Shown here one piece after another: positions 1 to 64,000 of a stretch of 64,000 nucleotides of DNA. The DNA lies in NCBI GenBank assembly GCA_964515055.1, contig CAZEUG010000002.1:38032-102031 (forward strand). Reading direction: 5' to 3'. The position numbers and the translations under genes are program-made. Under the pieces are notes generated by a model. It was not told the DNA's origin. It ran no database searches and saw only the letters and a program-made list of their open reading frames with translations. Origin of the DNA: an uncultured Oscillospiraceae bacterium (lineage in GTDB: Bacteria > Bacillota > Clostridia > Oscillospirales > QAMX01). Within the stretch, counting starts at the first letter, position 1. Every line of letters begins with the position of its first letter.

Positions 1-1028
1 ACTGTATTCTGATTTTCGGCGTCTCCATTCTGCTCACGGCGCTGCTGATTCTGGCCGCCAACGATATGTTTGCGCTGGTCAAGTCCGATCAGGAAATCAC
101 CATTGCTATCACGGACGATGATTCTCTCCGCGACATTGCCGATACACTCTCCGACAACGGCATCATCCGCTATCCCTCCCTGTTCTGGACGTTTGCCAAA
201 ATGACCGATATGGATGACCGGATTCAGTCCGGCTCCTACACGCTCAGCCCATCCATGGACTACCGTTCCATTCTGTCCACCATCCGTTATCGGCCAAACT
301 CCCGGCAGGTCGTCACCGTGACCGTTCCGGAGGGCATGACGCAGGACGATATTTTCGAATTGCTGGAGGAAAACGGCGTCTGTGAAGCGTATCTGCTCCA
401 CGCCTATGCCAAATACTATGATTTTTCCTACAGCTTTCTGAAGGAGCTTCCCTATTCCGACAAGCGGCTGGAGGGGTATCTGTTCCCGGATACCTACGAT
501 TTCTACATCGACGACTCGCCGGTGCGCGTGCTGAAAAAATTCCTCTCGAACTTCAGCCGGAAATGGGACGTCGATCTGAAATCCCGCGCCGAAAACATCA
601 ACATGAGCATCCGCGATATCACGATCATTGCTTCGATGATTGAGCGTGAAGCCAAGTATGACGAGGAACGGCCTGTGATTGCCTCCGTCATACACAACCG
701 TCTGCGCAGCAGCCGGTTCCCCTATCTGCAGATTGACGCCACGGTGCAGTATGCCCTGCCGGAATGGAAGGAGTATCTGACCGAGGAAGATCTCAAAATT
801 GACAGCCCCTACAACACGTATCTCTACGAGGGGCTGCCGGTCGGACCGATCTGCAACCCCGGTCTGGCCACCATCCGTGCGGTGCTGTATCCGGAGGATA
901 CGGACTACTATTACTATGTTGCACGGAAAAACGGTTGGCATTACTTTGCCTCGACCTATGACCAGCATCAGGAAAATATTCGCCGTGCATCCGATGAAGA
1001 TCTTTCGACGCCGGGGGATGCCTCATAA
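1..1028 (+). CDS. mltG: Endolytic murein transglycosylase MltG/YceG family (5' end outside window)
   Basis: Frame is open from nt 3; a TM-helix-like ILLTALLILAAND precedes the tracked Met at 66. YceG-type motifs PYNTYLYEGLPVGPICNPG and DYYYYVARKNGWHYFAST. Confidence 0.85.
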   Translation, partial: CILIFGVSILLTALLILAANDMFALVKSDQEITIAITDDDSLRDIADTLSDNGIIRYPSLFWTFAKMTDMDDRIQSGSYTLSPSMDYRSILSTIRYRPNSRQVVTVTVPEGMTQDDIFELLEENGVCEAYLLHAYAKYYDFSYSFLKELPYSDKRLEGYLFPDTYDFYIDDSPVRVLKKFLSNFSRKWDVDLKSRAENINMSIRDITIIASMIEREAKYDEERPVIASVIHNRLRSSRFPYLQIDATVQYALPEWKEYLTEEDLKIDSPYNTYLYEGLPVGPICNPGLATIRAVLYPEDTDYYYYVARKNGWHYFASTYDQHQENIRRASDEDLSTPGDAS

Positions 1029-1051
1029 ATCATGGAAAGGATTGTTTTATT

Positions 1052-2785
1052 ATGGAGTATCATCTGCAATGCTCGGACACGTTTCGTGCGTCCTGTTCCG
1101 AGTTCTGCCCCGAACCGGGTATTGTTTTGCTGCATCTGACTGCGGATGCCGTGGCGTCGCCCGCCAAGCTGGAGCTGACCGTTCACTGGGAGATGCCGAA
1201 CACCGGCATTGCTCTGACATGGACGCCCAGCAACTATCGGGATAAGATCGTCGGGCCGAACTGGCGGCAGCTGAACGATTCGTGCGGGATGTCCGGTGCG
1301 CCAATCTATGTGAGCGTCGGCGACCACGATCAGAACTGCCTGACCATCGCCTGTTCGGACGCCAAAAACCGTGTCGGGATGCGCACCGGTGTGATCGAGG
1401 AGAACGGCTGCATGGACTGCCGCGTCCGCATCAACGTGGACAGCGCCATTTCGCACTACGAAGCGGATATCCGTCTGGATCGCCGCGACCTGCCGTTTTA
1501 CAAGTCGATTCAGGATGTCCAGCGCTGGTGGACGACCTATGACGGCTATACGCCCGCTCCCGTCCCGGCGGATGCGCGCGAGCCGCTCTACTCCGCCTGG
1601 TACAGCTACCATCAGGCCATCGACGTGCCAGCCATTGTGCGAGAATGTGCATACTTCGCCAAGCTGGGAACACGCGTGCTGATCGTTGATGACGGCTGGC
1701 AGACGGATGACGGGAGCCGCGGCTATGACTACTGCGGCGACTGGCAGACCGCCGCCTCCAAGGTACCCGATATGCGCGCCTTTGTCGATGCGGTTCACGC
1801 ACAGGGCATGAAGTTTGTACTCTGGTATTCCGTTCCGTTCGTTGGTGAATACACCGCCGCCTATGAGCGGTTCAAGGACAAGCTGCTCGGCTCCCGCGGG
1901 CACAACAATGCATCCAAGACGCACGTGTTTGATCCGCGCTATCCGGAGGTTCGCGCTTATCTGATTGACCTGTACCGGAAGGCCGTGCTGGATTGGGATC
2001 TGGACGGCTTCAAGTTTGACTTTGTGGACGCCTTCTACCAGTCGGATGATACGGCGGAGGGCATGGACTATGTCTCGGTCTACGACGCGGTGGATCGTCT
2101 GATGAAGGACGTCATTGCCGAGCTGCGTACCATCAAGCCGGACATTCTGATCGAGTTCCGGCAATCCTACATCGGCCCGCTGATGCGCACCTTCGGCAAT
2201 ATGTTCCGCGTGGGCGATTGCCCCTGCGACGCGTATTCCAACCGCGTTTCTTCCATCGCGCTGCGGATGCTCTGCGGCAACACTGCCATTCACTCCGATA
2301 TGGTCATGTGGCATCCGGAGGTCAGTGCAGAGCAGGCGGCCTATCAGCTGACCAGCGTGCTCTTTGCCGTGCCGCAGATTTCCGTCCGGCAGGATCAGCT
2401 TTCGCCGGAGCAGACGGAAATGGTCGCCGCGTATCTCGCGCTGTGGCGGAAATATCGGGATGTGCTGCTCGACGGAGAGATGTTCTACCATGGCTACGCC
2501 AGCGATTTCCCGTATGTCTCCTCCCGCAAGGGCAATACGCAGGTCGGTGCCGTCTACGGCGGCATGATCGCCTATCTCCCGGAGGTGACCGACGAGATCG
2601 TTCTCGTCAACGCCTCGCCGGACAGCCGGATTCTGCTGGATGCGCCCTGTGCCGGAACGTATCGCTACAGCATCACGGATTGCTGCGGTAAGCCGGTCGG
2701 CAGCGGCACCATCGCGCTCAACGGTGCCTTCCCGGTGATTGATCACGTCCCGGTCAACGGCGTGGTCACACTGACTCGTGCATAG
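1052..2785 (+). CDS. Alpha-galactosidase-like glycoside hydrolase (GH36/melibiase-like)
   Basis: 577-aa ORF with LIVDDGWQTDDG and LDGFKFDFVD motifs typical of clan GH-D alpha-galactosidases. GGAAAGGA RBS upstream of the ATG. Confidence 0.7.
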   Translation: MEYHLQCSDTFRASCSEFCPEPGIVLLHLTADAVASPAKLELTVHWEMPNTGIALTWTPSNYRDKIVGPNWRQLNDSCGMSGAPIYVSVGDHDQNCLTIACSDAKNRVGMRTGVIEENGCMDCRVRINVDSAISHYEADIRLDRRDLPFYKSIQDVQRWWTTYDGYTPAPVPADAREPLYSAWYSYHQAIDVPAIVRECAYFAKLGTRVLIVDDGWQTDDGSRGYDYCGDWQTAASKVPDMRAFVDAVHAQGMKFVLWYSVPFVGEYTAAYERFKDKLLGSRGHNNASKTHVFDPRYPEVRAYLIDLYRKAVLDWDLDGFKFDFVDAFYQSDDTAEGMDYVSVYDAVDRLMKDVIAELRTIKPDILIEFRQSYIGPLMRTFGNMFRVGDCPCDAYSNRVSSIALRMLCGNTAIHSDMVMWHPEVSAEQAAYQLTSVLFAVPQISVRQDQLSPEQTEMVAAYLALWRKYRDVLLDGEMFYHGYASDFPYVSSRKGNTQVGAVYGGMIAYLPEVTDEIVLVNASPDSRILLDAPCAGTYRYSITDCCGKPVGSGTIALNGAFPVIDHVPVNGVVTLTRA

Positions 2786-2821
2786 TTATGCGCTTGCGTG
2801 AAATACGCTGAAAGCCATTCA

Positions 2822-2865
2822 AAACCGCCCCGGGCTGTTTGACACAGCTCAGGGCGGTTTCATTG
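2822..2865. terminator. Bidirectional intrinsic terminator between convergent genes
   Basis: AACCGCCC...GGGCGGTT stem with inner GCTGT/ACAGC pairing. T-run on the + side, A-run (U-run on the minus strand) on the other side. Confidence 0.6.
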
Positions 2866-2917
2866 TCCATTCAGGCAGTCGCGGTTGGCGTGTGGAGGAA
2901 TTCCGGGCATTTCTGTA

Positions 2918-3664
2918 TCAGGCATAGCGGTACAGGTTTTCCCGGCCGCTCCGGCCAACGCACAAAACGGCCTGCATGGAAACGAGCAGGTTCAGCGCCT
3001 GCTGGGCATCGCGTCGGCGGATATGCGCCGCAGCGGCCAGCATGGCGCTGGTAAACGGTTCTTCCATCCCCTTCGGCAGCAGGGCTGCATAATCGGCGGG
3101 TGTGCGCAGGGCAATGACGGAGCGCAGCGCGGTCGGGATTTTTTCATAGCGCGTTGCGTGGCGTTTACGTGTTTCGCCGGTTCCATCCAGCAATCGATAT
3201 TCGTCCAGCGTCAGGCAGACGAGATCGACCGTCAGCCCCGGCATTTGCAGTCGGGATTTCAGCGCACAGAGATCCGACAACGCCTCCAGCGGTTTGCCGT
3301 GGACGCGTGAGCGCCGCGTTTCCACCACTTCCCCGCTCGCCGGTTCCAGCCAGAGGATGCGTGCATCGGTCACCACCGGGCAGACGATTCGCACATCCGT
3401 CACCGGCAAAAAGGCGTCCAGCTTTCGCGCCAGCCGGTGCAGCTGTGCCGTCTGGATTTCCACGGCGCACGTTTCTGCCAGGGCGTCCGTCACATAGCCC
3501 TGCAGCTTGCGTTCGTGACGTGTTTCGTCCGGCTCATAGAAATATTTCAGCGTGAGGTGCAGCGTTTTTTCGCCGAGAGAGCCAATCCCGTTTTCGCCGC
3601 GGCGCGCGGCGGCGGCGCGGAGACAGGCCTCTGCAAACGCCTGCTGCTGTTCAGTCTCAGTCAA
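2918..3664 (-). CDS. Conserved hypothetical protein, possible PD-(D/E)xK nuclease-like fold
   Basis: 248-aa ORF, TTG start 9 nt after GGAAGGAG. D..x10..VEIQT motif; function not recognised with confidence. Confidence 0.5.
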   Translation of the reverse strand: MTETEQQQAFAEACLRAAAARRGENGIGSLGEKTLHLTLKYFYEPDETRHERKLQGYVTDALAETCAVEIQTAQLHRLARKLDAFLPVTDVRIVCPVVTDARILWLEPASGEVVETRRSRVHGKPLEALSDLCALKSRLQMPGLTVDLVCLTLDEYRLLDGTGETRKRHATRYEKIPTALRSVIALRTPADYAALLPKGMEEPFTSAMLAAAAHIRRRDAQQALNLLVSMQAVLCVGRSGRENLYRYA

Positions 3665-3758
3665 GGGTCATGGCTCCTTCCCGTTTTTCCGGATATCTGC
3701 CCTTGATTATACCACATTTCGCCGCCTTTGAAAAGGGATTCCGTGCGTTTGCCGCGGT

Positions 3759-6062
3759 TTACGTGACTGGCAGCTCGTGATCGGTATAATGCAGCACGAT
3801 CACGGTGCGATCGTCGCCGTTGTCGTCCGTTTTCGCCATCCGCAGCAGCAGCTCTGACAGCTCCCGCGGATTGTCGCAGTGCAGCTTTTTCAGGCAGCTG
3901 CAAAATTCCTCCGGCGACTGACCCGCCAGGACACCATCGCTGGTCAGGACGATCAGGTCGCCCGGCGTGAGTGCTGTCCGCGTCACGCTGATTTCCTCCA
4001 TCGACGGCTTGCTGCCCAGAATGCGGACGTGATAGGCGTTCCCGCATTTGCGGCGGAGGAAGGTCGGCGCGGCGCGGTATTTGATCGTGTGGAGCTCGCC
4101 GGTTTTCGGATGCACCACGGCAATGTCCACCGTTGCGAAATTTTCGCCGTCTGAGCGAATCTGCACGGAGGAGCGGATGATATCGACGGCCTGTCCCGGT
4201 TCGATGCCCGCTCTGAGGAAGCTCTCCAGCAGCTTCACCGTTCGCACGGCTTCCTCCCGCGCTTCCGTCCCGCTGCCCATGCCGTCGCAGAGCACCACGT
4301 ACATACTGCCGTCCTTCCCGGTGAAATACGTCCCGCAGTCGCCGCTGATGCGTTCTCCGCGCCTTTTCTCGGCGGTTGCGCCAATCTGGCAGGAGCATTC
4401 CGGGCGTTCGGAGAAGGTCATGCAGGAGAGGTGCCGCCCCTCCAGCTGCTCCGGCATCGCCATTCGCACGCCGCTGATATGGCTGATGGCCTCCGCCAGC
4501 TCCTCGCCACGGCCGTTCAGCGCACGCAAATTCGTCCCGCACAGCTCGACGTGCAGGCGATCCTCACCGTCCCGGTAGGCGATCACCTCGGCCTCTGCGC
4601 CGTATTCTGCCGTCAGGCGCTTCAGCTCCGCTTCCAGCTTCGCCTCGAACTGCGGTTCGTTTGACAGCTCCACCGCCTCCGCATCCAGCAGCGCCGACAG
4701 CTGGCCGTACTGCCGGGAGAGGAGCGCACGGTTGTCGCGGTACTCCCCTTTTCGGATGTGCCGTTCCCGTCCGGCGCGAATGGCGAGCGTCAGGCAGGCA
4801 CAGACATCCTCCAGACGCGAGCAGCGCGTGCGGACGCTTTCACAGAAATCTGCCGGCTCCGCACGGCCGCGACCCATCATGGCGCGAAAGCCATTTCGCT
4901 CCGACGCCATTTCCCGGATGCAGCCCGTCCGGTTTTCGCATCGGCCGCAGGAGGCTTCCAGACCTTCTGCCAGCCAATCCGTCTCCTGCGCGTTCTCGCG
5001 CGTCTGGTCGGGCTTCATGGTCTTTGCCAGATCATCATAGGCACCCGCCAGACTTTGCAGCCTGGCCTGCATATGGCGGCGGATGTGGGCATCCGCGCCG
5101 CTGTGGTCGGTTTGCATTTTGCTGATCGGCCTTTGGAGCCACGCAGCCGGCAGGAGTGCGAAGGCGGCTGCGCCGACGGCCGCCTCAATCACAGCGCCGA
5201 ACGACTGCGCCTCCGTTGGGAGGAGCAGAATGGCCACGGCGTGGACGGCGACAAGTGTCAGCGCGGATGCCACGCGGCCGCCGCGGATGCTCCATCCGGC
5301 AGTCAGGCCGCCGAGCGCGTACAGTGCCGTGCAGAGTGGAACGCCGGAGCCGGTCAGATCCATGGTCAGGCCGATGGCCAGTCCCGCAACGGTTCCGCCG
5401 TAGGCTCCGGCTGCATACGCAGCGGCAAGCACCAGCGTGACGGCCGCCATGCAGCCGATTCGAATCGACAGGCCGCCGATGGAAAAGCCCGGCAGCGCTG
5501 CGCCGCAGAGTGCCAGCAGAACGAGCTGCGCGAGGAACTGTTTTTCCGAATCGAGCGCACTGGGCACGCGGCGGTTGGAGCCGTGGAGTGCTGTCGAAAA
5601 CACGGCTGCTGCGGCCATGGAGAGCATCAGCTCCGCGAGGTCGAGCAGCACGGCCAGCGCACCGCCGCCCGAGGTCAGGTGCCAGACCAGCCCCGTCAGG
5701 CCAATTGCCAGACCGGTGGAGAGCATGGCAAAGAGCGGTGTGCGCGTTCGGAACACCTGTCGAAGCGTCAGTTTGAGCATCATGGCGATCAGCGCGGCTG
5801 CCAGGTAGCGGATGCTGTCAATGCGGTTCCACGCGGCACAGGTGCCGATCAGAACACCCGCCGCTGTCGCCAGCAGCCGTCTGTTTTTCTGCTGTGCCTG
5901 CAAAAATGACACGCCGAACGGTGCGCGGCTGCCATAGATGATCGTCTGTGCCAGCAGGAAGCCGCCGACCGCAGCCAGGCAAAGCGCCAGCACCTCCCGC
6001 TGTTCGGGTATTCGCTGTTCGCGGACTTCTGTCGTGTTCGGGTCAAATTCCAAGAGTTTCAT
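3759..6062 (-). CDS. spoIIE: Stage II sporulation protein E (polytopic membrane domain + PP2C phosphatase)
   Basis: 767 aa. N-terminal ~320 aa is multi-TM; C-terminal PP2C/SpoIIE domain (GDCGTYF...VVLCDGMGSGTEAREEA...LTSDGV). Confidence 0.9.
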   Translation of the reverse strand: MKLLEFDPNTTEVREQRIPEQREVLALCLAAVGGFLLAQTIIYGSRAPFGVSFLQAQQKNRRLLATAAGVLIGTCAAWNRIDSIRYLAAALIAMMLKLTLRQVFRTRTPLFAMLSTGLAIGLTGLVWHLTSGGGALAVLLDLAELMLSMAAAAVFSTALHGSNRRVPSALDSEKQFLAQLVLLALCGAALPGFSIGGLSIRIGCMAAVTLVLAAAYAAGAYGGTVAGLAIGLTMDLTGSGVPLCTALYALGGLTAGWSIRGGRVASALTLVAVHAVAILLLPTEAQSFGAVIEAAVGAAAFALLPAAWLQRPISKMQTDHSGADAHIRRHMQARLQSLAGAYDDLAKTMKPDQTRENAQETDWLAEGLEASCGRCENRTGCIREMASERNGFRAMMGRGRAEPADFCESVRTRCSRLEDVCACLTLAIRAGRERHIRKGEYRDNRALLSRQYGQLSALLDAEAVELSNEPQFEAKLEAELKRLTAEYGAEAEVIAYRDGEDRLHVELCGTNLRALNGRGEELAEAISHISGVRMAMPEQLEGRHLSCMTFSERPECSCQIGATAEKRRGERISGDCGTYFTGKDGSMYVVLCDGMGSGTEAREEAVRTVKLLESFLRAGIEPGQAVDIIRSSVQIRSDGENFATVDIAVVHPKTGELHTIKYRAAPTFLRRKCGNAYHVRILGSKPSMEEISVTRTALTPGDLIVLTSDGVLAGQSPEEFCSCLKKLHCDNPRELSELLLRMAKTDDNGDDRTVIVLHYTDHELPVT

Positions 6063-6228
6063 AGGGTGGTCTGTCCTTCCTGAGAATGCTTTTGTATCGG
6101 GCGATTGCCCGCCTGTATATCATACCGTCCGGGCGGTGGTATTTTTTGTCGCATTGGACAGACCGATTCTTTTTTCACCGTTGGTTCTTTTTCGAAAATC
6201 CGACACGTTCCATCATTTGAAAGCACCT

Positions 6229-6273
6229 GAAAACGCCGCATTCCATCCCCTTCGATCGAATGCGGCGTTTTTT
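6229..6273 (-). terminator. Intrinsic terminator downstream of rlmH
   Basis: 12-bp stem AACGCCGCATTC/GAATGCGGCGTT with A/T runs on both sides, 9 nt after the rlmH stop. Confidence 0.6.
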
Positions 6274-6281
6274 GCGTCTGT

Positions 6282-6755
6282 TTATTTATGATATTTGCGG
6301 TGGTTCAGAATTGCAAAGGCGCGATAGAGCTGTTCCAGCAGCATAACACGCGCCAGGTGGTGCGGAAACGTCATTTTGGACATGGACAGCAGCCAGCCTG
6401 CGCGCTGCTTCAGGCGCGGGCTGAGGCCGTTGGAGCCGCCAATGACCAGGCACAGGCGGCTGTCGCCGCCGCTCGCCAGCGTGTCAATGCGGGCGGCGAA
6501 GGCTTCGCTCGCCAGCTGAGCGCCCTCCGGCGTCAGGACGATCAGGAATGCGCCCTTTGGAATTGCCCGCTCAATGGCATCGCACTCCGCTTCCAGCGCG
6601 GGGGCGATTTCCGAATCGTTGTCCACCGGGCGCTCCGGCAGCTCAAGCACCGTGACGGATGCGAAGGGACGCAGGCGCTTCAGGTATTCCTCACAGGCGG
6701 CCTGATAGTGCTTTTCCTTCAGCTTACCGACGCAGATCAGTGTGACAGAGATCAT
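6282..6755 (-). CDS. rlmH: 23S rRNA (pseudouridine1915-N3)-methyltransferase RlmH
   Basis: 157 aa, SPOUT family. MISVTLICVGKLKEKHY...LVIGGSNGL...MTFPHHLARVMLLEQLYRA is the characteristic RlmH pattern. ATGA overlap with the upstream gene. Confidence 0.9.
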   Translation of the reverse strand: MISVTLICVGKLKEKHYQAACEEYLKRLRPFASVTVLELPERPVDNDSEIAPALEAECDAIERAIPKGAFLIVLTPEGAQLASEAFAARIDTLASGGDSRLCLVIGGSNGLSPRLKQRAGWLLSMSKMTFPHHLARVMLLEQLYRAFAILNHRKYHK

Positions 6756-7624
6756 AAGTCAGGGGCCTCCGGCGCTTCCGGCGGGGTGTCCTCCGGGGAC
6801 GTCCGGTTCCGCTCATCCGCCGAGCGGACATATTCCGCATAGACGACCTGCGTCATCCGCATATACGGCATCAGATAGAGCAGCGGCAAAAACATGAACA
6901 GGGCGCACATCAGATACCATCCGGCGAAGCTGACGATGCAGAGTACCCATTCCCACACATGGCCGCGCATGGCGCGCCACGAGCGCAATGCGGCATCAAA
7001 CGGCCCGGCCTCCGGGTGGTCGAGGAAATAGTACGGCGTCAGCAGCAGGCGGATTGCAAACAGCGCGTAGATCAGCATACATCCCAGTGAGACGGCAACG
7101 ACGCGGCCATCAACGAGCGCCCAGTTGACCGTCGGCGATGCCAGAGCGGTCAGCTGCTCCGACAGATCGGCCAGCACAGCATCCGCCGTATCGAGCAGCC
7201 AGCTGGCTGGGATGCTGTACAGTGCAAGGGAGATCAGGCCGGTCACGACGGTGTAAACATAGTATTCCAGCACGCGCTTCAGCCGTTCGCCATCGGAATA
7301 CCATAGAAAAACATCCATCACACGCGGCTTCTGGCGGCGAAACGCCTTCATCAGGAATTCGGCAACACCCAGTGTCAGCGGTACCAGCAGGAAGCCGGTC
7401 AGGACGGTCAGCAGAGCGGAGGAAAGATCAAAGCGATAGACCCAGATTTGAACCATGCAGATCAGCCCAAATCTTTGTGTCAGGCCGGAAATTACCGTGG
7501 AAAGTGCGAAACCGGTCACCGTTTCCAAGGCAAGGAGAAAAACGATTTTGAACAGATACGGCGCCATGGCCGGTTTGGCCAGGCCTTTTGCCGTTCGAAT
7601 GACCTGTGAGCGTGGCAGTTTCAT
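6752..7624 (-). CDS. Polytopic membrane protein (DUF975-like), Pro-rich C-terminus
   Basis: Several hydrophobic helices. Start chosen at MKLPRSQVIRTAKGL (uncertain); stop overlaps the rlmH start. Confidence 0.55.
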   Translation of the reverse strand: MKLPRSQVIRTAKGLAKPAMAPYLFKIVFLLALETVTGFALSTVISGLTQRFGLICMVQIWVYRFDLSSALLTVLTGFLLVPLTLGVAEFLMKAFRRQKPRVMDVFLWYSDGERLKRVLEYYVYTVVTGLISLALYSIPASWLLDTADAVLADLSEQLTALASPTVNWALVDGRVVAVSLGCMLIYALFAIRLLLTPYYFLDHPEAGPFDAALRSWRAMRGHVWEWVLCIVSFAGWYLMCALFMFLPLLYLMPYMRMTQVVYAEYVRSADERNRTSPEDTPPEAPEAPDL

Positions 7625-7744
7625 AGGGCGACTGATTTCATCCTTTCTTTGCGGGCTGCACGCTGCCATCAGACAGAGCCCGTGAACAAACACGCCCGCC
7701 CGACATGGTGCGCACGTCGGACGGGGTGGATGGATCGTTCCGGA

Positions 7745-9424
7745 TCAGATGCCCGGAGCGTTGGGATCATCGGTATCAACCGGCTCTGTCGGCTGCGGCG
7801 GCGCGGTCGTTGTCTCCGGCGGATTGGTCACCGGTGGTTCCGTGACAGGCGGTTCCGTGACAGGCGGTTGCGTTTCGCTGACAGCCGGGCCGACATAGGT
7901 CAGGCCGTTATACGGGCTGTATTTGCTGGTGTTGACCTTGACCTCCTGCTGGAGGACGCCATCGACGTAGATCTGCTTATACAGTTCGACCTTGTAGCCC
8001 GGCATACCGGTCCGCACTTTTCTCTCCGTGCCCGGTGCAAGGGTCGAATCTTCGACATATTTCATCGTCTGTTCGTAGGTTTCCAGAACGACGGACTTGA
8101 ACTTGATCGTCCGGTTGGCAGCCCGCGACTCTTTCCCATAGATGGAGACGGTCAGTGTGCCGTTGCTGGCTTTGGCCGAAATCCGGATGGGTTCATCCGT
8201 GTTGTTGCGGAAAACGTAGTCCAGAGAGCCATAATAGAGGGTGGCATCCATGCCGAGATCAACGTAGGAAACCTTGTAGGCGTGGACATAGCGGGAAATC
8301 TGATCCATTTCGGCGTACAGCGAGGCGACGTAGAGCGTCGAACTCACCTGGCAGATGCCGCCGCCGAGACCCTCCTGCATTCCGCCGTTTTGGAAGACGG
8401 TCGCCGGTTTGTAGCCCTTTTCCTTGGTTCGTTCACCGACAACGCGGTTGAAGGAGAAGGTCTGTCCCGGCAGAACGACAGATTCATGGATAGCAGCAGT
8501 TGCCAGGCCGACGTTGACCGTGCGGTTGGCCTCTGCGGGGTTATAATAGGTGATGCACTGTCCCAGCAGGTCTTTGAAGTACTGGTTCGGGAGCGTTTCC
8601 GCCGTGACAGCCGGTTGAATTTCCTGCTTGAGGAATGTCTTTTCCGTCCAGTTGCCGTTGTTCAGCTCCTGACGAATCTGGTCGATGTCGATGTCGTAGC
8701 CGATGACTTCCCTGACAACGATGGTATTGTTGTCGGCGTCCACATCGTAATAGGCGTCGGCGGGCGCGCAGTAGATCATGGTATACAGTTCATCGAGGTT
8801 CGGCATTTCCGGCGCCTTTGTGATCGTCTTCAGCTCCAGCTCTCCGGTCTGATGGTCATCCAGCGCATTCACGACCTGACGGAAGGCTTCTTCCTTATCG
8901 ACAGAGGTGTGCTCCGTGCCGCGACGGAAGGTCACGCCGTTTTCCGTCAGCTCATACTCGGTATCGGAGCCGGTATCGATGCTGGCAACCAGCTCGTCTA
9001 TCCGTTTGATAATGTATTCCTCGTCAACGCCGGTGATATCAGCCTTGATCGCCTGAATGGACTGATACTGGGCAATCAGCGACAGGTCATAGCCCTTGCT
9101 TTTCATGTAGGCGGTCAGTGCGTCATAGTCGACCGGGGCATTTGCCTCGTTGAGGCTGATTTTCACGGATGCACCGGCGGCCTTCACCGTCAGCGCCTGA
9201 TCCTTTCGGGAATCCGTGATATAGCCCTTGACGAGCATTTCAACCTCGCTGCTGGCAACCGGCGTGGAGGATGCGGAGGGATTCTCCGTGACGTCGGGCG
9301 GATCCTGAAACGTATCCTTCAGCTCACCGACCAGCCAGATTCCCAGCAGAATCAGCAGGACGGCGGAAATGGCCAGCAGAACGATCAGCGTAATTTTCGG
9401 CATTGTCGTTTTCTTTTTGCTCAT
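7745..9424 (-). CDS. VanW-domain protein with N-terminal TM anchor and C-terminal (PPVTE)n tail
   Basis: [12 protein letters not shown] VanW signature. Start re-picked at MSKKKTTMPKITLIVLL (GGAG RBS). Degenerate 15-bp repeats at 7819-7877 encode TEPPVTEPPVTEPPVTNPP. Confidence 0.85.
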   Translation of the reverse strand: MSKKKTTMPKITLIVLLAISAVLLILLGIWLVGELKDTFQDPPDVTENPSASSTPVASSEVEMLVKGYITDSRKDQALTVKAAGASVKISLNEANAPVDYDALTAYMKSKGYDLSLIAQYQSIQAIKADITGVDEEYIIKRIDELVASIDTGSDTEYELTENGVTFRRGTEHTSVDKEEAFRQVVNALDDHQTGELELKTITKAPEMPNLDELYTMIYCAPADAYYDVDADNNTIVVREVIGYDIDIDQIRQELNNGNWTEKTFLKQEIQPAVTAETLPNQYFKDLLGQCITYYNPAEANRTVNVGLATAAIHESVVLPGQTFSFNRVVGERTKEKGYKPATVFQNGGMQEGLGGGICQVSSTLYVASLYAEMDQISRYVHAYKVSYVDLGMDATLYYGSLDYVFRNNTDEPIRISAKASNGTLTVSIYGKESRAANRTIKFKSVVLETYEQTMKYVEDSTLAPGTERKVRTGMPGYKVELYKQIYVDGVLQQEVKVNTSKYSPYNGLTYVGPAVSETQPPVTEPPVTEPPVTNPPETTTAPPQPTEPVDTDDPNAPGI

Positions 9425-9529
9425 ATGTTTTCTCCATCTGTCTACAGATATGGGGTTCTCAGGCATCCATATTTCCGGGCGGCGAATGACGCAGCGCCAT
9501 GGAAAACCCTTTTCGGATGATACTTCTCT

Positions 9530-9558
9530 ATTATAGCAGTCTGCGGCCGGAAAATCAA
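9530..9558 (-). promoter_or_regulatory. Putative sigma-A promoter for the VanW gene
   Basis: Minus strand TTGATT-17 nt-(TGc)TATAAT, about 100 nt upstream of the start at 9424. Confidence 0.4.
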
Positions 9559-9758
9559 TGACAGTCCGCTTACAAACTGGATAATTTTTGGAAACAGCTG
9601 TATTTTCTGCACAGCTATCCGTTTCACAGCGGTTCTCCATCCGGACGGAGAACCGCCCGGACATTTTCTGTCCGGGCGGCTTTTTGTTTCCGGTTGATGT
9701 TGACGGCTGTCCACTCAACGTGCGGTTGGTGAGACGGTTCGGCCGTGCAGTGCAGGAT

Positions 9759-10610
9759 TCAGCAGTTCGGCGTTTCGTCCATCATGGCCGCGATTCTCCG
9801 GCCTCTTTCCAGCGCCTGACGCAGATAGGCATCCTGATCGAGTTCGGCATACCGGTCATGAGTGTTCCGACCCGGCTTCGCCTGGCTGCACAGCTCCATC
9901 ATCAGGATGCCCTGATAGTGGGCGCGTTTCAGGCGTTTGCAGATGCCGGCCCAGTCCGCCGTTCCGTCGAACGGCATCAGGTGGGCATCGTCCAGGAACG
10001 TCAGGACGGACGGATCCGTCATGCCGAGGTTGTCATTCAGGTGGGTACAGATGAGCTTGTCGCCGTAGCGTGCCGGGACGTCCTCGGCATGGTTGTAGCA
10101 GAGCTCATGGCCGGTATCCCAGCAGAAGCCAACGGCGGGCGAATCGGCGAAGGCATCGATGAGCGCCTGCAGATAGTTGATGTGCTCGACGTTTTCAAAG
10201 GCCAGACGTACCGGTGTCTCCTCCGCGGCTTTGATGATGCGTTCAAACCGTTTCAGACCCAGAGCGGACGGCGGCGTATTGCGATCCATGCCGATGATCG
10301 GGTGCATGACCGCGATCGGGACATCGTTCTCCGCGCAGTCGTGGATGCAGCGGATCAGGACGGAGGCAAATTCATCGCCGGCGTCCCCTTCATCCCACAG
10401 AGTGCTGCACGGGCCGAACGGCGCGTGAATGGATTGATAGATCAGACCGAGGGAGCGGATGCGCGCAGCCAGTGCAGCGACATCGGTTGTTTCATTCCAG
10501 CCGGTGAAGCAGGCGTCAAAGCCCGCCCGCGCAATCGCGTCAATGGATTCTTCCGGTGTCTGGACACGGTATGCACCGGCATTGATTCCGATTTTCCAGG
10601 TTTCGCTCAT
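9759..10610 (-). CDS. Sugar phosphate isomerase/epimerase (xylose-isomerase-like TIM barrel)
   Basis: 283 aa, with the pattern of conserved H/D/E metal ligands (HAPF...FENV...CWDTGH...HLND) typical of AP-endonuclease-2/TIM-barrel isomerases. Confidence 0.8.
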   Translation of the reverse strand: MSETWKIGINAGAYRVQTPEESIDAIARAGFDACFTGWNETTDVAALAARIRSLGLIYQSIHAPFGPCSTLWDEGDAGDEFASVLIRCIHDCAENDVPIAVMHPIIGMDRNTPPSALGLKRFERIIKAAEETPVRLAFENVEHINYLQALIDAFADSPAVGFCWDTGHELCYNHAEDVPARYGDKLICTHLNDNLGMTDPSVLTFLDDAHLMPFDGTADWAGICKRLKRAHYQGILMMELCSQAKPGRNTHDRYAELDQDAYLRQALERGRRIAAMMDETPNC

Positions 10611-10647
10611 AAAACAGCCATCTCCTTTGAATCAATTGATTTTTGAT

Positions 10648-12087
10648 TTAATACTGTCTGCCCCAGACCACCAGATGCTTGGCCGGTTTCCCGCAGCAGA
10701 CGCAGACGTCGCCGATGGGCTCGCCGTCAAACGGAATGCAGCGGCTCTTGACACCGCCGGTTTCATCCTTCAGCTGGTTTTCGCAGGCTTCGTCGCCGCA
10801 CCACATTCCGCGGATGAAGCCCGGATGGTTTTTGGCAAGATCCAGGAATTCGTCGTGGTTGTGCGCATCGTGCGTTTTCTGATGCAGATTGTCGAGTGCG
10901 CGCTGGTACAGACCGTCATGCACCGCCTGCAGCGCGTCAGCCACGGCTGTCTCCAGCTGATCCAGCGATACGGCGATTTTTTCGCGGTTGTCGCGGCGAA
11001 CCAGAACGCAGGCGTTGTTTTCAATGTCACGCGGGCCGATTTCCAGGCGCAGCGGAATGCCCTTCATCTCGCACTGGCTGAACTTCCAGCCGGCGGAGTT
11101 GTCGCTGACATCGACGGAAACGCGGAACGAACGGCTCAGGCGGGCGCGGAGCTCCTCCGCCTTTTCCAGAACGCCCGGCTTATGTGAGGCGATCGGCAGA
11201 ATCATGACCTGAATCGGTGCGATGCCCGGCGGCAGAATCAGTCCGCTGTCGTCGCCGTGGGTCATAATGACGGCGCCGATCATCCGGGTGGAGACACCCC
11301 AGGACGTCTGATGCGGATATTTCAGCTGGTTATTCCGGTCGGAGTAGGTGATCTCAAAGGCGCGGGCGAAGCCGTCACCGAAATAGTGCGATGTGCCACC
11401 CTGCAGTGCGACGCCGTTGTGCATCATAGGCTCGATCGTGTAGGTTTCGACAGCACCGGCAAACTTTTCCTTATCGGTTTTCCGGCCGGTAATTGCCGGG
11501 ATGGCCAGCGTTTCGCGGTAGAAATCCTCATAGCACTTCAGCATCCGGAGTGTTTCTGCGCGGGCTTCTTCTTCGGTTTCGTGCATGGTATGGCCTTCCT
11601 GCCACAGAAATTCCGAGGTGCGGAGGAAGGGGCGCGTGGTCTTTTCCCAGCGCACAACGCTGCACCACTGGTTATACAGCTTCGGCAGGTCGCGGTAGGA
11701 GTGAATGATATTCTTATAGTGTTCGCAGAACAGCGTTTCTGACGTCGGACGGACGCAGAGGCGTTCCGCCAGCTCCTGCTGGCCGCCGTGCGTGACCCAG
11801 GCCACCTCCGGTGCAAAGCCCTCGACATGGTCCTTTTCCTTTTGCAGCAGGCTCTCCGGGATGAACATCGGCATATAGAGATTCTCGTGCCCCAGTTCCT
11901 TGAAGCGTCTGTCGAGATCGTGCTGCATATTCTCCCAGATTGCGTAGCCATACGGGCGAATGACCATGCAGCCCTTGACGCCCGAATAGTCAGCCAGCTC
12001 GGCCTTTTTAACGACGTCTGTGTACCATTGCGCAAAATCAACGTCCATCGACGTGATCTGCTCCACCATCTTTTTTTCCTGTGACAT
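10648..12087 (-). CDS. proS: Proline--tRNA ligase (archaeal/eukaryote-like type with C-terminal Zn-binding domain)
   Basis: Class II aaRS motifs ([19 protein letters not shown]), no INS editing domain, C-terminal CxxC...YxxxWGRQY-type tail. Start re-picked at [10 protein letters not shown]. Confidence 0.92.
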
Positions 12088-12134
12088 AAAGATGTCCTTT
12101 CGTTCTGTGTATTTCTGTATCCGTTGCTTCCGTC

Positions 12135-13802
12135 CTACGGGGCGGGGTTCACTTCGACAATCTGGGTCTGGCTCTTGTAATAGCTCTTGTTGGCCAGGCG
12201 GCGCTCCAGCAGCGTGTCGCCGTTGTAGATGAGCTGATACGTTTCGCACTGATACCCATCTTTTCCGCGCTGCGTCTGCCGCTGCGTTCCATAGGCCAGG
12301 GTTTCATTGTAAACATATTCCGTCGAATACGGGTAGGTATGCGTGGTCACGGTTTCCACCTCGACGTGGCGGTTGGGATCCGTTTTCGTGCCGTACAGGC
12401 AGACCGTCAGGGTGCCGTCCTGCATCACGGCGCTGACGCGGACAGGATAGGCGGTATTGTTGACAAACCGGTAGTCCAGATAGCCCCACTGCACCGTGGC
12501 GTCCTGACCCAGCGGCACATAGTCCACCGTGTATGCATGGACGGCGCGTTCGGTCACTTCCAGATCGGCGCGCAGTGTCGCCAGATAGATGGTTGAGGAG
12601 ACCTGGCAGATGCCGCCGCCGGTTCCGTCCACCATTTCGCCGCCGGCAAAAACGATGGCCGGTTTGAAGCCGCGCGCCTCCGTGCGTTCGCCGACAATCC
12701 TGTTGAAGGAGAACTCCTCGCCCGGCAGCAGAATGATCTCATTGACCTTTTCCGTCGCCAGCTTCAGGTTGGTGGTGCGGTTGGCTTCGGCGCTGTTATA
12801 CGGGGAGACCGCCTGTCCGAGTACATCGCGGAAGAGCAGCTCGCCGAGCATCTGCTTGGTCATCTGCGGGGTGGTGTAGATAAAGGGATAGGTTTTCTCC
12901 GTCCACGCCTCTTCGCTCTGCATATCCTCATTGAGCTGATAGATATCAATGTCTTTTCCGATGACTTCCTCGACAATCTGATAGCCGCGGGAACCGGATT
13001 TTTCGACATAGGCGTCCTGTGCCGCGACACAGAAGGTTTCCCGGAGGATGTTCCAGTCCGGAATTTCCGCCTTTGTGACCTTCGGCTCGACAACATACTC
13101 GCCATACGATCCGGTTTCCAGCATGGAATGCACGGTATCGCCCAGAGCGGTACGGTTGATCTCGACGCCGTCATTGCCGCGGGTGATCGTCAGGCCGTTG
13201 CTGTCCAGCAGATAGCTGTACGCCCTGTATGTTTTCTCCACGGAGGCCACAAGCGAATCGAGCGCCTGATTGACCGCGTCCCGGTCATAGCCGTTCAGGC
13301 CGGAGACGGAGAGCTTATGCTGTGCTTCGGATTTGATCAGCGCATAGCGGCGGAAGACCGAACGTTCCCGCCCGTATGCATACGCCTGATGGGCAATCGA
13401 CTGTGCGTCAATCCCGGTCATGATGTCGCGGGCCTGAATGGTGACGCTCTGATCCAGGCAGCGAACCGTCAGGCTGCGGCTGGAAAAATAGTTTTCGCTG
13501 TACTCATTCAGGGCGTTGACGGCTTCATCCTCCGTCATGCCGCCGAGCTGCACGCCGAGCGCCGTGACGCCGGGATAAATCCGGTCATAGCGGTTCACGC
13601 GGCTGCACATCAGCACGAGGCAGACGATGCCCGTCAGGAGCAGCAGCGAGAAGACGCTGATGCAGACCCCAAAAAAGGCCGGGCTGAGCCCCAGAATTTT
13701 TTTCCTGCTCTTGGCCTGCAGGTTGATTTCCGTTGTGCGGAACTGTTTTTCATCCCCCGGGTCATCCGGGAGCTGATCCAGAATTTTCTTCCAGTTATTC
13801 AA
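12135..13802 (-). CDS. VanW-domain protein (paralogue of 7745-9424)
   Basis: [14 protein letters not shown] signature, N-terminal TM helix, same domain order as the first VanW gene. Confidence 0.85.
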
Positions 13803-13941
13803 AATCGTCTCTCCTTTCGGAAGATCGCATGATGCTGCGCGATTCCATGGTGTATGATATCATAAAATACACACAGGCGGCAACAACAGTGCGGTTACGA
13901 TTTGGGAACGGTTCGGATACGAACGCGACCGCCATGGGCGA

Positions 13942-15339
13942 TTAGAAGCCGAAATAGGCTTTGGCGTTGTCGTGTGAAATGCCTGCGACAATCCGGTTCA
14001 GCAGTGCCGGGTCGTTCGGGAATTCCCCGTCATCGACCCATGTGCCGATCAGGTTGCAGAGGATGCGGCGGAAGTATTCATGGCGCGGATAGGACAGGAA
14101 GCTGCGGGAGTCGGTCAGCATACCGACAAAGGTGGACAGCAGGTTCAGGCTGGCCGTTTCGCGGAGCTGCTTTTCCATCCCGTCCTTATGGTCAATGAAC
14201 CACCAGGCGGAGCCGAACTGCGTTTTGCCCCGGACACCTGTCCCTGTGAAGCAGCCGCAGAGAGCCAGCATGGCGTAGAAATCCTTCGGGTTCAGCGTGT
14301 AGAGAATGGTGCGCGGCAGCTCGGATTCCCGGTCAATCCGATCCAGCATACGCGACAGGCTGGAAGCGACTTCAAAGTCAGACATGGTGTCGAAGCCGGT
14401 ATCCTTGCCGATGCGGTTGAACATTTTGGTGCTGTTGTTCCGCATGGCGCCGCAGTGCAGCTGCATCGTCCAGTCTTTTTTGGCAAAATAACCAGCCAGG
14501 CAGAAGAGGATGTAGGATTTGTATCCGTCCGCTTCCTCAGTGGTCAGGGTGCCGCCGTTCATTTTCTTGGCAAACACGCGCTGCGCTTCCGCGCCATCCG
14601 CCTGTGTCGCCGGGAGGCGGCCAAAGTCATGGTCGGAGAGGCGGCAGCCGTGTTCGGCAAAATAGTCCACGCGGCGATACAGCGCCGTCAGCACGTCCTC
14701 CGCATTCTGAATTGCGACACCGGACACATCGGCCAGCTTGGCGATATAGTCGGCGAAATCGTCCTTTTCGATCAGGACAGCGCGATCCGGACGGAAGGTC
14801 GGGCGGACTGAGCAGCCCGATACCGGGTTGTTGGCAATGGACTGATGCCATTCCAGCGAATCGATCGGGTCGTCCGTTGTGCAGATGACCTCGACGTTGG
14901 AGGAGGTGATGAAGCTGCGGGCAGACGTTTCCGGCCTGGCCAGCACGGCGTTCATCTGGTCATACAGCTCTCTCGCATTGTCCGCGGTCAGTGCTTCGTC
15001 AATCCCGAAGAAGTGGTGCATTTCCAGGTGCGTCCAGTGGTAGAGCGGGTTGCCGACGGCGCATTCCAGCGTTTTGGCATAGGCCAGGAATTTGTCGAAA
15101 TCGTCGGCATCGCCCGTGATGTAGGCTTCATCCACACCGGCCAGGCGCATCAGACGCCATTTGTAATGGTCGCCGCCGAGCCACGCCTCCGTGATGGTCT
15201 GATAGCGGCGGTCGCCTGCAATTTCAGCCGGGCTGAGGTGGCAGTGATAGTCGATGATCGGGAGGGATTCTGCAACGGAATGAAACAGGTTCTGTGCGGT
15301 TTTTCCCTTCAGGAGGAAATTTTCATGCATGAATTTCAT
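13942..15339 (-). CDS. uxaC: Glucuronate isomerase
   Basis: MKFMHENFLLKGKTAQNLFH...PIIDYHCHLSPAEIA matches the UxaC N-terminus. Start re-picked at the ATG at 15339. Confidence 0.9.
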   Translation of the reverse strand: MKFMHENFLLKGKTAQNLFHSVAESLPIIDYHCHLSPAEIAGDRRYQTITEAWLGGDHYKWRLMRLAGVDEAYITGDADDFDKFLAYAKTLECAVGNPLYHWTHLEMHHFFGIDEALTADNARELYDQMNAVLARPETSARSFITSSNVEVICTTDDPIDSLEWHQSIANNPVSGCSVRPTFRPDRAVLIEKDDFADYIAKLADVSGVAIQNAEDVLTALYRRVDYFAEHGCRLSDHDFGRLPATQADGAEAQRVFAKKMNGGTLTTEEADGYKSYILFCLAGYFAKKDWTMQLHCGAMRNNSTKMFNRIGKDTGFDTMSDFEVASSLSRMLDRIDRESELPRTILYTLNPKDFYAMLALCGCFTGTGVRGKTQFGSAWWFIDHKDGMEKQLRETASLNLLSTFVGMLTDSRSFLSYPRHEYFRRILCNLIGTWVDDGEFPNDPALLNRIVAGISHDNAKAYFGF

Positions 15340-15349
15340 GTGGATGACC

Positions 15350-16729
15350 TCATTTCTCTTGTATAGTGGTTGAACCGGCCAGCTGTGCCGCAACGCGGTT
15401 GACGTTGCCTGCACCGCAGGTCAGGATCAGGTCGCCCGGCTGTGCCATTGCGGCCAGGCAGACCGCAGCATCGTCCAGGGCGGGGATATATTGTGCGCCG
15501 GGAATCTCCGCCGTCAGGTCGGCAGAGGAAATCCCGAAGGTATTCTGTTCGCGTGCGGAATAAATATCCGTACAGACAACGACATCGGCCAGCCGCAGCA
15601 CCTCGCAGAAGCGATCCTTCAGTGCGACGGTTCTGGAATACGTATGCGGCTGGAACAGGCAGATGACCCGTTGGAAGCCGAGCGTTTTGGCGGTTTTCAG
15701 CGTGGTTTCCAGTTCGTCCGGATGGTGGGCGTAGTCATCCACCACGACGGCGCCGTTGCAGGTGCCGATGCGCTGGAAGCGGCGCAGCACGCCGGTATAG
15801 CTCTGGAGTCCGCGGGCAATGACATCCGGGGCGAAGCCGTAGCCGCGGAGTACGGCGGCGACAGCCAACGAATTGTCCAGGTTGTGCTGTCCGGGGACGG
15901 CCAGCTCGATTTCGCAGAGCGGCGTCCCGTTTTCGGTCAGGGTATAGGCCGCGCAGCCCTGCTGCATCCGAACAGCTTCCGCCCGGTATTGTCCGTCGCC
16001 GCCAAACGTCAGGATGCGGCGATTCAGACCGGTAACGGCGCGCATGGCGTTTTCATTGGCCGCATTCACAACGAGCAGCCCGTGCTCCGGTGTATGCTCA
16101 GCAAACACGCGAAACGCGCCGATGATCTCCTCGATTCCGGAATAATAGTCGAGATGATCGGGCTCAACATTCAAAATCACAGCCGTTTCCGGATACAGCT
16201 CGTGGAAGGAGCGGCAGTATTCGCACGACTCCGCAACGAACCAGGGGCTGTGACCCAGTGTATAGGTGCCGTGAATTTCCGGCAGCGGTGCGCCGAGGAA
16301 CGCAGTCGGCGACTGGTCATCCTGCAGCAGCACATGGGTCAGCATACCGGAAACCGTCGATTTTCCATGTGTGCCCGAAACGCCGATCGAATGCGGGTAT
16401 TCGCGCATGATCTGTCCGAGCACCTGCGGGCGCTCAAGGATGGGAATGCCGGCTGCCCGCGCATAGGCGATATCCGGTGAGGTGTCGGCAATGGCGGCGT
16501 TGCGGACGATGACTGCTGCGCCTGCGACATATTCCGGCCGGTGTCCGATGGCGACCGGGATGCCATGCTCGCGCAGCATGGCGGTATTCTCGGATTCGTC
16601 GCGGTCACTGCCGGTGATGTGGGCACCGCGCCGGGCAAGTTCCAGCGCAAGAGAGGACATCATGACGCCGCCGATTCCGATGAAGTGAATCCGTGCATGG
16701 TTTGCAACGGCCTGTTCAAGCTGTTTCAT
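15350..16729 (-). CDS. murC: UDP-N-acetylmuramate--L-alanine ligase
   Basis: IHFIGIGGVMMSSLA Rossmann N-terminus and GTHGKST P-loop; Mur ligase architecture. Confidence 0.92.
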   Translation of the reverse strand: MKQLEQAVANHARIHFIGIGGVMMSSLALELARRGAHITGSDRDESENTAMLREHGIPVAIGHRPEYVAGAAVIVRNAAIADTSPDIAYARAAGIPILERPQVLGQIMREYPHSIGVSGTHGKSTVSGMLTHVLLQDDQSPTAFLGAPLPEIHGTYTLGHSPWFVAESCEYCRSFHELYPETAVILNVEPDHLDYYSGIEEIIGAFRVFAEHTPEHGLLVVNAANENAMRAVTGLNRRILTFGGDGQYRAEAVRMQQGCAAYTLTENGTPLCEIELAVPGQHNLDNSLAVAAVLRGYGFAPDVIARGLQSYTGVLRRFQRIGTCNGAVVVDDYAHHPDELETTLKTAKTLGFQRVICLFQPHTYSRTVALKDRFCEVLRLADVVVCTDIYSAREQNTFGISSADLTAEIPGAQYIPALDDAAVCLAAMAQPGDLILTCGAGNVNRVAAQLAGSTTIQEK

Positions 16730-16764
16730 GCTGAAACAATCGCCTCCGATTTCACGATTTGGCA

Positions 16765-17802
16765 CTACATCCGCTGAATCTGCCGTTTGCGGGCGATGTT
16801 CAGCGTTCCGTCCTGCATGGCGGTCAGGTTGTCAAGCGCTTTGCCGGTTCCGTAGGCCACGCACGACACCGCGTCCTCTGCAATGTGTGTTTCAATCCCG
16901 GTATGGGATGCAATCAGCCGGTCAAAGCCGTAGACGAGGCTGCCGCCGCCGGTCATGGTGATGCCGTTGGTGGAGATGTCGGAGACCAGCTCCGGTGGTG
17001 TCCGTTCCAGTACGGAGTGTACTGCCTCGATGATATTCACGGTGACTTCTTCGAATGCTTCCATGATCTCCGAGGAGCTGACCATGAAGACCTTCGGCAG
17101 GCCGGACATCAGGCAGCGCCCCTTGACGTCCATCGTCAGATCCTCCGGGCGCGGATAGACGCAGCCGATGTTGATTTTCAGCTCCTCCGCTGTGCGTTCG
17201 CCGATCATGACGTTGTGTTTGCGCTTGATGTATTTGATGATGGCTTCATCGAACTTGTCACCTGCGATTTTGATCGAGCAGGATTCCACAATGCCGCCCA
17301 GGGACATGACGGCGATATCCGTTGTGCCGCCGCCGATATCGACGACCATGTTGCCGTTGGGCTTGGTGATGTCGATGCCTGCGCCGATGGCTGCTGCGAC
17401 CGGCTCCTCAATCAGGTTGACCTGTCGGCCGCCGGCCTGCAGACCCGCGTCAAAGACGGCGCGTTCCTCCACCTCCGTGATACCGCTCGGCACGCAGATC
17501 ACGATGCGCGGTTTGAACAGGCGAAAGCCGCAGACCTTCTTGATAAATTCGCGAATCATGCGCTGTGTGATTTCATAATCCGAAATCACGCCGTCTCGCA
17601 GCGGACGGATGGCAACGATGTTGCCGGGGGTGCGACCCAGCATCCGCTGAGCCTCCGTGCCGATGGCCAGCATCCGGCCGGTTTCCTTATTCAGCGCAAC
17701 CACGCTCGGTTCGCGCAGAACAATCCCTTTTCCTTTGACATAAACAAGGATCGTCGCGGTCCCGAGATCGATCCCGATGTCGCTTGTAAACATATCTGTC
17801 AT
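16765..17802 (-). CDS. mreB: Rod shape-determining actin homologue MreB/Mbl
   Basis: DIGIDLGTATILVYV and VVDIGGGTTDIAV actin-fold phosphate motifs. Confidence 0.9.
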   Translation of the reverse strand: MTDMFTSDIGIDLGTATILVYVKGKGIVLREPSVVALNKETGRMLAIGTEAQRMLGRTPGNIVAIRPLRDGVISDYEITQRMIREFIKKVCGFRLFKPRIVICVPSGITEVEERAVFDAGLQAGGRQVNLIEEPVAAAIGAGIDITKPNGNMVVDIGGGTTDIAVMSLGGIVESCSIKIAGDKFDEAIIKYIKRKHNVMIGERTAEELKINIGCVYPRPEDLTMDVKGRCLMSGLPKVFMVSSSEIMEAFEEVTVNIIEAVHSVLERTPPELVSDISTNGITMTGGGSLVYGFDRLIASHTGIETHIAEDAVSCVAYGTGKALDNLTAMQDGTLNIARKRQIQRM

Positions 17803-17877
17803 CACAGTCTTTCTGAACGATTCTTCTGATGATATCAATCTATTCTATATTATATAACATTCGTGCGTTCATTTCAA

Positions 17878-18594
17878 CTACTTTTCTGTTTTTTGCTTCG
17901 TTCGGGCAATTGTCACGCAGACAACCTCCTCCGGCAGCAGGTAGGATACCGTTTTAGCGGCCTCGGCGAGGGTGGCGCCGGTGGTCAGAATGTCGTCTGC
18001 CAGCAGGATGCGTTTGCCGATGGCCAGCGGTGCGCTGTTGGCAGCCGGGGTGAACACGCCAATGACGTTTGCGCGGCGCTGCTTCTCGTCCAATGCGGAC
18101 TGCGGTGGGGTATCAGTCGTCTTTTCGATCAGCCGTGCAAGGGGCAGCTCCAGCCGTTCGGCCAGCGCTTCCGCAAACAGCCGCGCCTGATCATAGCCGC
18201 GCTCTCGCAGTCGAGCCGTTGAGACAGGGACATAGGTGACGAGCTCCGGCATGGCCAGACTGCCGTCACAGACGGCGCGGCGAACAGCCTCCGCCGCGTA
18301 GGCGGCAAACACCGGTGCATAGGAGCGGACACCCTGGAATTTGTATCGCAGCACGGAATCGCGCAATGCGCCTTCATAGTAAAACGGTGCCACGATGAAC
18401 GAGGCGAAGGAAATCTGGCGTGTTTTCGCCGTCTGGCATTCCGCGCCGCTTGCCGCCGTTTTCGGCAACTGATCCTCACAGGCCGAACAGACCGCGTTCT
18501 CCGCGCCGTCCACGATTCGGCGGCAGATCGGGCAGCGCGAGGGATACAGGACAGACACCAGTCCCTTTCCGATTCGACGCAGCTGCTTCAGCAT
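17878..18594 (-). CDS. comF: ComF-family protein (phosphoribosyltransferase domain, N-terminal Cys4 motif)
   Basis: CPICRR...CSAC zinc motif and PRTase loop ILLADDILTTGATL. Overlaps the recD2 stop. Confidence 0.8.
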   Translation of the reverse strand: MLKQLRRIGKGLVSVLYPSRCPICRRIVDGAENAVCSACEDQLPKTAASGAECQTAKTRQISFASFIVAPFYYEGALRDSVLRYKFQGVRSYAPVFAAYAAEAVRRAVCDGSLAMPELVTYVPVSTARLRERGYDQARLFAEALAERLELPLARLIEKTTDTPPQSALDEKQRRANVIGVFTPAANSAPLAIGKRILLADDILTTGATLAEAAKTVSYLLPEEVVCVTIARTKQKTEK

Positions 18595-20846
18595 GGCTCT
18601 TCGCCCGCCTGATAGGCCGTCAGCCGCACCAGAAATCCGCTGTAGCGCTTCAGACGCCGCCGGTTTTCCACCATGGCCGCCACGGATTCCGGGTTGCCGA
18701 CAATGATCAGCAGCTCCTTGGCGCGGGTCATGGCCGTATAAAACAGGTTGCGGTTGACCAGTCGGGAGCGAACGAGCGACGCGACAAAGATGACGGCGCG
18801 GAATTCGCTGCCCTGCGCCTTGTGGACGGTAATGGCATAGGCGTGTTCCAGATCGTTGAGCATATCAAACGCGTAGTCGCAGGATTTGTCATCGAATTCG
18901 ACCGTAACCGTCTGTGCAGACGGATTGATCTGGCGAATGACGCCGATATCGCCGTTGAAGACGCCGCGCCCCTCTTCCGTTGCGGGCATTCCCGGCTGGC
19001 GCTTCCATTCGAGATCGTAGTTGTTTCGGATTTGCATGACGCGATCGCCGACGCGGAACGTCGTCCGGCCGTTGGCGCGCTCCGCCTTGCCCTCCGCAGC
19101 CGGGTTGATCAGATCCCGCAGCACCTCATTCAGGCGAATCACGCCCTCCGCATATTGGCGGGACGGCGACAGCACCTGGATGTCCTCCGGCGGAATGCCC
19201 ATGTTTTTGGGCAGACGGCGCGTGCAGAGATCGGCAACCGTAGCAACCACCTCATCGCCCGTCCGGCGGTTCAGGAAAAAGAAATCTTTTTTATTGTTGG
19301 AAAGTTTCGGCTGTTCGCCGCGATTGACGGCGTGTGCATTCATCACGATGTCGCTTTCCTGTGCCTGGCGAAAGACCTCATCGAGGTGAATCGAGCGCGC
19401 CAGTCCGCTCCGGATGACATCCGACAGCACGGTGCCCGGGCCGACAGAGGGCAGCTGATCCGGGTCTCCGACCAGAATCAGGCGGCAGCTGTTTTTTACG
19501 GCGCGGAGCAGCGATGCAAACAGTGGCAGATCGACCATGGAGACCTCGTCCAGAATCACAGTATCCGCATCGAGCGGGTTGTTTTCGTTGCGGGCAAAGC
19601 GCAGGCCGTTGTCCGCGTAGGTCACCTCCAGCAGTCGGTGAATCGTTTTCGCTTCGCGGCCGCACAGCTCGCTGAGCCGTTTGGCTGCGCGGCCGGTCGG
19701 TGCGGCCAGCAGTGTTTTGGCGTTCATGCGGTCGAGCAGGCCGAGCATTCCGCGCACGGCAGTCGTTTTCCCGGTGCCCGGCCCGCCGGTCAGCACCATG
19801 ACCGGTTCGGCCACCGATGCGGCCACCGCTTCGCGCTGTTTCGCAGAAAAAGCAAAGCCAAAGCTCTGCTCCAGCTCCGTAATGGCCTTATCCACGCCGC
19901 GCGGCGGTTCATAGCGGCGCGACGCTAAAAAGACCAGTCGGCGCGCCGTGGCGTCCTCCGCTTCGTACATTTCCCGGAGGTAGCACATCGTCACGCCGTT
20001 GATCGGGCAGAGAACGATGGTTTCGGCGGCGCGCATCAGCTCCATGGCTTCGGAGACAAGCTCCGGATCCAGCGACAAAAACTGCGCCGTCACATCCGTC
20101 AGGCGGTCGAGCGGCAGGCAGACGTGGCCTTCATTTTCGTTATAGGACAGCTCAAATGCAATCCCCGCCTGGATACGTTCGAGCGATTCCGGGCCAAAGC
20201 CGAAGCTCTGCGCCATCTGATCGACCTGTCGAAAGTCAACGCAGTACGGGTTCAGCACAAGCTGATAGGGGTTTTCCGTGACGAATTCCCGGCTTTTATG
20301 GCCGTAGCGCTTGTAGACGGCCATGGCCACCGAGAGGTCAATGCCGTATTCGGCAAAAAATGTCATCAGTTCGCAGACGGCAATCTTCGTCCGCAGCTCG
20401 GCCGAAATCGCCTCGGCCATTCTCTGGGTGATGCCTCGGATGGAGAGGAGCTCTTCGGGGTGATTTTCGAGAATTTCAAAGGTTTCGATGCCGAATTTGG
20501 AGACGATTTTCCGGGCAGTGACCGGGCCGATGCCCTTGATCGCGCCGGAGGCCAGATAGCGCAGAATCGCGCCCGTCTCCGCCGGGAGCATCCGGTCAAT
20601 GTGCGTGCATTTCAGCTGGCTGCCGTAGATGGCATGAGTCGTATAGACGCCCTCGGCATAAATGCTTTCGCCTTCTCCGGGGTATGGAATGGTGCCGACG
20701 GCCGTCACAACGCCGCCTTCGGCCAGCTCCACCTCAATCACCGAGTAGCCGTTTTCTTCATTTGTATAGACCACGGACACAATGTCCCCGCTGATGGTCA
20801 CTGTTTCTCCGGCATCGGCCGAAACGGCATGGTATGCTTCCGTCAA
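18588..20846 (-). CDS. recD2: RecD2-like SF1B ATP-dependent DNA helicase
   Basis: 752 aa; GGPGTGKTT Walker A, DEVSMVD Walker B, C-terminal YAITVHKAQGSEF. TTG start 9 nt after AGGAGG. Confidence 0.88.
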   Translation of the reverse strand: MTEAYHAVSADAGETVTISGDIVSVVYTNEENGYSVIEVELAEGGVVTAVGTIPYPGEGESIYAEGVYTTHAIYGSQLKCTHIDRMLPAETGAILRYLASGAIKGIGPVTARKIVSKFGIETFEILENHPEELLSIRGITQRMAEAISAELRTKIAVCELMTFFAEYGIDLSVAMAVYKRYGHKSREFVTENPYQLVLNPYCVDFRQVDQMAQSFGFGPESLERIQAGIAFELSYNENEGHVCLPLDRLTDVTAQFLSLDPELVSEAMELMRAAETIVLCPINGVTMCYLREMYEAEDATARRLVFLASRRYEPPRGVDKAITELEQSFGFAFSAKQREAVAASVAEPVMVLTGGPGTGKTTAVRGMLGLLDRMNAKTLLAAPTGRAAKRLSELCGREAKTIHRLLEVTYADNGLRFARNENNPLDADTVILDEVSMVDLPLFASLLRAVKNSCRLILVGDPDQLPSVGPGTVLSDVIRSGLARSIHLDEVFRQAQESDIVMNAHAVNRGEQPKLSNNKKDFFFLNRRTGDEVVATVADLCTRRLPKNMGIPPEDIQVLSPSRQYAEGVIRLNEVLRDLINPAAEGKAERANGRTTFRVGDRVMQIRNNYDLEWKRQPGMPATEEGRGVFNGDIGVIRQINPSAQTVTVEFDDKSCDYAFDMLNDLEHAYAITVHKAQGSEFRAVIFVASLVRSRLVNRNLFYTAMTRAKELLIIVGNPESVAAMVENRRRLKRYSGFLVRLTAYQAGEEPC

Positions 20847-20962
20847 AGGCGTCCCCTCCTGTCTCCCTTTATTCTACAACACTCCCGGCAAAAAAGCAAG
20901 TATCTTTCTCCGTGTGTGCGATGGGTTGCGCTCCTGTTTTTTCGTTTCGGCTCATTTTTCGC

Positions 20963-21013
20963 AAAAAAACACCTCACTGCTCAGCGGTCGGATGGAGCCT
21001 GGGCAATGAGGTG
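20963..21013 (-). terminator. Intrinsic terminator after the Dabb-family gene
   Basis: Imperfect long hairpin (CACCTCA.../...TGAGGTG) followed on the minus strand by a 7-U run. Confidence 0.5.
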
Positions 21014-21026
21014 GAGGGTGAACGGT

Positions 21027-21308
21027 TCAGCATTCGCAGTCAGCGGCAAGGCGCGTGGCAATCAGGTGGTGAAAGTGTGTCTTCGCTTCCAGATGCAGCG
21101 GGTGAACGGTATAGTTTTGCAGCGCTTCGCGGCTTTCGAATTCGGAATACAGCGCATAATCCGCGCCCTGGTAGGCCTGACGGATTTCCAGGTGCAGCAG
21201 ACCCGGAATCTGCCCCACGAGAGGCTCCAGCGCGGCGCGGACAGTGGCCACGGCCGCCGCCTTGTCGGCGGTTTCCCGGAGGGTATAGAGAACGATATGC
21301 TTGACCAT
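21027..21308 (-). CDS. Dabb (stress-responsive alpha/beta barrel) family protein
   Basis: 93 aa. MVKHIVLYTL...HPLHLEAK pattern typical of Dabb domains. Confidence 0.75.
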   Translation of the reverse strand: MVKHIVLYTLRETADKAAAVATVRAALEPLVGQIPGLLHLEIRQAYQGADYALYSEFESREALQNYTVHPLHLEAKTHFHHLIATRLAADCEC

Positions 21309-21339
21309 ATGGGACAGCTCCTTTTAGCGGTTGGACTGA

Positions 21340-21840
21340 TTATTCCGAGCGCAGCGGTCGGGCGCGGCGGAAGCGCTTTTCACAGGCGCGCTTTTTCCGC
21401 TCCATGCGGCTCGTTTTGTAGGCAAGCGGCTCGACCAGCACGGTATGGATCCCGGCGAGATTGCCGCCGACAATGTCCGTAAAAATCTGGTCGCCGACGG
21501 CAACGGCCTCCCGACGGCGAATCCGCAGCTTCCGGAGCGCACGCAGATAGCCGAACGGCAGGGGCTTCATCGCCATGGAAACGCATTCGACGTTCAGCGC
21601 CTGGCAGAAGGGCAAAACCCGATGCGTTTTGCCGTTGGTCAGGATGCAGATTTGCAGCCCGCTCTCCCGGAGCTGTTGAATCCACCGGGCAATGGGTTCG
21701 CTGGGTTCCGTCTTATAATAGGGGGCGAGGGTGTCATCGAGATCGCAGATCACGGCCTTGACGCCGCGGCTCCGAAGCCATTCGGGGGTCAGGTCACGGA
21801 TGCTGTTCATCTGCGTCACCGGGTAAAATATGCGGGTCAT
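21340..21840 (-). CDS. yqeG: YqeG-family HAD-IIIA phosphatase
   Basis: ICDLDDTL (HAD motif I), ILTNG, VGDQIFTDI motifs. Start re-picked at MTRIFYPVT. Confidence 0.8.
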   Translation of the reverse strand: MTRIFYPVTQMNSIRDLTPEWLRSRGVKAVICDLDDTLAPYYKTEPSEPIARWIQQLRESGLQICILTNGKTHRVLPFCQALNVECVSMAMKPLPFGYLRALRKLRIRRREAVAVGDQIFTDIVGGNLAGIHTVLVEPLAYKTSRMERKKRACEKRFRRARPLRSE

Positions 21841-22008
21841 AGAAGCCTCCGATGCAGTCTGTCCTTCGGCAGCACTGCGTATCGCATCATGATGCCGGTT
21901 TCTGTGCATATTATAGCATTGATGGCGGCGAAATTCCAGCAGATATTGTGTCAGAACCGTAAATTCTTTGGCCAAACCGTCCGATTGTGCAGAGAGGGTG
22001 GATGTTTC

Positions 22009-22647
22009 ATGTCAGAAATTCCCGTTTTTCAGGTGTTGGGGGCTGCCGAAGGTGGTTTGGACAGCCGCTACCGGCAGATGCGGCTTGGCTGGCGCTCATC
22101 GCCGGACGGTCTGCTGATTCCGGGCAAAGCACTTCCCTGTCAGATGCTGCATCTGTCCGGCGTTCTGCCGCCGGTTCCGGATGCGCTGGTGCAGCTGCTC
22201 CGCGCAGAGTGTCGGCGGGTGGGTGCTGACAGCGTTTTTCTGGACATCCCGCCGGAGGCAGCTGCGCTGGCCGATACTGCTGCACAGCTCGTCCGTCTCG
22301 GCTGCACTGTCTATGGGCAATCGGCGGCGGGCGGGATGATCCCGACGTACCCGGATGCGGAGCGGCCGGAATCGGCCGGGCGGTTCGCCGTTGCCCTGAC
22401 CCGCCGCGCCACGCTGACCACACTCGGAAGCGGCAGCGCCGTCCGGCAGACGCTTTCGCCGCCGGAGCTGCAGGCGCTTCTGCGCCGTTATGCGCCGCAG
22501 GTCGCCTTTTCGCGGGAGCTGGCCGCCAATTACTGCACGCTGGTGTCCGATCAGGGGACGCAGTTTCTGCTGTTTGATACCGATGAGACGATGCAGTTTC
22601 GTCTTCTGCGGCTGGCCGAATCCGGTGCGGTCGCCTGCTTTCTGTGA
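22009..22647 (+). CDS. Hypothetical protein
   Basis: The 3' 213 codons of tracked ORF 21445-22647. The 5' part overlaps yqeG antisense, so the start was moved to MSEIPVFQ after GAGGGTGG. High GC3 codon pattern but no recognisable motifs. Confidence 0.45.
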   Translation: MSEIPVFQVLGAAEGGLDSRYRQMRLGWRSSPDGLLIPGKALPCQMLHLSGVLPPVPDALVQLLRAECRRVGADSVFLDIPPEAAALADTAAQLVRLGCTVYGQSAAGGMIPTYPDAERPESAGRFAVALTRRATLTTLGSGSAVRQTLSPPELQALLRRYAPQVAFSRELAANYCTLVSDQGTQFLLFDTDETMQFRLLRLAESGAVACFL

Positions 22648-22806
22648 GGCGGGTGTCCGTCTGCATATTTTTTCCGTTCGATGAAAAAACCTGTCGTCAA
22701 GCGTATTGTTTTGTGTTATAATGGTAACGGGTGATGCGGCAGCGCCGCGCACAGCCGGTGGCTGCGTCCCCGATCTGTATTCTGAATTCAGAAAGGATGA
22801 ATTGCC

Positions 22807-23769
22807 ATGAACAAAGTGAAGGTTGCTTTCTGCGGCTGCGGAGGAATCTGCAAATTCCATTTGAGCCATCTCGTTCTCTTTGACGACGTCGAATTTGTCG
22901 GTTTTTTTGACATCCACCCGGAGCGCGCAGAAGAAAAACGGCAGATGGCCGGCGCAGGGACGGTCTATTCCAGTCTCTGTGAAATGCTCGACAGCGCACA
23001 GCCGGACATCCTCTACATCTGTGTTCCCCCGGATCAGCACGGCGAAATCGAATTTGAAGCCATTCGCCGCGGCATCAACTTCCTGGTTGAAAAACCAATG
23101 GCGTTGAACATGACCCTTGCGCATTCCATCCGCGATGCAGCCGAAGCGGCTGGAATTATCACCGCTGTCGGCTTCCAGGATCGTTATCTCGACATCATCG
23201 CCCGGACGAAGGAATTCCTGACCGAGCACCAGGTCGCCTTTGTGGACGGCGCATGGGTCGGTGGCATTCCGGGCGCTTACTGGTGGCCGAAGTATGAAAC
23301 GTCCGGCGGGCAGATTGTCGAACAGAACATCCACCATTTCGACATGGTGCGCAACCTGTTCGGCGAGCCGATCTCCGTTTACTGCACGGCACGGCGCGGT
23401 CTGGTGGAGCGCGAAGGCTACGACCTGCACGACTGCTCCATCGCCACCATCACCTTTGAATCCGGTGTCCTTGCGTCCATCTTCACCGGCTGCTACACAA
23501 ACGGCCACCCGGGCTATCACAACGGCCTGCACATTCACTGCGTGGACGGCGAGGTCGATTATCAGCTGCGCAACAACGTCACCTTCAAGACGCAGAATGC
23601 CACGCTGAATTATCTGCGCGTGGAGGATGCGGGAATCACCGAGGATCGCACCGTCATCGACGCCATCAAGGCGCATGACCAGTCGCTCATCCGCTCCCCC
23701 TATCGCGATGCCTGCAAGACGCTGGCCTGCAACGAATCCATCCGAACCGGTCAGGTCATCCAACTTTAA
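22807..23769 (+). CDS. Gfo/Idh/MocA-family NAD(P)-dependent oxidoreductase
   Basis: VAFCGCGGI Rossmann N-terminus and EKPMAL motif. Confidence 0.85.
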   Translation: MNKVKVAFCGCGGICKFHLSHLVLFDDVEFVGFFDIHPERAEEKRQMAGAGTVYSSLCEMLDSAQPDILYICVPPDQHGEIEFEAIRRGINFLVEKPMALNMTLAHSIRDAAEAAGIITAVGFQDRYLDIIARTKEFLTEHQVAFVDGAWVGGIPGAYWWPKYETSGGQIVEQNIHHFDMVRNLFGEPISVYCTARRGLVEREGYDLHDCSIATITFESGVLASIFTGCYTNGHPGYHNGLHIHCVDGEVDYQLRNNVTFKTQNATLNYLRVEDAGITEDRTVIDAIKAHDQSLIRSPYRDACKTLACNESIRTGQVIQL

Positions 23770-23797
23770 TTCGTCTCTACGAAAGGAAATTTTGCCT

Positions 23798-24586
23798 ATG
23801 TTTACTCTTTCTGCCAATGCGGGCTGGTTTGAGGGCGACTCCTACCAGCGCTATTATGAAGCCGCAAAGCGCGGCTTTACGGCCATTGAAGAGCTTCGCT
23901 GGCTGCACCTGGATCTCGACCGGGTGCGTGCCGTCATTGACGAGACCGGCGTTGCACAGTCTGCGCTGCTGTTCCAGTCCCACGATGAGGACAAGGCTGC
24001 GCTGATCGCCAACCAGCACGGCATCGTCTGGGAGGATGCCGCAGACGCCTTCGCCTCCTCAATTGAGGAAACGCTGGTCGCCGCGCTGAAGATGAATGTC
24101 AAAAACATCGTCGTCACCACCGGCAATGAGCGTTCGGACGTTTCGCGCTATGTCCAGCACACCAACGTCGTCACGGCGCTGCGCCGCGGTGCCGATATTG
24201 TCCGCGATTCGGGCGTGCAGCTCGTTTTGGAGCCGCTGAATGTTCTGGTGAATCACAAGGGCTATTATCTGGTCACGACGGCGGAATCCGTCGAGATCAT
24301 CGACGAGGTCGGTTCACCGGACGTCCGTCTGCTGTACGATGTCTATCATCAGCAGATCAGCGAGGGCAACGTCATCGACACCATCCGCAACAACATTTCG
24401 AAGATCGGGCACATCCACACCGGCGACGTCCCCGGCCGCAAGGAACCGGGTACCGGCGAGCTGAACTACAGGAACATCTTCAAGGCCATTGCCGAAACGG
24501 GCTATGACGGCTTTGTGACGTTTGAATGCGGTCGCAGTGTCGATGTGGACACGGTCTGTCGGAATATGCTCGCCCTGCTGCCGTAA
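23798..24586 (+). CDS. Hydroxypyruvate-isomerase-like TIM-barrel protein
   Basis: MFTLSANAGWFEG... N-terminus and HIHTGD / FECG motifs typical of the Hyi/xylose-isomerase-like family. Start re-picked inside tracked ORF 23627-24586. Confidence 0.8.
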   Translation: MFTLSANAGWFEGDSYQRYYEAAKRGFTAIEELRWLHLDLDRVRAVIDETGVAQSALLFQSHDEDKAALIANQHGIVWEDAADAFASSIEETLVAALKMNVKNIVVTTGNERSDVSRYVQHTNVVTALRRGADIVRDSGVQLVLEPLNVLVNHKGYYLVTTAESVEIIDEVGSPDVRLLYDVYHQQISEGNVIDTIRNNISKIGHIHTGDVPGRKEPGTGELNYRNIFKAIAETGYDGFVTFECGRSVDVDTVCRNMLALLP

Positions 24587-24629
24587 GCGGAGCGTTTCCA
24601 TCGCCACAAAAGAAAGGAGCGTTGTGCGC

Positions 24630-25496
24630 ATGGCTGAAGCAAAGCAGCTGACCCGGCCGGACTGGCAGGCACCGCGCATCGACCTGTCCGGGCGGCGGCT
24701 GGTCTGGCACGATGAATTTGACGGCGACACGCTGGACGATTCCAAATGGAAGTGCATCGTCTGGCCGGAAACGCCGAAATGTGACGTCACCTGCAACGTC
24801 TACGCAGCGGACATGGTTTCCGTACACGATGGCTGCGTCTGGCTCCGCTGTGCGTTTCGAAAGGACGGACCCTATGGGCCGGGCTTCTACTCCGGCTGGA
24901 TCAGCACGGAGAACAGCCTCTGTACGACCTACGGCTACTACGAGATCCGTTGTCGGGTACCGAAGGCCGAGGGGATGCACGCGGCCTTCTGGACGTATGC
25001 CAACGAGAAGCCCTATGCCGGCTGCGGCAGGGACGGGACGGAAATTGACATTTTTGAAACCGCCCGCTACCGTGTGGACAGCACGGATGCGGAGGCCAAC
25101 AGTTCCTACGCCATCACCATTCACACCGGCGACGAAGCCGGGCAGCTGATGTCGTATGGCTGTCCGGACGTCGCCACGCTGGATCCGGCGGGGCATCATC
25201 TGTACGACGGCTTCCACACGTTCGGGCTGGAATGGACGCCGACGGCCTATCATTTCTATTATGACGGGCTGGAGGTTCAGTGCATTGATTTTTCAGGCGG
25301 TTCGGTTGGGCGCTTTGTCGGCACCTGCTCGCGTCCGGAGTTCATCTACCTCTCCACGCACGTCGGCAGCCGCATCGCCTCGGACGGGCATATCATTGCG
25401 GATTGGAACGGCAATGCGTTTAAGAATCCGGCCGGAACCTTCCCGGCGGATTTTGTCATCGATTATCTGCGCTACTATGCGCCGAAGGATGCGTAA
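24630..25496 (+). CDS. Glycoside hydrolase family 16 (beta-glucanase-like)
   Basis: WHDEFDGDTLDDSKW and catalytic GTEIDIFE (ExDxxE) motifs. No signal peptide seen. Confidence 0.75.
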   Translation: MAEAKQLTRPDWQAPRIDLSGRRLVWHDEFDGDTLDDSKWKCIVWPETPKCDVTCNVYAADMVSVHDGCVWLRCAFRKDGPYGPGFYSGWISTENSLCTTYGYYEIRCRVPKAEGMHAAFWTYANEKPYAGCGRDGTEIDIFETARYRVDSTDAEANSSYAITIHTGDEAGQLMSYGCPDVATLDPAGHHLYDGFHTFGLEWTPTAYHFYYDGLEVQCIDFSGGSVGRFVGTCSRPEFIYLSTHVGSRIASDGHIIADWNGNAFKNPAGTFPADFVIDYLRYYAPKDA

Positions 25497-25541
25497 TGCT
25501 TTCTTCTCCGGGCAAAAAATCTGGTTCAGGACGGTTCATGC

Positions 25542-26543
25542 ATGAGTAAAATCAAGTATCTCTTTCAGCGGGTCTGTCGAATTGACTATGGGCGGTTGTT
25601 CCGCACCATTCGGCAGACATCAGACATTTCAGGGCGAAGCCGCATCGGAATCGCCTTTGATATGCTGCGCTGCGCCATTCGCTATACGGCTGCACCGGCC
25701 GACTACGCGTTGTTTGAGTTCTGGGCGCTGACACCTGCACAGCGGAAGACGTATGTCACCCGCGGGATCAACGACCGGCTCGTCAAAAAGTACAACGATC
25801 GGTCGCTCTGGCACATTTTTGACAACAAGGCGGAGTTCAACACCCGTTATGCGGCCTATGTCGGGCGCGACTGGATGCAGCTTGCACCCGACGGGTTTGA
25901 AGCGTTTGACGCGTTCTGTTCCCGCCATCCCTGCATCTTTTACAAGCCGCTCAGCCTCTCCTGCGGGTGGGGCATTGAGAAAATCGACGTGGCCTCCGTT
26001 CCGGATCGCCATGCGCTGTTTGAACGGCTGGTGCAGAAGGAAGGCGGCGGTCTGATCGAGGAGCAGATTGTGCAGCACCCGGAGATGAACCGGATGTTCC
26101 CCGGCTCCGTCAACACCATTCGCCTCGTCACCATCAACGACGGCCATGACGTCACCGTTGTCTTTTCGTTTCTGCGGGTGGGCAATGGGAAATTTGTGGA
26201 CAACCTGAACAGCGGTGGAATGGCCGCGCCCATTGACCCGGCCACCGGCGTTGTGACGCACCCCGCAGCCGACAAGGACTACAAGGCCTACGACTGCCAT
26301 CCGGCCACCGGGACGCCGTTTGTCGGCTTCCAGATTCCCCGGTTTGCCGAGGCCGTTGCACTCGTCCAGGAGGCGGCCACGCTGGAGCCGCGCATGGGCT
26401 ACATCGGGTGGGACATTGCCGTCACGCCGGACGGGCTCTGTCTGGTGGAGGCCAACAGCTTCCCCGGTCACGATATTCTTCAGCTGCCGCCGCACGTCCC
26501 GGACAAGATCGGTCTGATGAGCCGGATTGAGCGGTTTCTCTAA
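25542..26543 (+). CDS. ATP-grasp domain protein (sugar-transfer-associated ATP-grasp-like)
   Basis: 333 aa; C-terminal GWDIAVTPDGLCLVEANSFPG resembles the ATP-grasp Mg/ATP-binding end. Assignment by pattern only. Confidence 0.6.
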   Translation: MSKIKYLFQRVCRIDYGRLFRTIRQTSDISGRSRIGIAFDMLRCAIRYTAAPADYALFEFWALTPAQRKTYVTRGINDRLVKKYNDRSLWHIFDNKAEFNTRYAAYVGRDWMQLAPDGFEAFDAFCSRHPCIFYKPLSLSCGWGIEKIDVASVPDRHALFERLVQKEGGGLIEEQIVQHPEMNRMFPGSVNTIRLVTINDGHDVTVVFSFLRVGNGKFVDNLNSGGMAAPIDPATGVVTHPAADKDYKAYDCHPATGTPFVGFQIPRFAEAVALVQEAATLEPRMGYIGWDIAVTPDGLCLVEANSFPGHDILQLPPHVPDKIGLMSRIERFL

Positions 26544-26561
26544 CATTTTCCACAAAAACAG

Positions 26562-26601
26562 ATCCGGTCTGACGGTTCAAACCGTCAGACCGGATTTTTT
26601 T
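26562..26601. terminator. Strong bidirectional intrinsic terminator
   Basis: 15-bp perfect stem ATCCGGTCTGACGGT/ACCGTCAGACCGGAT, 4-nt loop, T7 run, with an A-rich run upstream. Confidence 0.8.
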
Positions 26602-26616
26602 AGATGCAATTGATTT

Positions 26617-27354
26617 TCAGGCGTTTGCGCGTTTCAGAAGCTCCGACACCGTGATTTCATAGGCGCGGTCACTGTGCTCCGTTTCACAGGAGATGGAGAC
26701 GGTCTGGCCGGTTTTCCGCTCGATGAGCCATGCGGCCAGCCAGCGCTTCAGCCACGGGTTGCGCGCCAGCACCGGGCCGATGACATAGGTCGCCAGGACG
26801 TTGCCGGTTCGGATGCCTTCGTCCGGCGCTTCCGCGCCGTCTTCTGTCAGGATGCCGCCGGGGCCGAACCGTGCATGGAACAACGGCGCTGCGACGTGCT
26901 GCAAATACCCGCTCTTGTTGATGAAGCCGGCCAGCAGCTGCTCCGACATCGGTGATTCATAAAGGACGTCGCCGAGCTGACGGCCGTCTGTCCGGACTGC
27001 ATCGCAGTCGGTCAGACCCAGGCACGGCTGCGCTTCGCCTGACGGCAGCTGCAGCGTCCGTGCCGTCAGCTCTGCGGCAGAGCCTGTAAAGAGCATAGGC
27101 ACCCCGTCTGCGGCGGCGCTTTGGAGCTCTGCCGCGTATGGCAGCAGTGCGCGCCGCGCCAGCTCCAGCTTGCGCTCCGTACCCGCGCCCGCATACACAA
27201 AATCCACATGGTTCAGGTGGAGTGTCTCCCCCATCGCAACGGTTTCCACATCGACCGCATGGCCAGCAGCCTGCAGCGTCCGCTGCAGCACGAGCAGGTT
27301 GGCAGCTTCGCCGTACAGGTTCAGGAGTTCCGGATACAGGTGGACAATCTTCAT
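26617..27354 (-). CDS. gatD: GatD-like CobQ-type glutamine amidotransferase subunit (catalytic residues apparently substituted)
   Basis: 245 aa. MKIVHLYPELLNLYGE start, translationally coupled to murT (TGATG overlap). See finding on loss of Cys/His. Confidence 0.75.
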   Translation of the reverse strand: MKIVHLYPELLNLYGEAANLLVLQRTLQAAGHAVDVETVAMGETLHLNHVDFVYAGAGTERKLELARRALLPYAAELQSAAADGVPMLFTGSAAELTARTLQLPSGEAQPCLGLTDCDAVRTDGRQLGDVLYESPMSEQLLAGFINKSGYLQHVAAPLFHARFGPGGILTEDGAEAPDEGIRTGNVLATYVIGPVLARNPWLKRWLAAWLIERKTGQTVSISCETEHSDRAYEITVSELLKRANA

Positions 27355-28688
27355 CAGAGGTTCTCCTTTCTTTCGACGGCGTCCGACGGCAGGCGTGACA
27401 GGAATTTGTCGCGGTCGGAGAAGCAGGTGATGACGTACAGATCCTGCTGCTCCGCGAATACAGTGGACAACTCGTCCAGCGTCGGCAGCAGATGGATTTT
27501 TTCGGACGGGATGTCGGTATAGTCGAGGCGCGTGGCCAGGTCATACCGATACGTTCCGGCGAGGTAGATGTTCCGGATGGACGGATGGTTCAACCGATCA
27601 AAGGTGATATCCCAGAGCCAGGACGTCTCCCCGGTGAAATATTTGCGGCTGATGGCGTCAACAATCAGCAGCACATCGCCGCCGTTCCGGACGGCCAGGT
27701 CAATCGACTGGTCGTAGGAGGTGGAATTTTCATGTTTGGAGGTCAGCAGCGCGATTTTCCGGCCATTCTGCATCCAGCTGCGGGTGCGGCCGTTTTTGAA
27801 AATGTAATCGCTGATCGTCTCACCAATCAGCGCCGGTTGAACGCCCAGCTCGGCCGCCACGGCATATGCCGCCAGCATATTGTACAGCTGGTACAGCACG
27901 CGCAGATTCGTATGCAGTGCGGTTTCGCCGTTGACCGTCAGGGTGCCGTTGTCGAGATCGGCTGATGTAATGGCATAGTCGCAGTCCTGCCGGTGATAGC
28001 CGCAGGCATCGCAGCGGTAGAGGCCGAAGCCCGGCCGATGGCTGTCGGTAAAGGTCAGCGGTGCGCCACATTTGGGGCAATAGACCGCATCCTGATACCG
28101 GGCGGGCTGTTCCGGCAGACCGGCGGACGCATTGATGCCGAACCATTTGACATCGGCGACCTCTTCTGCCAGCAGGGAGACCAGCGGGTCGTCGGCGTTC
28201 AGAATCAGCTTCATGTTCGGTTGGACGGCTTCACGGATTCGCTGCCAGATGAATTCCGGATGGCCGTTTCGCGTCATCTGGTCGCGGTAGAGGTTCAGCA
28301 CGGCGAAATGCGTGGGCTGCATATAGCGGAAGGTGTGCCGCGCATACTGTTCATCCGATTCCATGACGATCACGTCACTTTTTACGCGACCTGTCCAGGT
28401 GGCGTTCCGAATAAGCATCGTCGCGATGCCCTCGATCTGGTTGGAGCCTTCGCGGTTCCAGCAGACGTGCTTCCCGGCGCGCTCCAGAATCCGGACGATC
28501 ATTTCAACGGTTGAGGTTTTGCCGTTGGAGCCAGTTACTGCGACGACATACGTTGGAAGCTGAATGCGGGCAATGATGTCGGGGCAGATTTTCAGAGCCA
28601 GCTGACCGGGCTTGGACGAGCCTTTTTTCACGATGCGTCCGGCCAGCGCCGCCAGCTTACAGACCATGATGGCAAGGAATTTTCTCAT
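27354..28688 (-). CDS. murT: Lipid II isoglutaminyl synthase subunit MurT (Mur ligase family)
   Basis: VTGSNGKTST P-loop, Cys4 ribbon CPKCG...CDACG and a DUF1727-like C-terminus. ATGA overlap with ribF. Confidence 0.85.
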   Translation of the reverse strand: MRKFLAIMVCKLAALAGRIVKKGSSKPGQLALKICPDIIARIQLPTYVVAVTGSNGKTSTVEMIVRILERAGKHVCWNREGSNQIEGIATMLIRNATWTGRVKSDVIVMESDEQYARHTFRYMQPTHFAVLNLYRDQMTRNGHPEFIWQRIREAVQPNMKLILNADDPLVSLLAEEVADVKWFGINASAGLPEQPARYQDAVYCPKCGAPLTFTDSHRPGFGLYRCDACGYHRQDCDYAITSADLDNGTLTVNGETALHTNLRVLYQLYNMLAAYAVAAELGVQPALIGETISDYIFKNGRTRSWMQNGRKIALLTSKHENSTSYDQSIDLAVRNGGDVLLIVDAISRKYFTGETSWLWDITFDRLNHPSIRNIYLAGTYRYDLATRLDYTDIPSEKIHLLPTLDELSTVFAEQQDLYVITCFSDRDKFLSRLPSDAVERKENL

Positions 28689-29593
28689 ACGCTCTCCTCC
28701 GTGTCGAGTTCCGGAATCGGAACCTGTTTCGCTTCGTCAATATCTGCTGCAATCTGCCGAACCAGAGCGTCCGCATTCGCGAAGCGCTGCTCCGGGCGCA
28801 GGAATGCATACAGGGCAAGGACAGCCGCCTCGCCGTAGGTCGGTTCTCCGGAATAGGAAAGCAGGTGCGTTTCGCAGTCATAGATGCCGTCCTGATAGAA
28901 TGTCGGCCGGGTGCCAAAATTGGTGATGGAGCGGTATGTTCTGCCGCGCAGGTGGACAGATGATGCATACACGCCGGCACGCGGGCGCAGCAGCTCCTCC
29001 GGCAACGTCAGGTTCATGGTGGCAAAGCCCAGCTGTTGGCCGCGGCCATCGCCCGGAACCGCCTGTCCGGCCAGCAGGTACGGATGTCCCAGCAGTCGAT
29101 TGGCTTCCGACAGCCGCCCGGCCTCCATGCAGGCGCGGATGCGCGTGGAGCTGATGACGCCGCCGGCTTCACAGACGGCCTCCACCGTATCAACTGGGAG
29201 CTGTTGGCGCAGGCGCTCCGGGTTGCCGATGCCGCCGCTGCCGAATCGGAAGCTACTGCCACAGACGGCATGGGTCACCTTCAGGCGGCCGATCAGCGTT
29301 TCCGTGGCGAACACATCCCAAGGCGTCGCCTGCATGGATGCGTCAAAGGGCAATTCGATCAGCTCGACGCCGGGAAAGAGCCGGTTCAGCAGCAGTGCCC
29401 TGGTCTGTCGATCGGACAGTAATCGCACGTTCTCCTGCCGGACGGCATTTTTGGGGCGGCGGTCAAACGTGATGACGCACGGCGTTTTGCCGGTTTTCAT
29501 CGCAAGCTCCGCTGCACGTCGAATCACCGCCTGGTGGCCGCGGTGCAGCCCATCAAAAAAGCCGAGCGCCGCGACACGTCCCTGTTCTGGCAT
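28685..29593 (-). CDS. ribF: Bifunctional riboflavin kinase / FMN adenylyltransferase
   Basis: ALGFFDGLHRGHQAV nucleotidyltransferase motif; C-terminal riboflavin kinase (TNFGTRPTF, ETHLL). Start re-picked at MPEQGRV after GGGGAGGA. Confidence 0.9.
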   Translation of the reverse strand: MPEQGRVAALGFFDGLHRGHQAVIRRAAELAMKTGKTPCVITFDRRPKNAVRQENVRLLSDRQTRALLLNRLFPGVELIELPFDASMQATPWDVFATETLIGRLKVTHAVCGSSFRFGSGGIGNPERLRQQLPVDTVEAVCEAGGVISSTRIRACMEAGRLSEANRLLGHPYLLAGQAVPGDGRGQQLGFATMNLTLPEELLRPRAGVYASSVHLRGRTYRSITNFGTRPTFYQDGIYDCETHLLSYSGEPTYGEAAVLALYAFLRPEQRFANADALVRQIAADIDEAKQVPIPELDTEESV

Positions 29594-29610
29594 GATATTC
29601 CTCCCCGCCG

Positions 29611-30540
29611 TCAATCGTTTGATTCGTTTTGTCCGAAAAAGCGTTTTTCAATGAGAACCCGGCCGCTTTCCACCGAGCCAACGGCGAGAAATTCACCGGA
29701 TTCGCCATAAAAGCGCCGAGCCGCCGTCTGCGGTTCCGCACCGTCTGCCACGCATTCTGTCGGAATGTCGAGGCCGGTTTTCAGGTACCGCTCTCCCAGT
29801 GCGTTCAGGACGGCGCGTGGGCGATCCGCAAACACGTCATCAATCGGCCTCACAAAGCCGTAATCCCCGGCGGCCACGTGTGCTTCCAGCTGTTCGAGCG
29901 TCAGCGCATCCCGGATGGAAAAGCGGCCGACTGCCGTCCGGCGCAGTGAGGCCATGGTGCCGTACACGTTCAGCGCCCGGCCGATATCGCGGCACAGCGA
30001 CCGGATATACGTCCCCTTGGAGCAGGCGACGCGGAGGGTGAACCGCTGGTTGGCCTCATCGGCGCGGAGCAGCTCCAGCGAATGAATGACGATCTGTCTC
30101 GGCGTCGGCTCCACTTCCTTCCCGGCGCGGGCGAGCTCATACATTTTTCGGCCGCCGATTTTAATGGCAGAGTAGATGGGTGGAATCTGCTCCAGCGAGC
30201 CGGTAAACTGTGGGAGCAGGGCGGCCACCTCTGCCGCTGTGCAGCGCGACTCCGAAGATGCGGTTACGGTACCCGTGGTATCCCCGGTATCCGTTTCTTC
30301 GCCCAGCTGCAGCTCGGCGAGATATTCCTTATCGCAGCCGGTCACATAGGCGCAGACCTTGGTTGCGCGGCCAAAGCAGATCAGGTTCAGTCCGGTCGCG
30401 ATCGGGTCGAGTGTCCCCGTGTGACCGGCAGATTTGACGCCGTAGATTCGTTTGAAGCGGGAAACGAGTGCCTGTGACGACAGCCCCTGTGGCTTATCGG
30501 CCAGGAACATACCGCTGACTGGTTTTTGCTGTTGTTCCAT
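29611..30540 (-). CDS. truB: tRNA pseudouridine(55) synthase
   Basis: GHTGTLDPIATG catalytic Asp motif and a PUA-less TruB layout. Start uncertain (30540 or 30510). Confidence 0.9.
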   Translation of the reverse strand: MEQQQKPVSGMFLADKPQGLSSQALVSRFKRIYGVKSAGHTGTLDPIATGLNLICFGRATKVCAYVTGCDKEYLAELQLGEETDTGDTTGTVTASSESRCTAAEVAALLPQFTGSLEQIPPIYSAIKIGGRKMYELARAGKEVEPTPRQIVIHSLELLRADEANQRFTLRVACSKGTYIRSLCRDIGRALNVYGTMASLRRTAVGRFSIRDALTLEQLEAHVAAGDYGFVRPIDDVFADRPRAVLNALGERYLKTGLDIPTECVADGAEPQTAARRFYGESGEFLAVGSVESGRVLIEKRFFGQNESND

Positions 30541-30560
30541 AGACGAAAGACCCGTTCCTC

Positions 30561-31532
30561 TCATGCGTTGCAGTCGGGCAGACTGTCGGCAATTTTCCGG
30601 CAGACCGCTTCCACCGCGTCCTTCGGTGACATTGGCAGGCTGCATCCGGCGGCACCGACATGGCCGCCGCCGCCAAATGCGGCGCAGACAGCCGACGCAT
30701 CCACCGCACCGTTCGTCCGGACGGAGATTTTCGTCGTGCCGTCCGGCTGTTCATAGGCGGAAACACCGGCCAGGACGCCCTCGATTTTTCTGGGGAGGGA
30801 GGAGAGGTCATCCAGGTCATCCTCCGTTGCGCCCGTCTCACGGCGCATCTGCTGAGTGACCGTGATGGCGGCAATGCGGTCATTGGCGAAAAACCGCATT
30901 TCCTTATAGATGATCCGTTCGATTTCGATGCGCGCACGGCGTTTTTTCTCAAAAAACTCGAGATTCAGTGCGGCCAGATCAATCCCTTCCCGGAGGCAGG
31001 ATGCCGCGATTTCATGCGTTTGCGCCGTGGTATTGGCAAACAGAAAGCAGCCGGTATCCGTGGCCAGGGCAATGTACAGCAGGGTGGCCAGTTCCCGATC
31101 CATCGGGAGCTGCATCGCCTGAATCAGGCCGAAAATGAGTTCGCCCGTGGCGGCCGCAGACGGGTCGTCGATTTTGGCGACACGCGCCGCCATGGTGTTG
31201 GCCATATGGTGGTCAATGATGTAGTCGATCCGGTCGGCATATTCCCGCGCCGGGGCGCTCAGCTGGGATTCGGACGCGACATCGACCGTCACCACGGCAT
31301 ACGCCTGATCGTCCTCCGGCAGACCGGCATACGGTGTCAGATAGTTCTTCAGGCGATCCGTGATTTCCGGATTCCAGCAAATCATGGCACGCTTGCCGAG
31401 TCGGCGCAGAGCAAGACAGAGTGCCGCAGCGGAGCAGACCGTATCGCCGTCCGGTCTGCGATGTGTCAGAATCAGAAATTGATCATCGGCTTTCATCTGC
31501 TGTGCCATGCTGCACAGGTTCGCCTTATCCAT
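30561..31532 (-). CDS. nrnA: DHH/DHHA1 phosphoesterase (NrnA-type oligoribonuclease/pAp phosphatase)
   Basis: HRRPDGDTVCS (DHH motif I-II), DHH at IIDHHM, GGGGH in the DHHA1 domain. Confidence 0.8.
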   Translation of the reverse strand: MDKANLCSMAQQMKADDQFLILTHRRPDGDTVCSAAALCLALRRLGKRAMICWNPEITDRLKNYLTPYAGLPEDDQAYAVVTVDVASESQLSAPAREYADRIDYIIDHHMANTMAARVAKIDDPSAAATGELIFGLIQAMQLPMDRELATLLYIALATDTGCFLFANTTAQTHEIAASCLREGIDLAALNLEFFEKKRRARIEIERIIYKEMRFFANDRIAAITVTQQMRRETGATEDDLDDLSSLPRKIEGVLAGVSAYEQPDGTTKISVRTNGAVDASAVCAAFGGGGHVGAAGCSLPMSPKDAVEAVCRKIADSLPDCNA

Positions 31533-31566
31533 ATCGTTTTGTGTCCCCTTTTGATGTTTTTGCAGG

Positions 31567-31932
31567 TTATTCTTCCGCGCTCTGCGTCTCTGATGCGGTC
31601 AGCTCCTGCATCAGCTCCAGCGTATGCTGGCCGCGCAGCATCCCCTTATCAGCTACGAACGTCAGCTCCGGCGTATTGCGAAGCTGCATGGCTGCCGCAA
31701 GCGCCCGGCGGATATATCCGGCGGAGGAGCGGAAGCCCTTCAGTGTTTCGTTCAGATGCGATTCATCGCCGAGCGCGCTGATATAAACGCGGGCATATTT
31801 GGAATCATTGGAGACCTCCACCCGCGTCACGCTGACAATTCCGCTGATGCGCGGATCCTTCAGGGTCGGAATGATTTCGCTGATTTTTGTTTTGATTTCA
31901 TCGCCCACGCGGACGGAACGGTAATTGGCCAT
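31567..31932 (-). CDS. rbfA: Ribosome-binding factor A
   Basis: MANYRSVRVGDEIKTKISEII...VTRVEVSNDSKYARVY is the classic RbfA pattern. Start re-picked. Confidence 0.9.
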   Translation of the reverse strand: MANYRSVRVGDEIKTKISEIIPTLKDPRISGIVSVTRVEVSNDSKYARVYISALGDESHLNETLKGFRSSAGYIRRALAAAMQLRNTPELTFVADKGMLRGQHTLELMQELTASETQSAEE

Positions 31933-32029
31933 TTTCAGACTCCTCTCTCTAAAAACACGGAAATCCCGGCAAAAGCCGGGATTTCTGCAAGCGGAGCGTC
32001 CGGCTGCGCGTTGTATGCGCAATCCGCGC

Positions 32030-34366
32030 TTAAATCTGAACCATCAGGTAGTTTTCGATGATGTCGCCCTCTTTGATGTCGCTGAAGCGTTCCAGGCTGA
32101 TTCCGCATTCGAAGCCGGTCGCCACTTCGCGGGCATCGTCCTTGAAGCGTTTCAGGCTGGAGATTTCGCCCTCGTGGATGACCACACCGTCGCGGACAAG
32201 GCGAACCTTGGCCGAGCGCTGCACCTTGCCGTCCTTGACCATGCAGCCGGCAATCGTTCCGGCGCCGGTGACCTTAAAGACCTGGCGAACCTCTGCCGTG
32301 CCCAGGATTTCTTCGCGGAATTTCGGGGCAAGCATCCCCTTGATGGCTGCTTTGACCTCGTCAATGCATTCGTAAATGACGCGGTACATCCGCATATCGA
32401 TGCCCTTCTGTTCCGCCGACATTCGGGTATTGATATCCGGGCGGACGTTAAAGCCGATGACGATGGCGCTGGAGGCGTAGGCCAGCATAATATCGTTTTC
32501 GTTGATCGCGCCGACACCGGTATGAATGATGCGGACGCGGACTTCCTCGTTGGAAAGCTCCTCCAGGGAGGCTTTCAGCGCTTCGGCAGAGCCCTGAACA
32601 TCGGCTTTGAGAATGATGTTCAGATCCTTGACGCTGCCGTCCTGGATGTTGGCAAACAGATCCTGCAGCGACATTTTCTGTGCGGCCGTTGCGCTGGCAT
32701 CGCGTTCCTTCTGTTTGCGCTCCTCGACCAGCTCCCGCGCCATGCGTTCATCGCCGGCCACGCGGAAATGATCGCCCGCGCCGGGTGCCTCATCCAGACC
32801 GATGATTTCAACGGGCATGGACGGACCGGCAGCATTGATTTTCTGACCCTTGTCATTGGTCATGGCGCGGACACGGCCAACGGACGTCCCGGCAATGACC
32901 AGGTCGCCGACGTGGAGTGTCCCGTTCTGAACCAGCAGGGTGGCCACGGCACCACGGTTTTTATCCAGGCGCGCCTCAATGACGGCACCGGACGCCTCGC
33001 GGTTCGGGTTGGCCTTCAGCTCCTGCATATCGGAAACCAGCAGCACCATTTCCAGCAGCTCCGGCAGGCCGGTTCCGTTGGTGGCGGAGACTTTACAGAT
33101 AACCGTATCGCCGCCCCATTCCTCCGGGAGCAGGTCATGCTCCGTCAGCTGGCGCAGGACGCGATCCGGGTCGGCGCTCGGTTTGTCCATTTTATTGACC
33201 GCGACAATAATCGGCACGTTGGCCGCTTTGGCGTGGTTAATCGCTTCGATGGTCTGCGGCATCACGCCGTCATCCGCTGCGACGACGAGAATGGCGACGT
33301 CTGTGACGGATGCGCCGCGGGCGCGCATGGAGGTAAAGGCGGCGTGTCCCGGTGTATCCAGGAAGGTGATCACGCGGCCGTTGGCTTTGATCTGGTAGGC
33401 GCCGATGTGCTGTGTAATGCCGCCCGCTTCGCCCGCAACAACGTGCGTTTTGCGGATGGCGTCCAGCAGCGACGTTTTGCCGTGGTCAACGTGACCCATC
33501 ACGACAACGACCGGGTCACGCGGCACCAGCTCAGACGCATCGTCAACGTGATCAACGTCTGCAAAGAGGCGTTCCTCGATGGTGCGGTGGATTTCATGCT
33601 CGATCTTTGCGCCGAACTCCATCGCAACCAGGCTGGCAGTATCGAAGTCAATGACGTCCGAAACCGCGGCCATCACGCCCAGCTTCACCAGCTGCTTCAC
33701 AACCTCTGCGCCCGTCTTCTTCAGGCGGGAGGCCAGCTCACCGACGGAAATTTCATCGGGGATGGAGACCTTGATCGGCTGCTTTTTGCGAACCTCCTGC
33801 TGCAGGCGGCGCATTTTTTCCTGTTCCTCCAGCCGGCGTTTCTGGCTGAAGTTGGACGGCTTTTTATCTGCCGCCTTCTTGATTTTCTGTTTGCCGGAAC
33901 CGGCATTCGCGGCCTTTTCCGGCACCATATCATCGACGTGTTCATCGTATTTGGACATATCGACATTGGAGTTCCGCGTATCGACATAGCGGCGTTCCGG
34001 CTTTTTGGGTTTGGCCGGTTCCTTCGGCGCTTCGGCCGTCTTCTGCGGTTCGCTGGTCGACTGTGCAGCTGCCGCCGGTTTGGCGGATTCCTTCTCGGCC
34101 TCTGCCTGAGCCGGCACGGATGCCTCGACTGCCGCCGGCGCATCCTGTTCAGCAATCCGCGTTTTGCTCAGTGCTTCTTCAATATCACTGACCTCGTTCA
34201 TTTTCGTGATCTCGTTAAAAATCAGATTCAGTTCACTGTCTTCGAGCACCTTTGCCGGACTTTTCGGGACTTCTCCATGATCTGACAGAATCTGCATGAC
34301 CACCTTATTGCGAACGTCAAAATCCTTTGCGACATCGCTGATCCGTGTTTTATTCATGTTGCTCAA
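32030..34366 (-). CDS. infB: Translation initiation factor IF-2
   Basis: [13 protein letters not shown]1 motif, DTPGH and NKMD. TTG start 9 nt after GGAGG, overlapping the ylxR stop (TTGA). Confidence 0.95.
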
Positions 34367-34674
34367 ACAGGGTCACCTCCAAATTTCATCTGCTCCGAAA
34401 GCTGTGCATAAATTGCATCGCTGATGGTTACATTGGGCCGCGTCTCGCTGGACAGAGCCCGTTCCAGCGCTCGGGTTTTCCGGGCTTTCGCCAGGCAGGC
34501 CTCATTGCGGCAAAGATATGCGCCTCTTCCGTTTTTCTTGCCCCGGAAGTCGAGACTGATGCCGTTTTCGTCGCCGTCCGGCGGTAGCACCACCCGGATC
34601 AGCTCGCGTTTTTCTTTCATCACGCGGCATCCGACACACATTCTCATCGGGATTTTTTTCTGCGGCATACCCAT
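34363..34674 (-). CDS. ylxR: YlxR/RnpM family RNA-binding protein (DUF448)
   Basis: MRMCVGCR...GRGAYLC motifs, located between nusA and infB. Confidence 0.85.
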
Positions 34675-34720
34675 ATCCACCTCCGGTTCTATTCGATTCC
34701 GTTCCGAAAACGGCTGCGGC

Positions 34721-35794
34721 TTATTCCGCCTCGTTTTCCACGGATTGGGACTTGATATCGATTCGGTAGCCGGTCAGCTTGGCGGCCAGTCGTGCATTCT
34801 GCCCTTCCCGACCGATGGCCAGCGACAGCTGTTCATCGGCAACAACCACCTTGCAGCTCTTATCCTCCGGCGTGACATCCACACTGACAACGGTGGCCGG
34901 AGCCAGTGCCGCTGCGATGAACTGTGCCGGGTCGTCCGAATATTTGACGATATCGATCTTTTCGCCGCGCAGCTCGTTGACGATTCCGGCAACTCTCGTC
35001 CCCTTCGGGCCAACGCAGGCACCGACCGGGTCAACGTTCGGGTCATTGGCTTTGACGGCGATTTTGGAGCGCAGACCGGCTTCGCGGGCGACGGAGACGA
35101 TTTCGACGATGCCGTCGTAGATTTCCGGCACCTCCATCTCAAAGAGCCGTTTGACCAGCCCCGGATGAGAGCGGGAAATTTGCAGCTGCGGACCCTTCAG
35201 GGTGCGCTGGACGCCGACCAGATAGACCTTCATGCGGTCGCCCTCGCGAATCGGCTCATTCTTGATCTGTTCAGCCGGCGGCAGCACAAAGGTCTGTTCC
35301 TCCGAGCTGCCCGGCAGCGTCAGAATCATGTTGCCCGTGCGGAGGTCGATCTTGATCACCTGTGCCGTCAGAATTTCCTGTTCCTTGGAGGAATACTCGC
35401 GGTACAGCGCGCCGCGCTCCGACTCGCGGATGCCCTGAATGATAACCTGTTTGGCGGTTTGTGCGGCGATTCTGCCAAACTGCTTCGTGTCCACTTCGAC
35501 CGAAACGATCTGGCCGATGGCCGGGGCGCCGGACACATAGCGGCGCGCATCCTCCGGGCTGATCTCGGTGAGCGGATCCGTCACCGGGTCGGCAATCGTT
35601 TTGTGCGCGTACATCCGCATGGACATGGTTTTCGGATCCATCGCGAACGAAACCTCACCATTCGGCGAATATTCGCGGTGATAGGCGGCTGTCAGCGCCT
35701 GCTGAATTTTTTCGATCATATAATCTTTGGGGATATTTTTTTCTTTTTCCAGTGCTTCCAGCGCCAGAAACAGGTTATCTCCGGATTTATCCAT
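34721..35794 (-). CDS. nusA: Transcription termination/antitermination factor NusA
   Basis: S1 + two KH domains (DPVGACVGPKGTRV, AIGREGQNARLAAKLTG). Confidence 0.95.
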   Translation of the reverse strand: MDKSGDNLFLALEALEKEKNIPKDYMIEKIQQALTAAYHREYSPNGEVSFAMDPKTMSMRMYAHKTIADPVTDPLTEISPEDARRYVSGAPAIGQIVSVEVDTKQFGRIAAQTAKQVIIQGIRESERGALYREYSSKEQEILTAQVIKIDLRTGNMILTLPGSSEEQTFVLPPAEQIKNEPIREGDRMKVYLVGVQRTLKGPQLQISRSHPGLVKRLFEMEVPEIYDGIVEIVSVAREAGLRSKIAVKANDPNVDPVGACVGPKGTRVAGIVNELRGEKIDIVKYSDDPAQFIAAALAPATVVSVDVTPEDKSCKVVVADEQLSLAIGREGQNARLAAKLTGYRIDIKSQSVENEAE

Positions 35795-35841
35795 GAATTT
35801 GAAGCCCCTCTCTCCCGGCCTATGCAGCCGACGAATTTGTA

Positions 35842-36321
35842 TTAAAAGTCATAATGGATGCGGCATTGTGCCATATCGGCACGCTTCAGCCGCTTTTCTT
35901 CGCCGTTTTCTTCCAGAATCAGTTCACTGTCTGTGCGGCCAAGCAGCCTGGCCGTCAGGCTTTTGCGCCCGGAAGCATCCGGATGATACAGTTTCAGATC
36001 GACCATGCTGCCAACGAACCGGTCAAAATCGCTGTCGCGGTACAGCTCGCGGTTGATGCCCGGTGAGCTGACCTCCAGGCAGTAGCTCTGTTCGATCGGA
36101 TCGGCTTCATCCAGCCAGGTATCCAGTGCGCGGTTGACCGATTCGCACATATTGATATCGACGCCGCCGGGCGGATCCGTATCCAGCAGAACACGGAGCA
36201 CCCATTCGCCCGCCTCCCGGAGAAATTTCACATCCCAAATCTGACAGCCAACAGCCTCCGCGAACGGCGTCGCTGCCTGCGTCACGAGTTGTACGATCTC
36301 CTTTGCGTTCATCGTTTTCAA
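35842..36321 (-). CDS. rimP: Ribosome maturation factor RimP
   Basis: 159 aa with the LEVSSPGINREL motif, first gene of the nusA operon. Start is TTG at 36321 or ATG at 36312. Confidence 0.88.
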   Translation of the reverse strand: MKTMNAKEIVQLVTQAATPFAEAVGCQIWDVKFLREAGEWVLRVLLDTDPPGGVDINMCESVNRALDTWLDEADPIEQSYCLEVSSPGINRELYRDSDFDRFVGSMVDLKLYHPDASGRKSLTARLLGRTDSELILEENGEEKRLKRADMAQCRIHYDF

Positions 36322-36351
36322 ACCATCCTGTTCCGTAAAATTCTCTCATTC

Positions 36352-36377
36352 AACAAGAAAGAGCGGGAAACCCGCTC
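36352..36377 (-). terminator. Terminator-like hairpin in the rimP-nusA leader (candidate attenuator)
   Basis: Minus strand GAGCGGG-UUU-CCCGCUC followed by UUUCUUGUU, 30 nt upstream of the rimP start and downstream of the predicted promoter. Confidence 0.45.
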
Positions 36378-36462
36378 CATCCAGACAAATCGAACAGGCC
36401 GCCTGTCAAAGCAGCAGACCGTCGAACCTCCGGGCAACGTCCATGCGTGCCCTCACACGTTT

Positions 36463-36491
36463 ATTATATCACACAAGTTCTGTTTATGCAA
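36463..36491 (-). promoter_or_regulatory. Sigma-A-type promoter of the rimP-nusA-infB operon
   Basis: Minus strand TTGCAT-17 nt-(TGa)TATAAT. Confidence 0.55.
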
Positions 36492-36589
36492 GTCTTTTTC
36501 GAGATTTTTTACCGAAAAAATGGGTGGAACACGCATTTCCGGCATCGTCAGCCGTCCGTTTGGCCGATTTGCCCGCACAACCGCCGCGC

Positions 36590-38128
36590 TCAGCGGTTGT
36601 CCTCCGGCTGAAGCAGATGCCATCCGGCCTCATCCCGCACAAGTGTCAGGCTGCCGGAGCGCAGGATCCCCGGCGCATACAACAGGCACCATGCATCCGT
36701 CTCGGTGTAGGGTGTGTAGACAATCCGGTAGGTTTCGCTCGTTTCGGTGCTGATCTGCTCGTTTCGGCTCACGCTCCAGCTTTTCATCCGAACCGTCGGA
36801 TACGCGTGAAGGCCGTCCGGCAGCAGCACACAAAGGGTATGCCAGTCATTCCGGGCGACGGCGGTTGCAAACGCCTGCGCCAGCTGCTGTGGTGTGGCCG
36901 TTTGCATCGCATCTGCCGACAGCTGTGTCCCCGGCTGCAGCAGGTACTGTTCGACCGGGCAGACCTTCAGCGCAACGGGCGAAACGGCAACAGTCTGCGT
37001 CTGCCCGCTCATCAGGTTGACATAGGTGCAGGTGTCCGAATCATGGAAAAAGACAACGGCGTTGCCCGCGCCATCCGTGCGGTAGTCCATCAGAGAGCCC
37101 AACAGCAGCGCCTGATCCTCATCCTCCGGGTATTTGACGATGGCGAGCTGATCTTCCCCGTGGTCACCGTTGCGGCGCACCAGCGCCCGGGAGCCGCCGG
37201 TCATCATCACGACGCCGCTCCGATACTCCGCAGAGTGGCCGATCAGGTTGCCGAAAAAGAGCTTTTCGCTGCCCGCTTCGGTCGAGCCGAACAGCAGACC
37301 CTCCGTCAGGACGGCATAGAGCCGGTCTCCGGCCATTTCGATGCGGTCGAGCAGTTCGCTGTTGGCCAGCCAGGAGTAGGTCGAGCCGCTGGCACGGTCG
37401 TGGAAATAGAGGGTACCGTGTGACGTGCAGAGCTCCGTCAGGTAACCGCTGCCCGTGCGGCCGACCGTATAGAGGACGGTTCGCTCGCCCGTGCCGATGG
37501 TTTGCCGGATGATTCTCTCGACGCCGAGGTCGCTGGCGATGTAGTAGAGGGCGTCATTCAGAAAGACCGCCGTCTGCCGTGTCGGTGACAGGACGCAGCC
37601 GTTGAGCAGCGTGGTGGACCAGATGCCGTTCAGCGGGTCATAGCTATAGAGCAGCGTCTCTCCGGAAATGCTTTCCGGATCGCTGAGGAAATAGAGTACG
37701 CCGTTTTTCATGGCACCGCTGCCGAAGGGCATCCGGTAATAGGTGGTCAGCTCTGTCCCGTCCATGTTGACGGCGCAGAGCTCACCCGTATCCAGATTGC
37801 GGAAAAAGACCCGGTTTTCCAGAACCAGAAACTCCCGATAGGCCGGGAGGTCACAGATCACAGCGGATTTCCCGGTGGTCAAATTCAGGGAGGTCAGGTG
37901 GTTATCCAGCGGGGAGACGAGAACGATCGTGCTGCCGCGGCGCCAGAGCTGCGTGGACAGCACAGTTTTCTCCTGGCGGATGGTGTCCAGCGGATCCTGA
38001 AACGTTGGCGGCGCGCTCGTCTGTTCGGTGGTTTTTGGTTCCGAGCCGGACGCACCAATGGCACGGCAGGCCGTCAGCGACAGCAGCAGAGCGATGACAG
38101 TCAGCAGCAGGATGCAGCTTTTTTTCAC
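36590..38128 (-). CDS. Lipoprotein with beta-propeller-like repeats (DUF5050-like)
   Basis: GTG start 7 nt after GGAGGG gives VKKSCILLLTVIALLLSLTAC (lipobox LTAC). Repeated ...LYF/LYY...D motifs and NMDGTE. Confidence 0.65.
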   Translation of the reverse strand: MKKSCILLLTVIALLLSLTACRAIGASGSEPKTTEQTSAPPTFQDPLDTIRQEKTVLSTQLWRRGSTIVLVSPLDNHLTSLNLTTGKSAVICDLPAYREFLVLENRVFFRNLDTGELCAVNMDGTELTTYYRMPFGSGAMKNGVLYFLSDPESISGETLLYSYDPLNGIWSTTLLNGCVLSPTRQTAVFLNDALYYIASDLGVERIIRQTIGTGERTVLYTVGRTGSGYLTELCTSHGTLYFHDRASGSTYSWLANSELLDRIEMAGDRLYAVLTEGLLFGSTEAGSEKLFFGNLIGHSAEYRSGVVMMTGGSRALVRRNGDHGEDQLAIVKYPEDEDQALLLGSLMDYRTDGAGNAVVFFHDSDTCTYVNLMSGQTQTVAVSPVALKVCPVEQYLLQPGTQLSADAMQTATPQQLAQAFATAVARNDWHTLCVLLPDGLHAYPTVRMKSWSVSRNEQISTETSETYRIVYTPYTETDAWCLLYAPGILRSGSLTLVRDEAGWHLLQPEDNR

Positions 38129-38171
38129 AGGCAATCCCTCCGATCGGTTCAGTTGGGTGATTTTTGGAACA

Positions 38172-38900
38172 CTACAGCACCAGATCAGCCAGGCAGGGGC
38201 AATGATCCGATGCCAATAGCTGTGGAATCTCCGCCGATACAGCGCGGAATTCCGGGGATGCAAAAATATAATCGATTTTGATGGTTGGGCGCTCCGACGG
38301 GAAGCTCCGGGTCTGCTCCGGCAGGAGGCTGCCGGTATCCCGGAAGACCGCCGACAGCGGCTGCAGAATCGGATGCTCCGGCGTCAGGTTCAGGTCGCCC
38401 ATCATCAGCATGGGCGCTCTGCGGCGTTCCGCCAGCTCCAGAACGGCTGACACGGCATTTCGCTGTTCCGGCGGTGTCAGGCCAAAGTGCGTGATCAGGA
38501 CCTCGAAGCGCTCCGGCGCGTCGAATTCCGCGTGCAGGATGCAGCGCGGCTCACAGCCCTCCTCCGACAGCGGAAGCGGGATGGGAATGGTTTTGGCGCT
38601 GCGGATGGGCAGGCGGGAGAGGATGGCGTTGCCATACGGTCCGTTGCCCTGATCGTCGATGGCCTTGGCGAAATAGACATGGTCATAGCCCAGCGCATCG
38701 GCGAGCAGAATGGCCTGTTCCCGATAGGCCGGGGAGACGCCGCGGTCGCGCACCTCATTCAGGCCGACGATATCAGGATGGAACGCACGAATCACGTCCG
38801 CAATCTGCGGCAGGTTCAGCTGTTCCGGTTCACCCTTCACGGCGCGGTGATGATCCGCGCCGTGTTGGATGTTATACGTCATAACACGCAGATTCATCAC
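38172..38900 (-). CDS. Endonuclease/exonuclease/phosphatase (EEP) family protein
   Basis: MTYNIQHG, GLNEV and C-terminal SDHCP motifs. Confidence 0.8.
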   Translation of the reverse strand: MMNLRVMTYNIQHGADHHRAVKGEPEQLNLPQIADVIRAFHPDIVGLNEVRDRGVSPAYREQAILLADALGYDHVYFAKAIDDQGNGPYGNAILSRLPIRSAKTIPIPLPLSEEGCEPRCILHAEFDAPERFEVLITHFGLTPPEQRNAVSAVLELAERRRAPMLMMGDLNLTPEHPILQPLSAVFRDTGSLLPEQTRSFPSERPTIKIDYIFASPEFRAVSAEIPQLLASDHCPCLADLVL

Positions 38901-40102
38901 AGCGTTGTCTCCTGTTTGTCCGACCGGTACAGGCAGCGGCCGTCGCGGTAGACGCGCTGCATCCGGATATCATTGTCGAACACGGTGAGATCGGCCTTGA
39001 AGTCCGGTGCCACGCGTCCGCGATCGTTCAGGCCCATGATGCGTGCCGGTGTCACTGTCACCATACGGACAGCGTCCTCAATCGTTGCACCGGCGACATC
39101 GCGCATCACGCGAACCAGCCGATCCGTTGTGGCGACGCTTCCGGCAAACGCGGTGCGATCCATCAGCTTGGCGACGCCGTCCTCGATGATCACCGGGACA
39201 CCCGTCTCGCGGTCGCCCAGCATGGAGGTGCCGCTCGTCTGTCCGGCGGCACGCATTGAGTCGGTAATCAGGGCGATATGCGCCGGCCCCTTGGTCTGAT
39301 AAATCAGCTTCAGCAGTGTCTGCGGCAGGTGGACGCCGTCGGCAATGATTTCCACGTCCAGATCGTCCGTGATGAAGGCCGTTTCCACGGGGCCTGCATG
39401 GCGGAAGGCATGAATCCGCTGTACACCGGCCATCGCCGAATACAGGTGTGTGCAGAGGGAGAAGCCGTTTTCAAACGCCTCGATGACCTGTTCATAGACT
39501 GCCATCGTATGTCCCATGGACGGCAGAATGCCCGCCGCGCGGAGGCGGCGACCCATTTCCAGTGCGCCCGGCAGCTCCGGCGCGATGCTCCAGCGGACGA
39601 TATCGTCCGAATGCGACAGGATATCTTCGACTTCCTGCAGGTCGGGATTGCGCACATGGCGCGGATCCATTGCGCCCTTCTGCGCAATGTTGAAATAGGG
39701 ACCTTCCAGATGGAGGCCGCACAGCGCGGCACCGTCATTCTTCATCGTTTTGGCCTTGCGGTACGCATCGAACACCGGGAAGAGCGATTCGTTGGTGGAG
39801 CTGACGGTGGACGGGAAAATGGAGGTGGTACCGTGCTCCAGATGCGCTCTGGCCGCGCCGAGGATGCCCTCTGCCTCCCCGTCCATAAAGTCGAAGCCGC
39901 CGCCGCCGTGCGTATGGAGGTCGACAAAGCCCGGTGCGATGTAGCTGCCCCCGACGTCGATTCGTTCATCGCACGTCACATCGCCCGTTGCGCCGGTGCC
40001 GACTGCCAGAATGCGGCCGTCCGCATCGTCAAACAGGACGTAGCCGTCCTTCAGGACTCTCCACGGTGTAATGACATTCCCATGATATAAAAGCGTTTTC
40101 AC
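38897..40102 (-). CDS. nagA: N-acetylglucosamine-6-phosphate deacetylase
   Basis: GFVDLHTHGGGGFDF metal-binding motif. GTG start 8 nt after AGGAGA is preferred over the tracked TTG at 40129. Confidence 0.88.
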   Translation of the reverse strand: MKTLLYHGNVITPWRVLKDGYVLFDDADGRILAVGTGATGDVTCDERIDVGGSYIAPGFVDLHTHGGGGFDFMDGEAEGILGAARAHLEHGTTSIFPSTVSSTNESLFPVFDAYRKAKTMKNDGAALCGLHLEGPYFNIAQKGAMDPRHVRNPDLQEVEDILSHSDDIVRWSIAPELPGALEMGRRLRAAGILPSMGHTMAVYEQVIEAFENGFSLCTHLYSAMAGVQRIHAFRHAGPVETAFITDDLDVEIIADGVHLPQTLLKLIYQTKGPAHIALITDSMRAAGQTSGTSMLGDRETGVPVIIEDGVAKLMDRTAFAGSVATTDRLVRVMRDVAGATIEDAVRMVTVTPARIMGLNDRGRVAPDFKADLTVFDNDIRMQRVYRDGRCLYRSDKQETTL

Positions 40103-40172
40103 GAAGCATTTTCTCCTTTTTTTGCACAAGTCCCCTGCCGCCGAAGCGCTGCTCCGGCGGCAGGGGCTGTAA

Positions 40173-41741
40173 TTATTTCAGCATACTGGCTTCCCAGCAA
40201 TCCGGCGCTTTGAGGCCGAACAGTGCGGCAACGGTCGGTGCGACATTCGCCAGACCGAATTCGCCGTCTGCCAGTTCAACGGTACGCTCTTTGTCGTAGA
40301 CGATGAACGGAACCGGGTTCAGCGAGTGCGCGGTGCGCACCTGCAGCTTGCCCTTCTTATTCTTTTCGGCCATTTCATCGGCATTGCCGTGGTCGGCCGT
40401 CACGATCAGGGTGACGTTTTCCTCGTCACAGACAGCCTTCAGCCGTGCGAGCATCAGGTCCAACGCGGAGACAGCGACGATGGCCGCGTCCATGCTGCCG
40501 GTGTGGCCGACCATATCGCCGTTCGGGAAGTTGCAGCGGAGGAATCCATACTTCTTCGAGCGGATGGCATCGATCAGATCGTCCGTGATTTCGGCGCATT
40601 TCATCCACGGCCGCTGGTCAAACGGGACGAGGTCGGAGGGGATTTCATGGAAGGTTTCGAGCTGTTCATCGAACTTGCCGCTCTTGTTGCCGTTCCAGAA
40701 ATAGGTCACATGACCGTATTTCTGCGTTTCGCTGACGGCGTACTGGGCGATGTTGTTTTCGATCAGGAGCTCGGAGAGCGTATGGCGGATTTCCGGCGGA
40801 TTGACGAGGAAGCGCTTCGGCAGCTTCAGGTCGCCGTCATACTGCAGCATACCGGCATAGACAACCTGCGGACGGCGCTCGCGGTCAAAGAACGTGAACT
40901 GGTCATCGTCGAACGCCATGCTGATTTCGATGGCGCGGTCGCCGCGGAAGTTGAAGAAGATCACGCTGTCGTTGTCTTCGATGGTGCCGACCGGCTGGCC
41001 GTTTTCGCCGATGACGAACGGCGGCAGATCCTGGTCAATCGCACCGGTCTCTTCGCGCAGCGTCTCAATGGCGGCCTTGGCGGTTGCGAACTGGCGACCC
41101 TTGCCGAGGACGTGTGTATCCCAGCCGAGCTTGACCATATTCCAGTTGGCCTGGTAGCGGTCCATGGTGATGACCATGCGGCCGCCGCCGGATGCGATTT
41201 TCGCGTCAAACGCGCCGTCGTTCAGCTCGGCCAGCTTTTCTTCCAGCGCATCGACGTACGTCAGCGCGGAGGTGGCGGGGACATCGCGGCCATCCAGCAG
41301 GATGTGGACGCGGCAGCGGCGGACACCGTCAGCCTTGGCGCGTTCCAGCATGGCAAACAGGTGGCTGATGTTGGAGTGGACATTGCCGTCCGACAGCAGG
41401 CCTAAAAAGTGCAGCGTGGAGCCGTTCTGCACGCAGTTGCCGCTCGCCTCTTTCCAGGCGTCGGAGTCATAGATTTTGCCGCTTTCGATGGATTCATTGA
41501 CCAGCTTGGCGCCCTGCGAATAGATCTGGCCGCAGCCGAGGGCGTTATGGCCGACCTCGCTGTTGCCCATATCGTCATCAGTCGGCAGACCGACAGCGGT
41601 GCCGTGTGCCTTCAGGCGAACCGTCGGGCATTCAGCCAGCAGCTGATCGAGTGTCGGCGTGTGTGCCGCCGTGACGGCATCCCCGATGCCGGTTTTCGAA
41701 AATCCTACGCCGTCCATGACGACAAGAAGAATGGGTTTCAT
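40173..41741 (-). CDS. gpmI: 2,3-bisphosphoglycerate-independent phosphoglycerate mutase
   Basis: 522 aa; MKPILLVVMDGVG...NSEVGHNALG...TADHGNAD iPGM motifs. Confidence 0.95.
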   Translation of the reverse strand: MKPILLVVMDGVGFSKTGIGDAVTAAHTPTLDQLLAECPTVRLKAHGTAVGLPTDDDMGNSEVGHNALGCGQIYSQGAKLVNESIESGKIYDSDAWKEASGNCVQNGSTLHFLGLLSDGNVHSNISHLFAMLERAKADGVRRCRVHILLDGRDVPATSALTYVDALEEKLAELNDGAFDAKIASGGGRMVITMDRYQANWNMVKLGWDTHVLGKGRQFATAKAAIETLREETGAIDQDLPPFVIGENGQPVGTIEDNDSVIFFNFRGDRAIEISMAFDDDQFTFFDRERRPQVVYAGMLQYDGDLKLPKRFLVNPPEIRHTLSELLIENNIAQYAVSETQKYGHVTYFWNGNKSGKFDEQLETFHEIPSDLVPFDQRPWMKCAEITDDLIDAIRSKKYGFLRCNFPNGDMVGHTGSMDAAIVAVSALDLMLARLKAVCDEENVTLIVTADHGNADEMAEKNKKGKLQVRTAHSLNPVPFIVYDKERTVELADGEFGLANVAPTVAALFGLKAPDCWEASMLK

Positions 41742-41780
41742 ATTGTTTCCAGCTTTCCTTTTCAGATTTGATATCCAGTT

Positions 41781-42647
41781 TTATTTGCAGTCGATCCAGC
41801 GCTTCAGGTTGGCAATGCCGCACTCAATCGCCTGCAGTGTTTTTTCCATGCCTTCAAATTCAACGGTGACATAGCCGTCATAGCCGGCGGTTTTCAGGAT
41901 GCGGAGATCCTGGCGCACCGGGACGACGCCGTGACCGATGACCGTGCCGCGCAGGTAGTTCCCGGCGCGGGAGCAGAACCAGCCGTCTCCGGGGTTGTCC
42001 TCCATGCCGGATTTGCGGAGGAAATCCTTGGCGTGGACGTGGACGGTGAACGGAGCCACCTTGCCGACGGCAATGGCGCTGTCCTCATCGGCGCAGAGGA
42101 AGTTGCCCATATCGCAGAGCGCACCATAATTTGTGTGGTTGACAGCCGTGACCAGTGCGACAATCCGGTCGGCATCCTGCGCAAACAGCCCGTGGTTCTC
42201 GCTGCAGGTGCGGATGCCGCGGGCGGCGGCATATTCCGTGACGCGGCGGCAGCTCTCGGCCAGGCACGGCAGGACGGCGGGGAAGGTGCGGATGCCCTGA
42301 TACCACGCCGGGAAACCGTATGTGACGTCGTGCCGCATGACGGGGACGCCCAGAATTTCAGCCAGATCGACTTCACGGCACGCCTGCTCCACTGCATCGT
42401 CCGGGTTTTCGTCCTTCAGGAAATTCGCGCCGACTGCGTAGGCCACGATCGGCAGGCCGATTTTCTCGCTGTATGCGCGCAGCTCACGGGCGCGTTCCTC
42501 CTTTGTCATGCCCTCCGGCACGTCAAAGCCGGCAAACTCAAAGCCGTCTGCGCCGTGCTGCTTTGCATGATCCATGGCGTCAAAGATGGTGAAATCCGCG
42601 TTGATCGCCTGGCTGTAGCTGTAGGAAGTGACCGATACTTTCATCAT
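41781..42647 (-). CDS. Sugar phosphate isomerase/epimerase (TIM barrel)
   Basis: Xylose-isomerase-like TIM pattern (ENH..., HVHAKD, VEFEG). Start at one of two adjacent ATGs after GAGGAG. Confidence 0.8.
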   Translation of the reverse strand: MMKVSVTSYSYSQAINADFTIFDAMDHAKQHGADGFEFAGFDVPEGMTKEERARELRAYSEKIGLPIVAYAVGANFLKDENPDDAVEQACREVDLAEILGVPVMRHDVTYGFPAWYQGIRTFPAVLPCLAESCRRVTEYAAARGIRTCSENHGLFAQDADRIVALVTAVNHTNYGALCDMGNFLCADEDSAIAVGKVAPFTVHVHAKDFLRKSGMEDNPGDGWFCSRAGNYLRGTVIGHGVVPVRQDLRILKTAGYDGYVTVEFEGMEKTLQAIECGIANLKRWIDCK

Positions 42648-42687
42648 AATCTCTCCTCGATTCAATCGGATACGGGGCAGACCCGCA

Positions 42688-43818
42688 TCAGTTTAGAAAA
42701 TCCTTCAGGCGTTTGGAACGGCTCGGATGGCGGAGCTTGCGGAGTGCCTTCGCCTCAATCTGGCGGATGCGTTCCCGCGTGACATTGAACTCCTTGCCCA
42801 CCTCTTCCAGGGTGCGGGAGCGGCCATCCTCCAGGCCGAAGCGAAGCTTCAGCACCATTTCCTCCCGCGGGGTCAGCGTTTTCAGAACGCCCATCAGCTG
42901 TTCCTTCAGCAGCAGGAAGCTCGCCGCTTCCGCCGGTTCCGGCACATCGTCATCCGGGATGAAGTCGCCCAGGTGGCTGTCTTCCTCTTCGCCGATCGGC
43001 GTTTCGAGAGAGACAGGATCCTGCGCAATCTTCATGATTTCGCGGACCTTGTCGATGTTCATGTTCATTTCTTCGGCAATTTCTTCCGGCTGCGGGTCAT
43101 GTCCGAGCTCCTGCAGCAGCTGGCGGGAAACGCGGGTGACCTTGTTGATGGTTTCGACCATATGTACCGGGATGCGGATGGTTCTGGCCTGATCGGCAAT
43201 GGCGCGGGTAATGGCCTGACGAATCCACCAGGTGGCATAGGTTGAAAATTTATAGCCCTTTGTATAGTCGAATTTTTCGACGGCTTTGATCAGGCCGAGG
43301 TTGCCTTCCTGAATCAGATCCAGAAAATGCATATTGCGACCCATGTAACGCTTTGCAATACTGACGACCAGTCGGAGGTTCGCCTCCACCAGCCGCTGCT
43401 TGGCGGCGACGTCACCTGCGGCCATCCGGTGCGCCAGTTCCGTCTCCTCATCGCTGGACAGAAGATCGACCTTGCCGATTTCCTTCAGGTACATCCGGAC
43501 GTGGTCGTCCACAGCCAGGTTTTCCATCAGGGATGCATCGCTCAAATCCTCCGGCGGGATTTCCTCCAGGCTGTCCAGATCCATATCCTCATCGGAAATC
43601 AGGTCGTCATCCGCCTGATTGACGTAATCCACCTGGATTTCTATGCCCATATTTTCGAGGCCGTCAATGAATTTGTCGATCTGCTCGCCGTCCAGGTTCA
43701 AATCCTTCAGCGTTTCGGAAACCTCCTTGTAGTTCAGCTTCCCGCGTTTTTTCCCCTGTTCGATAATATCGTGCAGAACGTTCATTTTTCCTTCGTTTTC
43801 CACTGCGTTATCCTCCAT
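42688..43818 (-). CDS. rpoD: Primary RNA polymerase sigma factor (sigma-70/SigA)
   Basis: [27 protein letters not shown] (region 2.4/3.0) and region 4.2 [20 protein letters not shown]. Confidence 0.95.
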
Positions 43819-45574
43819 CCCGCTGTTTGTTCTTCATCTTTACCATGCGTTCCAGCATATCCTGCTGATCTTCGCCGTCCGCCATGAGGCGGCGGCGCGA
43901 CAGCGCTGCGCACAAATCCTCCAGCTCCCGCTCCGGGTTGATGTGCGGCCGTTTGGCCGCAAGAATCCGGCTCAGCAGGCGAACCGTACCATCATCGGCT
44001 TCGCCACTGATGCGGTTGAGGTGGAATGACGCATCCGTCCGGATTTTCTGCACCAGCAGTTCAAAAATCCGTGCCAGCTCCGCCGATGTAAAATCCTCCG
44101 GCTGAAGCCGGGCAGCGGCGCGTTCGGCCAGCGCCGGGCGCTCCGCAATCAATGCAATCAGGTCTTCCTCAGCGCGGGCCGAGGCCGGATTTTCATAGTG
44201 GACGCCCATCTCCCTCGGCGGCTGAATGCGCTGCTCCACGCTGACATCGGCCGCGTGCTGTTTTTTCTGTTCGGTGCGGACGCGCTTTTTGCGAATCGCC
44301 GCAATTTCGGCCAGCACGGCATCGCGGCTGACACCGGCCGCCTCCGCCACGCGCCCGGCATAGACTTCCGTTTCGATTTTGGAGCCCAGCTCTGCCAGCA
44401 GCTGTGCCGCGCTGCGGATATAGCGGATGCGTTCCTCGTCATTTTGCAGATCGACGCCCGTTTTCAGGGCAGCCAGGCGGTAATCCATCTGCTCCTCGCT
44501 GCGCTCCAGCACCCGTGCAAACGCTTCCGCGCCGTTGGTGCGGATGAATTCATCCGGGTCTTTTCCTCCCGGAACGCGCAGAATCCGGACGGTTTTCTCC
44601 GTCACCTGTGACAGAACCTTCACCGCCCGCTCCGTCGCCGCAGTTCCGGCGGCGTCCGTGTCGTAGGCGATGATGATCTGATCGGCGGCCTTGGCCAGCA
44701 TCCGTGCCTGCTCCTCCGTCAATGCGGTACCCAACGAAGCAACGGCGAAGCCAAAGCCGGCCTGATGCAGTGAAACGACGTCCATATAGCCCTCAACCAG
44801 CAGAATCCGGTGATCGCCGGATTTTTTGGCGAGCTGATAGGCATACAGGTTATTTTTCTTGGAGAATACGGGCGTATTACCTGTATTCAGGTATTTTTGT
44901 CCCTTGACATCGGCAGCCAGCACACGGCCGCCGAAGCCCACCACGTTCCCGCGGACGTCAATGATCGGGAACATGAGCCGGTGTCGGAATGTATCATAAA
45001 TGCTGCGTTCGCCCTTTTTGGCCAGTCCGGCCTCCACTAACTCATAGTCGGCGAAGCCCTTGCCCTTGAGGTAGCGCGTCAGTGCGTCCCAGGAATCAGG
45101 GGCATAGCCGATACCAAACCGGCGAATCGTCGCCGCAGTCAGGCCGCGGCGGCGCACATAGGCCAGCGCCTCCTCCGAGGTTTTGTCCGCCAGCCGGTCA
45201 TGGAAAAACCGGGCAGCCAGGCGGTTTGCCTCCAGTGTGCGTTTGCGGAGGTCGGCCAGCCGGTCATTTTCGCCCTGCGGCATTTCCATATGGTACATTT
45301 CGGCAAGGAACGCCACGGCCTCCGGAAATTCGAGCCGTTCGACCTCCATGATGAACTGGATAACGCCGCCGCCCTTTCCGCAGCCGAAGCAATAGTACAG
45401 ACCCTTGTCATCATCCACCGTAAAGGAAGCGGTTTTCTCCCCATGGAACGGGCAGAGTCCCCAGAGGCGGCCACCGCGATTGGTCAGCTGGGTATAGCGG
45501 GAAACGACCTGTGCCAGATCGGCACGCGCCGTCAGCTCATCCAGAAATTCCGGGGGAATTCGCGCCATGTCCAT
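43808..45574 (-). CDS. dnaG: DNA primase
   Basis: Zinc finger [11 protein letters not shown]...CFGCGKGG and [14 protein letters not shown]. Overlaps the rpoD start. Confidence 0.93.
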
Positions 45575-45610
45575 CGCCTCCTTTTCCGAGTTCGGGCACT
45601 GCTGCGGCGT

Positions 45611-46354
45611 TTACAGGATGGCCTCCGTGCCGTCCAGTGCGATGACAACCGGGATATCCAACTTCTTCGCCAGCGCCTGAATCAGCGGGACGCCGCTGCG
45701 GCCATATTGGATGCCGTAATGATTGAAGATGATTTTTTCCGCGCCGGAGTCCTTGAGAATCGGCTCATACAGCGCCGCATCGAAATGCGCCGTTTCGCAG
45801 ACGACAATCTGCGGGCGCTCAGCCAGCAGCGGTAGCGGGAAATCGACGTCCGGGCTGCGCAGATCCCCGGTAAACAGGATTTTCCTGCCGGTTGCCACTT
45901 CTTCGAGCAGGAACGCATAGGAAATATCGCAGTGCTGTGTCCGGCAGGCCGTCACGCGGAGAACTCCGTCATCGAAAATAACGCCGGGCTGAATCACGCG
46001 GAAATCCATCGGGCGAAGTGTCGCATTCAGTGTGGAAAACCAGCCATTCAGCGCCTGAATGCCCCGTTCATGCGGGAAAAAGACGGCAGCATCGACCGTC
46101 CGGAAATACCAGTTGGCCAGATCGACAAAGCTGAGCAGGCCGTCAATGTGGTCGCCGTGGAGATGCGTCAGGAAGATGCCCTTGACGGAATCCGGTGCCA
46201 TGTCGCGTGTGATCAGTTCGTCAATCGCCTGCATACCCATATCGACAAAATAGCGGTTCGTTCCGCATTCGACGAGTGCGCAGGAGCAGTGCCGGTGCTT
46301 TTCCGGCACACCGTGGCTTGTCCCTAAAAAAATCAGTCTCATGATCTGTTTCAC
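45611..46354 (-). CDS. MBL-fold metallo-hydrolase (RNase Z-like)
   Basis: HLHGDHIDG metallo-beta-lactamase motif. Confidence 0.8.
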   Translation of the reverse strand: MKQIMRLIFLGTSHGVPEKHRHCSCALVECGTNRYFVDMGMQAIDELITRDMAPDSVKGIFLTHLHGDHIDGLLSFVDLANWYFRTVDAAVFFPHERGIQALNGWFSTLNATLRPMDFRVIQPGVIFDDGVLRVTACRTQHCDISYAFLLEEVATGRKILFTGDLRSPDVDFPLPLLAERPQIVVCETAHFDAALYEPILKDSGAEKIIFNHYGIQYGRSGVPLIQALAKKLDIPVVIALDGTEAIL

Positions 46355-46385
46355 GCTTCCTTTCTGTTTGGAGCTGTGTTGTTTT

Positions 46386-47540
46386 TTAGAAAATATGCCA
46401 GTTTTTTGGGATATAGATCTCTTTGAAAATTTCGACAGCGTAGCGATCCGTCATGCTGGAAAGATAGTCGCACAGGACACGCGGAATGCTCTCCTGCGCC
46501 AGCATGGCCAGGTACATGGGCGGCAGCTCCTCGAGCCGCCGTTCAAAATACCGGTACAGCTCTTCGAGAATCAGCCGCGCCTTGGACTCCTCGCTTTTGG
46601 CGGTCGGGTTCTGGTAGACATGGGCAAACAGAAAATCGCGCAGCCCATCCGTCGCTGCGCCGACACCGGGCGACATGGCAATGACAAAGCCCTGCGCCGT
46701 CAGCCCGCTGTTTTGGATGGCGTCTACGACCATCGTATTGATCCGATCGTGCGTTGTGCGGCCGAGTATGTCGCCAAACGCGGACGGGATATCAGATTCG
46801 TGCAGGACACCGGCGCGGACGGCGTCATCGATGTCGTGATTGATGTACGCAACGCGATCCGACATGGCGACAATGCGCCCTTCAAAGGTATCGGCGCGTT
46901 TGGGGCCGGTATGGCAGAGAATCCCATCGCGAACCTCTGCAGTCAGATTCAGGCCGCGGCCGTTGTTTTCCAGCACATCCACAACGCGGAGGCTGTTTTC
47001 ATTGTGCTTGAAGGAGATTCCGGCGATTTCCGCCAGGGCGCGTTCGCCCGCATGGCCAAACGGGGTGTGACCCAGATCGTGTCCCAGGGCGATGGCCTCC
47101 GTCAGGTCTTCATTCAGGCAAAGGGCGCGCGCAATGGTGCGGGCAATCTGCGAAACCTCGAGCGTATGCGTCAGGCGGGTTCGGTAATGGTCGCCGTCCG
47201 GCGACAGGAACACCTGCGTTTTATGCTTGAGGCGGCGAAACGACTTCGCGTGCAGAATTCTGTCCCGGTCGCGCTGGAAGCAGGTGCGGACAGGGCATGG
47301 CGGTTCCTCCCGGAGACGCCCGGCAGAGTCCCCTGCAAATGCAGCCGACGCACAGAGCGACTCCCGCTCCCGCCGTTCATTCTGCAGACGAATGCGATGT
47401 GTTTCAGCAGTTTGCGCGTCCATGTGATCACCGTCCATCCGTTGTCCGTTTCGGTTCCTGTCGTCCTCGGCAAAGCACTCCATGGATACAATCCGCATTT
47501 CGCGCGGAAAACCCTCTTTTTGCGAGAGCGCTTTCGTCAT
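46386..47540 (-). CDS. dgt: dGTPase-like HD-domain triphosphohydrolase
   Basis: FQRDRDRILHAKSFRRLKHKTQVF and GHDLGHTPFGHAGE. N-terminal start uncertain. Confidence 0.85.
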   Translation of the reverse strand: MTKALSQKEGFPREMRIVSMECFAEDDRNRNGQRMDGDHMDAQTAETHRIRLQNERRERESLCASAAFAGDSAGRLREEPPCPVRTCFQRDRDRILHAKSFRRLKHKTQVFLSPDGDHYRTRLTHTLEVSQIARTIARALCLNEDLTEAIALGHDLGHTPFGHAGERALAEIAGISFKHNENSLRVVDVLENNGRGLNLTAEVRDGILCHTGPKRADTFEGRIVAMSDRVAYINHDIDDAVRAGVLHESDIPSAFGDILGRTTHDRINTMVVDAIQNSGLTAQGFVIAMSPGVGAATDGLRDFLFAHVYQNPTAKSEESKARLILEELYRYFERRLEELPPMYLAMLAQESIPRVLCDYLSSMTDRYAVEIFKEIYIPKNWHIF

Positions 47541-47600
47541 TTTCGGCTCATCGTCCGATTGAAAGGGCGATTTTTCAGGTTTCTTTGTGGATTTTGCCGT

Positions 47601-48536
47601 TTATTGCAGACCCATTGCCGCGTTCAGGCGTTCTGACAGCTCATGCGCGGCGTTGTAGCCCATGCGTTTATTGCGGTCATTCATGGCGGCGACCTCGATG
47701 ATAATGGCCAGGTTGCGCCCCGGGCGCACCGGCACCGTCAGGGACGGCACATCGATGCCCAAAATGTTCGTGTATTCCGTATCCTCGCCCAGGCGGTCAT
47801 AGATTTTGCCCTCTTTCCAGGGTTCCAGATGAATCACCAGATCCACCTTTTCCGTCATTTTGACGGCAGCCATACCGAACAGGCGCTTGACGTCAATGAT
47901 GCCGATGCCGCGCAGCTCGACAAAATGGCGAATGATTTCCGGCGCGCTGCCAACCAGCGTTTTCGACGAGACGCGTTTGATCTCAACGGCATCGTCGGCG
48001 ATCAGGCGGTGGCCGCGCTTCACGAGCTCGATGGCCGTTTCGCTCTTGCCGACGCCGCTGTCGCCCATGAGCAGGATGCCCTCGCCGTACACCTCAATCA
48101 GCACGCCGTGCCGGGTGATGCGCGGAGCCAGGTGGATTTTCAGCGAAGCGATCAGCGCGCTCAGCGTGGTGGAGGAGTCTTCCTTTGTCCGCAGAATCGT
48201 CACGCCGTACTCCTTCGCCAGCTCCAGACATTCAGGATACGGTTCAATGTTGCGCGTAATGATCAGCGCGGGAATGTTCATTTTGAAGAGCTTTTCCAGA
48301 GAGGAACGGCGGCGCTCCGGCGTAAACCGGCTCAGGAAGGTCGTTTCGACCTTGCCGATCATCTGGAGACGTTCATTGTCGAAGAAATCATAAAACCCGG
48401 CCAGCTGAAGTCCGCAGCGGTTGACATCGTCCGAATAGACCAGAATATCCCGATAGCCCTCCGGTGCCGTTTCAACTGTAAAGGCCAGCTCATCAATCAG
48501 CGTTCCGAGTGCCACACTGTATCGGACACTATCCAT
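47601..48536 (-). CDS. hprK: HPr kinase/phosphorylase
   Basis: GDSGVGKSETAIELVKRGHRLIADDAVE P-loop/signature. Start re-picked at MDSVRYS after GGAGAGGAG. Confidence 0.92.
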   Translation of the reverse strand: MDSVRYSVALGTLIDELAFTVETAPEGYRDILVYSDDVNRCGLQLAGFYDFFDNERLQMIGKVETTFLSRFTPERRRSSLEKLFKMNIPALIITRNIEPYPECLELAKEYGVTILRTKEDSSTTLSALIASLKIHLAPRITRHGVLIEVYGEGILLMGDSGVGKSETAIELVKRGHRLIADDAVEIKRVSSKTLVGSAPEIIRHFVELRGIGIIDVKRLFGMAAVKMTEKVDLVIHLEPWKEGKIYDRLGEDTEYTNILGIDVPSLTVPVRPGRNLAIIIEVAAMNDRNKRMGYNAAHELSERLNAAMGLQ

Positions 48537-48615
48537 TTTGGAACATCTCCTCTCCGTTGTGAACCGGTGCATTTCCGTCGCGAAAAGCATCCGGTTCCAA
48601 TTCTCATCCATTCTT

Positions 48616-48645
48616 ATTATACCATATCTGAGCCCTTTCCTGCAA
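48616..48645 (-). promoter_or_regulatory. Putative hprK promoter
   Basis: Minus strand TTGCAG-18 nt-TATAAT. Confidence 0.4.
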
Positions 48646-48724
48646 GTCTGTGCCGTTCGGAAAGGACTGATTTCTTTCTTCGAAGCATCCGGCAATGCTT
48701 TTCCCGTTTCCGGTCAAATTCCGT

Positions 48725-48753
48725 TTGACAGGGAAATCGATATCTGTTATACT
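48725..48753 (+). promoter_or_regulatory. Putative promoter of the nucleotidyltransferase-fold gene
   Basis: TTGACA-17 nt-(TGt)TATACT, 67 nt upstream of the ATG at 48820. Confidence 0.5.
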
Positions 48754-48819
48754 GAAAGTGTCAGCCATTCGAATTGACTGTAGATTTCGAATATTTCCTG
48801 CGGAAGGAGTGCATTGGTC

Positions 48820-50508
48820 ATGTCATCTGTGACCGATCGATTGATTCAGTTTCTTCAGCTGCACGCACCTGCCGAATCCGCCCCGGAGTTGGATCCCGCC
48901 TCTTTCCTGTCCGCACACCGTGTTCCCCTGCCGATCACCGTGGGGCATGAAGATCCGGGACAGAAAATTCAGCGGTTCACGCAGCGGCACATCCAGACAA
49001 AGCTGCTCCGTGCCATGCAGGAGTTGCTCACGTGTTTTCAATCGCATGGCATCGGTGTTCTGTTTCTGAAAGGGCCGTTGCTGGGATTGGAGCTGTATGG
49101 CGAAACCGGAATCCGTCCGACGTCCGATCTGGATCTGTTTGTTGCGGATGCTCAGGTTGCCGATGCATTGGACGCGTTGACGCAACTTGGCTATACCCGA
49201 ACAAACGGCACACCCTATTCCGGGAAAGACCGTGTTTACGAACTGAACCGTGGCGATATGCGTCTGAAAATGATGGGGCGGCATCTGACTGCCGTCCGAT
49301 CTTCCGGAAACTGGACGATCACGGTGGAATTGCACGCCACGCTGTTCCGGCACTATACTGCCATTTCACCGGCCTCTTTGGAATCGCAGGCAAACCGGAT
49401 CTTTTCTGACAGCCGCAGCATATCCTGTCAGGGAATTGACTACCCCGTTCCGGGCGTTTTGGATTCGTTCCTGATGCTCTGCACGCACTTTGCACGGCAC
49501 ACGGTGGAGGCATTGACCGCATTCTGTGCCAGAAAACAGCGGCCGCGTTTTCCGCTGCATCAGTTGCATGATCTCGCACTCTTTTTTGAGCACTGGTCGG
49601 ATGCGCTGTCGGCTTCCGACCTTTGGGCGCGTGCCCTGGTGTTCGGCAGTCAGGCCGATCTGGCCTTTGCCTGCCGGTATTTGCATGAAATATATGGAAT
49701 CGACCTTTGGCGATCGATTGCGCCATATCTTTCCGACAAACCGGATGACGATTTTGAAAATGATATCGTATGGAGCATTCTGCGGCAGCTTTCCGCTGCA
49801 GAGCTGCTGTTTTGTGCGCCGTCAGACAATCTCGCCCGTTTGCAATCCGTTGTTCCTGTCCGCCGCTGTTATGAACTCCGGAATGTGCGCGAGCTTTCTG
49901 CCGTTCCGGCCGACTATGAAGTCCGGGAGGTCTTTGATGATCTGTCCCGGCCACCTCTGCGGGAGCCCTATTCCTTCCGTTGGGGCGCTGCGTGTTCCGA
50001 TGAACAGCTCATGTTCTGCGTGGAAATTCCAACAGACCGTGTTGTCTTTCTGGGGGGATGCCAGAAAAATCTTCGTCGAAACTGTACCCGCTCCGACTGT
50101 CCGAAAGACTGTGCCGCACAGCACGGCGCCAATACGTTGATTCGTTTGCTGCTGCCCGGGACACATTGTCCGACCGAGGCCGGCAGCTGCATGAATCTGT
50201 ATGAAATCAGCATGATACAGACCGCAGACGGTCTCCGGCTCACAGCCGACCGAAACGGCCATCCGTTCGCCCTGTCCGGAGCTTCCGTTACAGAGAAAGA
50301 CGGCTTTTGGCAATTGCGGTTTCTGTTGCCGATCCCGGATTCCGGTGTTTCCAACGCCCTGCCTTTTATGATTTCCCGTGAAATTCTGCTTCCATTTCCG
50401 CACCGTCCGGAGCAAGCCATCGCCTTTAGTGTGCGCTGGCTGAACAGTGTTGCGGTTTCGCATCAGACCTGTCTGAGTTGCGGCCTGCTGCGAAAATCCC
50501 GCCTGTAA
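48820..50508 (+). CDS. Nucleotidyltransferase-fold protein (uncharacterised NTP_transf_5/PF14907-like) with ~250-aa C-terminal extension
   Basis: FLKGPLLGLELYGETGIRPTSDLDLFV matches the K-G...Y...R..D.D..V signature of that family as I remember it. ATG 10 nt after GGAAGGAG. Confidence 0.65.
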   Translation: MSSVTDRLIQFLQLHAPAESAPELDPASFLSAHRVPLPITVGHEDPGQKIQRFTQRHIQTKLLRAMQELLTCFQSHGIGVLFLKGPLLGLELYGETGIRPTSDLDLFVADAQVADALDALTQLGYTRTNGTPYSGKDRVYELNRGDMRLKMMGRHLTAVRSSGNWTITVELHATLFRHYTAISPASLESQANRIFSDSRSISCQGIDYPVPGVLDSFLMLCTHFARHTVEALTAFCARKQRPRFPLHQLHDLALFFEHWSDALSASDLWARALVFGSQADLAFACRYLHEIYGIDLWRSIAPYLSDKPDDDFENDIVWSILRQLSAAELLFCAPSDNLARLQSVVPVRRCYELRNVRELSAVPADYEVREVFDDLSRPPLREPYSFRWGAACSDEQLMFCVEIPTDRVVFLGGCQKNLRRNCTRSDCPKDCAAQHGANTLIRLLLPGTHCPTEAGSCMNLYEISMIQTADGLRLTADRNGHPFALSGASVTEKDGFWQLRFLLPIPDSGVSNALPFMISREILLPFPHRPEQAIAFSVRWLNSVAVSHQTCLSCGLLRKSRL

Positions 50509-50577
50509 GGCTTTTGCCGTACACCGCGCCCACCGAGTCGTAAAACGAAATCGGTGCATTTATGATTTTCCAGCCTT

Positions 50578-50820
50578 CGCACAAAACAGTTGTCAGGCAA
50601 AGAAAGCGTATGGAAATTGAAATGTTTTCACAGCCTTGGTGTTGGTATGGTGGTGTATTTGTGAAAGCGCAGACTGAGCCTGTTTCAGGTGATGTCTGCG
50701 CTTTTTTGGCCATTGTCAGGAGAAATCAAAAAACGACCGTATCATTCGTCAGCGAATTATTGATAAGAGGATGGTTGAATCATGGGAACGGAATGGAAAA
50801 AGAGTCGGTATGCATTCTTT
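50578..50820 (+). repeat. Direct repeat copy 1 (243 bp)
   Basis: Identical to 50929-51171 except G/C at 50592/50943. Contains a terminator hairpin, an RBS and the first 13 codons of the rSAM gene. Confidence 0.95.
50664..50707 (+). terminator. Intrinsic terminator (in repeat copy 1; likely ends the nucleotidyltransferase transcript)
   Basis: AAAGCGCAGAC...(inner CCTG/CAGG)...GTCTGCGCTTTTTT. Confidence 0.65.
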
Positions 50821-50862
50821 TGTCTTTTCTATTTTTTTGTAAAGTGCTTGACAGGTGAATAA
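50782..50862 (+). pseudogene. Duplicated 5' stub of the rSAM gene (13 native codons, then 13 unrelated codons and TAA)
   Basis: ATGGGAACGGAATGGAAAAAGAGTCGGTATGCATTCTTT is identical to 51133-51171; the reading frame then diverges (MGTEWKKSRYAFF-CLFYFFVKCLTGE*). Confidence 0.6.
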
Positions 50863-50876
50863 AGAAGTGATATAAT
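50848..50876 (+). promoter_or_regulatory. Consensus sigma-A promoter in the 108-bp segment between the repeat copies
   Basis: TTGACA-17 nt-(TGa)TATAAT: perfect -35, optimal spacer, extended -10 and perfect -10. Confidence 0.65.
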
Positions 50877-50928
50877 GTTAACAGTTAAAGAATCCAATGA
50901 GTTTCATCAGCAATCAACCGCATAAATC

Positions 50929-51171
50929 CGCACAAAACAGTTCTCAGGCAAAGAAAGCGTATGGAAATTGAAATGTTTTCACAGCCTTGGTGTTGGTATG
51001 GTGGTGTATTTGTGAAAGCGCAGACTGAGCCTGTTTCAGGTGATGTCTGCGCTTTTTTGGCCATTGTCAGGAGAAATCAAAAAACGACCGTATCATTCGT
51101 CAGCGAATTATTGATAAGAGGATGGTTGAATCATGGGAACGGAATGGAAAAAGAGTCGGTATGCATTCTTT
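50929..51171 (+). repeat. Direct repeat copy 2 (243 bp; leader and start of the rSAM gene)
   Basis: See copy 1; the offset between copies is exactly 351 bp. Confidence 0.95.
51015..51058 (+). terminator. Terminator hairpin inside the rSAM 5' leader (candidate attenuator)
   Basis: Same hairpin + T6 as 50664-50707, lying between the consensus promoter (50848-50876) and the rSAM ATG (51133). Confidence 0.55.
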
Positions 51172-52455
51172 ATTGAGCAGGAAAATGGTGCAATGATCAT
51201 TTATCATTCGACCACAGGTTTTATCTTACAATGTACAGAACCGGAATACATTGAAAAGGCACAAAAGATCGCCAATCAGTCCGCTTTTGAAATGGATGAA
51301 GGAAATGATTTAATGTGTTTGCTGCGAGACAAAGGTGTCCTTTTGGAAAACGATTTTGACGAAGATGCTCAAATTCGGCAATTGTACGATCGGGTCGTTA
51401 TGCACAGAAATCAACTTTCTCTGACGTTAATCGTAACGAGGCAGTGTAATTTTCGTTGCGTTTACTGCGGTCAGAAACACGAGAGCAACAAGCGTATGTC
51501 TCGTGAGATCTATGATAGAGTCCTATTGATGATTGAAAAAACATGCCATGATAAAAAGATAGACAGTGTTTCCATTTCTTTTTTTGGCGGAGAACCGCTT
51601 TTGGAATGTGAAGGAATTCTATATTTTCTGGAGAAATTACAGGGATTATCAAAAAAGACCGGAATTCCCTATTATGCAGGAATGACCACAAATGCATATT
51701 TACTGACAAAAAATAATTTCGAGCGTTTGGCACAGTTGAATTGTTTGGATTATCAAATAACATTGGATGGTATGGATGAGACTCATGACAAAAAAAGATA
51801 TCTCATCGGAAAAAGGAAAACATGGAAAACCATCGTAGATAATCTGCTCTATATCAAGTCAACAGATTATCCTTTCAAAATCATTTTGAGGACAAATTTT
51901 GATACAGAAGTCTTGCAATCAGTAGATTCATATTTGAATTTCGTGTCAGAAAATCTGAATGACGATCGTATCCTGATGTATCACGAAACCATTAAGGACC
52001 ACGGGAATCCCGAACAAAACGAATACATGTCGCAGTCTGAAGCGATTTTAAGCAACGTCGAAATTTCTCGTCTTTTGAAAGAGAAGGGTTTGAAATCTTC
52101 ACTTGTTTTTTCTTCAACAACGCCTGCCTGTTCGATGTGTCGAGCAGGAATTCCTGATTTTTATGTAATCGATTACGATGGAAGTATCAAAAGATGTACA
52201 CACCGATTGGATACTGAACCAAACTACCTGGGCAATCTGTCAGATGATGGTTCCATGATCATTGACCCTTCTCTGGATGCAAAATGGATTTATCGGGACT
52301 ATTTGTCCGATGATGAATGTAAAGAGTGCAAATTACTTCCTCTGTGTTTTGGAAAACAGTGTCCTGTTGCGCGGGTTGATCCCCAATTGGAGTTCGATTG
52401 TAACAAAGATTTGCGTGCTCTGGAACTGGAGGAAATCCTGCGCGTTCATTTATAG
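51133..52455 (+). CDS. Radical SAM/SPASM peptide maturase with N-terminal RRE-like domain
   Basis: CNFRCVYC (CX3CX2C). C-terminal CRAG-x10-DG-SIKR-C then CKECKLLPLCFGKQC ... DC gives the SPASM Cys pattern. About 95 aa precede the rSAM core. Confidence 0.9.
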   Translation: MGTEWKKSRYAFFIEQENGAMIIYHSTTGFILQCTEPEYIEKAQKIANQSAFEMDEGNDLMCLLRDKGVLLENDFDEDAQIRQLYDRVVMHRNQLSLTLIVTRQCNFRCVYCGQKHESNKRMSREIYDRVLLMIEKTCHDKKIDSVSISFFGGEPLLECEGILYFLEKLQGLSKKTGIPYYAGMTTNAYLLTKNNFERLAQLNCLDYQITLDGMDETHDKKRYLIGKRKTWKTIVDNLLYIKSTDYPFKIILRTNFDTEVLQSVDSYLNFVSENLNDDRILMYHETIKDHGNPEQNEYMSQSEAILSNVEISRLLKEKGLKSSLVFSSTTPACSMCRAGIPDFYVIDYDGSIKRCTHRLDTEPNYLGNLSDDGSMIIDPSLDAKWIYRDYLSDDECKECKLLPLCFGKQCPVARVDPQLEFDCNKDLRALELEEILRVHL

Positions 52456-52495
52456 AGGGACAGGATTACAATTCAGGAAGAAAGGAGGATCAAGT

Positions 52496-52663
52496 ATGCA
52501 TGTGGTTCAAGATGCGGCAACCCCCGCAATGATTGCACGGAGAGTGCAAAGCAATGGTTGTGATTGCAATTGTAAGTGTCATGGTGGTACCGGCAGCTCC
52601 GGGGGAAGTAATTGCAACTGTCGTTGCAGCCAACCGTCTAAATCCAATAAGGTTGTGGATTGA
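52496..52663 (+). CDS. Cys-rich RiPP precursor candidate A1 (55 aa)
   Basis: AGGAGG 7 nt upstream of the ATG. MHVVQDAATPAMIARRVQSNGCDCNCKCHGGTGSSGGSNCNCRCSQPSKSNKVVD. It is hidden in the 3' end of tracked ORF 52262-52663. Confidence 0.75.
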   Translation: MHVVQDAATPAMIARRVQSNGCDCNCKCHGGTGSSGGSNCNCRCSQPSKSNKVVD

Positions 52664-52675
52664 AAGGAGGGACAA

Positions 52676-52825
52676 ATTATACATATCGTAAAGGATATTG
52701 CGATTCCTGCGTCCATTGCACGCGCCACTCAGGAAAACGGTTGCAATTGCAATTGCAATTGCAATTGTCATGGTGGTAGCGATGGCGGTTCCGGCGGTAC
52801 CAAGTGCAACTGTCGTTGCAGCTAA
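52676..52825 (+). CDS. Cys-rich RiPP precursor candidate A2 (48-49 aa, non-canonical ATT/ATA start)
   Basis: AGGAGGG RBS at 52665-52671; paralogue of A1: (M)IHIVKDIAIPASIARATQENGCNCNCNCNCHGGSDGGSGGTKCNCRCS*. No ATG/GTG/TTG in frame; ATT at 52676, and ATA at 52679 aligns with the A1 ATG. Confidence 0.6.
   Translation: MIHIVKDIAIPASIARATQENGCNCNCNCNCHGGSDGGSGGTKCNCRCS
52742..52765 (+). repeat. (TGCAAT)x4 hexanucleotide tandem repeat encoding (Cys-Asn)4
   Basis: Read directly: tgcaattgcaattgcaattgcaat, followed by tgt. Confidence 0.95.
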
Positions 52826-52832
52826 ACCGCCT

Positions 52833-52875
52833 GTCACGGCAGGCAGATTTTCGAGAAATCTCTGCCTGTCGTGAC
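52833..52875 (+). promoter_or_regulatory. Intra-operon stem-loop after the precursor genes (partial terminator or mRNA stabiliser)
   Basis: 15-bp stem GTCACGGCAGGCAGA/TCTGCCTGTCGTGAC (one G-U); the T5 run begins 7 nt after the stem, 8 nt after the A2 stop. Confidence 0.5.
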
Positions 52876-52921
52876 TCCAGATTTTTCCAATCATTCAACA
52901 AACAGAAAAGAGGATTCTGTT

Positions 52922-54736
52922 ATGAAAACCTTAAAAAGGGTACTTGGTTGCCAGTCTTTCATGTTGAAGCGAATGTATCGGGACAGCAAACGGCTCTTTT
53001 ATGTGACCCTGATTCAGTCGATTCTGTCCGGTATTTATCCAACCATCGAGCTGGTTGTCAGCAGGAACCTGATTGATGCCCTGGTACGGCTTTCCCTGCG
53101 GGATGCCATGATCAGTATTTCTGTCCTGATCGGCAGCTCCCTGCTCTATTATATTCTGAAAAAGCTGCTGAGTTTTATTGCCGACAATGCGTATAACCTG
53201 ATTCGGCGCCAGATGCGGTTTGACCTTTTTGAAAAGACCTGCTCGCTCGATCTGGCCGTGGCAGATCTGCCGGAAAACAGAACCCTGTATGAAGAAGCAC
53301 AGGGTGCCAACCAGAACAACCGTTGCATGCGGGTTCTGGATTCCTTTTTCAGCATTTTTACCGCCTGTATCACGTTGATTTCTTCCTATATCGTGATGAT
53401 CACAGTTGATCCATGGATTATGATTGTCATTGTCGCCGTGGTCATTCTGCAATCGTTTATCACCATTCGATCGCAGAAGCTGGCTTATGAGACCTGGCGG
53501 GAAGACGCCCGAACCAACAAGGAGGCGTCCTATGTTCTGGGGCTGCTGTTTGACCGCAACTGTGCCTTTGAAATGCGGCTGCACAATCTGTCACAATGGG
53601 TCATTCGGAAATTCAACAAGGTGCAGACCGAATCCGATCTGCTTTGGATTGAAAACAACAAAAAGCAGCAGAGAAACGATGTTTTGAATTTTGCCGTACA
53701 GCTGGTGCAGAAAGCGATTCTGTACGTTTATCTGGCACTGCAGATGCTTTACGCCAATATGACCGTTGCGAATTTCACACTGTGCTTCAATTCTCTGAAC
53801 CAGATTTCCAACAATCTGGTCGCCCTGATTCGCACATTTATTGATATTTTTGAAAATTCCAAGTATATTTACAGCTATAAAAAATATCTGGCGCTGGAAA
53901 ATACAATTGCCGTGCATCGGCCGGATGAAAAGCCGGTCGCCAGAAATGAAGCCCGCAACAACGAAATTGTCTTTGATCACGTCAGCTTCCGTTATCCGGA
54001 AGCACCGGCAGACGTGCTGCACGATATCAACCTGCATCTGGAGCCGCAGAAGTTTTATGTCATCGTTGGTGCGAACGGCGCCGGGAAAACGACGCTGATC
54101 AATCTGCTGATGCGTTTGTATGATCCGTCGAGCGGTTCGATTCGCCTGGGGCAGACCGATATTCGCGACTATGATTTTCAAAGCTATCGGGACTGTTTTG
54201 GTGTGGTTTTCCAGAATTTCAAGGTTTTTGATTATTCGTTCTTTGAAAACATCACGCTATCCGAGGAGGAAAATGAGGAGATCGATGCAGAGGTTCAGCA
54301 GGTCATTCAGAAGGCCGGATTGGCCAACAAGGTGTCACAGCTTGCCAAAGGGATGCACACCTGTGTCGGTAAAGCGTTTGACCAGGATGGCGTCAAGTTA
54401 TCCGGCGGCGAATATCAGAAGGTTGCTCTGGCCAGAGCGCTGTACAGAGACAGTCAGATTCTGATTCTGGACGAGCCATCCAGCGCATTGGATGCGTTGG
54501 CAGAGGATGATCTGATTCAGACCTTCCAGCGAGCCAGCACCAACCAGACGGTTTTCTATATTTCGCACCGTCTCTCCGTGGCGCGCTTTGCATATCGCGT
54601 GATTTTTGTCGGCGATCATACGATTTTGGGCTGCGGCAGCCACGACGAGCTGATGCAAACCTGTCCGCAGTATGCAGAGATGTATACGGCACAGGCCAAA
54701 TATTACACGGAACAGGAAACCGCCCCTTCGCACTGA
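52922..54736 (+). CDS. ABC exporter, fused permease + ATPase (no C39 peptidase domain)
   Basis: Six-TM N-terminal half; GANGAGKTT Walker A, LSGGEYQKVALARAL signature, ILILDEPSSALD Walker B. Start re-picked at MKTLKRVLG. Confidence 0.9.
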   Translation: MKTLKRVLGCQSFMLKRMYRDSKRLFYVTLIQSILSGIYPTIELVVSRNLIDALVRLSLRDAMISISVLIGSSLLYYILKKLLSFIADNAYNLIRRQMRFDLFEKTCSLDLAVADLPENRTLYEEAQGANQNNRCMRVLDSFFSIFTACITLISSYIVMITVDPWIMIVIVAVVILQSFITIRSQKLAYETWREDARTNKEASYVLGLLFDRNCAFEMRLHNLSQWVIRKFNKVQTESDLLWIENNKKQQRNDVLNFAVQLVQKAILYVYLALQMLYANMTVANFTLCFNSLNQISNNLVALIRTFIDIFENSKYIYSYKKYLALENTIAVHRPDEKPVARNEARNNEIVFDHVSFRYPEAPADVLHDINLHLEPQKFYVIVGANGAGKTTLINLLMRLYDPSSGSIRLGQTDIRDYDFQSYRDCFGVVFQNFKVFDYSFFENITLSEEENEEIDAEVQQVIQKAGLANKVSQLAKGMHTCVGKAFDQDGVKLSGGEYQKVALARALYRDSQILILDEPSSALDALAEDDLIQTFQRASTNQTVFYISHRLSVARFAYRVIFVGDHTILGCGSHDELMQTCPQYAEMYTAQAKYYTEQETAPSH

Positions 54737-54745
54737 AAGAAGCTG

Positions 54746-55630
54746 ATGACCGTGCTCGTGTATAGTATATACGGTTTATCCGTGGAATCGAATCTGGAGC
54801 TGTCTTATGTAGATGCAGGCCGTCCAGGTGTCTGTGATATGCGGCTGCACGTGTCCTTTGCGGAAATGCCGCCGGTTCAGCCCATACGGATTCTGGAATC
54901 CGAACAATGGCTGACCATTGAGCTGTTCCCCTTCGCGGTTTATCGGCTGGACAGGTATTCCAACGATGTTTTTTGTCAGGCAGCAGATTATGAGTCATTT
55001 TACTCGACATTTTTCAATCTGCCGTGCTCGGTCTTTCTTTTGCAGCGCGGTGATCTGCTTTTGCACGCGTCATCACTGGTTCACAGTCAAACAGGTGAAT
55101 TGATCGGTTTTGCCGGGCAGAAAGGTGTCGGGAAAAGCACGCTGGTGCATCTGTTGTGCGGGGAAACGTATCAGATTTATGCGGATGATACCCTGCGGAT
55201 TCCGATGGATACCTCTATGGGATTCCGGGGAAATTCTCTTTTGAAACTGACGCCGGAGACGTCCGCCCTCATTCAGGGCAGGCTTCAACTGACGGGACAT
55301 CAAAATGCAGTCGGAAAAGATTATGCCGCCATTTCAACAGATTCCCGGCAACGTCCGATTCGGGCAATCGTTCAACTGACGCGAACTTCGGAGGTAACTT
55401 TTTCCATCCGGCCGGTAATCGCCCCGTTACAGCGTGCCCAAATCATTTGCAGACATCTGACAGGCATCCCGTTCTGGACGGCTTCCATGATTCAAAAGGT
55501 CATGCAGCTTGTCAAAAAAGTCGAGATTCCCGTTTATTCCATGCGAATCCCCGATTCTCTGCATCGTTTGGAGCAGCAAAAGTCGGACATCCTCTCAGCC
55601 CTTGAACAGATGACGAACTCGGTTCTGTGA
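54746..55630 (+). CDS. HPr-kinase-like P-loop protein (putative RiPP peptide kinase)
   Basis: LHASSLVHSQTGELIGFAGQKGVGKSTLVHLLCGETYQIYADDTLRI parallels the genuine HprK in this window ([44 protein letters not shown]). Confidence 0.7.
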   Translation: MTVLVYSIYGLSVESNLELSYVDAGRPGVCDMRLHVSFAEMPPVQPIRILESEQWLTIELFPFAVYRLDRYSNDVFCQAADYESFYSTFFNLPCSVFLLQRGDLLLHASSLVHSQTGELIGFAGQKGVGKSTLVHLLCGETYQIYADDTLRIPMDTSMGFRGNSLLKLTPETSALIQGRLQLTGHQNAVGKDYAAISTDSRQRPIRAIVQLTRTSEVTFSIRPVIAPLQRAQIICRHLTGIPFWTASMIQKVMQLVKKVEIPVYSMRIPDSLHRLEQQKSDILSALEQMTNSVL

Positions 55631-55638
55631 CATTCGGT

Positions 55639-55678
55639 AAAAAAGCGTCTGCACGCATTCTGTGCAGACGCTTTTTTT
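55639..55678. terminator. Bidirectional intrinsic terminator between the island and clpB
   Basis: A6-GCGTCTGCAC-loop-GTGCAGACGC-T7. Confidence 0.85.
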
Positions 55679-55712
55679 ATGCTTCCATGAGAAGGAACGC
55701 GCTTTGCCGCGT

Positions 55713-58364
55713 TTAGCGTACTTCGTCGGGTGAATAGACTTCACCGGTCAGAACCGGGTGGCAGGTCAGGCGGCCATCGGCTGCATCGAGCACGAGGGTG
55801 GAGCCGGCATCCAGATTGCCGGCCAGAATTTCGCGGGCAATGAGCGTTTCCGCCATTCTTTGCAGGCAGCGCTTCAGCGGTCGTGCGCCGTAAACCGGGT
55901 CGTAGCCCTGATCGATGATGAGCGCCCTGGCCGCATCGGTCACTTCCAGCTGCAGCCCGCCTGCGGCGCGGTCGGCCATACGCGTTTGCAGACCGGTCAG
56001 CAGCAGATCGACGATGGCGTTCAGGTTTTCCTTGGTCAGCGGTTTGAAGAATACGATTTCGTCCAGGCGGTTCAGGAATTCCGGTCGGAACGCTGCCCGG
56101 AGCTCGGCCTGCACGCTGGCGCGTGCCGCTTCGCTGACGGAGCCGTCCGGTGCAATGCCGTCCAGCAGATACTGGCTGCCGAGGTTGGAGGTCAGGATGA
56201 TGATCGTATTTTTGAAATCAACCGTGCGCCCCTGGCTGTCGGTGATGCGGCCATCGTCCAGAATTTGCAGCAGGATATTGAACACATCCGGGTGCGCCTT
56301 CTCCACCTCATCGAAGAGGATGACGCTGTAGGGGTGGCGGCGGACGGCTTCGGTGAGCTGGCCGCCCTCGTCATAGCCGACATATCCCGGAGGCGCACCG
56401 ATCAGGCGGGACACGCTGAATTTCTCCATATACTCCGTCATGTCAATCCGCACCAGACTGCGTTCGTCATCGAACAGACTTTCGGCCAGCGTTTTGGCCA
56501 GCTCCGTTTTGCCGACACCGGTCGGCCCTAAAAAGAGGAAGCTGCCGATTGGGCGGTTGGGGTCTGCGATCCCGGCACGGCTGCGCTGAATGGCTTCACT
56601 GACCAGGCGCACTGCTTCATCCTGTCCGACGACACGCCGGTGCAGGATATCTTCGAGTCGCAGCAGCTTTTCCCGTTCGCCCTCGACGAGTCGGGATACC
56701 GGGATGCCCGTCCAGCGTCCAACGACCTCGGCGATCTCTGCATCGGTTACGGTGGAACGGACGAGTCGGTTCTGGTTCTGCCGTTCTGCCGTCTGTTCGG
56801 CCTCCGCCAGCTGTTTTTTCAGCGTCGGCAGCTCGGAATATTGCAGGCGCGCCGCCTTTTCATATTCGCCGTGCAGCTGAGCCTGTTCCATTTCGCCTGT
56901 TTTCTTCTCGATCTCCGTTTTGATCTGCTTGACGGTTTCCGCCGCTTCCTTTTCTGATGTCCAGCGCGCCTTCATTTCGCGGAGCTGATCCTGCTTTTCC
57001 GCAAGCTCCGCCGTCAGCTTGGCCAGACGGTCCCTGGAGAGCTGATCTTCCTCTTTTTTCAGCGACATTTCCTCGATTTCCATCTGCATGATATCGCGGC
57101 GCAGATCATCCAGCTCGCTCGGCATGGAGTCAATCTCCGTGCGAATCATGGCACACGCCTCATCGACCAGGTCAATCGCCTTATCCGGCAGGAACCGGTC
57201 GGTGATATACCGGTTGGACAGCGTGGCCGCCGCCACCAGCGCGTTGTCGTGAATGCGGACGCCGTGGAAGATCTCATACCGTTCCTTCAGTCCGCGCAGG
57301 ATGGAGATCGTATCCTCCACAGTCGGCTCCTCCACGATGACCGGCTGGAATCTCCGTTCCAGTGCGGCGTCCTTTTCGATGTATTTGCGGTATTCGTCCA
57401 GCGTGGTGGCGCCGATGCAGTGCAGCTCGCCACGCGCCAGCATCGGCTTGAGCAGGTTGCCCGCGTCCATGGAGCCCTCTGTCTTCCCGGCACCGACGAT
57501 TGTATGCAGTTCATCAATGAAGAGCAGGATGCGCCCATCCGCCTTTTTGACCTCATTCAGAACGGCTTTCAGGCGTTCCTCAAATTCGCCGCGATATTTT
57601 GCACCGGCCACCAGTGCGCCCATATCCAGCGAGAAAATGGTCTTTTCCTTCAGGCCGTCCGGCACATCACCCCGCACGATTCGCTGCGCCAGACCCTCGG
57701 CGATGGCGGTTTTGCCGACGCCCGGTTCGCCGATCAGGACGGGGTTATTTTTGCTCTTGCGGGACAGGATGCGGATTACGCTCCGGATTTCGGCGTCCCG
57801 GCCGATGACCGGATCCAGCTTCTGTGCCCGTGCGCGTTCGACCAGGTCTGTGCCGTATTTGTTCAGCACGTCATACGTATCCTCCGGATGGTCACTTGTC
57901 ACCGGTGCGCTTTTCACGCGGGACAGCTCCTGCAAAAAGCGTTCCTGCGTCACGCCGTGCCGTTGAAAAATGCCCTGTACCGTCCGGCCGCCTTCAGCAA
58001 TCAGACCCAGCATCAGGTGTTCAACGGAGAGGTATTCGTCCTTCAGCTGCTCTGCCATTTTTTCGGCGAAGCGCAGCACAGCCGACACCTCGCTCGATGG
58101 ATACAGATCGCCGCCCGTCCCCGTCACCTTCGGCAGCCGTTCCATTTCGGCATTCAGCTCGCCCAGCATGGCGCCAACCAGATCGGTGTTGCCGCTCTGG
58201 CGACCCATCCGTTCCAGGAGCGTCCCGATCAGGCCGCCCTCCTGCGACAGCAGCGCATACGCCAGATGCTCCGGTGCGAGCGTCTGATTCTGTTTGTCCC
58301 GCGCCAGATTTTGTGCGCGGTTGATCACATCTATCGTCTTTTGTGTCATTTTTTCTGCATTCAT
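55713..58364 (-). CDS. clpB: ATP-dependent chaperone ClpB
   Basis: 883 aa; two AAA+ modules ([22 protein letters not shown]) with a long middle coiled-coil. Confidence 0.95.
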
Positions 58365-58412
58365 AAAAAGGATCCTCCCTTTCCGTTTATCTCATCCGTT
58401 ATGCCGAATGTC

Positions 58413-59084
58413 TCAGAGTATCAATGAGCGGGTTTTCCAATCGTCCGCATACATCTCCGCGAGCGTCTGCGCATCCGCACCGCCGACACACGCCTTCAGC
58501 ATTCGATCCACCAGCCGGACATAATCGGTCATGGCGCCGGACAGCTCGTCTGCGCGGAGCGGATACGCCGTGGTCAGCCCGTTTTTCCGCACCGGGTACA
58601 TCAGAGGGCGCAGAAACCGCCCGTTGTCGAGGACGCAGGAAATTGTCCGCATCAGCAGCTGCTCCTCAATTCGGCAGAAGCAGCGGAAAAACCGGTTCAG
58701 CAGCTCGAGCAGACCCTCCGACTGTGTGCGGAAGATCACCGTCAGTGTGCCGATCATCTCGCCCGGGCAAAATTCATTGGCCAGCTCCACCTCATATCGG
58801 AGCGTTGGCCGGTATTTATACGCCAGGCTGGAGCGCACCGCGACGCGCTGTGCGCTCGGTGCCGCCATCGGAACCAGCTCTCCGGTCGCCGACAGTAACC
58901 GTTCCATGTCCGAAAAAATATCGCGCAGCTGCTGCTCCGGCGTGCGCATTTCCACCCGTTCCGCCAGAATCATGTTGACGAGGTTGGAACGGTTCGTCCC
59001 CATTCTGTGCGCCAGTGCATCGACCTCCCGCATGATATCGTCCGACAGCATCAGGCTGTATAATGTTTTTTTCACGGAGCGCAT
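58413..59084 (-). CDS. Hypothetical protein with N-terminal ribbon-helix-helix (CopG-like) motif
   Basis: Only the 3' third of tracked ORF 58413-60335. KKTLYSLMLSDDIMREVDALAHRMGTNRSNLVNMILAERV resembles an RHH. Start is ATG at 59084 or GTG at 59075 (9 nt after GGAGG). Confidence 0.55.
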   Translation of the reverse strand: MRSVKKTLYSLMLSDDIMREVDALAHRMGTNRSNLVNMILAERVEMRTPEQQLRDIFSDMERLLSATGELVPMAAPSAQRVAVRSSLAYKYRPTLRYEVELANEFCPGEMIGTLTVIFRTQSEGLLELLNRFFRCFCRIEEQLLMRTISCVLDNGRFLRPLMYPVRKNGLTTAYPLRADELSGAMTDYVRLVDRMLKACVGGADAQTLAEMYADDWKTRSLIL

Positions 59085-59129
59085 CCTCCCTTTTCTGTCT
59101 GCCGTTGCAGACATCTGCCCGGCGCTTTT

Positions 59130-59158
59130 ATTGTAGCACGTTTCATGTAATTTGTCAA
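59130..59158 (-). promoter_or_regulatory. Putative promoter of the RHH-gene/clpB unit
   Basis: Minus strand TTGACA-17 nt-(TGc)TACAAT. Palindrome ATTTATATAAAT (59162-59173) lies just upstream. Confidence 0.55.
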
Positions 59159-59256
59159 GTGATTTATATAAATTCTCTGCCGAATTTTGTATGCTGCAGA
59201 GGTCGTCCGTTTTGGAATGATTTTGCGTGTTTTCGTGCAAAAACAGCCGATGCAGA

Positions 59257-59285
59257 TTGACAAAGGCGTATGGACGTGCTATAAT
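59257..59285 (+). promoter_or_regulatory. Consensus sigma-A promoter of the zinc-ribbon membrane protein gene
   Basis: TTGACA-17 nt-(TGc)TATAAT. Confidence 0.6.
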
Positions 59286-59393
59286 AGAGTGCGTGCTGGC
59301 GTTTTTCTGTAGTTCTGTTTTGACAGGTTTCACTTTTTCAGGAAGCCTGAGCCCAGTGCTTCTACATTTTATTGAAAAGAGTGAATCCGATCT

Positions 59394-60299
59394 ATGAAGT
59401 ATTGTCCGAATTGCGGCACCGCCGCTGAAGACAACGCCGTTTTCTGTACGCAGTGCGGAAATCATTTTGCCCCGGCCCCGCAGCAGGCAGCACCGGAGCA
59501 GCCGGTGTACGCACAGCAGCAGGCAGCACCGCAACAGCCGGTGTACGCACAGCAGCAGGCAGCACCGCAGCAGCCGATGTACGCTCCGCAGCAGCCCATG
59601 TATGCTCCGGCTCCGCAGAAGAAAAACAGGGGCGTGTTCATTGCGCTGATCATTGTCATCGTCCTTCTGCTGGCCGTCGGCGGTTTCTTTGCCTTCCAAT
59701 ATTTCTTCTCCGACTCGGACAAGGATGATCGGGTCGATAGACCGCTGACGTCCGAAACCACTCCGCCGGCAACCAACCCGCCGGTGGTTCTCGGCTATAC
59801 CAAGGGTTCCATCGAGAACGGTTACTATGTGAACGAATGGGCCAATCTGAAAATTCAGACCAGCGGCCACTGGTCTGGTCTCAACTGGGATGTCGGCACC
59901 GATGAAGCATATGCTTCTTATCAAAACGCTTCTACGGACTGTGGTCTGATCCTTGCGGAACGCTATGCCGGTTATCAGGTCGCGATCGCATTTGAGGATC
60001 TGACTGCTTCCAATCCTTCCATTTCCGAGTCCGAATACATGGACATTATTTTGGATGGACTGATCTCGGTTTACTCTTCGTCCGGTATTGAGTATTCCGT
60101 TCTTTCCTCCTACTGGTCTTACAATCTTTGCGGCAATTCTTATCTCACAGGTGGTGTGTCCCTGGCCGCCGGCGAGACCAGCTTTGTGCAGGTGTTCCTG
60201 ACCCGGAAGCTGGATGATCATATAATCTTCATTGCACTGACGCTTCCGACGATCGAATCGGCCGACGAGATTCTGGAAGACTTTGTACCGGTGAATTGA
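59394..60299 (+). CDS. Zinc-ribbon membrane protein with Gln/Pro-rich repeats and extracytoplasmic domain
   Basis: MKYCPNCG...FCTQCG zinc ribbon, (QQAAPxQPxYA)3 repeats, one TM helix (VFIALIIVIVLLLAVGGFFAF). Confidence 0.75.
   Translation: MKYCPNCGTAAEDNAVFCTQCGNHFAPAPQQAAPEQPVYAQQQAAPQQPVYAQQQAAPQQPMYAPQQPMYAPAPQKKNRGVFIALIIVIVLLLAVGGFFAFQYFFSDSDKDDRVDRPLTSETTPPATNPPVVLGYTKGSIENGYYVNEWANLKIQTSGHWSGLNWDVGTDEAYASYQNASTDCGLILAERYAGYQVAIAFEDLTASNPSISESEYMDIILDGLISVYSSSGIEYSVLSSYWSYNLCGNSYLTGGVSLAAGETSFVQVFLTRKLDDHIIFIALTLPTIESADEILEDFVPVN
59481..59588 (+). repeat. 36-bp in-frame tandem repeat x3
   Basis: cagcaggcagcaccg(g/c)a(g/a)cagccg(g/a)tgtacgc(a/t)c(a/c)g units read directly. Confidence 0.9.
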
Positions 60300-60310
60300 T
60301 TGACGATTCC

Positions 60311-60346
60311 AATCTGTTCGGACGGATCCTTTCATCCGAACAGATT
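60311..60346 (+). terminator. Hairpin after the zinc-ribbon gene (weak U-tract)
   Basis: 12-bp stem AATCTGTTCGGA/TCCGAACAGATT, followed by only TTT. Confidence 0.4.
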
Positions 60347-60351
60347 TCCAT

Positions 60352-60428
60352 GGACCTTTAGCTCAGTCGGTCAGAGCATCCGGCTCATAACCGGTCGGTC
60401 CGGGGTTCGAGTCCCTGAAGGTCCACCA
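60352..60428 (+). tRNA. tRNA with CAT anticodon (Met by anticodon; possibly tRNA-Ile2/lysidine type), CCA encoded
   Basis: GGACCTT...AAGGTCC acceptor stem, GCTCAGTCGGTCAGAGC D-arm, CCGG-CTCATAA-CCGG anticodon arm, GGTTCGAGTCC T-arm, ACCA 3' end. Confidence 0.9.
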
Positions 60429-60565
60429 CGTCAGAGCAAAGTGCGTTTGACTCCGTTTCCGCCCTTCGGCGAAACCATCCATCCACTTCCCTGTTCTTCC
60501 TTTTCCCCGATCCCCGGAAGTCCTGTCGAAGCTTGTCTGGATAGCAGCGTATTTGCTCCACCAGA

Positions 60566-60603
60566 AAAACCTCTTTTGTCCGCCCAGACAAGAGAGGTTT
60601 TTT
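60566..60603 (+). terminator. Intrinsic terminator about 140 nt downstream of the tRNA
   Basis: AAAACCTCTTTTGTC-loop-GACAAGAGAGGTTTTTT. Confidence 0.75.
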
Positions 60604-60879
60604 CAATGAGATTTGCCCGTCATACGGTGACAGCTCCCCCAGAGGGGCGCCAGGGCAGAGGATGGGCGGTGGAAGGGGATGCGGTTTCGCAGGTGACGGC
60701 AATCCTTCCGGCGCGGTTTCGCCGCACCACCTCCCTTTGCACAAAGGAGGCTCGTGAGCATCCCCGATGCGGACGGCTATGGCTGTCCCGGAGGAGAGTT
60801 TTTGGGTGGTGTCCAACGTTGGCGGCTGCAGGCGTCATGAGAAATCCGGGGCAGGGCAGGAGACAGCCCCCGCCCTGCC

Positions 60880-60929
60880 TTCTCACCTTCTCACCTTTCA
60901 CCTTTCACTTCTCACCTTTCACCGATCAC
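60880..60929 (+). repeat. Pyrimidine-rich heptamer/octamer array (T)TYTCACC x6
   Basis: ttctcacc ttctcacc tttcacc tttcac ttctcacc tttcacc gatcac, immediately after the GGCAGGGC/GCCCTGCC hairpin (60850-60879). Confidence 0.6.
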
Positions 60930-60980
60930 TGATCTTTCCCGGTTTGGATGACCCCATCAATCAAAAGCGGAGGAAATCGC

Positions 60981-62330
60981 ATGAAAAAGTCCATTTGGAA
61001 TGCTCTGAAGCCGCAGATTCAGCAGGTCTGGCATCTCAGCCTTCCCGCCATTTTAACACAGATCACGACCATCGCCATGCAGTACATCGACTCTGCCATG
61101 GTCGGCGCGCAGGGCGCCAATGCCTCGGCGGCCATCGGTCTCGTTTCATCCACCACCTGGCTCTTCAACGGCATCCCCTATGCCGTTTCGGCCGGGTTTT
61201 CCGTTCAGGTCGCGCACTGCATTGGCGCGGAGCGGTTCCGGGATGCGCGGAGGGTCGTCCGGCACGGTCTGGTGACGGCACTCCTGCTTTCCGGCATTCT
61301 CTGTGCAGCCGGGGTGCTGATCTGCCGCCCGCTGCCCGGCTGGCTCGGTGGTGATCCGGTCATCCGTAACGATGCTTCCCTCTATTTTCTGACATTCGCG
61401 CTCATGCTGCCCTTTCACCAGCTGAACTCGCTGACCGCTTCGTTTTTGCAATGCAGCGGTGACATGGTCACGCCCAGCATTCTGAACGCCGTCATGTGCG
61501 TTCTGGACATCCTGTTCAACGCCCTGTTCATCCCGTCCTACGGCGTCCTCGGCGCCGGAATCGGCACGGCGCTGGCCTGTGCGGTTGTCAGTCTGCTGAT
61601 GGCATGGTTCTGCTGCTTTCGCCGCCCATCGCTCCGGCTTCGCCGCGCTGAGCGTGGTCATGTGGACTTCGCCATCCTGAAGTCCGCCCTGCGAATCGGC
61701 ACACCGGTCGCCGTGCAGGAAATCGCGATGTGCGGCGCCATGGTCGTCTCCACCATGATTCTCGCACCGCTCGGCCCGGTCGCCATTGCAGCCAACTCGT
61801 TTGCGGTCACAGCGGAAAGTCTGTGCTATATGCCCGGCTATGGCATCGGCTCCGCCGCGACGACGCTGGTCGGTCGGAGCATCGGTGCCGGAGATGTGCA
61901 GCTCGCCCGGCGCTACGGCATCATCTGCACGGCCATGGGCGGCATTTTGATGGGCTGCACCGGGGCACTGATGATGCTGCTCTGTCCGTTTGTCTTCCGG
62001 CTGCTGACGCCGGAGCTGTCGGTTCAGGCGCTGGCGACCAGTGTGCTGCGCATTGAGCTGTTCGCGGAGCCGCTCTTTGGCATTTCGATCGTTGCTGCCG
62101 GTGCGCTGCGCGGTACCGGCGATACGTTGATTCCCAGTCTGCTCAATCTGGGCAGCATCTGGATCGTTCGAATTGGCCTGTCGCTGCTGCTGGTGCGGCC
62201 GCTTGAGCTGCACGGCATCTGGATTGCCATGGCCGTTGAGCTGTGCGTCCGCGGGCTGGTGCTTCTGTATCGGCAGCGCACCTCTCCCTATTATGACCGA
62301 AAACCGGCGGTGCAATCAGACGCCGCATAA
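60981..62330 (+). CDS. MATE-family efflux transporter
   Basis: 12-TM profile. N-terminal LSLPAILTQITTIAMQYIDSAMVG is typical of MatE. ATG 7 nt after GGAGGA. Confidence 0.9.
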   Translation: MKKSIWNALKPQIQQVWHLSLPAILTQITTIAMQYIDSAMVGAQGANASAAIGLVSSTTWLFNGIPYAVSAGFSVQVAHCIGAERFRDARRVVRHGLVTALLLSGILCAAGVLICRPLPGWLGGDPVIRNDASLYFLTFALMLPFHQLNSLTASFLQCSGDMVTPSILNAVMCVLDILFNALFIPSYGVLGAGIGTALACAVVSLLMAWFCCFRRPSLRLRRAERGHVDFAILKSALRIGTPVAVQEIAMCGAMVVSTMILAPLGPVAIAANSFAVTAESLCYMPGYGIGSAATTLVGRSIGAGDVQLARRYGIICTAMGGILMGCTGALMMLLCPFVFRLLTPELSVQALATSVLRIELFAEPLFGISIVAAGALRGTGDTLIPSLLNLGSIWIVRIGLSLLLVRPLELHGIWIAMAVELCVRGLVLLYRQRTSPYYDRKPAVQSDAA

Positions 62331-62350
62331 AGCTCGACAAAAAAGTCACC

Positions 62351-62392
62351 CCCCCTGACGCCGCAGCAATCGGCATCAGGGGGTAGTTTTTT
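62351..62392. terminator. Terminator between convergent MATE and hypothetical genes
   Basis: CCCCCTGACGCCG/CGGCATCAGGGGG stem (1 mismatch) followed by TAGTTTTTT, with an A-run upstream. Confidence 0.7.
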
Positions 62393-62406
62393 GGCGCAGT
62401 GCCCGA

Positions 62407-63804
62407 TTATTGGGCCGTTGGCTGCACCGGTTCCAGGCCGAGCGCCCGGCAGAGTGCCTCTCCATCCTCCGCCGACAGCTGCCCATTGCGCAGCATGGCT
62501 GCGATGCTGCCCCGCACATTCTCATCCTGCGCCGCATTGTGGACGGTCTTACCGGACGAATCCTTTCGATAGAGCTGGCTGTAAAACCGGCTGTACAGGT
62601 CGTCGAAATGGTAGGCGTATGTCTGCGCGGGCGGTGCCTCATACGTCTGGCTCCACGGCATCTGTTTGAGAATCAGGTCGCGGTAGAGGCGGTAGCCCGC
62701 TTCGCCGTATTGATGGGTCAGATACGTTTCAAACCCGCTCAGCTGATTCAGCACCTCCTGTCGCGGCGCATTTTTCTGGTTTTCCGCGAAGGAGAGCGCC
62801 AGCCCGGCGATTTCCTCGTATTGCACCGGATCCATCCCCGCCGCCGTTGTCTCGGCCTGACTGCCATAGACCGTCTGGTACAGCTTCTGCGTTTCCCCCG
62901 CATATGCGCGTTCGGCGGCGGTCGTATCAATGCCGAGCGAGCGCAGCGGTTTGAAATCGCCGTATTTGGCGGCTGCGTAGGCGTTTTCGATGGCCTGCTG
63001 TTCCTCTGCGCTTTTGGCGTTGCGCAGCTTCAAGCTCTGCTCAAACGCCACATCCGACCGCTGATCCTCGTATTGCTGCGCTGCGCGTGCATTCTGCCGC
63101 TGCTTTTCCTCGTATTCGCGGTCTGCATTCGCCTGTTCCTGCAATCGCAGCAGGTACGACGCTTCCAGCTCCGACAGCTCCGCCGCGCCGTTCTGCCGCG
63201 CCGCACGGATCTGCTGCTCCAGCGTTGCCAGCGCACGCAAACGTTCCTGCTCGTTTTCAAAGCTGCGCGTTCGATACCCATTCTGCTGGGCGATCTGCGC
63301 GCTGTCGGAATATCCGCTGTTGTAAAGTCCCTGTGAGGCCAGACTGTTGGCCAGCGCCTCCCGGCTGTTCTGGTAGCCCAGATAATTTTCTCTGGCCAGC
63401 GCGTCGTATTGCCGTCCAATGTCCGGCCGCTGCGCTTCCAGCTGCTCCACCTCCAATGCTGTTCGCGTCTGTGCCGCCTGCATCGCGGCCGACTGTGCCT
63501 GCTGCAGCCGGTTCTGCGCATCGCTCCGGGCAGGCTGCTGCTGCTCACGCCATGCGCCATACTCCACGCCGCCCTTCGGCGTCATGATCCAGGTCTGCGT
63601 GCCGGATGCATTCGTCACGATGGAGCCATTTTCAATGCGGCGTTGACCGGCTTCATCCTCGTACATCCGGTTGTCGATGGAATAGCCGATGCGGCGGCGT
63701 CCCGATGCATCAGTATAGGTCAGCGGAATTGCTTTGGGGTTGCGGCTCGATTCCACCCCTGTTTCCGGATCCAGATACCGCGTTTCGATGATGCTGTTTC
63801 CCAT
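62407..63804 (-). CDS. Hypothetical protein, Gln/Ala/Glu-rich, probably coiled-coil
   Basis: 465 aa from MGNSIIETRY (GGGAG RBS). Low-complexity central region and no recognisable domains. Confidence 0.5.
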   Translation of the reverse strand: MGNSIIETRYLDPETGVESSRNPKAIPLTYTDASGRRRIGYSIDNRMYEDEAGQRRIENGSIVTNASGTQTWIMTPKGGVEYGAWREQQQPARSDAQNRLQQAQSAAMQAAQTRTALEVEQLEAQRPDIGRQYDALARENYLGYQNSREALANSLASQGLYNSGYSDSAQIAQQNGYRTRSFENEQERLRALATLEQQIRAARQNGAAELSELEASYLLRLQEQANADREYEEKQRQNARAAQQYEDQRSDVAFEQSLKLRNAKSAEEQQAIENAYAAAKYGDFKPLRSLGIDTTAAERAYAGETQKLYQTVYGSQAETTAAGMDPVQYEEIAGLALSFAENQKNAPRQEVLNQLSGFETYLTHQYGEAGYRLYRDLILKQMPWSQTYEAPPAQTYAYHFDDLYSRFYSQLYRKDSSGKTVHNAAQDENVRGSIAAMLRNGQLSAEDGEALCRALGLEPVQPTAQ

Positions 63805-63870
63805 GCTTGTTTTACTCCCTCTGCTTTCCTGATGGGCGGGTGACCAGCAACCGGCCACCCGCCCCTTTCG

Positions 63871-64000
63871 TTATCGCGGCAGAACGAGACATCCGACGGA
63901 CAGTCCGGATGCGGAGGCTGTGATCCGGATTTTACCGTTGTCTGTTCCGTGTGTCTGCACAAACCGGCCGGACTCGACCGTCAGGTACTGCGGCACGTCT
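63871..64000 (-). CDS. 3' end of an unidentified CDS (start outside window)
   Basis: Open frame ...DVPQYLTVESGRFVQTHGTDNGKIRITASASGLSVGCLVLPR*, stop at 63871-63873. Too short to assign. Confidence 0.3.
   Translation of the reverse strand, partial: DVPQYLTVESGRFVQTHGTDNGKIRITASASGLSVGCLVLPR

Follow-up and report, generated by a model that had tools for sequence, protein, structure and literature searches.

The GatD-like subunit of a MurT/GatD pair encoded in the 64,000-nucleotide stretch of DNA analysed here (the window), which comes from an uncultured Oscillospiraceae bacterium, lacks both catalytic residues of a glutaminase. The best explanation of this derived pair, to which a probability of roughly 45% can be assigned, is that it works as an active ATP-dependent lipid II ligase in which GatD serves as a non-catalytic scaffold and the likeliest nucleophile is free ammonia. 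We infer that the two proteins form a complex, that lipid II is the acceptor and that ammonia is the nucleophile. The original prediction, according to which this GatD is a pseudo-glutaminase, is supported by the loss of the residues, the clade-wide extent of this loss, purifying selection, and the lack of a second GatD or MurT in the genome.

The GatD-like subunit is a protein of 245 amino acids, encoded at 26617..27354 on the minus strand, and its description as glutaminase-dead (dead, for short) is based on alignments, an AF2 model, Foldseek searches and dN/dS estimates. The PF07685 GATase_3 profile matches residues 2-199 with 34.5 bits (cut-off 27). In a phmmer comparison with PDB sequences, S. 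aureus GatD (5n9m/6gs2) aligns with the protein from end to end (E 6e-19), as do the GatD chains of S. pneumoniae and S. pyogenes. Around the nucleophile, FTGSAAELT lies over TICGGYQFL without gaps, which places Gly91 at S. aureus Cys94, and TYVIGPV lies equally gap-free over TYLHGPI, which places Ile192 at the catalytic His189. MAFFT, run independently on 250 homologues, assigns these two columns to the Cys and the His that are invariant in canonical members. From 126 homologues an AF2 model was built that reached a pLDDT of 96.5 and a pTM of 0.93; in it Gly91 stands where strand 87-90 meets helix 91-97, i.e. at the nucleophile elbow. The class I (CobB/CobQ-type) glutamine amidotransferase fold is present, and the nine best Foldseek matches of the model are all GatD chains, with a TM score of 0.88 to 6gs2_A. 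Alignments and the predicted structure confirm the protein as a full-length, well-folded GatD homologue that lacks the catalytic Cys and His. The substitutions originally predicted, Cys to Gly and His to Ile, are therefore borne out by phmmer, MAFFT and the structure model, and the gap-free pairing with S. aureus GatD given in that prediction was reproduced by phmmer. Also changed are the glutamine-site residues Gln95 (to Glu), Glu145 (to Ile) and His147 (to Lys), and the oxyanion motif GGG (to GAG). Arg125 (S. aureus R128), Asn146 and G193-P194 are kept, together with the MurT-contact motif Y14-G15-x-x-A18-N19.

The protein matches PF07685 and the characterised GatD chains, yet neither a Cys nor a His stands at the catalytic positions. 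The Cys of QPCLGL (C111), considered as a shifted catalytic residue, was rejected on the grounds that its column is unconserved (Gly in 44% and Ala in 21% of the dead clade) and that the catalytic motifs align without gaps. No conserved Cys was found anywhere in the alignment of the dead clade. It is highly improbable that the protein is a cryptic glutaminase, with Thr90, Ser92 or His5 acting as an unconventional nucleophile or base. Thr90 (84%), Thr59 (90%) and His5 (80%) are indeed conserved among dead GatDs, but virtually every member has Gly at the elbow, aliphatic and varying residues (I, L, T, V, S) fill the column of His189, and Gln95, Glu145, His147 and the middle oxyanion Gly have been lost as well. 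Moreover, Thr90 occupies a buried Val/Ile position at the end of a strand in the AF2 model, and S. aureus GatD carrying C94S or C94G was inactive with glutamine (PMC6113224, PMC3266927).

The partner, identified as a MurT-like ATP-dependent ligase by its domains, conservation and an AF2 model and referred to here as type A, has 444 amino acids and is encoded at 27354..28688 on the minus strand. It contains the Pfam domains Mur_ligase_M (PF08245) and MurT_C (PF08353), and it matches S. aureus MurT (6gs2_B) with an E value of 1e-48. Its AF2 model has a pLDDT of 89, and the best structural matches are MurT chains. With functional roles taken from PMC6085368, the retained residues comprise the P-loop GSNGKT at 53-58, Asn83 (S. 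pneumoniae Asn85, a contact of the acceptor carboxylate), Glu110 (the S. aureus Mg ligand E108), Asp112-Glu113, Arg135-Asp136-Gln137, Arg140, Asn270, the hinge residue Arg301 and a complete Cys4 ribbon (C204/C207/C226/C229). The P-loop Lys and Thr, Asn83, Glu110, Asp112-Glu113, Arg135, Asp136, Arg140, Asn270, Arg301 and the Cys4 ribbon are invariant in type A. An acidic 'negative gate' facing GatD is also present (D200, E354, D360). The original prediction had called this MurT canonical, which is correct for the P-loop and the Cys4 ribbon and incorrect for three other motifs. The triad Asp (S. aureus D349, S. pneumoniae D355), found in 100% of the MurT proteins of canonical pairs, is replaced conservatively by Glu354 in TGETSW; the DNAAD-type motif (D-[NR]-x-A-D-G) has become SRKYF at 347-351; and the KNP loop has become KHENS at 318-322. 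In addition, the mobile loop has Thr in place of Asp139 and His in place of Glu143. KHENS and these two mobile-loop substitutions are invariant over 65 type A sequences whose identity goes down to 50%.

The two genes are tightly joined. The murT stop codon TGA (27356-27354) shares one base with the gatD start codon ATG (27354-27352), giving a TGATG overlap that can be read directly, and a ribosome-binding site, AAGGAG (27368-27363), lies 8 nt upstream of the gatD ATG. These elements, at 27352..27368 on the minus strand, bear out the predicted translational coupling to MurT. The two genes adjoin in every locus where both were recovered. Co-directional genes lie upstream on the minus strand, namely ribF (28685-29614), directly upstream of murT, and truB (29611-30645). 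The stop codon of ribF and the start codon of murT overlap (ATGA), so that murT-gatD forms the tail of a housekeeping operon. A promoter-like site in the 3' end of ribF (28707-28679) was dismissed as being at chance level, with 1 found and 0.9 expected. After gatD, an intrinsic terminator at 26562..26595 on the minus strand has a stem of 15 bp, of which 9 are GC pairs, and then CTGTTTTTGT. This bidirectional element is common to the gatD operon and a convergent ATP-grasp gene, which is conserved within the genus only. Among 53 loci inspected with 4-kb flanks, no conserved third gene was found beside the pair. The window genome, 98% complete, contains no second GatD and no second MurT. Its sole other GATase_3 match is hisH and its sole MurT_C match is the window gene, and an active spare GatD or MurT elsewhere in the genome was rejected accordingly. 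In one metatranscriptome study, RNA-library contigs match a relative with 93-95% identity and span portions of its gatD and murT; they may derive from DNA and are a weak hint that the relative's pair is transcribed.

The clade-wide extent of the substitution, raised as a question by the original prediction, was assessed in 250 full-length GatD homologues from two protein libraries. Gly occupies the Cys column in 205 of them, with I, L, T, V, S or A in the His column, and the canonical Cys and His are found in 40. The dead set consists of 205 clusters at 50% identity and has 26 invariant or nearly invariant positions, including Arg125, Asn146, the Y-G-x-x-G/A-N loop and the G-P after the former His. 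Arg125, which corresponds to the glutamine-capturing Arg (R128/R142), is conserved at 96%, and several pocket residues are new to dead GatDs and fixed (Thr59-Glu60, Asn92, Glu95). The set lacks Gln95, Glu145 and His147 as well as the central Gly of the oxyanion GGG. Names on related records include Oscillospiraceae, Ruminococcus, Oscillibacter, Acutalibacteraceae, and Clostridia and Bacilli MAGs. Within the window's GTDB family, MurT occurs in 19 of 35 genomes, patchily by genus. In a sample of the order, MurT is present in 89 of 401 genomes, and all of these loci were read: 16 hold a canonical pair, in which a C...H GatD accompanies a MurT with N-D-x-x-A-D-G-x-D-[IV]-S-W, and 73 hold a pair with a dead GatD. 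Carrier genomes have essentially one murT-gatD pair each, and the dead state of GatD co-varies perfectly with the remodelled MurT motif. Most members of the order that bear MurT/GatD are, judging by these sequences, equipped with a glutaminase-dead GatD.

Deep subfamilies can be distinguished among the dead pairs, and in each of them a particular MurT loop is fixed, with residues in the GatD pocket to match. The window's type, A, has the loop SRKY[FY]T[GS]E, and A' has SRKYxAND. Type B combines xSENxxW with a change of GatD N146 to S, whereas GatD R125 is changed to V or I in types C (xRDxxW) and D (YYTNT). Type F is an acidic type found outside the class. Type E (loci L021, L022 and L026) has also lost Asn83, Glu113, Arg135-Asp136 and Arg301 of MurT. 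Such loss of catalytic residues of the ligase itself would be expected if the pair had ceased to be a wall-modifying enzyme and had become a regulator or sequestering factor that binds lipid II or a nucleotide. For the window this role is very improbable: the catalytic residues of its MurT ligase are all kept and invariant, and MurT is under strong selection, with dN/dS of 0.06-0.15.

The number of losses was estimated from quick-search trees. In the order-level MurT tree, the canonical and dead forms are separated by a single change, on a branch with SH-aLRT 98, and a concatenated tree from which the trait columns had been removed requires at least four changes. In a phylum-level sample, canonical pairs predominate, and there are additional, independent and younger losses. 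For example, in loci L114 and L115 the Cys is changed to Gly or Ser and the His to Gln, while the MurT motif is fully canonical. It appears from these sequence comparisons that glutaminase loss has arisen at least three to four times. Moreover, the canonical MurT motif of L114/L115, together with a dN/dS of 0.14, indicates that working without glutamine is viable in nature.

Purifying selection acts on both genes. Between the window and its closest relative (dS 0.18), dN/dS is 0.15 for GatD and 0.06 for MurT; against a relative at dS 0.9, the values are 0.31 and 0.15; and between L114 and L115, a young dead lineage, they are 0.14 and 0.13, with dS being saturated for more distant pairs. The ratio of amino-acid changes in GatD to those in MurT is about 2 across type A pairs and about 1.1 in canonical pairs, which indicates that GatD is under a looser but still evident constraint. 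This faster evolution of GatD fits a putative scaffold role. The missing catalytic residues and the higher rate of GatD relative to MurT could also be signs of a functionless, decaying remnant, but this view is almost certainly wrong. Every one of the 85 dead pairs examined has an uninterrupted frame, dN/dS values of 0.07-0.3 and the conservation data contradict a remnant, and 26 invariant or nearly invariant positions persist across the 205 clusters at 50% identity. Retained translational coupling and the pLDDT of 96.5 in the AF2 model speak against decay as well.

The existence of a physical MurT/GatD complex is supported by three kinds of evidence: a natural fusion, a retained contact pair and the retained acidic gate. 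The fusion, P0159, is a fragment truncated at its N-terminus in which the C-terminus of a type A MurT is joined to a dead GatD. It is the sole dead-type fusion seen, a full-length fusion of MurT with a dead GatD not having been found, and canonical MurT/GatD fusions are represented by P0247 and P0266. The contact pair consists of MurT Trp359 and GatD Ala/Gly18, which correspond to the essential Trp360-Gly34 contact (PMC6085368).

In the proposed mechanism, MurT would phosphorylate a carboxylate of the stem peptide, for which the alpha-carboxyl of D-iso-Glu on lipid II with a meso-DAP-type peptide is the likeliest candidate. The dead GatD would be an indispensable partner with no catalysis of its own; it would hold the C-terminal domain of MurT and form the entrance for the nucleophile. 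Free ammonia, plentiful in the ammonia-rich gut, could then enter by way of what is left of the glutaminase pocket and through the MurT gate, which is still acidic; the product of this route would be D-iso-Gln. Since a dead GatD would be unable to hydrolyse glutamine, the nitrogen would not be derived from glutamine. Precedents are available in both bacteria and eukaryotes. S. aureus MurT by itself is inactive, and the S. aureus MurT/GatD-C94G complex has lost glutamine-dependent amidation but kept the NH3-dependent reaction at pH 8.5 (PMC3266927). CPS1, a user of free ammonia, retains an inactive glutaminase-like domain in which the catalytic Cys is replaced by Ser (PMC4655335). In the light of these two precedents, an ammonia-dependent amidating complex with GatD as a scaffold would be the simplest reading. 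However, the S. aureus complex uses NH3 at pH 8.5 only and not at pH 7.5 (PMC3266927), so that an unadapted enzyme would perform poorly in the cytoplasm. Ammonia alone would also give no obvious reason for the invariant S-R-K-Y and K-H-E-N-S motifs and the changes of Asp139 to Thr and Glu143 to His, nor for the different, equally fixed motifs of the other subfamilies.

The remodelled MurT motifs make another donor nearly as likely as ammonia. Type A MurT may add an amino acid, an amino-acid amide or an amine to the alpha-carboxyl of D-iGlu or to a carboxyl of meso-DAP, a possibility that has to be taken seriously although it falls short of an even chance. In that case, the dead GatD pocket and the SRKY loop of MurT would together build the site of the nucleophile, and the enzyme would have returned to the ordinary amino-acid addition of Mur ligases. 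The narrower proposal, that type A MurT with a dead GatD is a ligase joining an amino acid or amine to the alpha-carboxyl of lipid II D-iGlu, is slightly less probable still. DNAAD sits at the MurE motif D(D,N)P(N,A)/DNPR, the recogniser of the incoming diamino acid (PMC6113224), and in type A this acidic motif is replaced by the basic and aromatic, invariant Ser347-Arg348-Lys349-Tyr350. The invariance of KHENS and of the altered residues 139 and 143 in 65 sequences also speaks for a changed nucleophile. The at least six dead subfamilies with fixed motifs and matching pockets show a pattern typical of specificity-determining positions. The 96% conservation of Arg125 despite the loss of catalysis, along with the fixed new pocket residues, looks like a ligand site rather than a relic.

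Another origin of the motif switch, adaptation to Lys-type as opposed to meso-DAP-type stem peptides, was rejected, which leaves the switch as a point in favour of a changed nucleophile. The reason for the rejection is that the DNPR motif of MurE, which marks the meso-DAP type, is found in the window genome and in four of five genomes with canonical pairs (a regular-expression search, with no match in the fifth). In nature, D-Glu can carry substituents other than NH2, including glycine, amides and B-type bridges. Polyamine substituents on D-Glu have been documented in Negativicutes (PMC12826042). Several observations weigh against a changed nucleophile: the neighbourhood of the pair has no conserved gene, for instance one for a racemase, that could supply an amino acid; the GatD-facing gate of MurT is still acidic (D200, E354, D360), like that of an ammonia-channelling enzyme; GatD evolves twice as fast as MurT, faster than one would expect of a subunit forming a specificity pocket; and an unusual D-Glu substituent for Oscillospiraceae was not found in the literature searched.

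No description of a dead-GatD family was found in the literature searched, which also held nothing relevant on MurT in B-type peptidoglycan or on Ruminococcus muropeptides. Studies of MurT/GatD, including two structural papers, a survey (PMC6085368) and a phylogeny (PMC11915815), treat the operon as uniform, and the survey counts 'murTgatD' as widespread in Clostridia with no separate dead form (PMC6085368). The system is regarded in the literature as glutamine-dependent, often essential and a drug target, whereas four of every five MurT-bearing genomes in the order-level sample have a pair that is predicted to be unable to use glutamine. Public records label dead GatDs 'glutamine amidotransferase', and this is a systematic annotation error. 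If ammonia is the nucleophile, the pair would be an equivalent of CPS1 that arose naturally in bacteria, and amidation of the wall would be linked to the ambient ammonia of the gut. If another nucleophile is used, the dead pairs would identify enzymes for a class of stem-peptide modifications to which, to our knowledge, no genes have been assigned; and if the pair is an amino-acid or amine ligase, the Oscillospiraceae and Ruminococcus that abound in the gut would have an undescribed modification of peptidoglycan. How D-Glu at position 2 is modified shapes the NOD2 ligand. Amidation of this residue masks the NOD1 ligand (PMC11132681). As the state of this residue affects host sensing, the question bears on immune signalling by dominant gut commensals.

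Compared with known systems, the window pair is a relative of the MurT/GatD synthase (EC 6.3.5.13; S. aureus 6gs2, 6h5e and 5n9m, S. pneumoniae 6fqb, S. pyogenes 9sq9) by fold, gene order and ligase residues. It shares with this enzyme the coupled two-gene architecture, the GatD and MurT folds, the P-loop, the residues for Mg and the acceptor carboxylate, the Cys4 ribbon and the SWxWD contact helix of MurT, and the YGxxGN contact loop of GatD. It differs in GatD by Cys94 to Gly, His189 to Ile, GGG to GAG, Q95 to E and ENH to INK, and in MurT by Asp349 to Glu, DNAAD to SRKYF, KNP to KHENS, D139 to T and E143 to H. The scores against NCBIfam equivalogs fall far short of their cut-offs, for GatD (NF052463, 78.8 bits against 450; NF045636, 66.9 against 400) as well as for MurT (NF052464 and NF045635, 193.9 and 185 bits against 800). 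These scores and four altered defining features, namely the Cys, the His, the MurT Asp and DNAAD, set the pair apart from the glutamine-hydrolysing family. Judged by its residues and the structure models, the window complex should be incapable of hydrolysing glutamine.

The S. aureus GatD-C94G/MurT complex (Munch et al. 2012, PMC3266927) carries the identical nucleophile substitution and still needs GatD physically. It is, however, a single laboratory mutant with His189 and a wild-type MurT, whereas the natural family has also lost the His and remodelled MurT. MurE and MurF share the fold of both the central domain and the C-terminal one with the window MurT (Foldseek 4qf5, 4c12), and the remodelled motif of type A lies at the site of the MurE DNPR, which recognises the incoming amino acid. 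Unlike these enzymes, MurT has no UDP-binding N-terminal domain, acts on lipid-linked substrates and requires a GatD-type partner. As in CPS1, the catalytic Cys of a class I glutamine amidotransferase has been replaced, the module has been kept under selection and the synthetase half is intact. In CPS1, however, the synthetase is an ATP-grasp enzyme within a fused eukaryotic polypeptide, in contrast to the Mur ligase pair of the window. By analogy, the likeness to CPS1 would be one of evolutionary route and not of homologous function.

The murT-gatD pair, whose GatD lacks the catalytic Cys and His and is here called dead, is joined to the 3' end of the truB-ribF housekeeping operon via overlapping stop and start codons (26617-30645, minus strand). 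The tail of such an operon is an unusual location for a wall-modifying enzyme, and this linkage implies constitutive co-expression with translation factors. On the other side, gatD is convergent with a plus-strand gene (25542-26543) whose 333-aa product matches PF14397, "sugar-transfer associated ATP-grasp" (E 4e-48); one bidirectional terminator is common to both genes. Since ATP-grasp enzymes also ligate amino acids, a connection of this neighbor with wall modification is possible but unsupported; the gene adjoins murT-gatD only inside the window's genus (L003, L015, L018, L020). A further Mur-ligase-family open frame in the window (493 aa, about 15404-16186, minus strand), with a weak match to the murE model (66 bits), is presumably murC, murD or murF.

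A natural fusion of the two partners was found in the metagenome protein P0159 (435 aa), in which the C-terminal segment of a type A MurT, the window's own subfamily, and a dead GatD form one chain. The MurT segment begins at DSISRKYYTSETSWLWD, and the linker to GatD is rich in Gly, Ser and Ala. The N-terminus of P0159 is truncated; a full-length version of this fusion was looked for and not found.

The phylum sample contains additional dead-GatD subfamilies beyond the window's taxonomic class, in its families f57 and f58 (L104-L109). In one of them, GatD has kept the His and lost the Cys (TGSS...HGP), and the MurT loop is a stretch of acidic residues (DDEDDEEEITFIY). Within the window's GTDB family, three pairs of genus g10 (L021, L022, L026) look dead in both halves, as judged from their sequences: GatD is devoid of Cys and His, and MurT carries the P-loop GSVGKS or GSDGKS, with Asn83, Glu113, Arg135-Asp136 and Arg301 (numbered as in the window's MurT) all gone. 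Both reading frames of these pairs remain intact.

Independent, younger losses are found in other families of the phylum (L112, L114, L115), where the Cys of GatD is replaced by Gly, Ser or Ala and the His by Gln. The MurT encoded beside these dead GatD proteins retains the canonical D-x-x-A-D-G-x-D motif, and dN/dS between L114 and L115 is 0.14. These three pairs are the cleanest natural candidates for a MurT/GatD dependent on ammonia alone.

Follow-up and report, generated by a model that had tools for sequence, protein, structure and literature searches.

A horizontally acquired RiPP island combining a radical SAM maturase with an HPr kinase-like protein and a PF14907 nucleotidyltransferase in an uncultured Oscillospiraceae bacterium

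Gene content and organization of the locus

The window (the whole stretch of 64,000 nucleotides that was analyzed) belongs to an uncultured Oscillospiraceae bacterium. Between its minus-strand genes hprK and clpB it contains a co-directional plus-strand block of all six components named in the sequence-only reading: a nucleotidyltransferase (NTase), a radical SAM (rSAM) enzyme, two short Cys-rich peptides, an ABC exporter and a kinase-like P-loop protein (Table 1). The region is a RiPP island of ~6.9 kb, acquired horizontally and of a conserved but uncharacterized type. Its description as a low-GC cluster was borne out for the rSAM (0.387), ABC (0.487) and kinase-like (0.505) genes as compared with 0.577 for the window, but it did not hold for the NTase gene (0.557). 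The reading frames of these four genes are all intact. Inspection of the open reading frames and Pfam profiles of the locus revealed no lasso cyclase, B protein, protease or C39 domain, in line with the original remark that a cyclase, a B-protease, a leader peptidase and a C39 domain are missing.

Table 1. Genes and regulatory features of the island and its flanks
Feature	Position	Strand	Description
hprK	47601-48695	-	TIGR00679, 365 bits
Sigma-70-like promoter, 5' of NTase gene	48725-48753	+	TTGACA-17-TATACT, with TG
NTase	48820-50508	+	PF14907 (NTP_transf_5) nucleotidyltransferase-fold protein; 562 aa from ATG
Leader copy X1	50578-50820	+	Terminator hairpin and rSAM-gene stub
Promoter in spacer Y	50848-50876	+	TTGACA-17-TATAAT, extended -10 TG, 12/12 consensus
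Leader copy X2	50929-51171	+	5' leader of rSAM operon
rSAM/SPASM peptide maturase, N-terminal RRE-like domain	51133-52455	+	440 aa
Precursor peptide 1 (pep1)	52496-52663	+	55 aa, ATG start
Precursor peptide 2 (pep2, paralog of pep1)	52676-52825	+	Putative non-canonical start
15-bp hairpin between peptide genes and ABC gene	52833-52875	+	-27.9 kcal/mol, z -5.8
ABC exporter, fused permease and ATPase, no C39 peptidase domain	52922-54736	+	604 aa from ATG
HprK/PEPCK-fold P-loop kinase-like protein	54746-55630	+	294 aa
Bidirectional intrinsic terminator, kinase-like gene/clpB gap	55639-55678		17-bp stem between A7 and U7
clpB	55713-58364	-	Flanks cluster

The NTase gene has its own promoter (11 of 12 consensus positions; a consensus match only) and is separated from the rSAM operon by a terminator. 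The intervening region consists of two leader copies, identical at 242 of 243 positions, on either side of the spacer Y, a layout that is also present in an independent MAG (L132). Within the first copy lie an intrinsic terminator hairpin (about 50664-50710) and, at 50782-50859, a stub of the rSAM gene 25 codons long; the second comprises a terminator hairpin (51015-51061; -26.7 kcal/mol, z -5.2) with a U6 tract after it, an RBS and rSAM codons 1-13. A 70-nt core of X2 is conserved in L123, L127, L129 and L132, and a search of Rfam with this leader gave no match. The spacer Y promoter, which precedes the rSAM operon, is conserved in L132 and L123. The hairpin upstream of the ABC gene, conserved in L128, L130 and L132 and lacking a clean U-run, is possibly an attenuator or an mRNA-stabilizing element. 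The terminator that closes the island has a folding energy of -35.9 kcal/mol over a 91-nt stretch (z -4.1).

The radical SAM maturase and the exporter

The rSAM protein carries a CNFRCVYC motif and matches PF04055 and Fer4_12 in Pfam, where the SPASM family was not reported for it. Its seven C-terminal cysteines (C336, C355, C396, C399, C405, C410 and C423) are invariant in 37 homologs. The AF2 model (pLDDT 93.1) displays an N-terminal beta3/alpha3 RRE-like domain and aligns over the full length, this domain included, with CteB and TigE. CteB (PDB 5WHY/5WGG, E 5e-18) is the best structural match, and anSME is among the close ones. The profile matches, invariant cysteines and fold alignment all support the proposed RRE-rSAM-SPASM peptide maturase. 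Near full-length matches were obtained with TIGR04463 (177 bits against a cut-off of 525, E 5e-52) and NF038107, or CefB (173 bits against 600, E 1e-50), and a lower score with TIGR03974 (50 bits against 425); the protein passes the cut-off of no curated NCBIfam family. Its scores far below the TIGR04463 and NF038107 cut-offs therefore place it in a separate subfamily.

The ABC exporter, for which a GTG start at 52871 is also possible, matches ABC_tran alone in Pfam (E 1.3e-30) and has MsbA/HlyB-type half-transporter models as its best profile matches. It is kept in every cassette surveyed (see below).

Precursor peptides and their condition in this strain

The first peptide reads MHVVQDAATPAMIARRVQSNG-CDCNCKC-HGGTGSSGGSN-CNCRC-S + QPSKSNKVVD, where the 10-aa tail is due to a stop-loss mutation (TAA to CAA) common to the window and L001; in L130 (the same species), L128 and L132 it ends with ...C-S-TAA. 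The second reads (I)IHIVKDIAIPASIARATQENG-CNCNCNCNC-HGGSDGGSGGTK-CNCRC-S and then stop. Between the preceding stop and its core there is no ATG, GTG or TTG in the window, nor in L001 and L130, so that by the usual rule it is not an open reading frame. The available starts are ATT 52676, ATA 52679 and ATC 52685 only, with a perfect AGGAGG (52665-52670) located 5-8 nt 5' of ATT/ATA. Thus, the two Cys-rich frames of the sequence-only reading are indeed paralogous and each preceded by AGGAGG, but pep2 has no ordinary start and pep1 has lost its stop. The number of TGCAAT repeats in pep2 also differs between strains. Both peptide genes look damaged in this strain, and since both precursors deviate from the family norm, the output may be low or altered.

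In sister strains the rSAM and precursor genes are deleted, after codon 59 in L123 and, independently, after codon 29 in L127/L129. These deletion variants retain the NTase, ABC and kinase genes, suggesting a possible other role for the three. The intact variant (L128) and the deletion variants L127 and L129 share one and the same kinase protein sequence (P0123).

The nucleotidyltransferase and the kinase-like protein

The PF14907-type assignment of the 562-aa protein (564 aa if started from TTG 48814) was confirmed by a Pfam match well above the threshold (108 bits, cut-off 31.2; E 6.5e-31, residues 58-295); for the C-terminal ~270 aa no family was matched. Residues K84, Y93, R99, D103, D105 and H223 are invariant, and G85 nearly so, across the NTases of rSAM-linked and lasso-linked clusters, with D103/D105 paralleling D134/D136 of PsmN.

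The AF2 model of the 294-aa protein (pLDDT 92.7) has a PEPCK-like fold. Its H107, K126-G-x-G-K-x-T132 and D147-D148-T149 are invariant in the family, and the D147/D148 pair parallels D158/D159 of PsmK. The claimed homology with the catalytic domain of HprK stands at the superfamily level only, where it rests on fold, motifs and transitive matches. In BLASTP the protein shares 33% identity with the HprK of the window over 48 aa (E 5e-4), hhalign to HprK gives only 51% probability, and HprK_rel_A/B (TIGR04352/TIGR04355) match weakly in 23 of the 31 family members. The window protein has no match to Pfam Hpr_kinase_C (PF07475), and one family member (P0298) passes the cut-off of this profile.

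Conservation of the cassette and the C-terminal serine

The set of rSAM, CxCxC peptide, ABC, kinase-like and PF14907 genes occurs in no fewer than 10 unrelated genomic contexts (L003, L006/7, L008/9, L124, L125, L126, L090, L091, L114 and L132), with gene order varying and gene content kept. This recurrence makes the arrangement more than chance; it ties the kinase-like and PF14907 genes to the rSAM cluster and shows the short Cys-rich peptides to be conserved beside homologous rSAM genes, both as anticipated. Both families also have members in bona fide lasso clusters (L103 and L105).

A feature that escaped the first reading is the last residue of the precursors: all 10 cassettes that contain the kinase and NTase genes have a precursor ending in Ser, as compared with none of five related rSAM and ABC cassettes without them (L010-L013 and Tepidibacter L134). 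The association is significant by the Fisher test (10/10 vs 0/4, p = 0.001; with L134 added, 10/10 vs 0/5, p = 1/3003, about 3e-4), but partly phylogenetic, because one rSAM clade accounts for most of the kinase-containing cassettes. Independent lineages agree: the rSAM of the L091 cassette is only 28% identical, and in L096 and L106 every peptide next to a distant kinase has Ser as its last residue; pep1 of the window, with its stop-loss, does not. Both paeninodin and pseudomycoidin are phosphorylated on a C-terminal Ser (PMC6993621), and the corresponding residue in kinase-cassette precursors strengthens the tailoring reading.

Proposed pathway and alternative explanations

The explanation that we consider probable is a conserved RiPP cassette combining a thioether cross-linking rSAM enzyme, a Ser kinase, PF14907 tailoring and ABC export. 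The N-terminal RRE of the rSAM protein would bind the ~20-residue precursor leader, and the enzyme would turn Cys thiols of the predicted core (G-CxCxC motifs with Gly-rich linkers between them and Ser at the end) into intramolecular thioether cross-links. These would most likely be sactionines to linker Gly, by analogy with StsB, whose action on a CxCxCx4GxGxG core yields three Cys-Gly sactionines (PMC10288494). The HprK/PEPCK-fold kinase would act like PadeK and PsmK in the lasso pathways and phosphorylate the C-terminal Ser on its side chain, and the PF14907 enzyme would place a further group (such as a hexose or another NDP-derived unit) on the phosphate, comparable to the requirement for PsmN. 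The product would be exported by the protease-less ABC transporter, and the leader, if removed, would be cleaved by an enzyme encoded elsewhere. What we observed are the gene identities and folds, the conserved synteny and the tie between the kinase and a terminal Ser, whereas we infer all of these chemical steps as well as their order; the biological role, likewise presumptive, could be antimicrobial, signaling or metal binding. Counted against this explanation were the placement of StsB in a different (MftC-like) rSAM lineage and the sub-threshold scores of the window rSAM, as well as the different composition of the NTase gene, its own promoter and its position behind a terminator. The missing Hpr_kinase_C match and low hhalign probability of the 294-aa protein, the phylogenetic share of the Ser association, the defects of pep1 and pep2, and the sister-strain deletions also weigh against it.

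It is possible, and compatible with this explanation for the family, that the copy in this strain only is a decaying, non-producing remnant of a functional cassette type. The stop-loss that deprives pep1 of its C-terminal Ser in the window and L001 (L130, L128 and L132 keep ...CS-TAA), the startless pep2 of the window, L001 and L130, and the independent deletions in L123 and L127/L129 would all fit, and the identity of P0123 across intact and deleted variants marks a recent polymorphism. On the other hand, the rSAM, ABC, kinase-like and NTase frames are intact, the promoter before the rSAM operon is a perfect consensus, the perfect AGGAGG could support weak initiation at ATT/ATA of pep2, and the pep1 tail might be trimmed or tolerated. 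We are more doubtful about a metallothionein-like peptide or metallophore, with CxCxC thiols free or altered other than to thioethers (the rSAM/SPASM reaction being epimerization, anSME-type Cys oxidation or C-C linkage). The CxC repeats with Gly-rich spacers do resemble metal-binding sequences, the residues at x vary freely (D, N, K, H, S, G, R, Q) around fixed Cys, the rSAM falls below every curated family cut-off, and anSME is structurally close; however, the enzyme is closest in structure to the thioether synthase CteB and in sequence to families of Cys-rich-peptide maturases, and sactionine formation has been proven on a CxCxC core with Gly acceptors (PMC10288494).

A self-protection or resistance function, in which the kinase-like and PF14907 enzymes, together with the ABC pump, would inactivate the cell's own or a competitor's peptide intracellularly by phosphorylation or nucleotidylation, appears unlikely. 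The deletion variants that lose rSAM and precursors but keep NTase, ABC and kinase would agree with it, as would the separate promoter and terminator of the NTase and the limited structural homology of a Phyre2 model of PsmN with the aminoglycoside 2''-nucleotidyltransferases known as resistance enzymes (PMC6993621). However, these deletions are very recent, as seen from the identical kinase, so that retention says little, and in lasso systems the homologous pair takes part in maturation, with the precursor or product of the producer itself as its target (PMC6993621). The covariation of C-terminal Ser with the kinase points to the cluster's own peptide as the substrate, which fits both readings. 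Finally, the NTase and P-loop protein could be coincidental neighbors of a simple rSAM, peptide and ABC cluster, as related cassettes of Lachnospiraceae, Eubacteriales and Tepidibacter consist of these three only and the GC content of the NTase gene departs from that of the remaining island. This is highly improbable, and the synteny survey effectively refutes it: at least 10 unrelated contexts have both genes together with the rSAM cassette, in variable order, and the contigs that carry members of the kinase-like family match in length those with rSAM homologs.

Comparison with known systems

The window rSAM shares with CteB, the SCIFF/thermocellin thioether maturase, the domain order RRE, rSAM barrel and SPASM over the whole length, but only 16% sequence identity, and the precursor families differ. 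Its nearest families, TIGR04463 (rSAM_vs_C_rich) and NF038107 (CefB, Cys-every-fifth), are both assigned to small Cys-rich peptides; to our knowledge, they are themselves uncharacterized. For the kinase, HprK_rel_A and HprK_rel_B are the sole curated families touched, with a best E of about 1.5e-6 in the P-loop/DD region and about 20 bits, far below the cut-off of 200; the 294-aa protein is also shorter than the 351-position HprK_rel_B profile.

The hairpin sactipeptide system StsA/StsB of Streptomyces sparsogenes (and BlaA/BlaB) is similar in having CxCxC followed by Gly-rich acceptors and an rSAM/SPASM enzyme acting with the help of an RRE (PMC10288494). It differs in that StsB is MftC-like with a separate RRE protein, whereas in the window enzyme, whose nearest families are TIGR04463 and CefB, the RRE is fused. 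The window cores also differ in having at least two CxCxC blocks and in ending with Ser. The StsA/StsB paper mentions no kinase or NTase (neither "kinase" nor "nucleotidyl" nor "phosph"; PMC10288494).

The island combines an rSAM cross-linking enzyme with a kinase/NTase pair of a kind so far characterized only in lasso-peptide pathways. Our literature search found no description of an rSAM RiPP with an HPr-kinase-like enzyme and no paper linking the two, in keeping with the initial impression of an uncharacterized hybrid. Lasso clusters contain homologs of both window proteins, although the window kinase is distant from theirs (tblastn: 28% over 211 aa with L105, 45% over a 51-aa P-loop stretch with L103). 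Like paeninodin (PadeK) and pseudomycoidin (PsmK, PsmN), the cassette pairs an HprK-superfamily DD-site kinase with an uncharacterized NTP-transferase bearing a DxD pair, and in both cases the substrate peptide ends in Ser and the cluster includes an ABC exporter. Unlike them, it has no lasso cyclase (Asn_synthase), B1 (PqqD) or B2 (transglutaminase-like) protein; its precursors are Cys-rich, and their core would be modified by an rSAM/SPASM protein.

Organization and composition of the island

The co-directional plus-strand block that a sequence-only reading of this DNA had described between the minus-strand genes hprK and clpB is real, and all of its genes were located there: the nucleotidyltransferase-fold gene (NTase), the radical SAM/SPASM maturase gene (rSAM), two Cys-rich precursor genes (pep1 and pep2), an ABC exporter gene and a gene for a P-loop, kinase-like protein. 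The DnaG of the window is 98% identical to that of the MAG CAYUXI010000013 (locus L132), which has the whole island, whereas a relative with 83% DnaG identity (L133) is devoid of it; the block is therefore an accessory island. Its earlier description as low-GC holds for the rSAM gene (0.387) but not for the NTase gene (0.557), which is near the window value of 0.577; the peptides with the ABC gene (0.49) and the P-loop gene (0.505) lie between them. The third-position GC of the rSAM gene (0.39 versus 0.56-0.61 for the NTase, ABC and kinase-like genes) suggests that the island is of mosaic origin, or that the rSAM gene and its leader segment were recently replaced from a low-GC donor.

An ORF and Pfam survey of the interval between hprK and clpB revealed no Asn-synthase-like cyclase, B1 (PqqD) or B2 (transglutaminase-like) ORF, in line with the earlier claim of no lasso cyclase or B-protease; the cyclase and B1/B2 proteins were found in the control lasso loci L103 and L105. 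Nor is a leader peptidase encoded in the island, again in agreement with the earlier reading. The ORF beyond clpB (last line of the table) is unrelated to the island and combines an N-terminal zinc-ribbon-like CPNCG...CTQCG motif with tandem Q/P-rich repeats (QQAAPQQPVYA, three times).

Features of the island and its flanks (positions in the window)
Feature	Position	Strand	Remark
hprK	47601-48695	-	left flank of island
promoter-like site	48725-48753	+	first element of island
NTase gene	48820-50508	+	562 aa, PF14907 nucleotidyltransferase-fold
non-coding stretch	between NTase and rSAM genes		625 bp
X1 (first leader copy)	50578-50820		3' of NTase gene; strong intrinsic terminator and 25-codon rSAM stub
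Y (spacer)	50821-50928		108 bp; perfect TTGACA-17-TGnTATAAT promoter
X2 (second leader copy)	50929-51171		runs into rSAM gene
rSAM gene	51133-52455	+	440 aa
pep1	52496-52663	+	Cys-rich precursor gene, paralogue of pep2
pep2	about 52676-52825	+	Cys-rich precursor gene, paralogue of pep1
TGCAAT repeat	52741-52764		pep2 core
hairpin	52833-52875		between precursor genes and ABC gene
ABC exporter gene	52922-54736	+	604 aa
P-loop (kinase-like) gene	54746-55630	+	294 aa
bidirectional terminator	55639-55678		3' of P-loop gene
clpB	55713-58364	-	right flank of island
zinc-ribbon-like ORF	59394-60299	+	301 aa

The kinase-like protein and the nucleotidyltransferase

Homology of the 294-aa protein to HprK had been claimed from the sequence; the superfamily fold, the P-loop and the acidic site bear this out at the superfamily level, but the Pfam model for the HprK C-terminal domain (Hpr_kinase_C, PF07475) is not passed. 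The window protein has no match to that model at E <= 0.1; weak matches occur in 13 of the 31 family members (best 1.3e-3), and one distant member (P0298) does pass it (41.7 bits vs 33.3). The NCBIfam models HprK_rel_A/B are weakly matched by 23 of the 31. Invariant throughout the 31-member alignment are H107, K126-G-x-G-K-x-T132 and D147-D148-T149, comprising a P-loop (G-x-K-G-x-G-K-S-T) followed by an acidic D147-D148 metal site, and an hhalign comparison with the window's own HprK covered 114 columns over the P-loop and the DD site (E 1.6e-4, probability 51%). The HprK C-terminal domain belongs to the PEPCK fold class. All of the best 50 PDB matches (Foldseek) of the AF2 model (pLDDT 92.7) belong to PEP carboxykinases (E 9e-10 to 6e-7), HprK structures not being among the 50 listed. 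Several lines, drawn from profiles and the predicted fold, place the protein in the HprK/PEPCK-like kinase superfamily, outside Pfam's HprK family.

A single-sequence search with this protein retrieved only relatives of at least 82% identity, and a profile was needed for more: an exhaustive profile search yielded 104 representative clusters at E <= 1e-30 and 451 at E <= 1e-10. Against PDB sequences the family profile gave generic P-loop/ABC matches only, and in the kinase-profile scan of the loci the generic P-loop pattern was dominant, with few true relatives among the matches listed.

The nucleotidyltransferase fold proposed for the 562-aa protein was confirmed by a PF14907 match well over the cut-off (108 bits vs 31.2); its C-terminal ~270 residues have no family match. 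In an alignment that also took in the PF14907 proteins from eight further cassettes and from the two lasso clusters L103 and L105, K84, Y93, R99, D103, D105 and H223 were invariant and G85 nearly so. D103 and D105 correspond in type to the essential D134/D136 pair of PsmN, the pseudomycoidin tailoring enzyme (PMC6993621), a likeness drawn from the published residues.

The radical SAM maturase and the exporter

The claimed CNFRCVYC radical SAM enzyme is supported by both the motif (CX3CX2C, with C105, C109 and C112 invariant in 37 homologues) and a PF04055 match (E 9.5e-16). As for the full SPASM pattern, C336, C355, C396, C399, C405, C410 and C423 are likewise invariant in the 37 homologues (seven Cys, two auxiliary clusters) and the protein aligns to SPASM enzymes along its full length, but Pfam SPASM was not reported at E <= 0.01. 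The AF2 model (pLDDT 93.1) matches the thioether maturase CteB (E 5e-18), and also TigE, along its entire length. Residues 4-90 are modelled as beta strands plus three helices in an RRE-like arrangement, and the alignments to CteB and TigE, both RRE-carrying, cover this N-terminus; the N-terminal extension thus appears from the model to be RRE-like, as had been proposed. The best curated families score far under their cut-offs (TIGR04463, 177 bits against 525; NF038107 CefB, 173 against 600), so the enzyme forms a separate rSAM subfamily outside the curated models.

The ABC protein matches ABC_tran and P-loop families only, with no C39 peptidase domain among them, as the earlier reading had it; its alignment to TIGR01193 is limited to residues 265-606.

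Conservation and modularity of the cassette

Homologues of the rSAM enzyme that are 41-65% identical and lie in very different genomic neighbourhoods keep the same gene set: rSAM, a short Cys-rich peptide, an ABC exporter, a 284-294-aa P-loop homologue and a PF14907 gene. The full set is present in the loci L003-5, L006/7, L008/9, L124, L125, L126, L090, L114 and L132, and in a remote version in L091, whose rSAM is only 28% identical. The order varies and the content is constant, the NTase gene being upstream in the window and L090 and downstream in the other cassettes. A chance adjacency of the NTase and kinase genes is ruled out by this synteny. The sequence-only reading had proposed a survey of gene neighbourhoods, and short Cys-rich ORFs proved to be kept beside homologous rSAM genes, CxCxC peptides adjoining them in more than 14 loci.

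Less similar rSAM relatives (35-38% identical; Lachnospiraceae and Eubacteriales MAGs, Tepidibacter thalassicus) are accompanied by a peptide and an ABC gene only. On the other hand, distant relatives of the kinase occur in L103 and L105 within textbook lasso clusters (PqqD, Transglut_core3, Asn_synthase, ABC, PF14907). The kinase and NTase thus make up an accessory module, found both in lasso pathways and in one rSAM pathway clade.

Several of the compared loci show damage of their own: a PF14907 gene truncated beside an rve transposase (L126:8868-10299), an rSAM gene split in two (L135:9450-10793) and a kinase-like gene frameshifted in L006/L007 (L006:11334-12039). The L008 cassette is adjoined by a second, divergent small-peptide cluster (L008:6869-9762) with PqqD, a PF27840 (ScmC) protein, a 353-aa protein and two acidic peptides (38 and 42 aa).

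Precursor peptides and their C-terminal serine

The precursors share a ~20-residue leader, at least one G-CxCxC block and Gly-rich linkers; an NCBIfam scan assigned the peptides to no significant family. All 10 cassettes with the kinase and NTase, and none of the five without them, include a precursor with a C-terminal Ser (Fisher's exact test, p = 0.001 for 10/10 vs 0/4, and 1/3003 with L134 added). This count leaves out L135, in which both enzymes are present and the sequence ends before any peptide.

C-termini of precursor peptides and presence of the kinase/NTase pair
Locus	C-terminus	Kinase + NTase
window pep2, L003, L090	...CNCRCS	present
L128, L132	...CNCHCS	present
L006	...CGYTS	present
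L008	...GACS	present
L124, L126	...PGCS	present
L125	...CPGS	present
L114	...CVETS	present
L091	...VFCS	present
L010, L011	...CGCGC	absent
L012	...CGCNC	absent
L013	...NCRG	absent
L134	...CGCGCE	absent

Part of this signal is shared ancestry, since the kinase-positive cassettes are mostly from one clade. Three things argue that the association between the terminal Ser and the kinase is nevertheless functional: the rSAM of L091 is of independent lineage; a terminal Ser is also seen on every peptide beside the still more distant kinases of Romboutsia lituseburensis and a Clostridium MAG; and the same C-terminal residue is the target in lasso peptides, where it is phosphorylated by PadeK (paeninodin) and PsmK (pseudomycoidin), PsmN-dependent hexoses then joining the phosphate (PMC6993621).

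The distant kinases just mentioned (L096:3185-7927, R. lituseburensis DSM 797; L106:4621-8324, Clostridium sp. MAG) are HprK-like proteins of ~22% identity adjoining an ABC exporter and two to three small peptides, with the termini ..INES, ..RQDS, ..GGQS and ..PPLS. The leaders of these peptides (W.xPxhxxLG) presumably resemble the paeninodin (PadeA) leader. Searching the two loci by tblastn gave no rSAM or PF14907 homologue, and in the stretch listed no ORF other than the ABC exporter has the size of a lasso cyclase (~600 aa). Judged by gene content, these loci may represent a class of linear phosphopeptides, one of them in a cultured strain.

Duplicated leader of the rSAM gene

The 5' leader of the rSAM gene is present twice around a spacer (X1-Y-X2), each X copy comprising a terminator hairpin, an RBS and the first 13 rSAM codons. 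The two copies agree at 242 of 243 positions. As locus L001 is without Y and one X, the 351-bp X-Y duplication was suspected to be an assembly artefact. This was ruled out by the independent MAG L132, in which the same layout (L132:4400-5080) is formed by diverged copies (~82-84% identity). It follows that the duplication is genuine and of long standing and that its copies have been homogenised in the window strain; in L001 the repeat has probably been collapsed, or the locus is a recombinant.

Conservation within X is concentrated, in all relatives, on a 70-nt core that combines a G/U-rich segment with the terminator, and it is much lower in the flanks of this core. The core lies between the promoter and the start of the rSAM gene, a location suggestive of an attenuator. 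An Rfam search of 48-56.5 kb gave no match for the duplicated leader; the terminator had only sub-threshold Thr_leader hits and the TGCAAT repeat only miRNA noise. The core could be an attenuator or leader RNA of a novel kind.

A further hairpin (15 bp, -27.9 kcal/mol, z -5.8, no clean U-run) separates the ABC gene from the precursor genes and is kept in relatives. Comparable hairpins 3' of precursor genes in other bacteriocin operons raise the precursor transcript relative to the enzymes.

Condition of the island in the window strain

The two short Cys-rich ORFs that had been reported, each behind its own AGGAGG, are indeed paralogous peptides, and the AGGAGG of pep2 is perfect, but neither gene is canonical. 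In pep1 the TAA at the family stop position has become CAA, adding QPSKSNKVVD after the Ser; L130 (a same-species contig), L128 and L132 retain ...CS-TAA. In pep2 no ATG, GTG or TTG follows the AGGAGG, only ATT or ATA 5-8 nt downstream, whereas its counterparts in L128 and L132 start with ATG. A C-terminal Ser is accordingly found in the window on pep2 and not on pep1. The TGCAAT (Cys-Asn) repeat of the pep2 core encodes CNCNCNCNC in the window versus CNCNCNC in L001 and L130; given this strain-varying copy number, the core changes length in the fashion of a microsatellite.

In sister strains or species, the rSAM and precursor genes have twice been lost by independent deletion, with those for the NTase, ABC protein and kinase kept. 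The L123 deletion (L123:5812-6102) begins after rSAM codon 59 and is out of frame; that of L127/L129 (L127:3680-4200; L129:540-1060) joins rSAM codon 29 in frame to a peptide core (MGTEW...HSATGCNCDCHCSSGETNGHCLCS, then a stop). Since the kinase protein is identical between intact and deleted strains, the deletions are recent polymorphisms. With the stop-loss, the lost start and these deletions, the island looks as if it were eroding in the host's species group, which lowers confidence in a canonical product from the window strain and leaves the inference for the family unaffected.

Predicted pathway and comparison with known systems

In the pathway that we propose, the RRE would bind the precursor leader, the rSAM/SPASM enzyme would turn CxCxC thiols into thioether cross-links, the kinase would phosphorylate the terminal Ser, the PF14907 enzyme would extend the Ser phosphate and the ABC protein would export the product. 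C-terminal Ser phosphorylation, if the pair is wired to a radical SAM maturase, would be a portable tailoring module useful for RiPP engineering; the kinases would then recognise a feature other than the lasso fold, probably the leader together with the terminal Ser. An HprK-like kinase beside a peptide ending in Ser would serve as a mining rule. The CxCxC peptides would add a substrate class for an rSAM subfamily outside all curated models. The family comes from uncultured gut and rumen Clostridia, and its strain-level presence, absence and decay bear on bacteriocin/immunity dynamics.

To our knowledge, HprK-type peptide kinases have been characterized in lasso pathways only. A literature search found no paper combining HPr-kinase-like enzymes with radical SAM, SPASM, sactipeptide or ranthipeptide systems, consistent with the earlier remark that the hybrid was not recognised as characterized, and a compendium of ~15,000 RRE-associated rSAMs mentions neither kinases nor nucleotidyltransferases. 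Phosphorylated RiPPs are rare: a list of November 2025 comprises microcin C, paeninodin, pseudomycoidin, phospeptin, salivaricin 10 and a cyanobactin case, and includes no rSAM class (PMC12639078). As a wider, tentative proposal that falls somewhat short of probable, HprK-fold kinases, often with PF14907 partners, would constitute a class-independent module acting on C-terminal Ser (phosphate, possibly sugar or nucleotide) in lasso peptides (known), in a hitherto undescribed family of rSAM-cross-linked CxCxC peptides of gut and rumen Clostridia and in the apparently linear peptides of Romboutsia and Clostridium (L096, L106). The window cassette would in that case establish a new RiPP subclass, whose thioether-bridged peptides end in O-phospho(glycosyl)serine.

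For the cross-links, the closest proven chemical analogue is the sactipeptide enzyme StsB, which joins the three Cys of a CxCxCx4GxGxG core to three Gly in a sactionine hairpin (PMC10288494). The Gly-rich linkers of the island peptides fit its pattern, although StsB is from another rSAM lineage than the island enzyme, and sactipeptide- or ranthipeptide-type thioether links in the island product are suggested only by analogy with the CteB fold and the StsA core. Overall, we rate the island type as not categorically new, an rSAM RiPP cassette of predicted chemistry with a recruited C-terminal Ser kinase/NTase module of lasso pathways, a new rSAM subfamily and a new CxCxC precursor family.

Follow-up and report, generated by a model that had tools for sequence, protein, structure and literature searches.

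At one locus of an uncultured gut Oscillospiraceae bacterium, the first gene of an operon for Cys-rich peptides is preceded by two nearly identical copies of its own leader, each extending into the first codons of the gene, and between them lies a short unique segment that carries a strong promoter. The arrangement raises the question of whether a promoter was recently captured in front of the operon, leaving a spare leader behind, or whether promoter and leader belong there and the second leader has some other history, and further what the repeats imply for the stability and expression of the operon. We address this question in the 64,000-nt stretch of DNA that holds the locus (the window), by comparison with related genomes, contigs and public metagenomes.

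Layout and authenticity of the repeat

The two leader copies, A1 and A2, are 243 nt each, stand at an offset of 351 nt and are 99.6% identical, their sole mismatch being G at 50592 versus C at 50943; the neighbouring bases are unlike at both ends, so that neither copy can be extended (Table 1). A repeat of this length and identity is far beyond chance expectation. Its coordinates, the single mismatch, the offset and the promoter-bearing spacer of 108 bp had been described correctly, in every detail, in the initial annotation of this DNA. Each copy holds, in order, a G/U-rich tract, a hairpin with a T6 run, a ribosome-binding site (RBS) and an ATG followed by 12 codons, and A2 runs on into the gene for a radical SAM protein (rSAM). 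The unique spacer, B, occurs once between the copies, and the arrangement is therefore not a simple head-to-tail tandem duplication; formally, A-B-A amounts to 1.69 copies of a 351-nt unit. It may possibly have arisen in two steps, through duplication of B-A and subsequent loss of the first B. The left flank, u, comprises the NTP_transf_5 gene and its trailing 69-nt spacer (50509-50577). A tandem B-A-B-A, with a decayed B ahead of A1, was considered and rejected: u aligns with its counterpart in the outgroup locus L023 (see below) and not with B or A.

Table 1. Features of the repeat region and adjoining operon (positions in the window)
Feature	Position	Strand	Remarks
Promoter-like site of NTP_transf_5, TTGACA-17-TGtTATACT	48725..48753	+	11/12
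NTP_transf_5 (PF14907) gene	48814..50508	+	Upstream gene; homologous flank in L001, L003, L021 and L023
A1, extra (derived) copy of the leader and first 13 rSAM codons	50578..50820	+	Between the 3' end of NTP_transf_5 and the promoter
A1 core	50636..50707	+	G/U-rich tract 50636-50663; hairpin and T6 run 50664-50707
RBS AAGAGGA	50765-50771 (A1), 51116-51122 (A2)	+	
Stub ORF of 26 codons, MGTEWKKSRYAFFCLFYFFVKCLTGE	50782..50862	+	13 rSAM codons and 13 unrelated codons; stop inside B
B, unique segment of 108 nt	50821..50928	+	30.6% GC; promoter and first ~45 nt of the predicted transcript
Sigma-A/sigma-70-type promoter, TTGACA-17-TGaTATAAT	50848..50876	+	12/12, with upstream (extended -10) TG
A2, functional copy of the leader (bulk of the 5' UTR), RBS and first 13 rSAM codons	50929..51171	+	
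Weak candidate leader ORF, MEIEMFSQPWCWYGG...	50961..51176	+	Reads into/through the hairpin
A2 core	50987..51058	+	G/U-rich tract 50987-51014; hairpin and T6 run 51015-51058
Radical SAM/SPASM peptide maturase, 440 aa	51133..52455	+	Pfam Radical_SAM and Fer4_12; heads the operon
Cys-rich precursor peptide 1 (...NGCDCNCKCHGG...NCNCRCS)	52496..52663	+	10-aa extension by stop loss in the window strain
Cys-rich precursor peptide 2 (...NGCNCNCNCNCHGG...KCNCRCS)	52676..52825	+	ATG ATG start changed to ATT ATA in the window strain
ABC exporter	52871-54736	+	Low-GC island
P-loop, HprK-related-like protein	54746-55630	+	Low-GC island, of which it forms the remainder with the exporter

The A-B-A arrangement is not an assembly artefact. 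Both the A-to-B and the B-to-A junction are crossed by unitigs or contigs from independent public metagenomes (X1, X2, X3 and X8), in at least four runs of the window strain type as well as in five of the type represented by L003. The interior of A forms one variant-free unitig, deeper than the flanks where depths are comparable: in A-B-A runs of that kind A generally stands at ~1.4-2.1x the flank (~1.0-1.4x in X1) and B at ~0.4-1.3x. Furthermore, other MAGs and contigs (L003, L021 and L022) were assembled with the same architecture, MAGs of other projects giving the same order with distinguishable copies. That the source genome has one A, to which a second A and B were added from mis-joined strain variants, is on these grounds extremely improbable, even though the window is probably metagenome-derived or a short-read assembly, a 243-nt repeat is hard for short reads and single-copy strains occur in the same studies.

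The genes that follow resemble systems for Cys-rich RiPPs, in that short precursors rich in Cys and an ABC exporter are encoded next to the rSAM gene. The best-scoring families of the rSAM protein are TIGR04463 (rSAM_vs_C_rich) and CefB NF038107, both NCBIfam radical SAM/SPASM maturases of Cys-rich RiPPs, although it falls far under the cut-offs of either (177 versus 525 bits and 173 versus 600 bits, respectively). The precursors, which carry a CxCxC(N/D) motif, matched no family.

Ancestry of the promoter and age of the duplication

The promoter in B is the top match across the 7.3 kb scanned and would start transcription near 50883. It is retained at 12/12 with 17-nt spacing in three lineages, namely the window, L003 and L023, between which the whole B segment is ~68-73% identical; the promoter spacer drifts, at least 6 of its 17 positions differing, while the hexamers and the spacing are invariant.

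A lineage that bears directly on the origin of the arrangement is L023, which takes the outgroup position for each of rSAM, NTP_transf_5 and hprK. Its gene order is NTP_transf_5 - B - A - rSAM, with one A only, the complete promoter and a gap of 363 nt between NTP_transf_5 and rSAM. The u region of L023 aligns with u and the start of B in the window (0/500 shuffles score as well) and does not align with A1 (109/500 shuffles as good). Since B lies directly upstream of the single A in L023, the promoter is ancestral and not captured; as this comparison shows, B represents the native promoter segment of the radical SAM RiPP operon, and A its native 5' leader. A1, on the other hand, is missing from L023 and is found, partly diverged, in L003 and L021. 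The complete A1-B-A2 order is common to L003 (an Oscillospiraceae MAG) and the ENA contigs L021 and L022, and the L003 type of it was recovered in five more runs (X15, X16, X17, X19 and X20). The island of L003 and L021 is ~89% identical to that of the window, and the presence there of A-B-A with copies strongly diverged in two of four segments argues that the duplication is old. The lineages compared thus place the duplication that added A1 later than the branching of L023 and earlier than the split between the window and L003 lineages. The opposite polarity, with A-B-A ancestral and A1 precisely lost in L023, is formally possible.

The principal model of the initial annotation was a very recent duplication or capture event, in which a strong promoter, B, was placed before the operon and a decoy leader was left behind. 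The near-identity of the copies (1/243 differences) and the low GC of B, with its textbook promoter, speak for this model, and yet we consider it very improbable. Its capture element is contradicted by the position of B directly upstream of a lone A in L023 and by the intact promoter in all three lineages; its recency, by the occurrence of A-B-A in a lineage ~11% diverged, where the copies are reduced to 40% and 55% identity in two of four segments. In addition, low GC is a property of the whole island and not of B alone, no second copy of B was found in the window, and searches for relatives gave none in plasmids and one marginal 79-nt match in phages. On these grounds, and with its occurrence in L023 unaccompanied by the duplication, B was rejected as a mobile or foreign promoter; an insertion sequence or MITE with an outward promoter was likewise rejected, B being single and occupying the same site in L023 with no flanking duplication. 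Promoter capture is known at the join points of tandem duplications of the Anderson and Roth type, which A-B-A resembles in having a changed sequence upstream of a gene start. It differs in that no new promoter-gene fusion has been created, the order promoter-leader-gene being ancestral as in L023, and the new junctions, u-A1 and A1-B, yield only a stub of 23-26 codons.

Near-identity of repeats within a diverged island can mean gene conversion and not recency, a reading that the initial annotation had also entertained and that the second lineage bears out. In L003, A1 and A2 are 40% identical in the 5' part, 98% in the core, 55% in the middle part and 100% in the RBS and 13 codons, the corresponding values for A2 of the window against A2 of L003 being 66%, 93%, 66% and 90%. 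Over the core, and again over the RBS with 13 codons, the paralogous copies of L003 are thus closer than orthologous ones, and lineage-specific changes are present in both copies (e.g. AACGGAA versus AACTGAA, and variants of the RBS), which together argue for gene conversion. The sequences are best explained by an old duplication undergoing concerted evolution, the copies being kept alike by conversion. Conversion is patchy in L003, affecting the core and the stretch of RBS and 13 codons, and extends across all 243 nt in the lineage of the window, so that just one private mismatch is left. Among duplicated sequences of bacteria, tufA/tufB and the rRNA operons are familiar examples that evolve in concert by this means, and with them the A copies share both a greater likeness between paralogues than between orthologues and mosaic conversion tracts. 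Unlike these, they are short, are non-coding or leader sequences, and lie just 108 bp apart in direct orientation; hence recombination that homogenises them can delete the spacer too.

The conserved core of the leader

Within the 5' UTR, the core of A2 is situated ~105-175 nt past the start predicted for the transcript, and 75 nt separate it from the ATG downstream. Its hairpin consists of 12-bp and 5-bp stems joined by a 3x3 internal loop and followed by U6 (~-27 kcal/mol, z = -3.5), and it has the form of an intrinsic terminator, namely a stable GC-rich hairpin directly before a U tract on the sense strand; a simple terminator scan overlooks it because of the internal loop. A single arm change in L023 retains pairing (G-C to G-U). 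Between the window and A2 of L003 the core differs at 0/71 positions, against a divergence of 12% at third codon positions of rSAM (P ~1e-4), and by this measure it is under constraint. We regard the core of A2 as a candidate attenuator, and that of A1 as probably acting as an intrinsic terminator for NTP_transf_5 transcripts.

Attenuators and leader terminators abound in the 5' UTRs of Firmicutes, and include T-box, PyrR and TRAP systems, the expression platforms of riboswitches and leader-peptide attenuators. The A leader is like these in having a strong hairpin and U tract downstream of a strong promoter and ahead of the first gene, and in the highly conserved tract that precedes the hairpin; it is unlike them in having no Rfam match and no conserved antiterminator that could be found. 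The G/U tract is a poor fit to the repeat patterns of TRAP (GAG/UAG) or HutP (UAG). No pairing of an antiterminator with the 5' arm of the hairpin appeared in MFE or consensus folds of the leader. The only extra helix in the consensus fold joins the G/U tract to sequence 3' of the hairpin, which it encloses; this helix was rejected, as the changes in its favour are all one-sided transitions that the G/U strand tolerates anyway. The hairpin may therefore act constitutively as a partial terminator, or serve RNA stability, and not be a regulated attenuator.

Relatives of the core were sought more widely. Covariance models of Rfam 15 found nothing in 50578-51171, even at E <= 1, and a permissive scan of 48-56 kb gave only sub-threshold Thr_leader and miRNA matches outside the leader. 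The hairpin was not found in the viral contigs searched. A 20-mer of the core had four matches in JGI metagenomes, none homologous to the locus; at least three of the four fall in coding sequence for GWYGGVFV. Distant rSAM orthologues (L005-L013, 59-65% identity) have neither the leader nor the duplication, and so add no sequences for the analysis of covariation.

Conservation of the core in both copies also bears on the role of A1. That A1 is itself functional, as a terminator (insulator) that separates NTP_transf_5 from the promoter, is a reading we consider unlikely, if the least so among the alternatives; were a trans-acting factor to control the hairpin, that factor would govern read-through from upstream as well as the leader of the operon. 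In L003 the core of A1 is still nearly identical to that of A2, with neighbouring segments decayed to 40-55%, and L023, which has no A1, shows no terminator-like hairpin before its promoter, as judged by reading of the spacer and by the scan that overlooks the A hairpin too. However, conversion seeded in those segments that selection holds constant in A2 would give the same pattern, and the RBS and 13 codons of A1 are fully conserved although the stub peptide they begin is not, which points to conversion and not to selection on A1.

The stub itself is frameshifted in X2 and X3 by a 1-nt deletion at 50807, and in L003 it has another tail (23 aa). It is probably a by-product and not a conserved peptide, and the notion of A1 as a decoy coding unit finds no support. 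A second short frame, MEIEMFSQPWCWYGG, retains its ATG and WCWY in the rSAM-proximal copies of four lineages, by reading of the alignment, while the later frame and length are not retained. As a real peptide or precursor it was rejected, an indel in L023 breaking the frame after WCWY and the length ranging from 22 to 71 codons; as a leader peptide it is a weak candidate, read from the alignment without statistical support.

Natural loss of the promoter

Two forms of the locus occur in the same strain type across independent metagenomes: A-B-A in X1-X3 and X8, and a single A with no B in X4-X6 and L001. Contigs from X4 (8.6x), X5 (17x) and X6 (a shallow 3.9x) read u-A-v, skipping 351 or 352 nt, with no contig for B, these and the other single-copy calls from runs being based on contigs at k=31. 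In L001 the left flank is 99.95% identical to that of the window and the gap is 272 nt versus 624. A contig from X14, belonging to the L003-type lineage and likewise shallow (3.8x), has the 5' part specific to A1 followed by the middle part specific to A2, and probably represents a chimeric A1/A2 single-copy allele in that second lineage. Two single-copy haplotypes were seen (an A5 versus an A6 run), which is insufficient to prove recurrent events. The locus has two properties of an excisable cassette, a direct-repeat-mediated deletion polymorphism: long, near-identical direct repeats around a unique segment, and natural alleles with one repeat and no spacer in a near-identical background. Some strains in nature have thus lost the promoter through recombination of one A copy with the other; such collapse by homologous recombination, offered in the initial annotation as an alternative, is the part of its interpretation that these alleles uphold.

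Homologous recombination of A1 with A2, whether unequal or intramolecular, removes B together with one A. In the A-B-A form, the NTP_transf_5 transcript would be ended by the hairpin of A1, and the promoter in B would start a leader of ~250 nt, in which the hairpin and U tract of A2 would attenuate transcription ahead of rSAM. After collapse, the operon would be reached only by read-through from the NTP_transf_5 promoter across the hairpin, and its expression should therefore be low or off. No further promoter-like site of at least 9/12 was found on the + strand within A, and in the single-A allele the site before NTP_transf_5 is the sole one recognisable upstream of the operon. Since collapse takes away the operon's sole recognisable promoter, we predict that it turns the operon down or off. 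Such collapse would be one-way within a cell line, B being regained only by recombination with DNA of an A-B-A strain. The model as a whole, comprising a native B-A, the later addition of A1, gene conversion, natural collapse and the predicted attenuation and loss of expression, appears to us quite probable.

A comparable arrangement has been documented at the wzy locus of Salmonella Typhimurium, where identical 113-bp direct repeats lie on either side and natural deletion alleles exist, loss of wzy altering a phenotype important for competition (PMC12074656). Both loci have long direct repeats around a unique segment, and both occur in nature either complete or reduced to a single repeat that lacks the insert. 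The A-B-A locus differs in that its excisable unit is just 108 bp and carries a promoter and not a gene, and in that the repeats are copies of the operon's own leader and gene start.

The likeness to wzy favours a further reading, in which A-B-A is a selected contingency switch: the extra leader would be kept because it makes the promoter excisable, so that non-producers continually arise (an ON-to-OFF form of bet-hedging or cheating), possibly with re-acquisition or expansion through recombination. Samples from several studies do show both alleles in one strain type, a second lineage probably has both as well, and A1 has been kept since before the lineages split. Moreover, two independent depth ratios, B/flank and A/flank minus 1, are concordant as measures of the share of A-B-A cells (0.80 and 0.71 in X16, at ~75x; 0.70 and 0.56 in X17; 0.44 and 0.51 in X20), but they derive from short unitigs, prone to GC bias, and do not separate strain mixtures from switching in situ. 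Loss would also be irreversible within a cell, and A1 could persist unselected if gene conversion, together with infrequent deletion, is enough to maintain it. In the window strain the genes for the precursors look damaged, which suggests decay and not a tuned switch; the locus may simply be decaying, its deletion alleles being neutral losses. On balance we think the switch improbable, somewhat more so than a function for A1. A little less probable again is the compound proposition that the 71-nt G/U tract and hairpin constitute a new attenuator RNA for undescribed Cys/Asn-rich radical SAM peptides and that the second leader has been selected as an excisable-promoter switch. If both parts were true, the locus would embody a recombination-based ON-to-OFF switch, possibly one of copy number too, by which a gut commensal would split into subpopulations that produce the peptides and others that do not.

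The mechanisms called upon by the favoured model of native promoter, later leader duplication, conversion and collapse, namely repeat-mediated deletion and gene conversion, are textbook ones, and the worth of the locus is that of a well-resolved case and not of a new principle. Public data yielded all three states, B-A as the ancestral one, A-B-A as the duplicated one and A, without promoter, as the collapsed one, and together they provide a clean natural example in which a short duplication of its own leader renders the promoter of a gene deletable. The locus also points to a strongly conserved, unclassified leader element and to an uncharacterised CxCxC peptide system. Strains alike in gene content can differ in the presence of a promoter before a bacteriocin-like operon, a difference that annotation and metagenomic calls of presence or absence would overlook.

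A repeated leader at the edge of a low-GC island

Two direct copies of a leader sequence, A1 (upstream) and A2 (proximal to the radical SAM gene), bracket a promoter segment, B, at the left edge of a low-GC island that is flanked by hprK and NTP_transf_5 on one side and by clpB on the other. The copies start 351 nt apart, their sole mismatch being G at 50592 against C at 50943, and the limits of the repeat are sharp, since the bases flanking A1 and A2 differ on either side. Each copy carries a 28-nt G/U-rich tract, a long hairpin with a T6 run (AAAGCGCAGAC-UGA-GCCUG-UUU-CAGGU-GAU-GUCUGCGCUUUUUU; about -27 kcal/mol, z = -3.5), the RBS AAGAGGA, and ATG followed by 12 codons; A1 ends in a stub ORF, and A2 reads on into a radical SAM/SPASM (rSAM) gene of 440 aa. 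The TTGACA-17-TGaTATAAT element within B is the sole 12/12 promoter match in the 7.3 kb scanned. Every element of the initial annotation's description (repeat, mismatch, offset and insert promoter) is present in the window.

Features of the locus in window coordinates
Feature	Position	Description
NTP_transf_5 promoter-like site	48725-48753	
Low-GC island	about 50.5-55.6 kb	GC 0.34-0.51 vs 0.58 for the window
A1	50578-50820	direct repeat copy, 243 nt
Stub ORF ending A1	50782-50862	26 codons
B	50821-50928	spacer, 108 nt, 30.6% GC
Promoter in B	50848-50876	TTGACA-17-TGaTATAAT
A2	50929-51171	direct repeat copy, 243 nt
rSAM/SPASM maturase	51133-52455	440 aa
Precursor 1	52496-52663	Cys-rich
Precursor 2	52676-52825	Cys-rich

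Logan contigs (k=31) of public gut metagenomes carrying the locus were compared over window positions 50300-51500. In four runs (X1, X2, X3 and X8) unitigs link the end of A1 to the start of A2 across B, and the interior of A forms one variant-free unitig, with a depth above that of the flanks wherever depths are comparable. Position 50943 is G in these four runs, so the single mismatch of the window is a private SNP. Two contigs (L024, L025) start about 29 nt before the end of A, the k-mer branch signature of a fork between A-to-B and A-to-gene. The A-B-A arrangement of the window is no assembly artefact.

The island encodes the rSAM maturase, two Cys-rich precursors (…NGCDCNCKCHGG…NCNCRCS and …NGCNCNCNCNCHGG…KCNCRCS), an ABC exporter and a P-loop HprK-related-like protein. 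No NCBIfam family was reached at its cut-off by the maturase (best TIGR04463, 177 bits against 525; CefB, 173 against 600), and a family search with the CxCxC(N/D)-rich precursors gave no match; these possibly represent an undescribed RiPP class, located alongside NTP_transf_5 and HprK-related-like genes. Divergence between lineages is greater in the island (about 89% identity) than in its flanks (about 95%), a pattern suggesting that the peptide locus was acquired horizontally or has undergone diversifying exchange. Between the island end and the 3' end of clpB, sub-threshold Rfam Thr_leader matches on both strands (55601-55733; 28-30 bits, gathering score 55) most likely reflect no true Thr_leader but a terminator-like hairpin that is bidirectional.

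An old duplication and exchange between its copies

By identity of rSAM, NTP_transf_5 and hprK, four lineages group as ((window, L019), L003/L021), L023; at 79% (NTP_transf_5) and 91% (rSAM) identity to the window, L023 is placed as the outgroup. Its order is NTP_transf_5 - B - A - rSAM, with a single A and a 12/12 promoter, TTGACA-17-TATAAT. The L023 spacer upstream of this promoter matches the left flank of the window (NTP_transf_5 and its 3' spacer) plus the first 27 nt of B (0/500 shuffles score as well) and gives no alignment with A1 (109/500 shuffles score as well). As B thus precedes a single A, behind a spacer that aligns to flank and B and not to A1, the simplest reading of these comparisons is that B-A is ancestral and that A1 was inserted between the flank and B, rather than B having been captured. 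The same A1-B-A2 order, with a conserved promoter, occurs in L003 (an Oscillospiraceae MAG) and in ENA contigs L021 and L022, which share about 89% identity with the window in the island and about 95% in the flanks, so the duplication predates their split from the window lineage. The very recent duplication or promoter capture originally proposed therefore fails on both counts, the promoter being ancestral and the duplication old.

Codons 6-13 (51155-51171, and 50804-50820; AAAGAGU-CGGUAUGC-AUUCUUU) are predicted to form a small hairpin whose 3' end coincides exactly with that of the duplicated segment, and CTTT is common to the end of A and the insertion site; A1 may have arisen by a microhomology or hairpin-guided template switch. 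Over L003 6128-6700, run X18 (4.4x) yields one contig that connects the 3' part of B to rSAM across A2, unbroken near the end of A, where contigs usually stop; A1 is uncovered. Some of the L003-type lineage may therefore carry B-A alone, or the depth may simply be low.

Gene conversion, also raised in the initial annotation, accounts better for the near-identity of the copies. Across four successive segments (5' part, G/U tract plus hairpin core, middle, RBS plus 13 codons), A1 and A2 of L003 are 40%, 98%, 55% and 100% identical; window A2 and L003 A2 are 66%, 93%, 66% and 90% identical. Paralogues are therefore closer than orthologues in the core and in the RBS plus 13 codons, and far more diverged in the 5' and middle segments. 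Lineage-specific substitutions are common to both copies, for example AACGGAA in the window pair and AACTGAA in the L003 pair, and likewise the differing RBS variants. This mosaic is the signature of an old duplication whose copies evolve in concert through gene conversion; one or several conversion tracts homogenised all 243 nt in the window lineage. The rSAM-proximal copy of L019 has a middle segment of L003-A1 type (88% identical), another sign of exchange between positions, and in X2 and X3 the copies are identical inside, differing only near their edges (50601, 50614, 50935; a 1-nt deletion at 50807). A 71-nt core is identical in the window and L003 A2 despite 12% divergence at rSAM third codon positions (P about 1e-4); in the functional copy this core is therefore under constraint, which keeps seeding conversion.

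Collapse to a single copy in natural strains

In three runs (X4, 8.6x; X5, 17x; X6) a contig connects NTP_transf_5 to rSAM by way of one A only, skipping 351 or 352 nt, and no B-containing contig was found in the same runs. The X4 contig (L001) has a left flank 99.95% identical to the window and an intergenic gap of 272 nt, against 624; X5 and the A-B-A samples X1-X3 come from one study. Among L003-type runs, where the copies are distinguishable, an X14 contig has the A1-specific 5' part followed by the A2-specific middle and rSAM, skips 343 nt and places the crossover inside the shared core, a structure expected of A1 x A2 recombination, although at a depth of only 3.8x, at which a B contig was likewise absent; five other such runs are A-B-A. 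These contigs bear out the suggestion that A-B-A can collapse by recombination. Depth ratios of B to flank, and of A to flank minus one, are concordant and below unity in A-B-A samples X16 (0.80, 0.71; about 75x), X17 (0.70, 0.56) and X20 (0.44, 0.51), a hint of mixed copy number within samples for which GC bias or strain mixtures are also possible explanations. Among the k=31 contigs, no three-copy form was seen.

Predicted consequences for expression

Across three lineages the promoter hexamers stay unchanged and 17 nt apart, while the sequence between them and elsewhere in B has drifted (about 68-73% identity). B would act as a strong sigma-A-type promoter, with transcripts starting near 50883 and carrying a leader of roughly 250 nt. 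With its hairpin and U tract about 75 nt upstream of the rSAM start, this leader is likely to attenuate transcription; its layout resembles Firmicute attenuators, although it belongs to no curated family, matches none in Rfam, and revealed no antiterminator alternative. There is a faint, statistically unsupported candidate for a leader ORF, MEIEMFSQPWCWYGG…, whose ATG and WCWY persist in four lineages in the copy next to rSAM. Its frame stops within the hairpin's 5' arm in L023 and crosses the hairpin in the others; translating it would thus interfere with hairpin folding. The core 20-mer GGTATGGTGGTGTATTTGTG recurs exactly in unrelated JGI contigs (L015 3706-3725, L016 4247-4266, L017 2227-2246), coding there for G-W-Y-G-G-V-F-V, the same string as in the leader frame …WCWYGGVFV…; we treat these matches as coincidence.

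Placed behind NTP_transf_5, the A1 hairpin probably terminates that transcript; no such hairpin was seen there in L023. The stub ORF appears to be a by-product: its tail is a different one in L003 (23 aa), and X2 and X3 have it frameshifted. In the collapsed allele, a scan showed no promoter-like site between the NTP_transf_5 promoter and rSAM, so the operon would depend on hairpin read-through, with low or no expression predicted. Collapse would be a one-way loss unless recombination with an A-B-A strain restored B.

Promoter loss may instead be part of a general decay of the locus, not a tuned switch, given precursor genes that look damaged in the window and a split rSAM in a sister lineage. 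Precursor 1 ends ...CNC(H)CS* in L003, L019 and L023; the stop is lost in the window and L001, adding QPSKSNKVVD. Precursor 2 has no canonical start codon in the window because ATT ATA replaces the ATG ATG of L019, and both precursor genes look impaired. Precursor 2 owes its CNCNCNCN stretch (52741-52764) to a palindromic hexanucleotide repeat, (TGCAAT)n, which may be prone to slippage; the CN/CD units vary in number by lineage (CNCNCNCNC in the window, CNCNCDC in L019 and L023). In L021 4001-5324 and L022 368-1691, gene calling divides rSAM into two ORFs (167 aa, then 257 or 282 aa), a split due to a frameshift or stop on 8 L003-type ENA contigs; the L003 gene is intact at 440 aa.

Comparative and population data support both the collapse and the gene-conversion readings. 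Homogenisation of A1 and A2 is ordinary concerted evolution, and the closest documented analogue of A-B-A is the excisable wzy locus of Salmonella, flanked by identical 113-bp direct repeats and with natural deletion alleles (PMC12074656). The locus is a repeat-mediated polymorphism of a kind already known, whose effects on expression we infer; what is unusual is the combination, in that each repeat is a copy of the leader and gene start of the operon itself, and what can be excised is the promoter alone.
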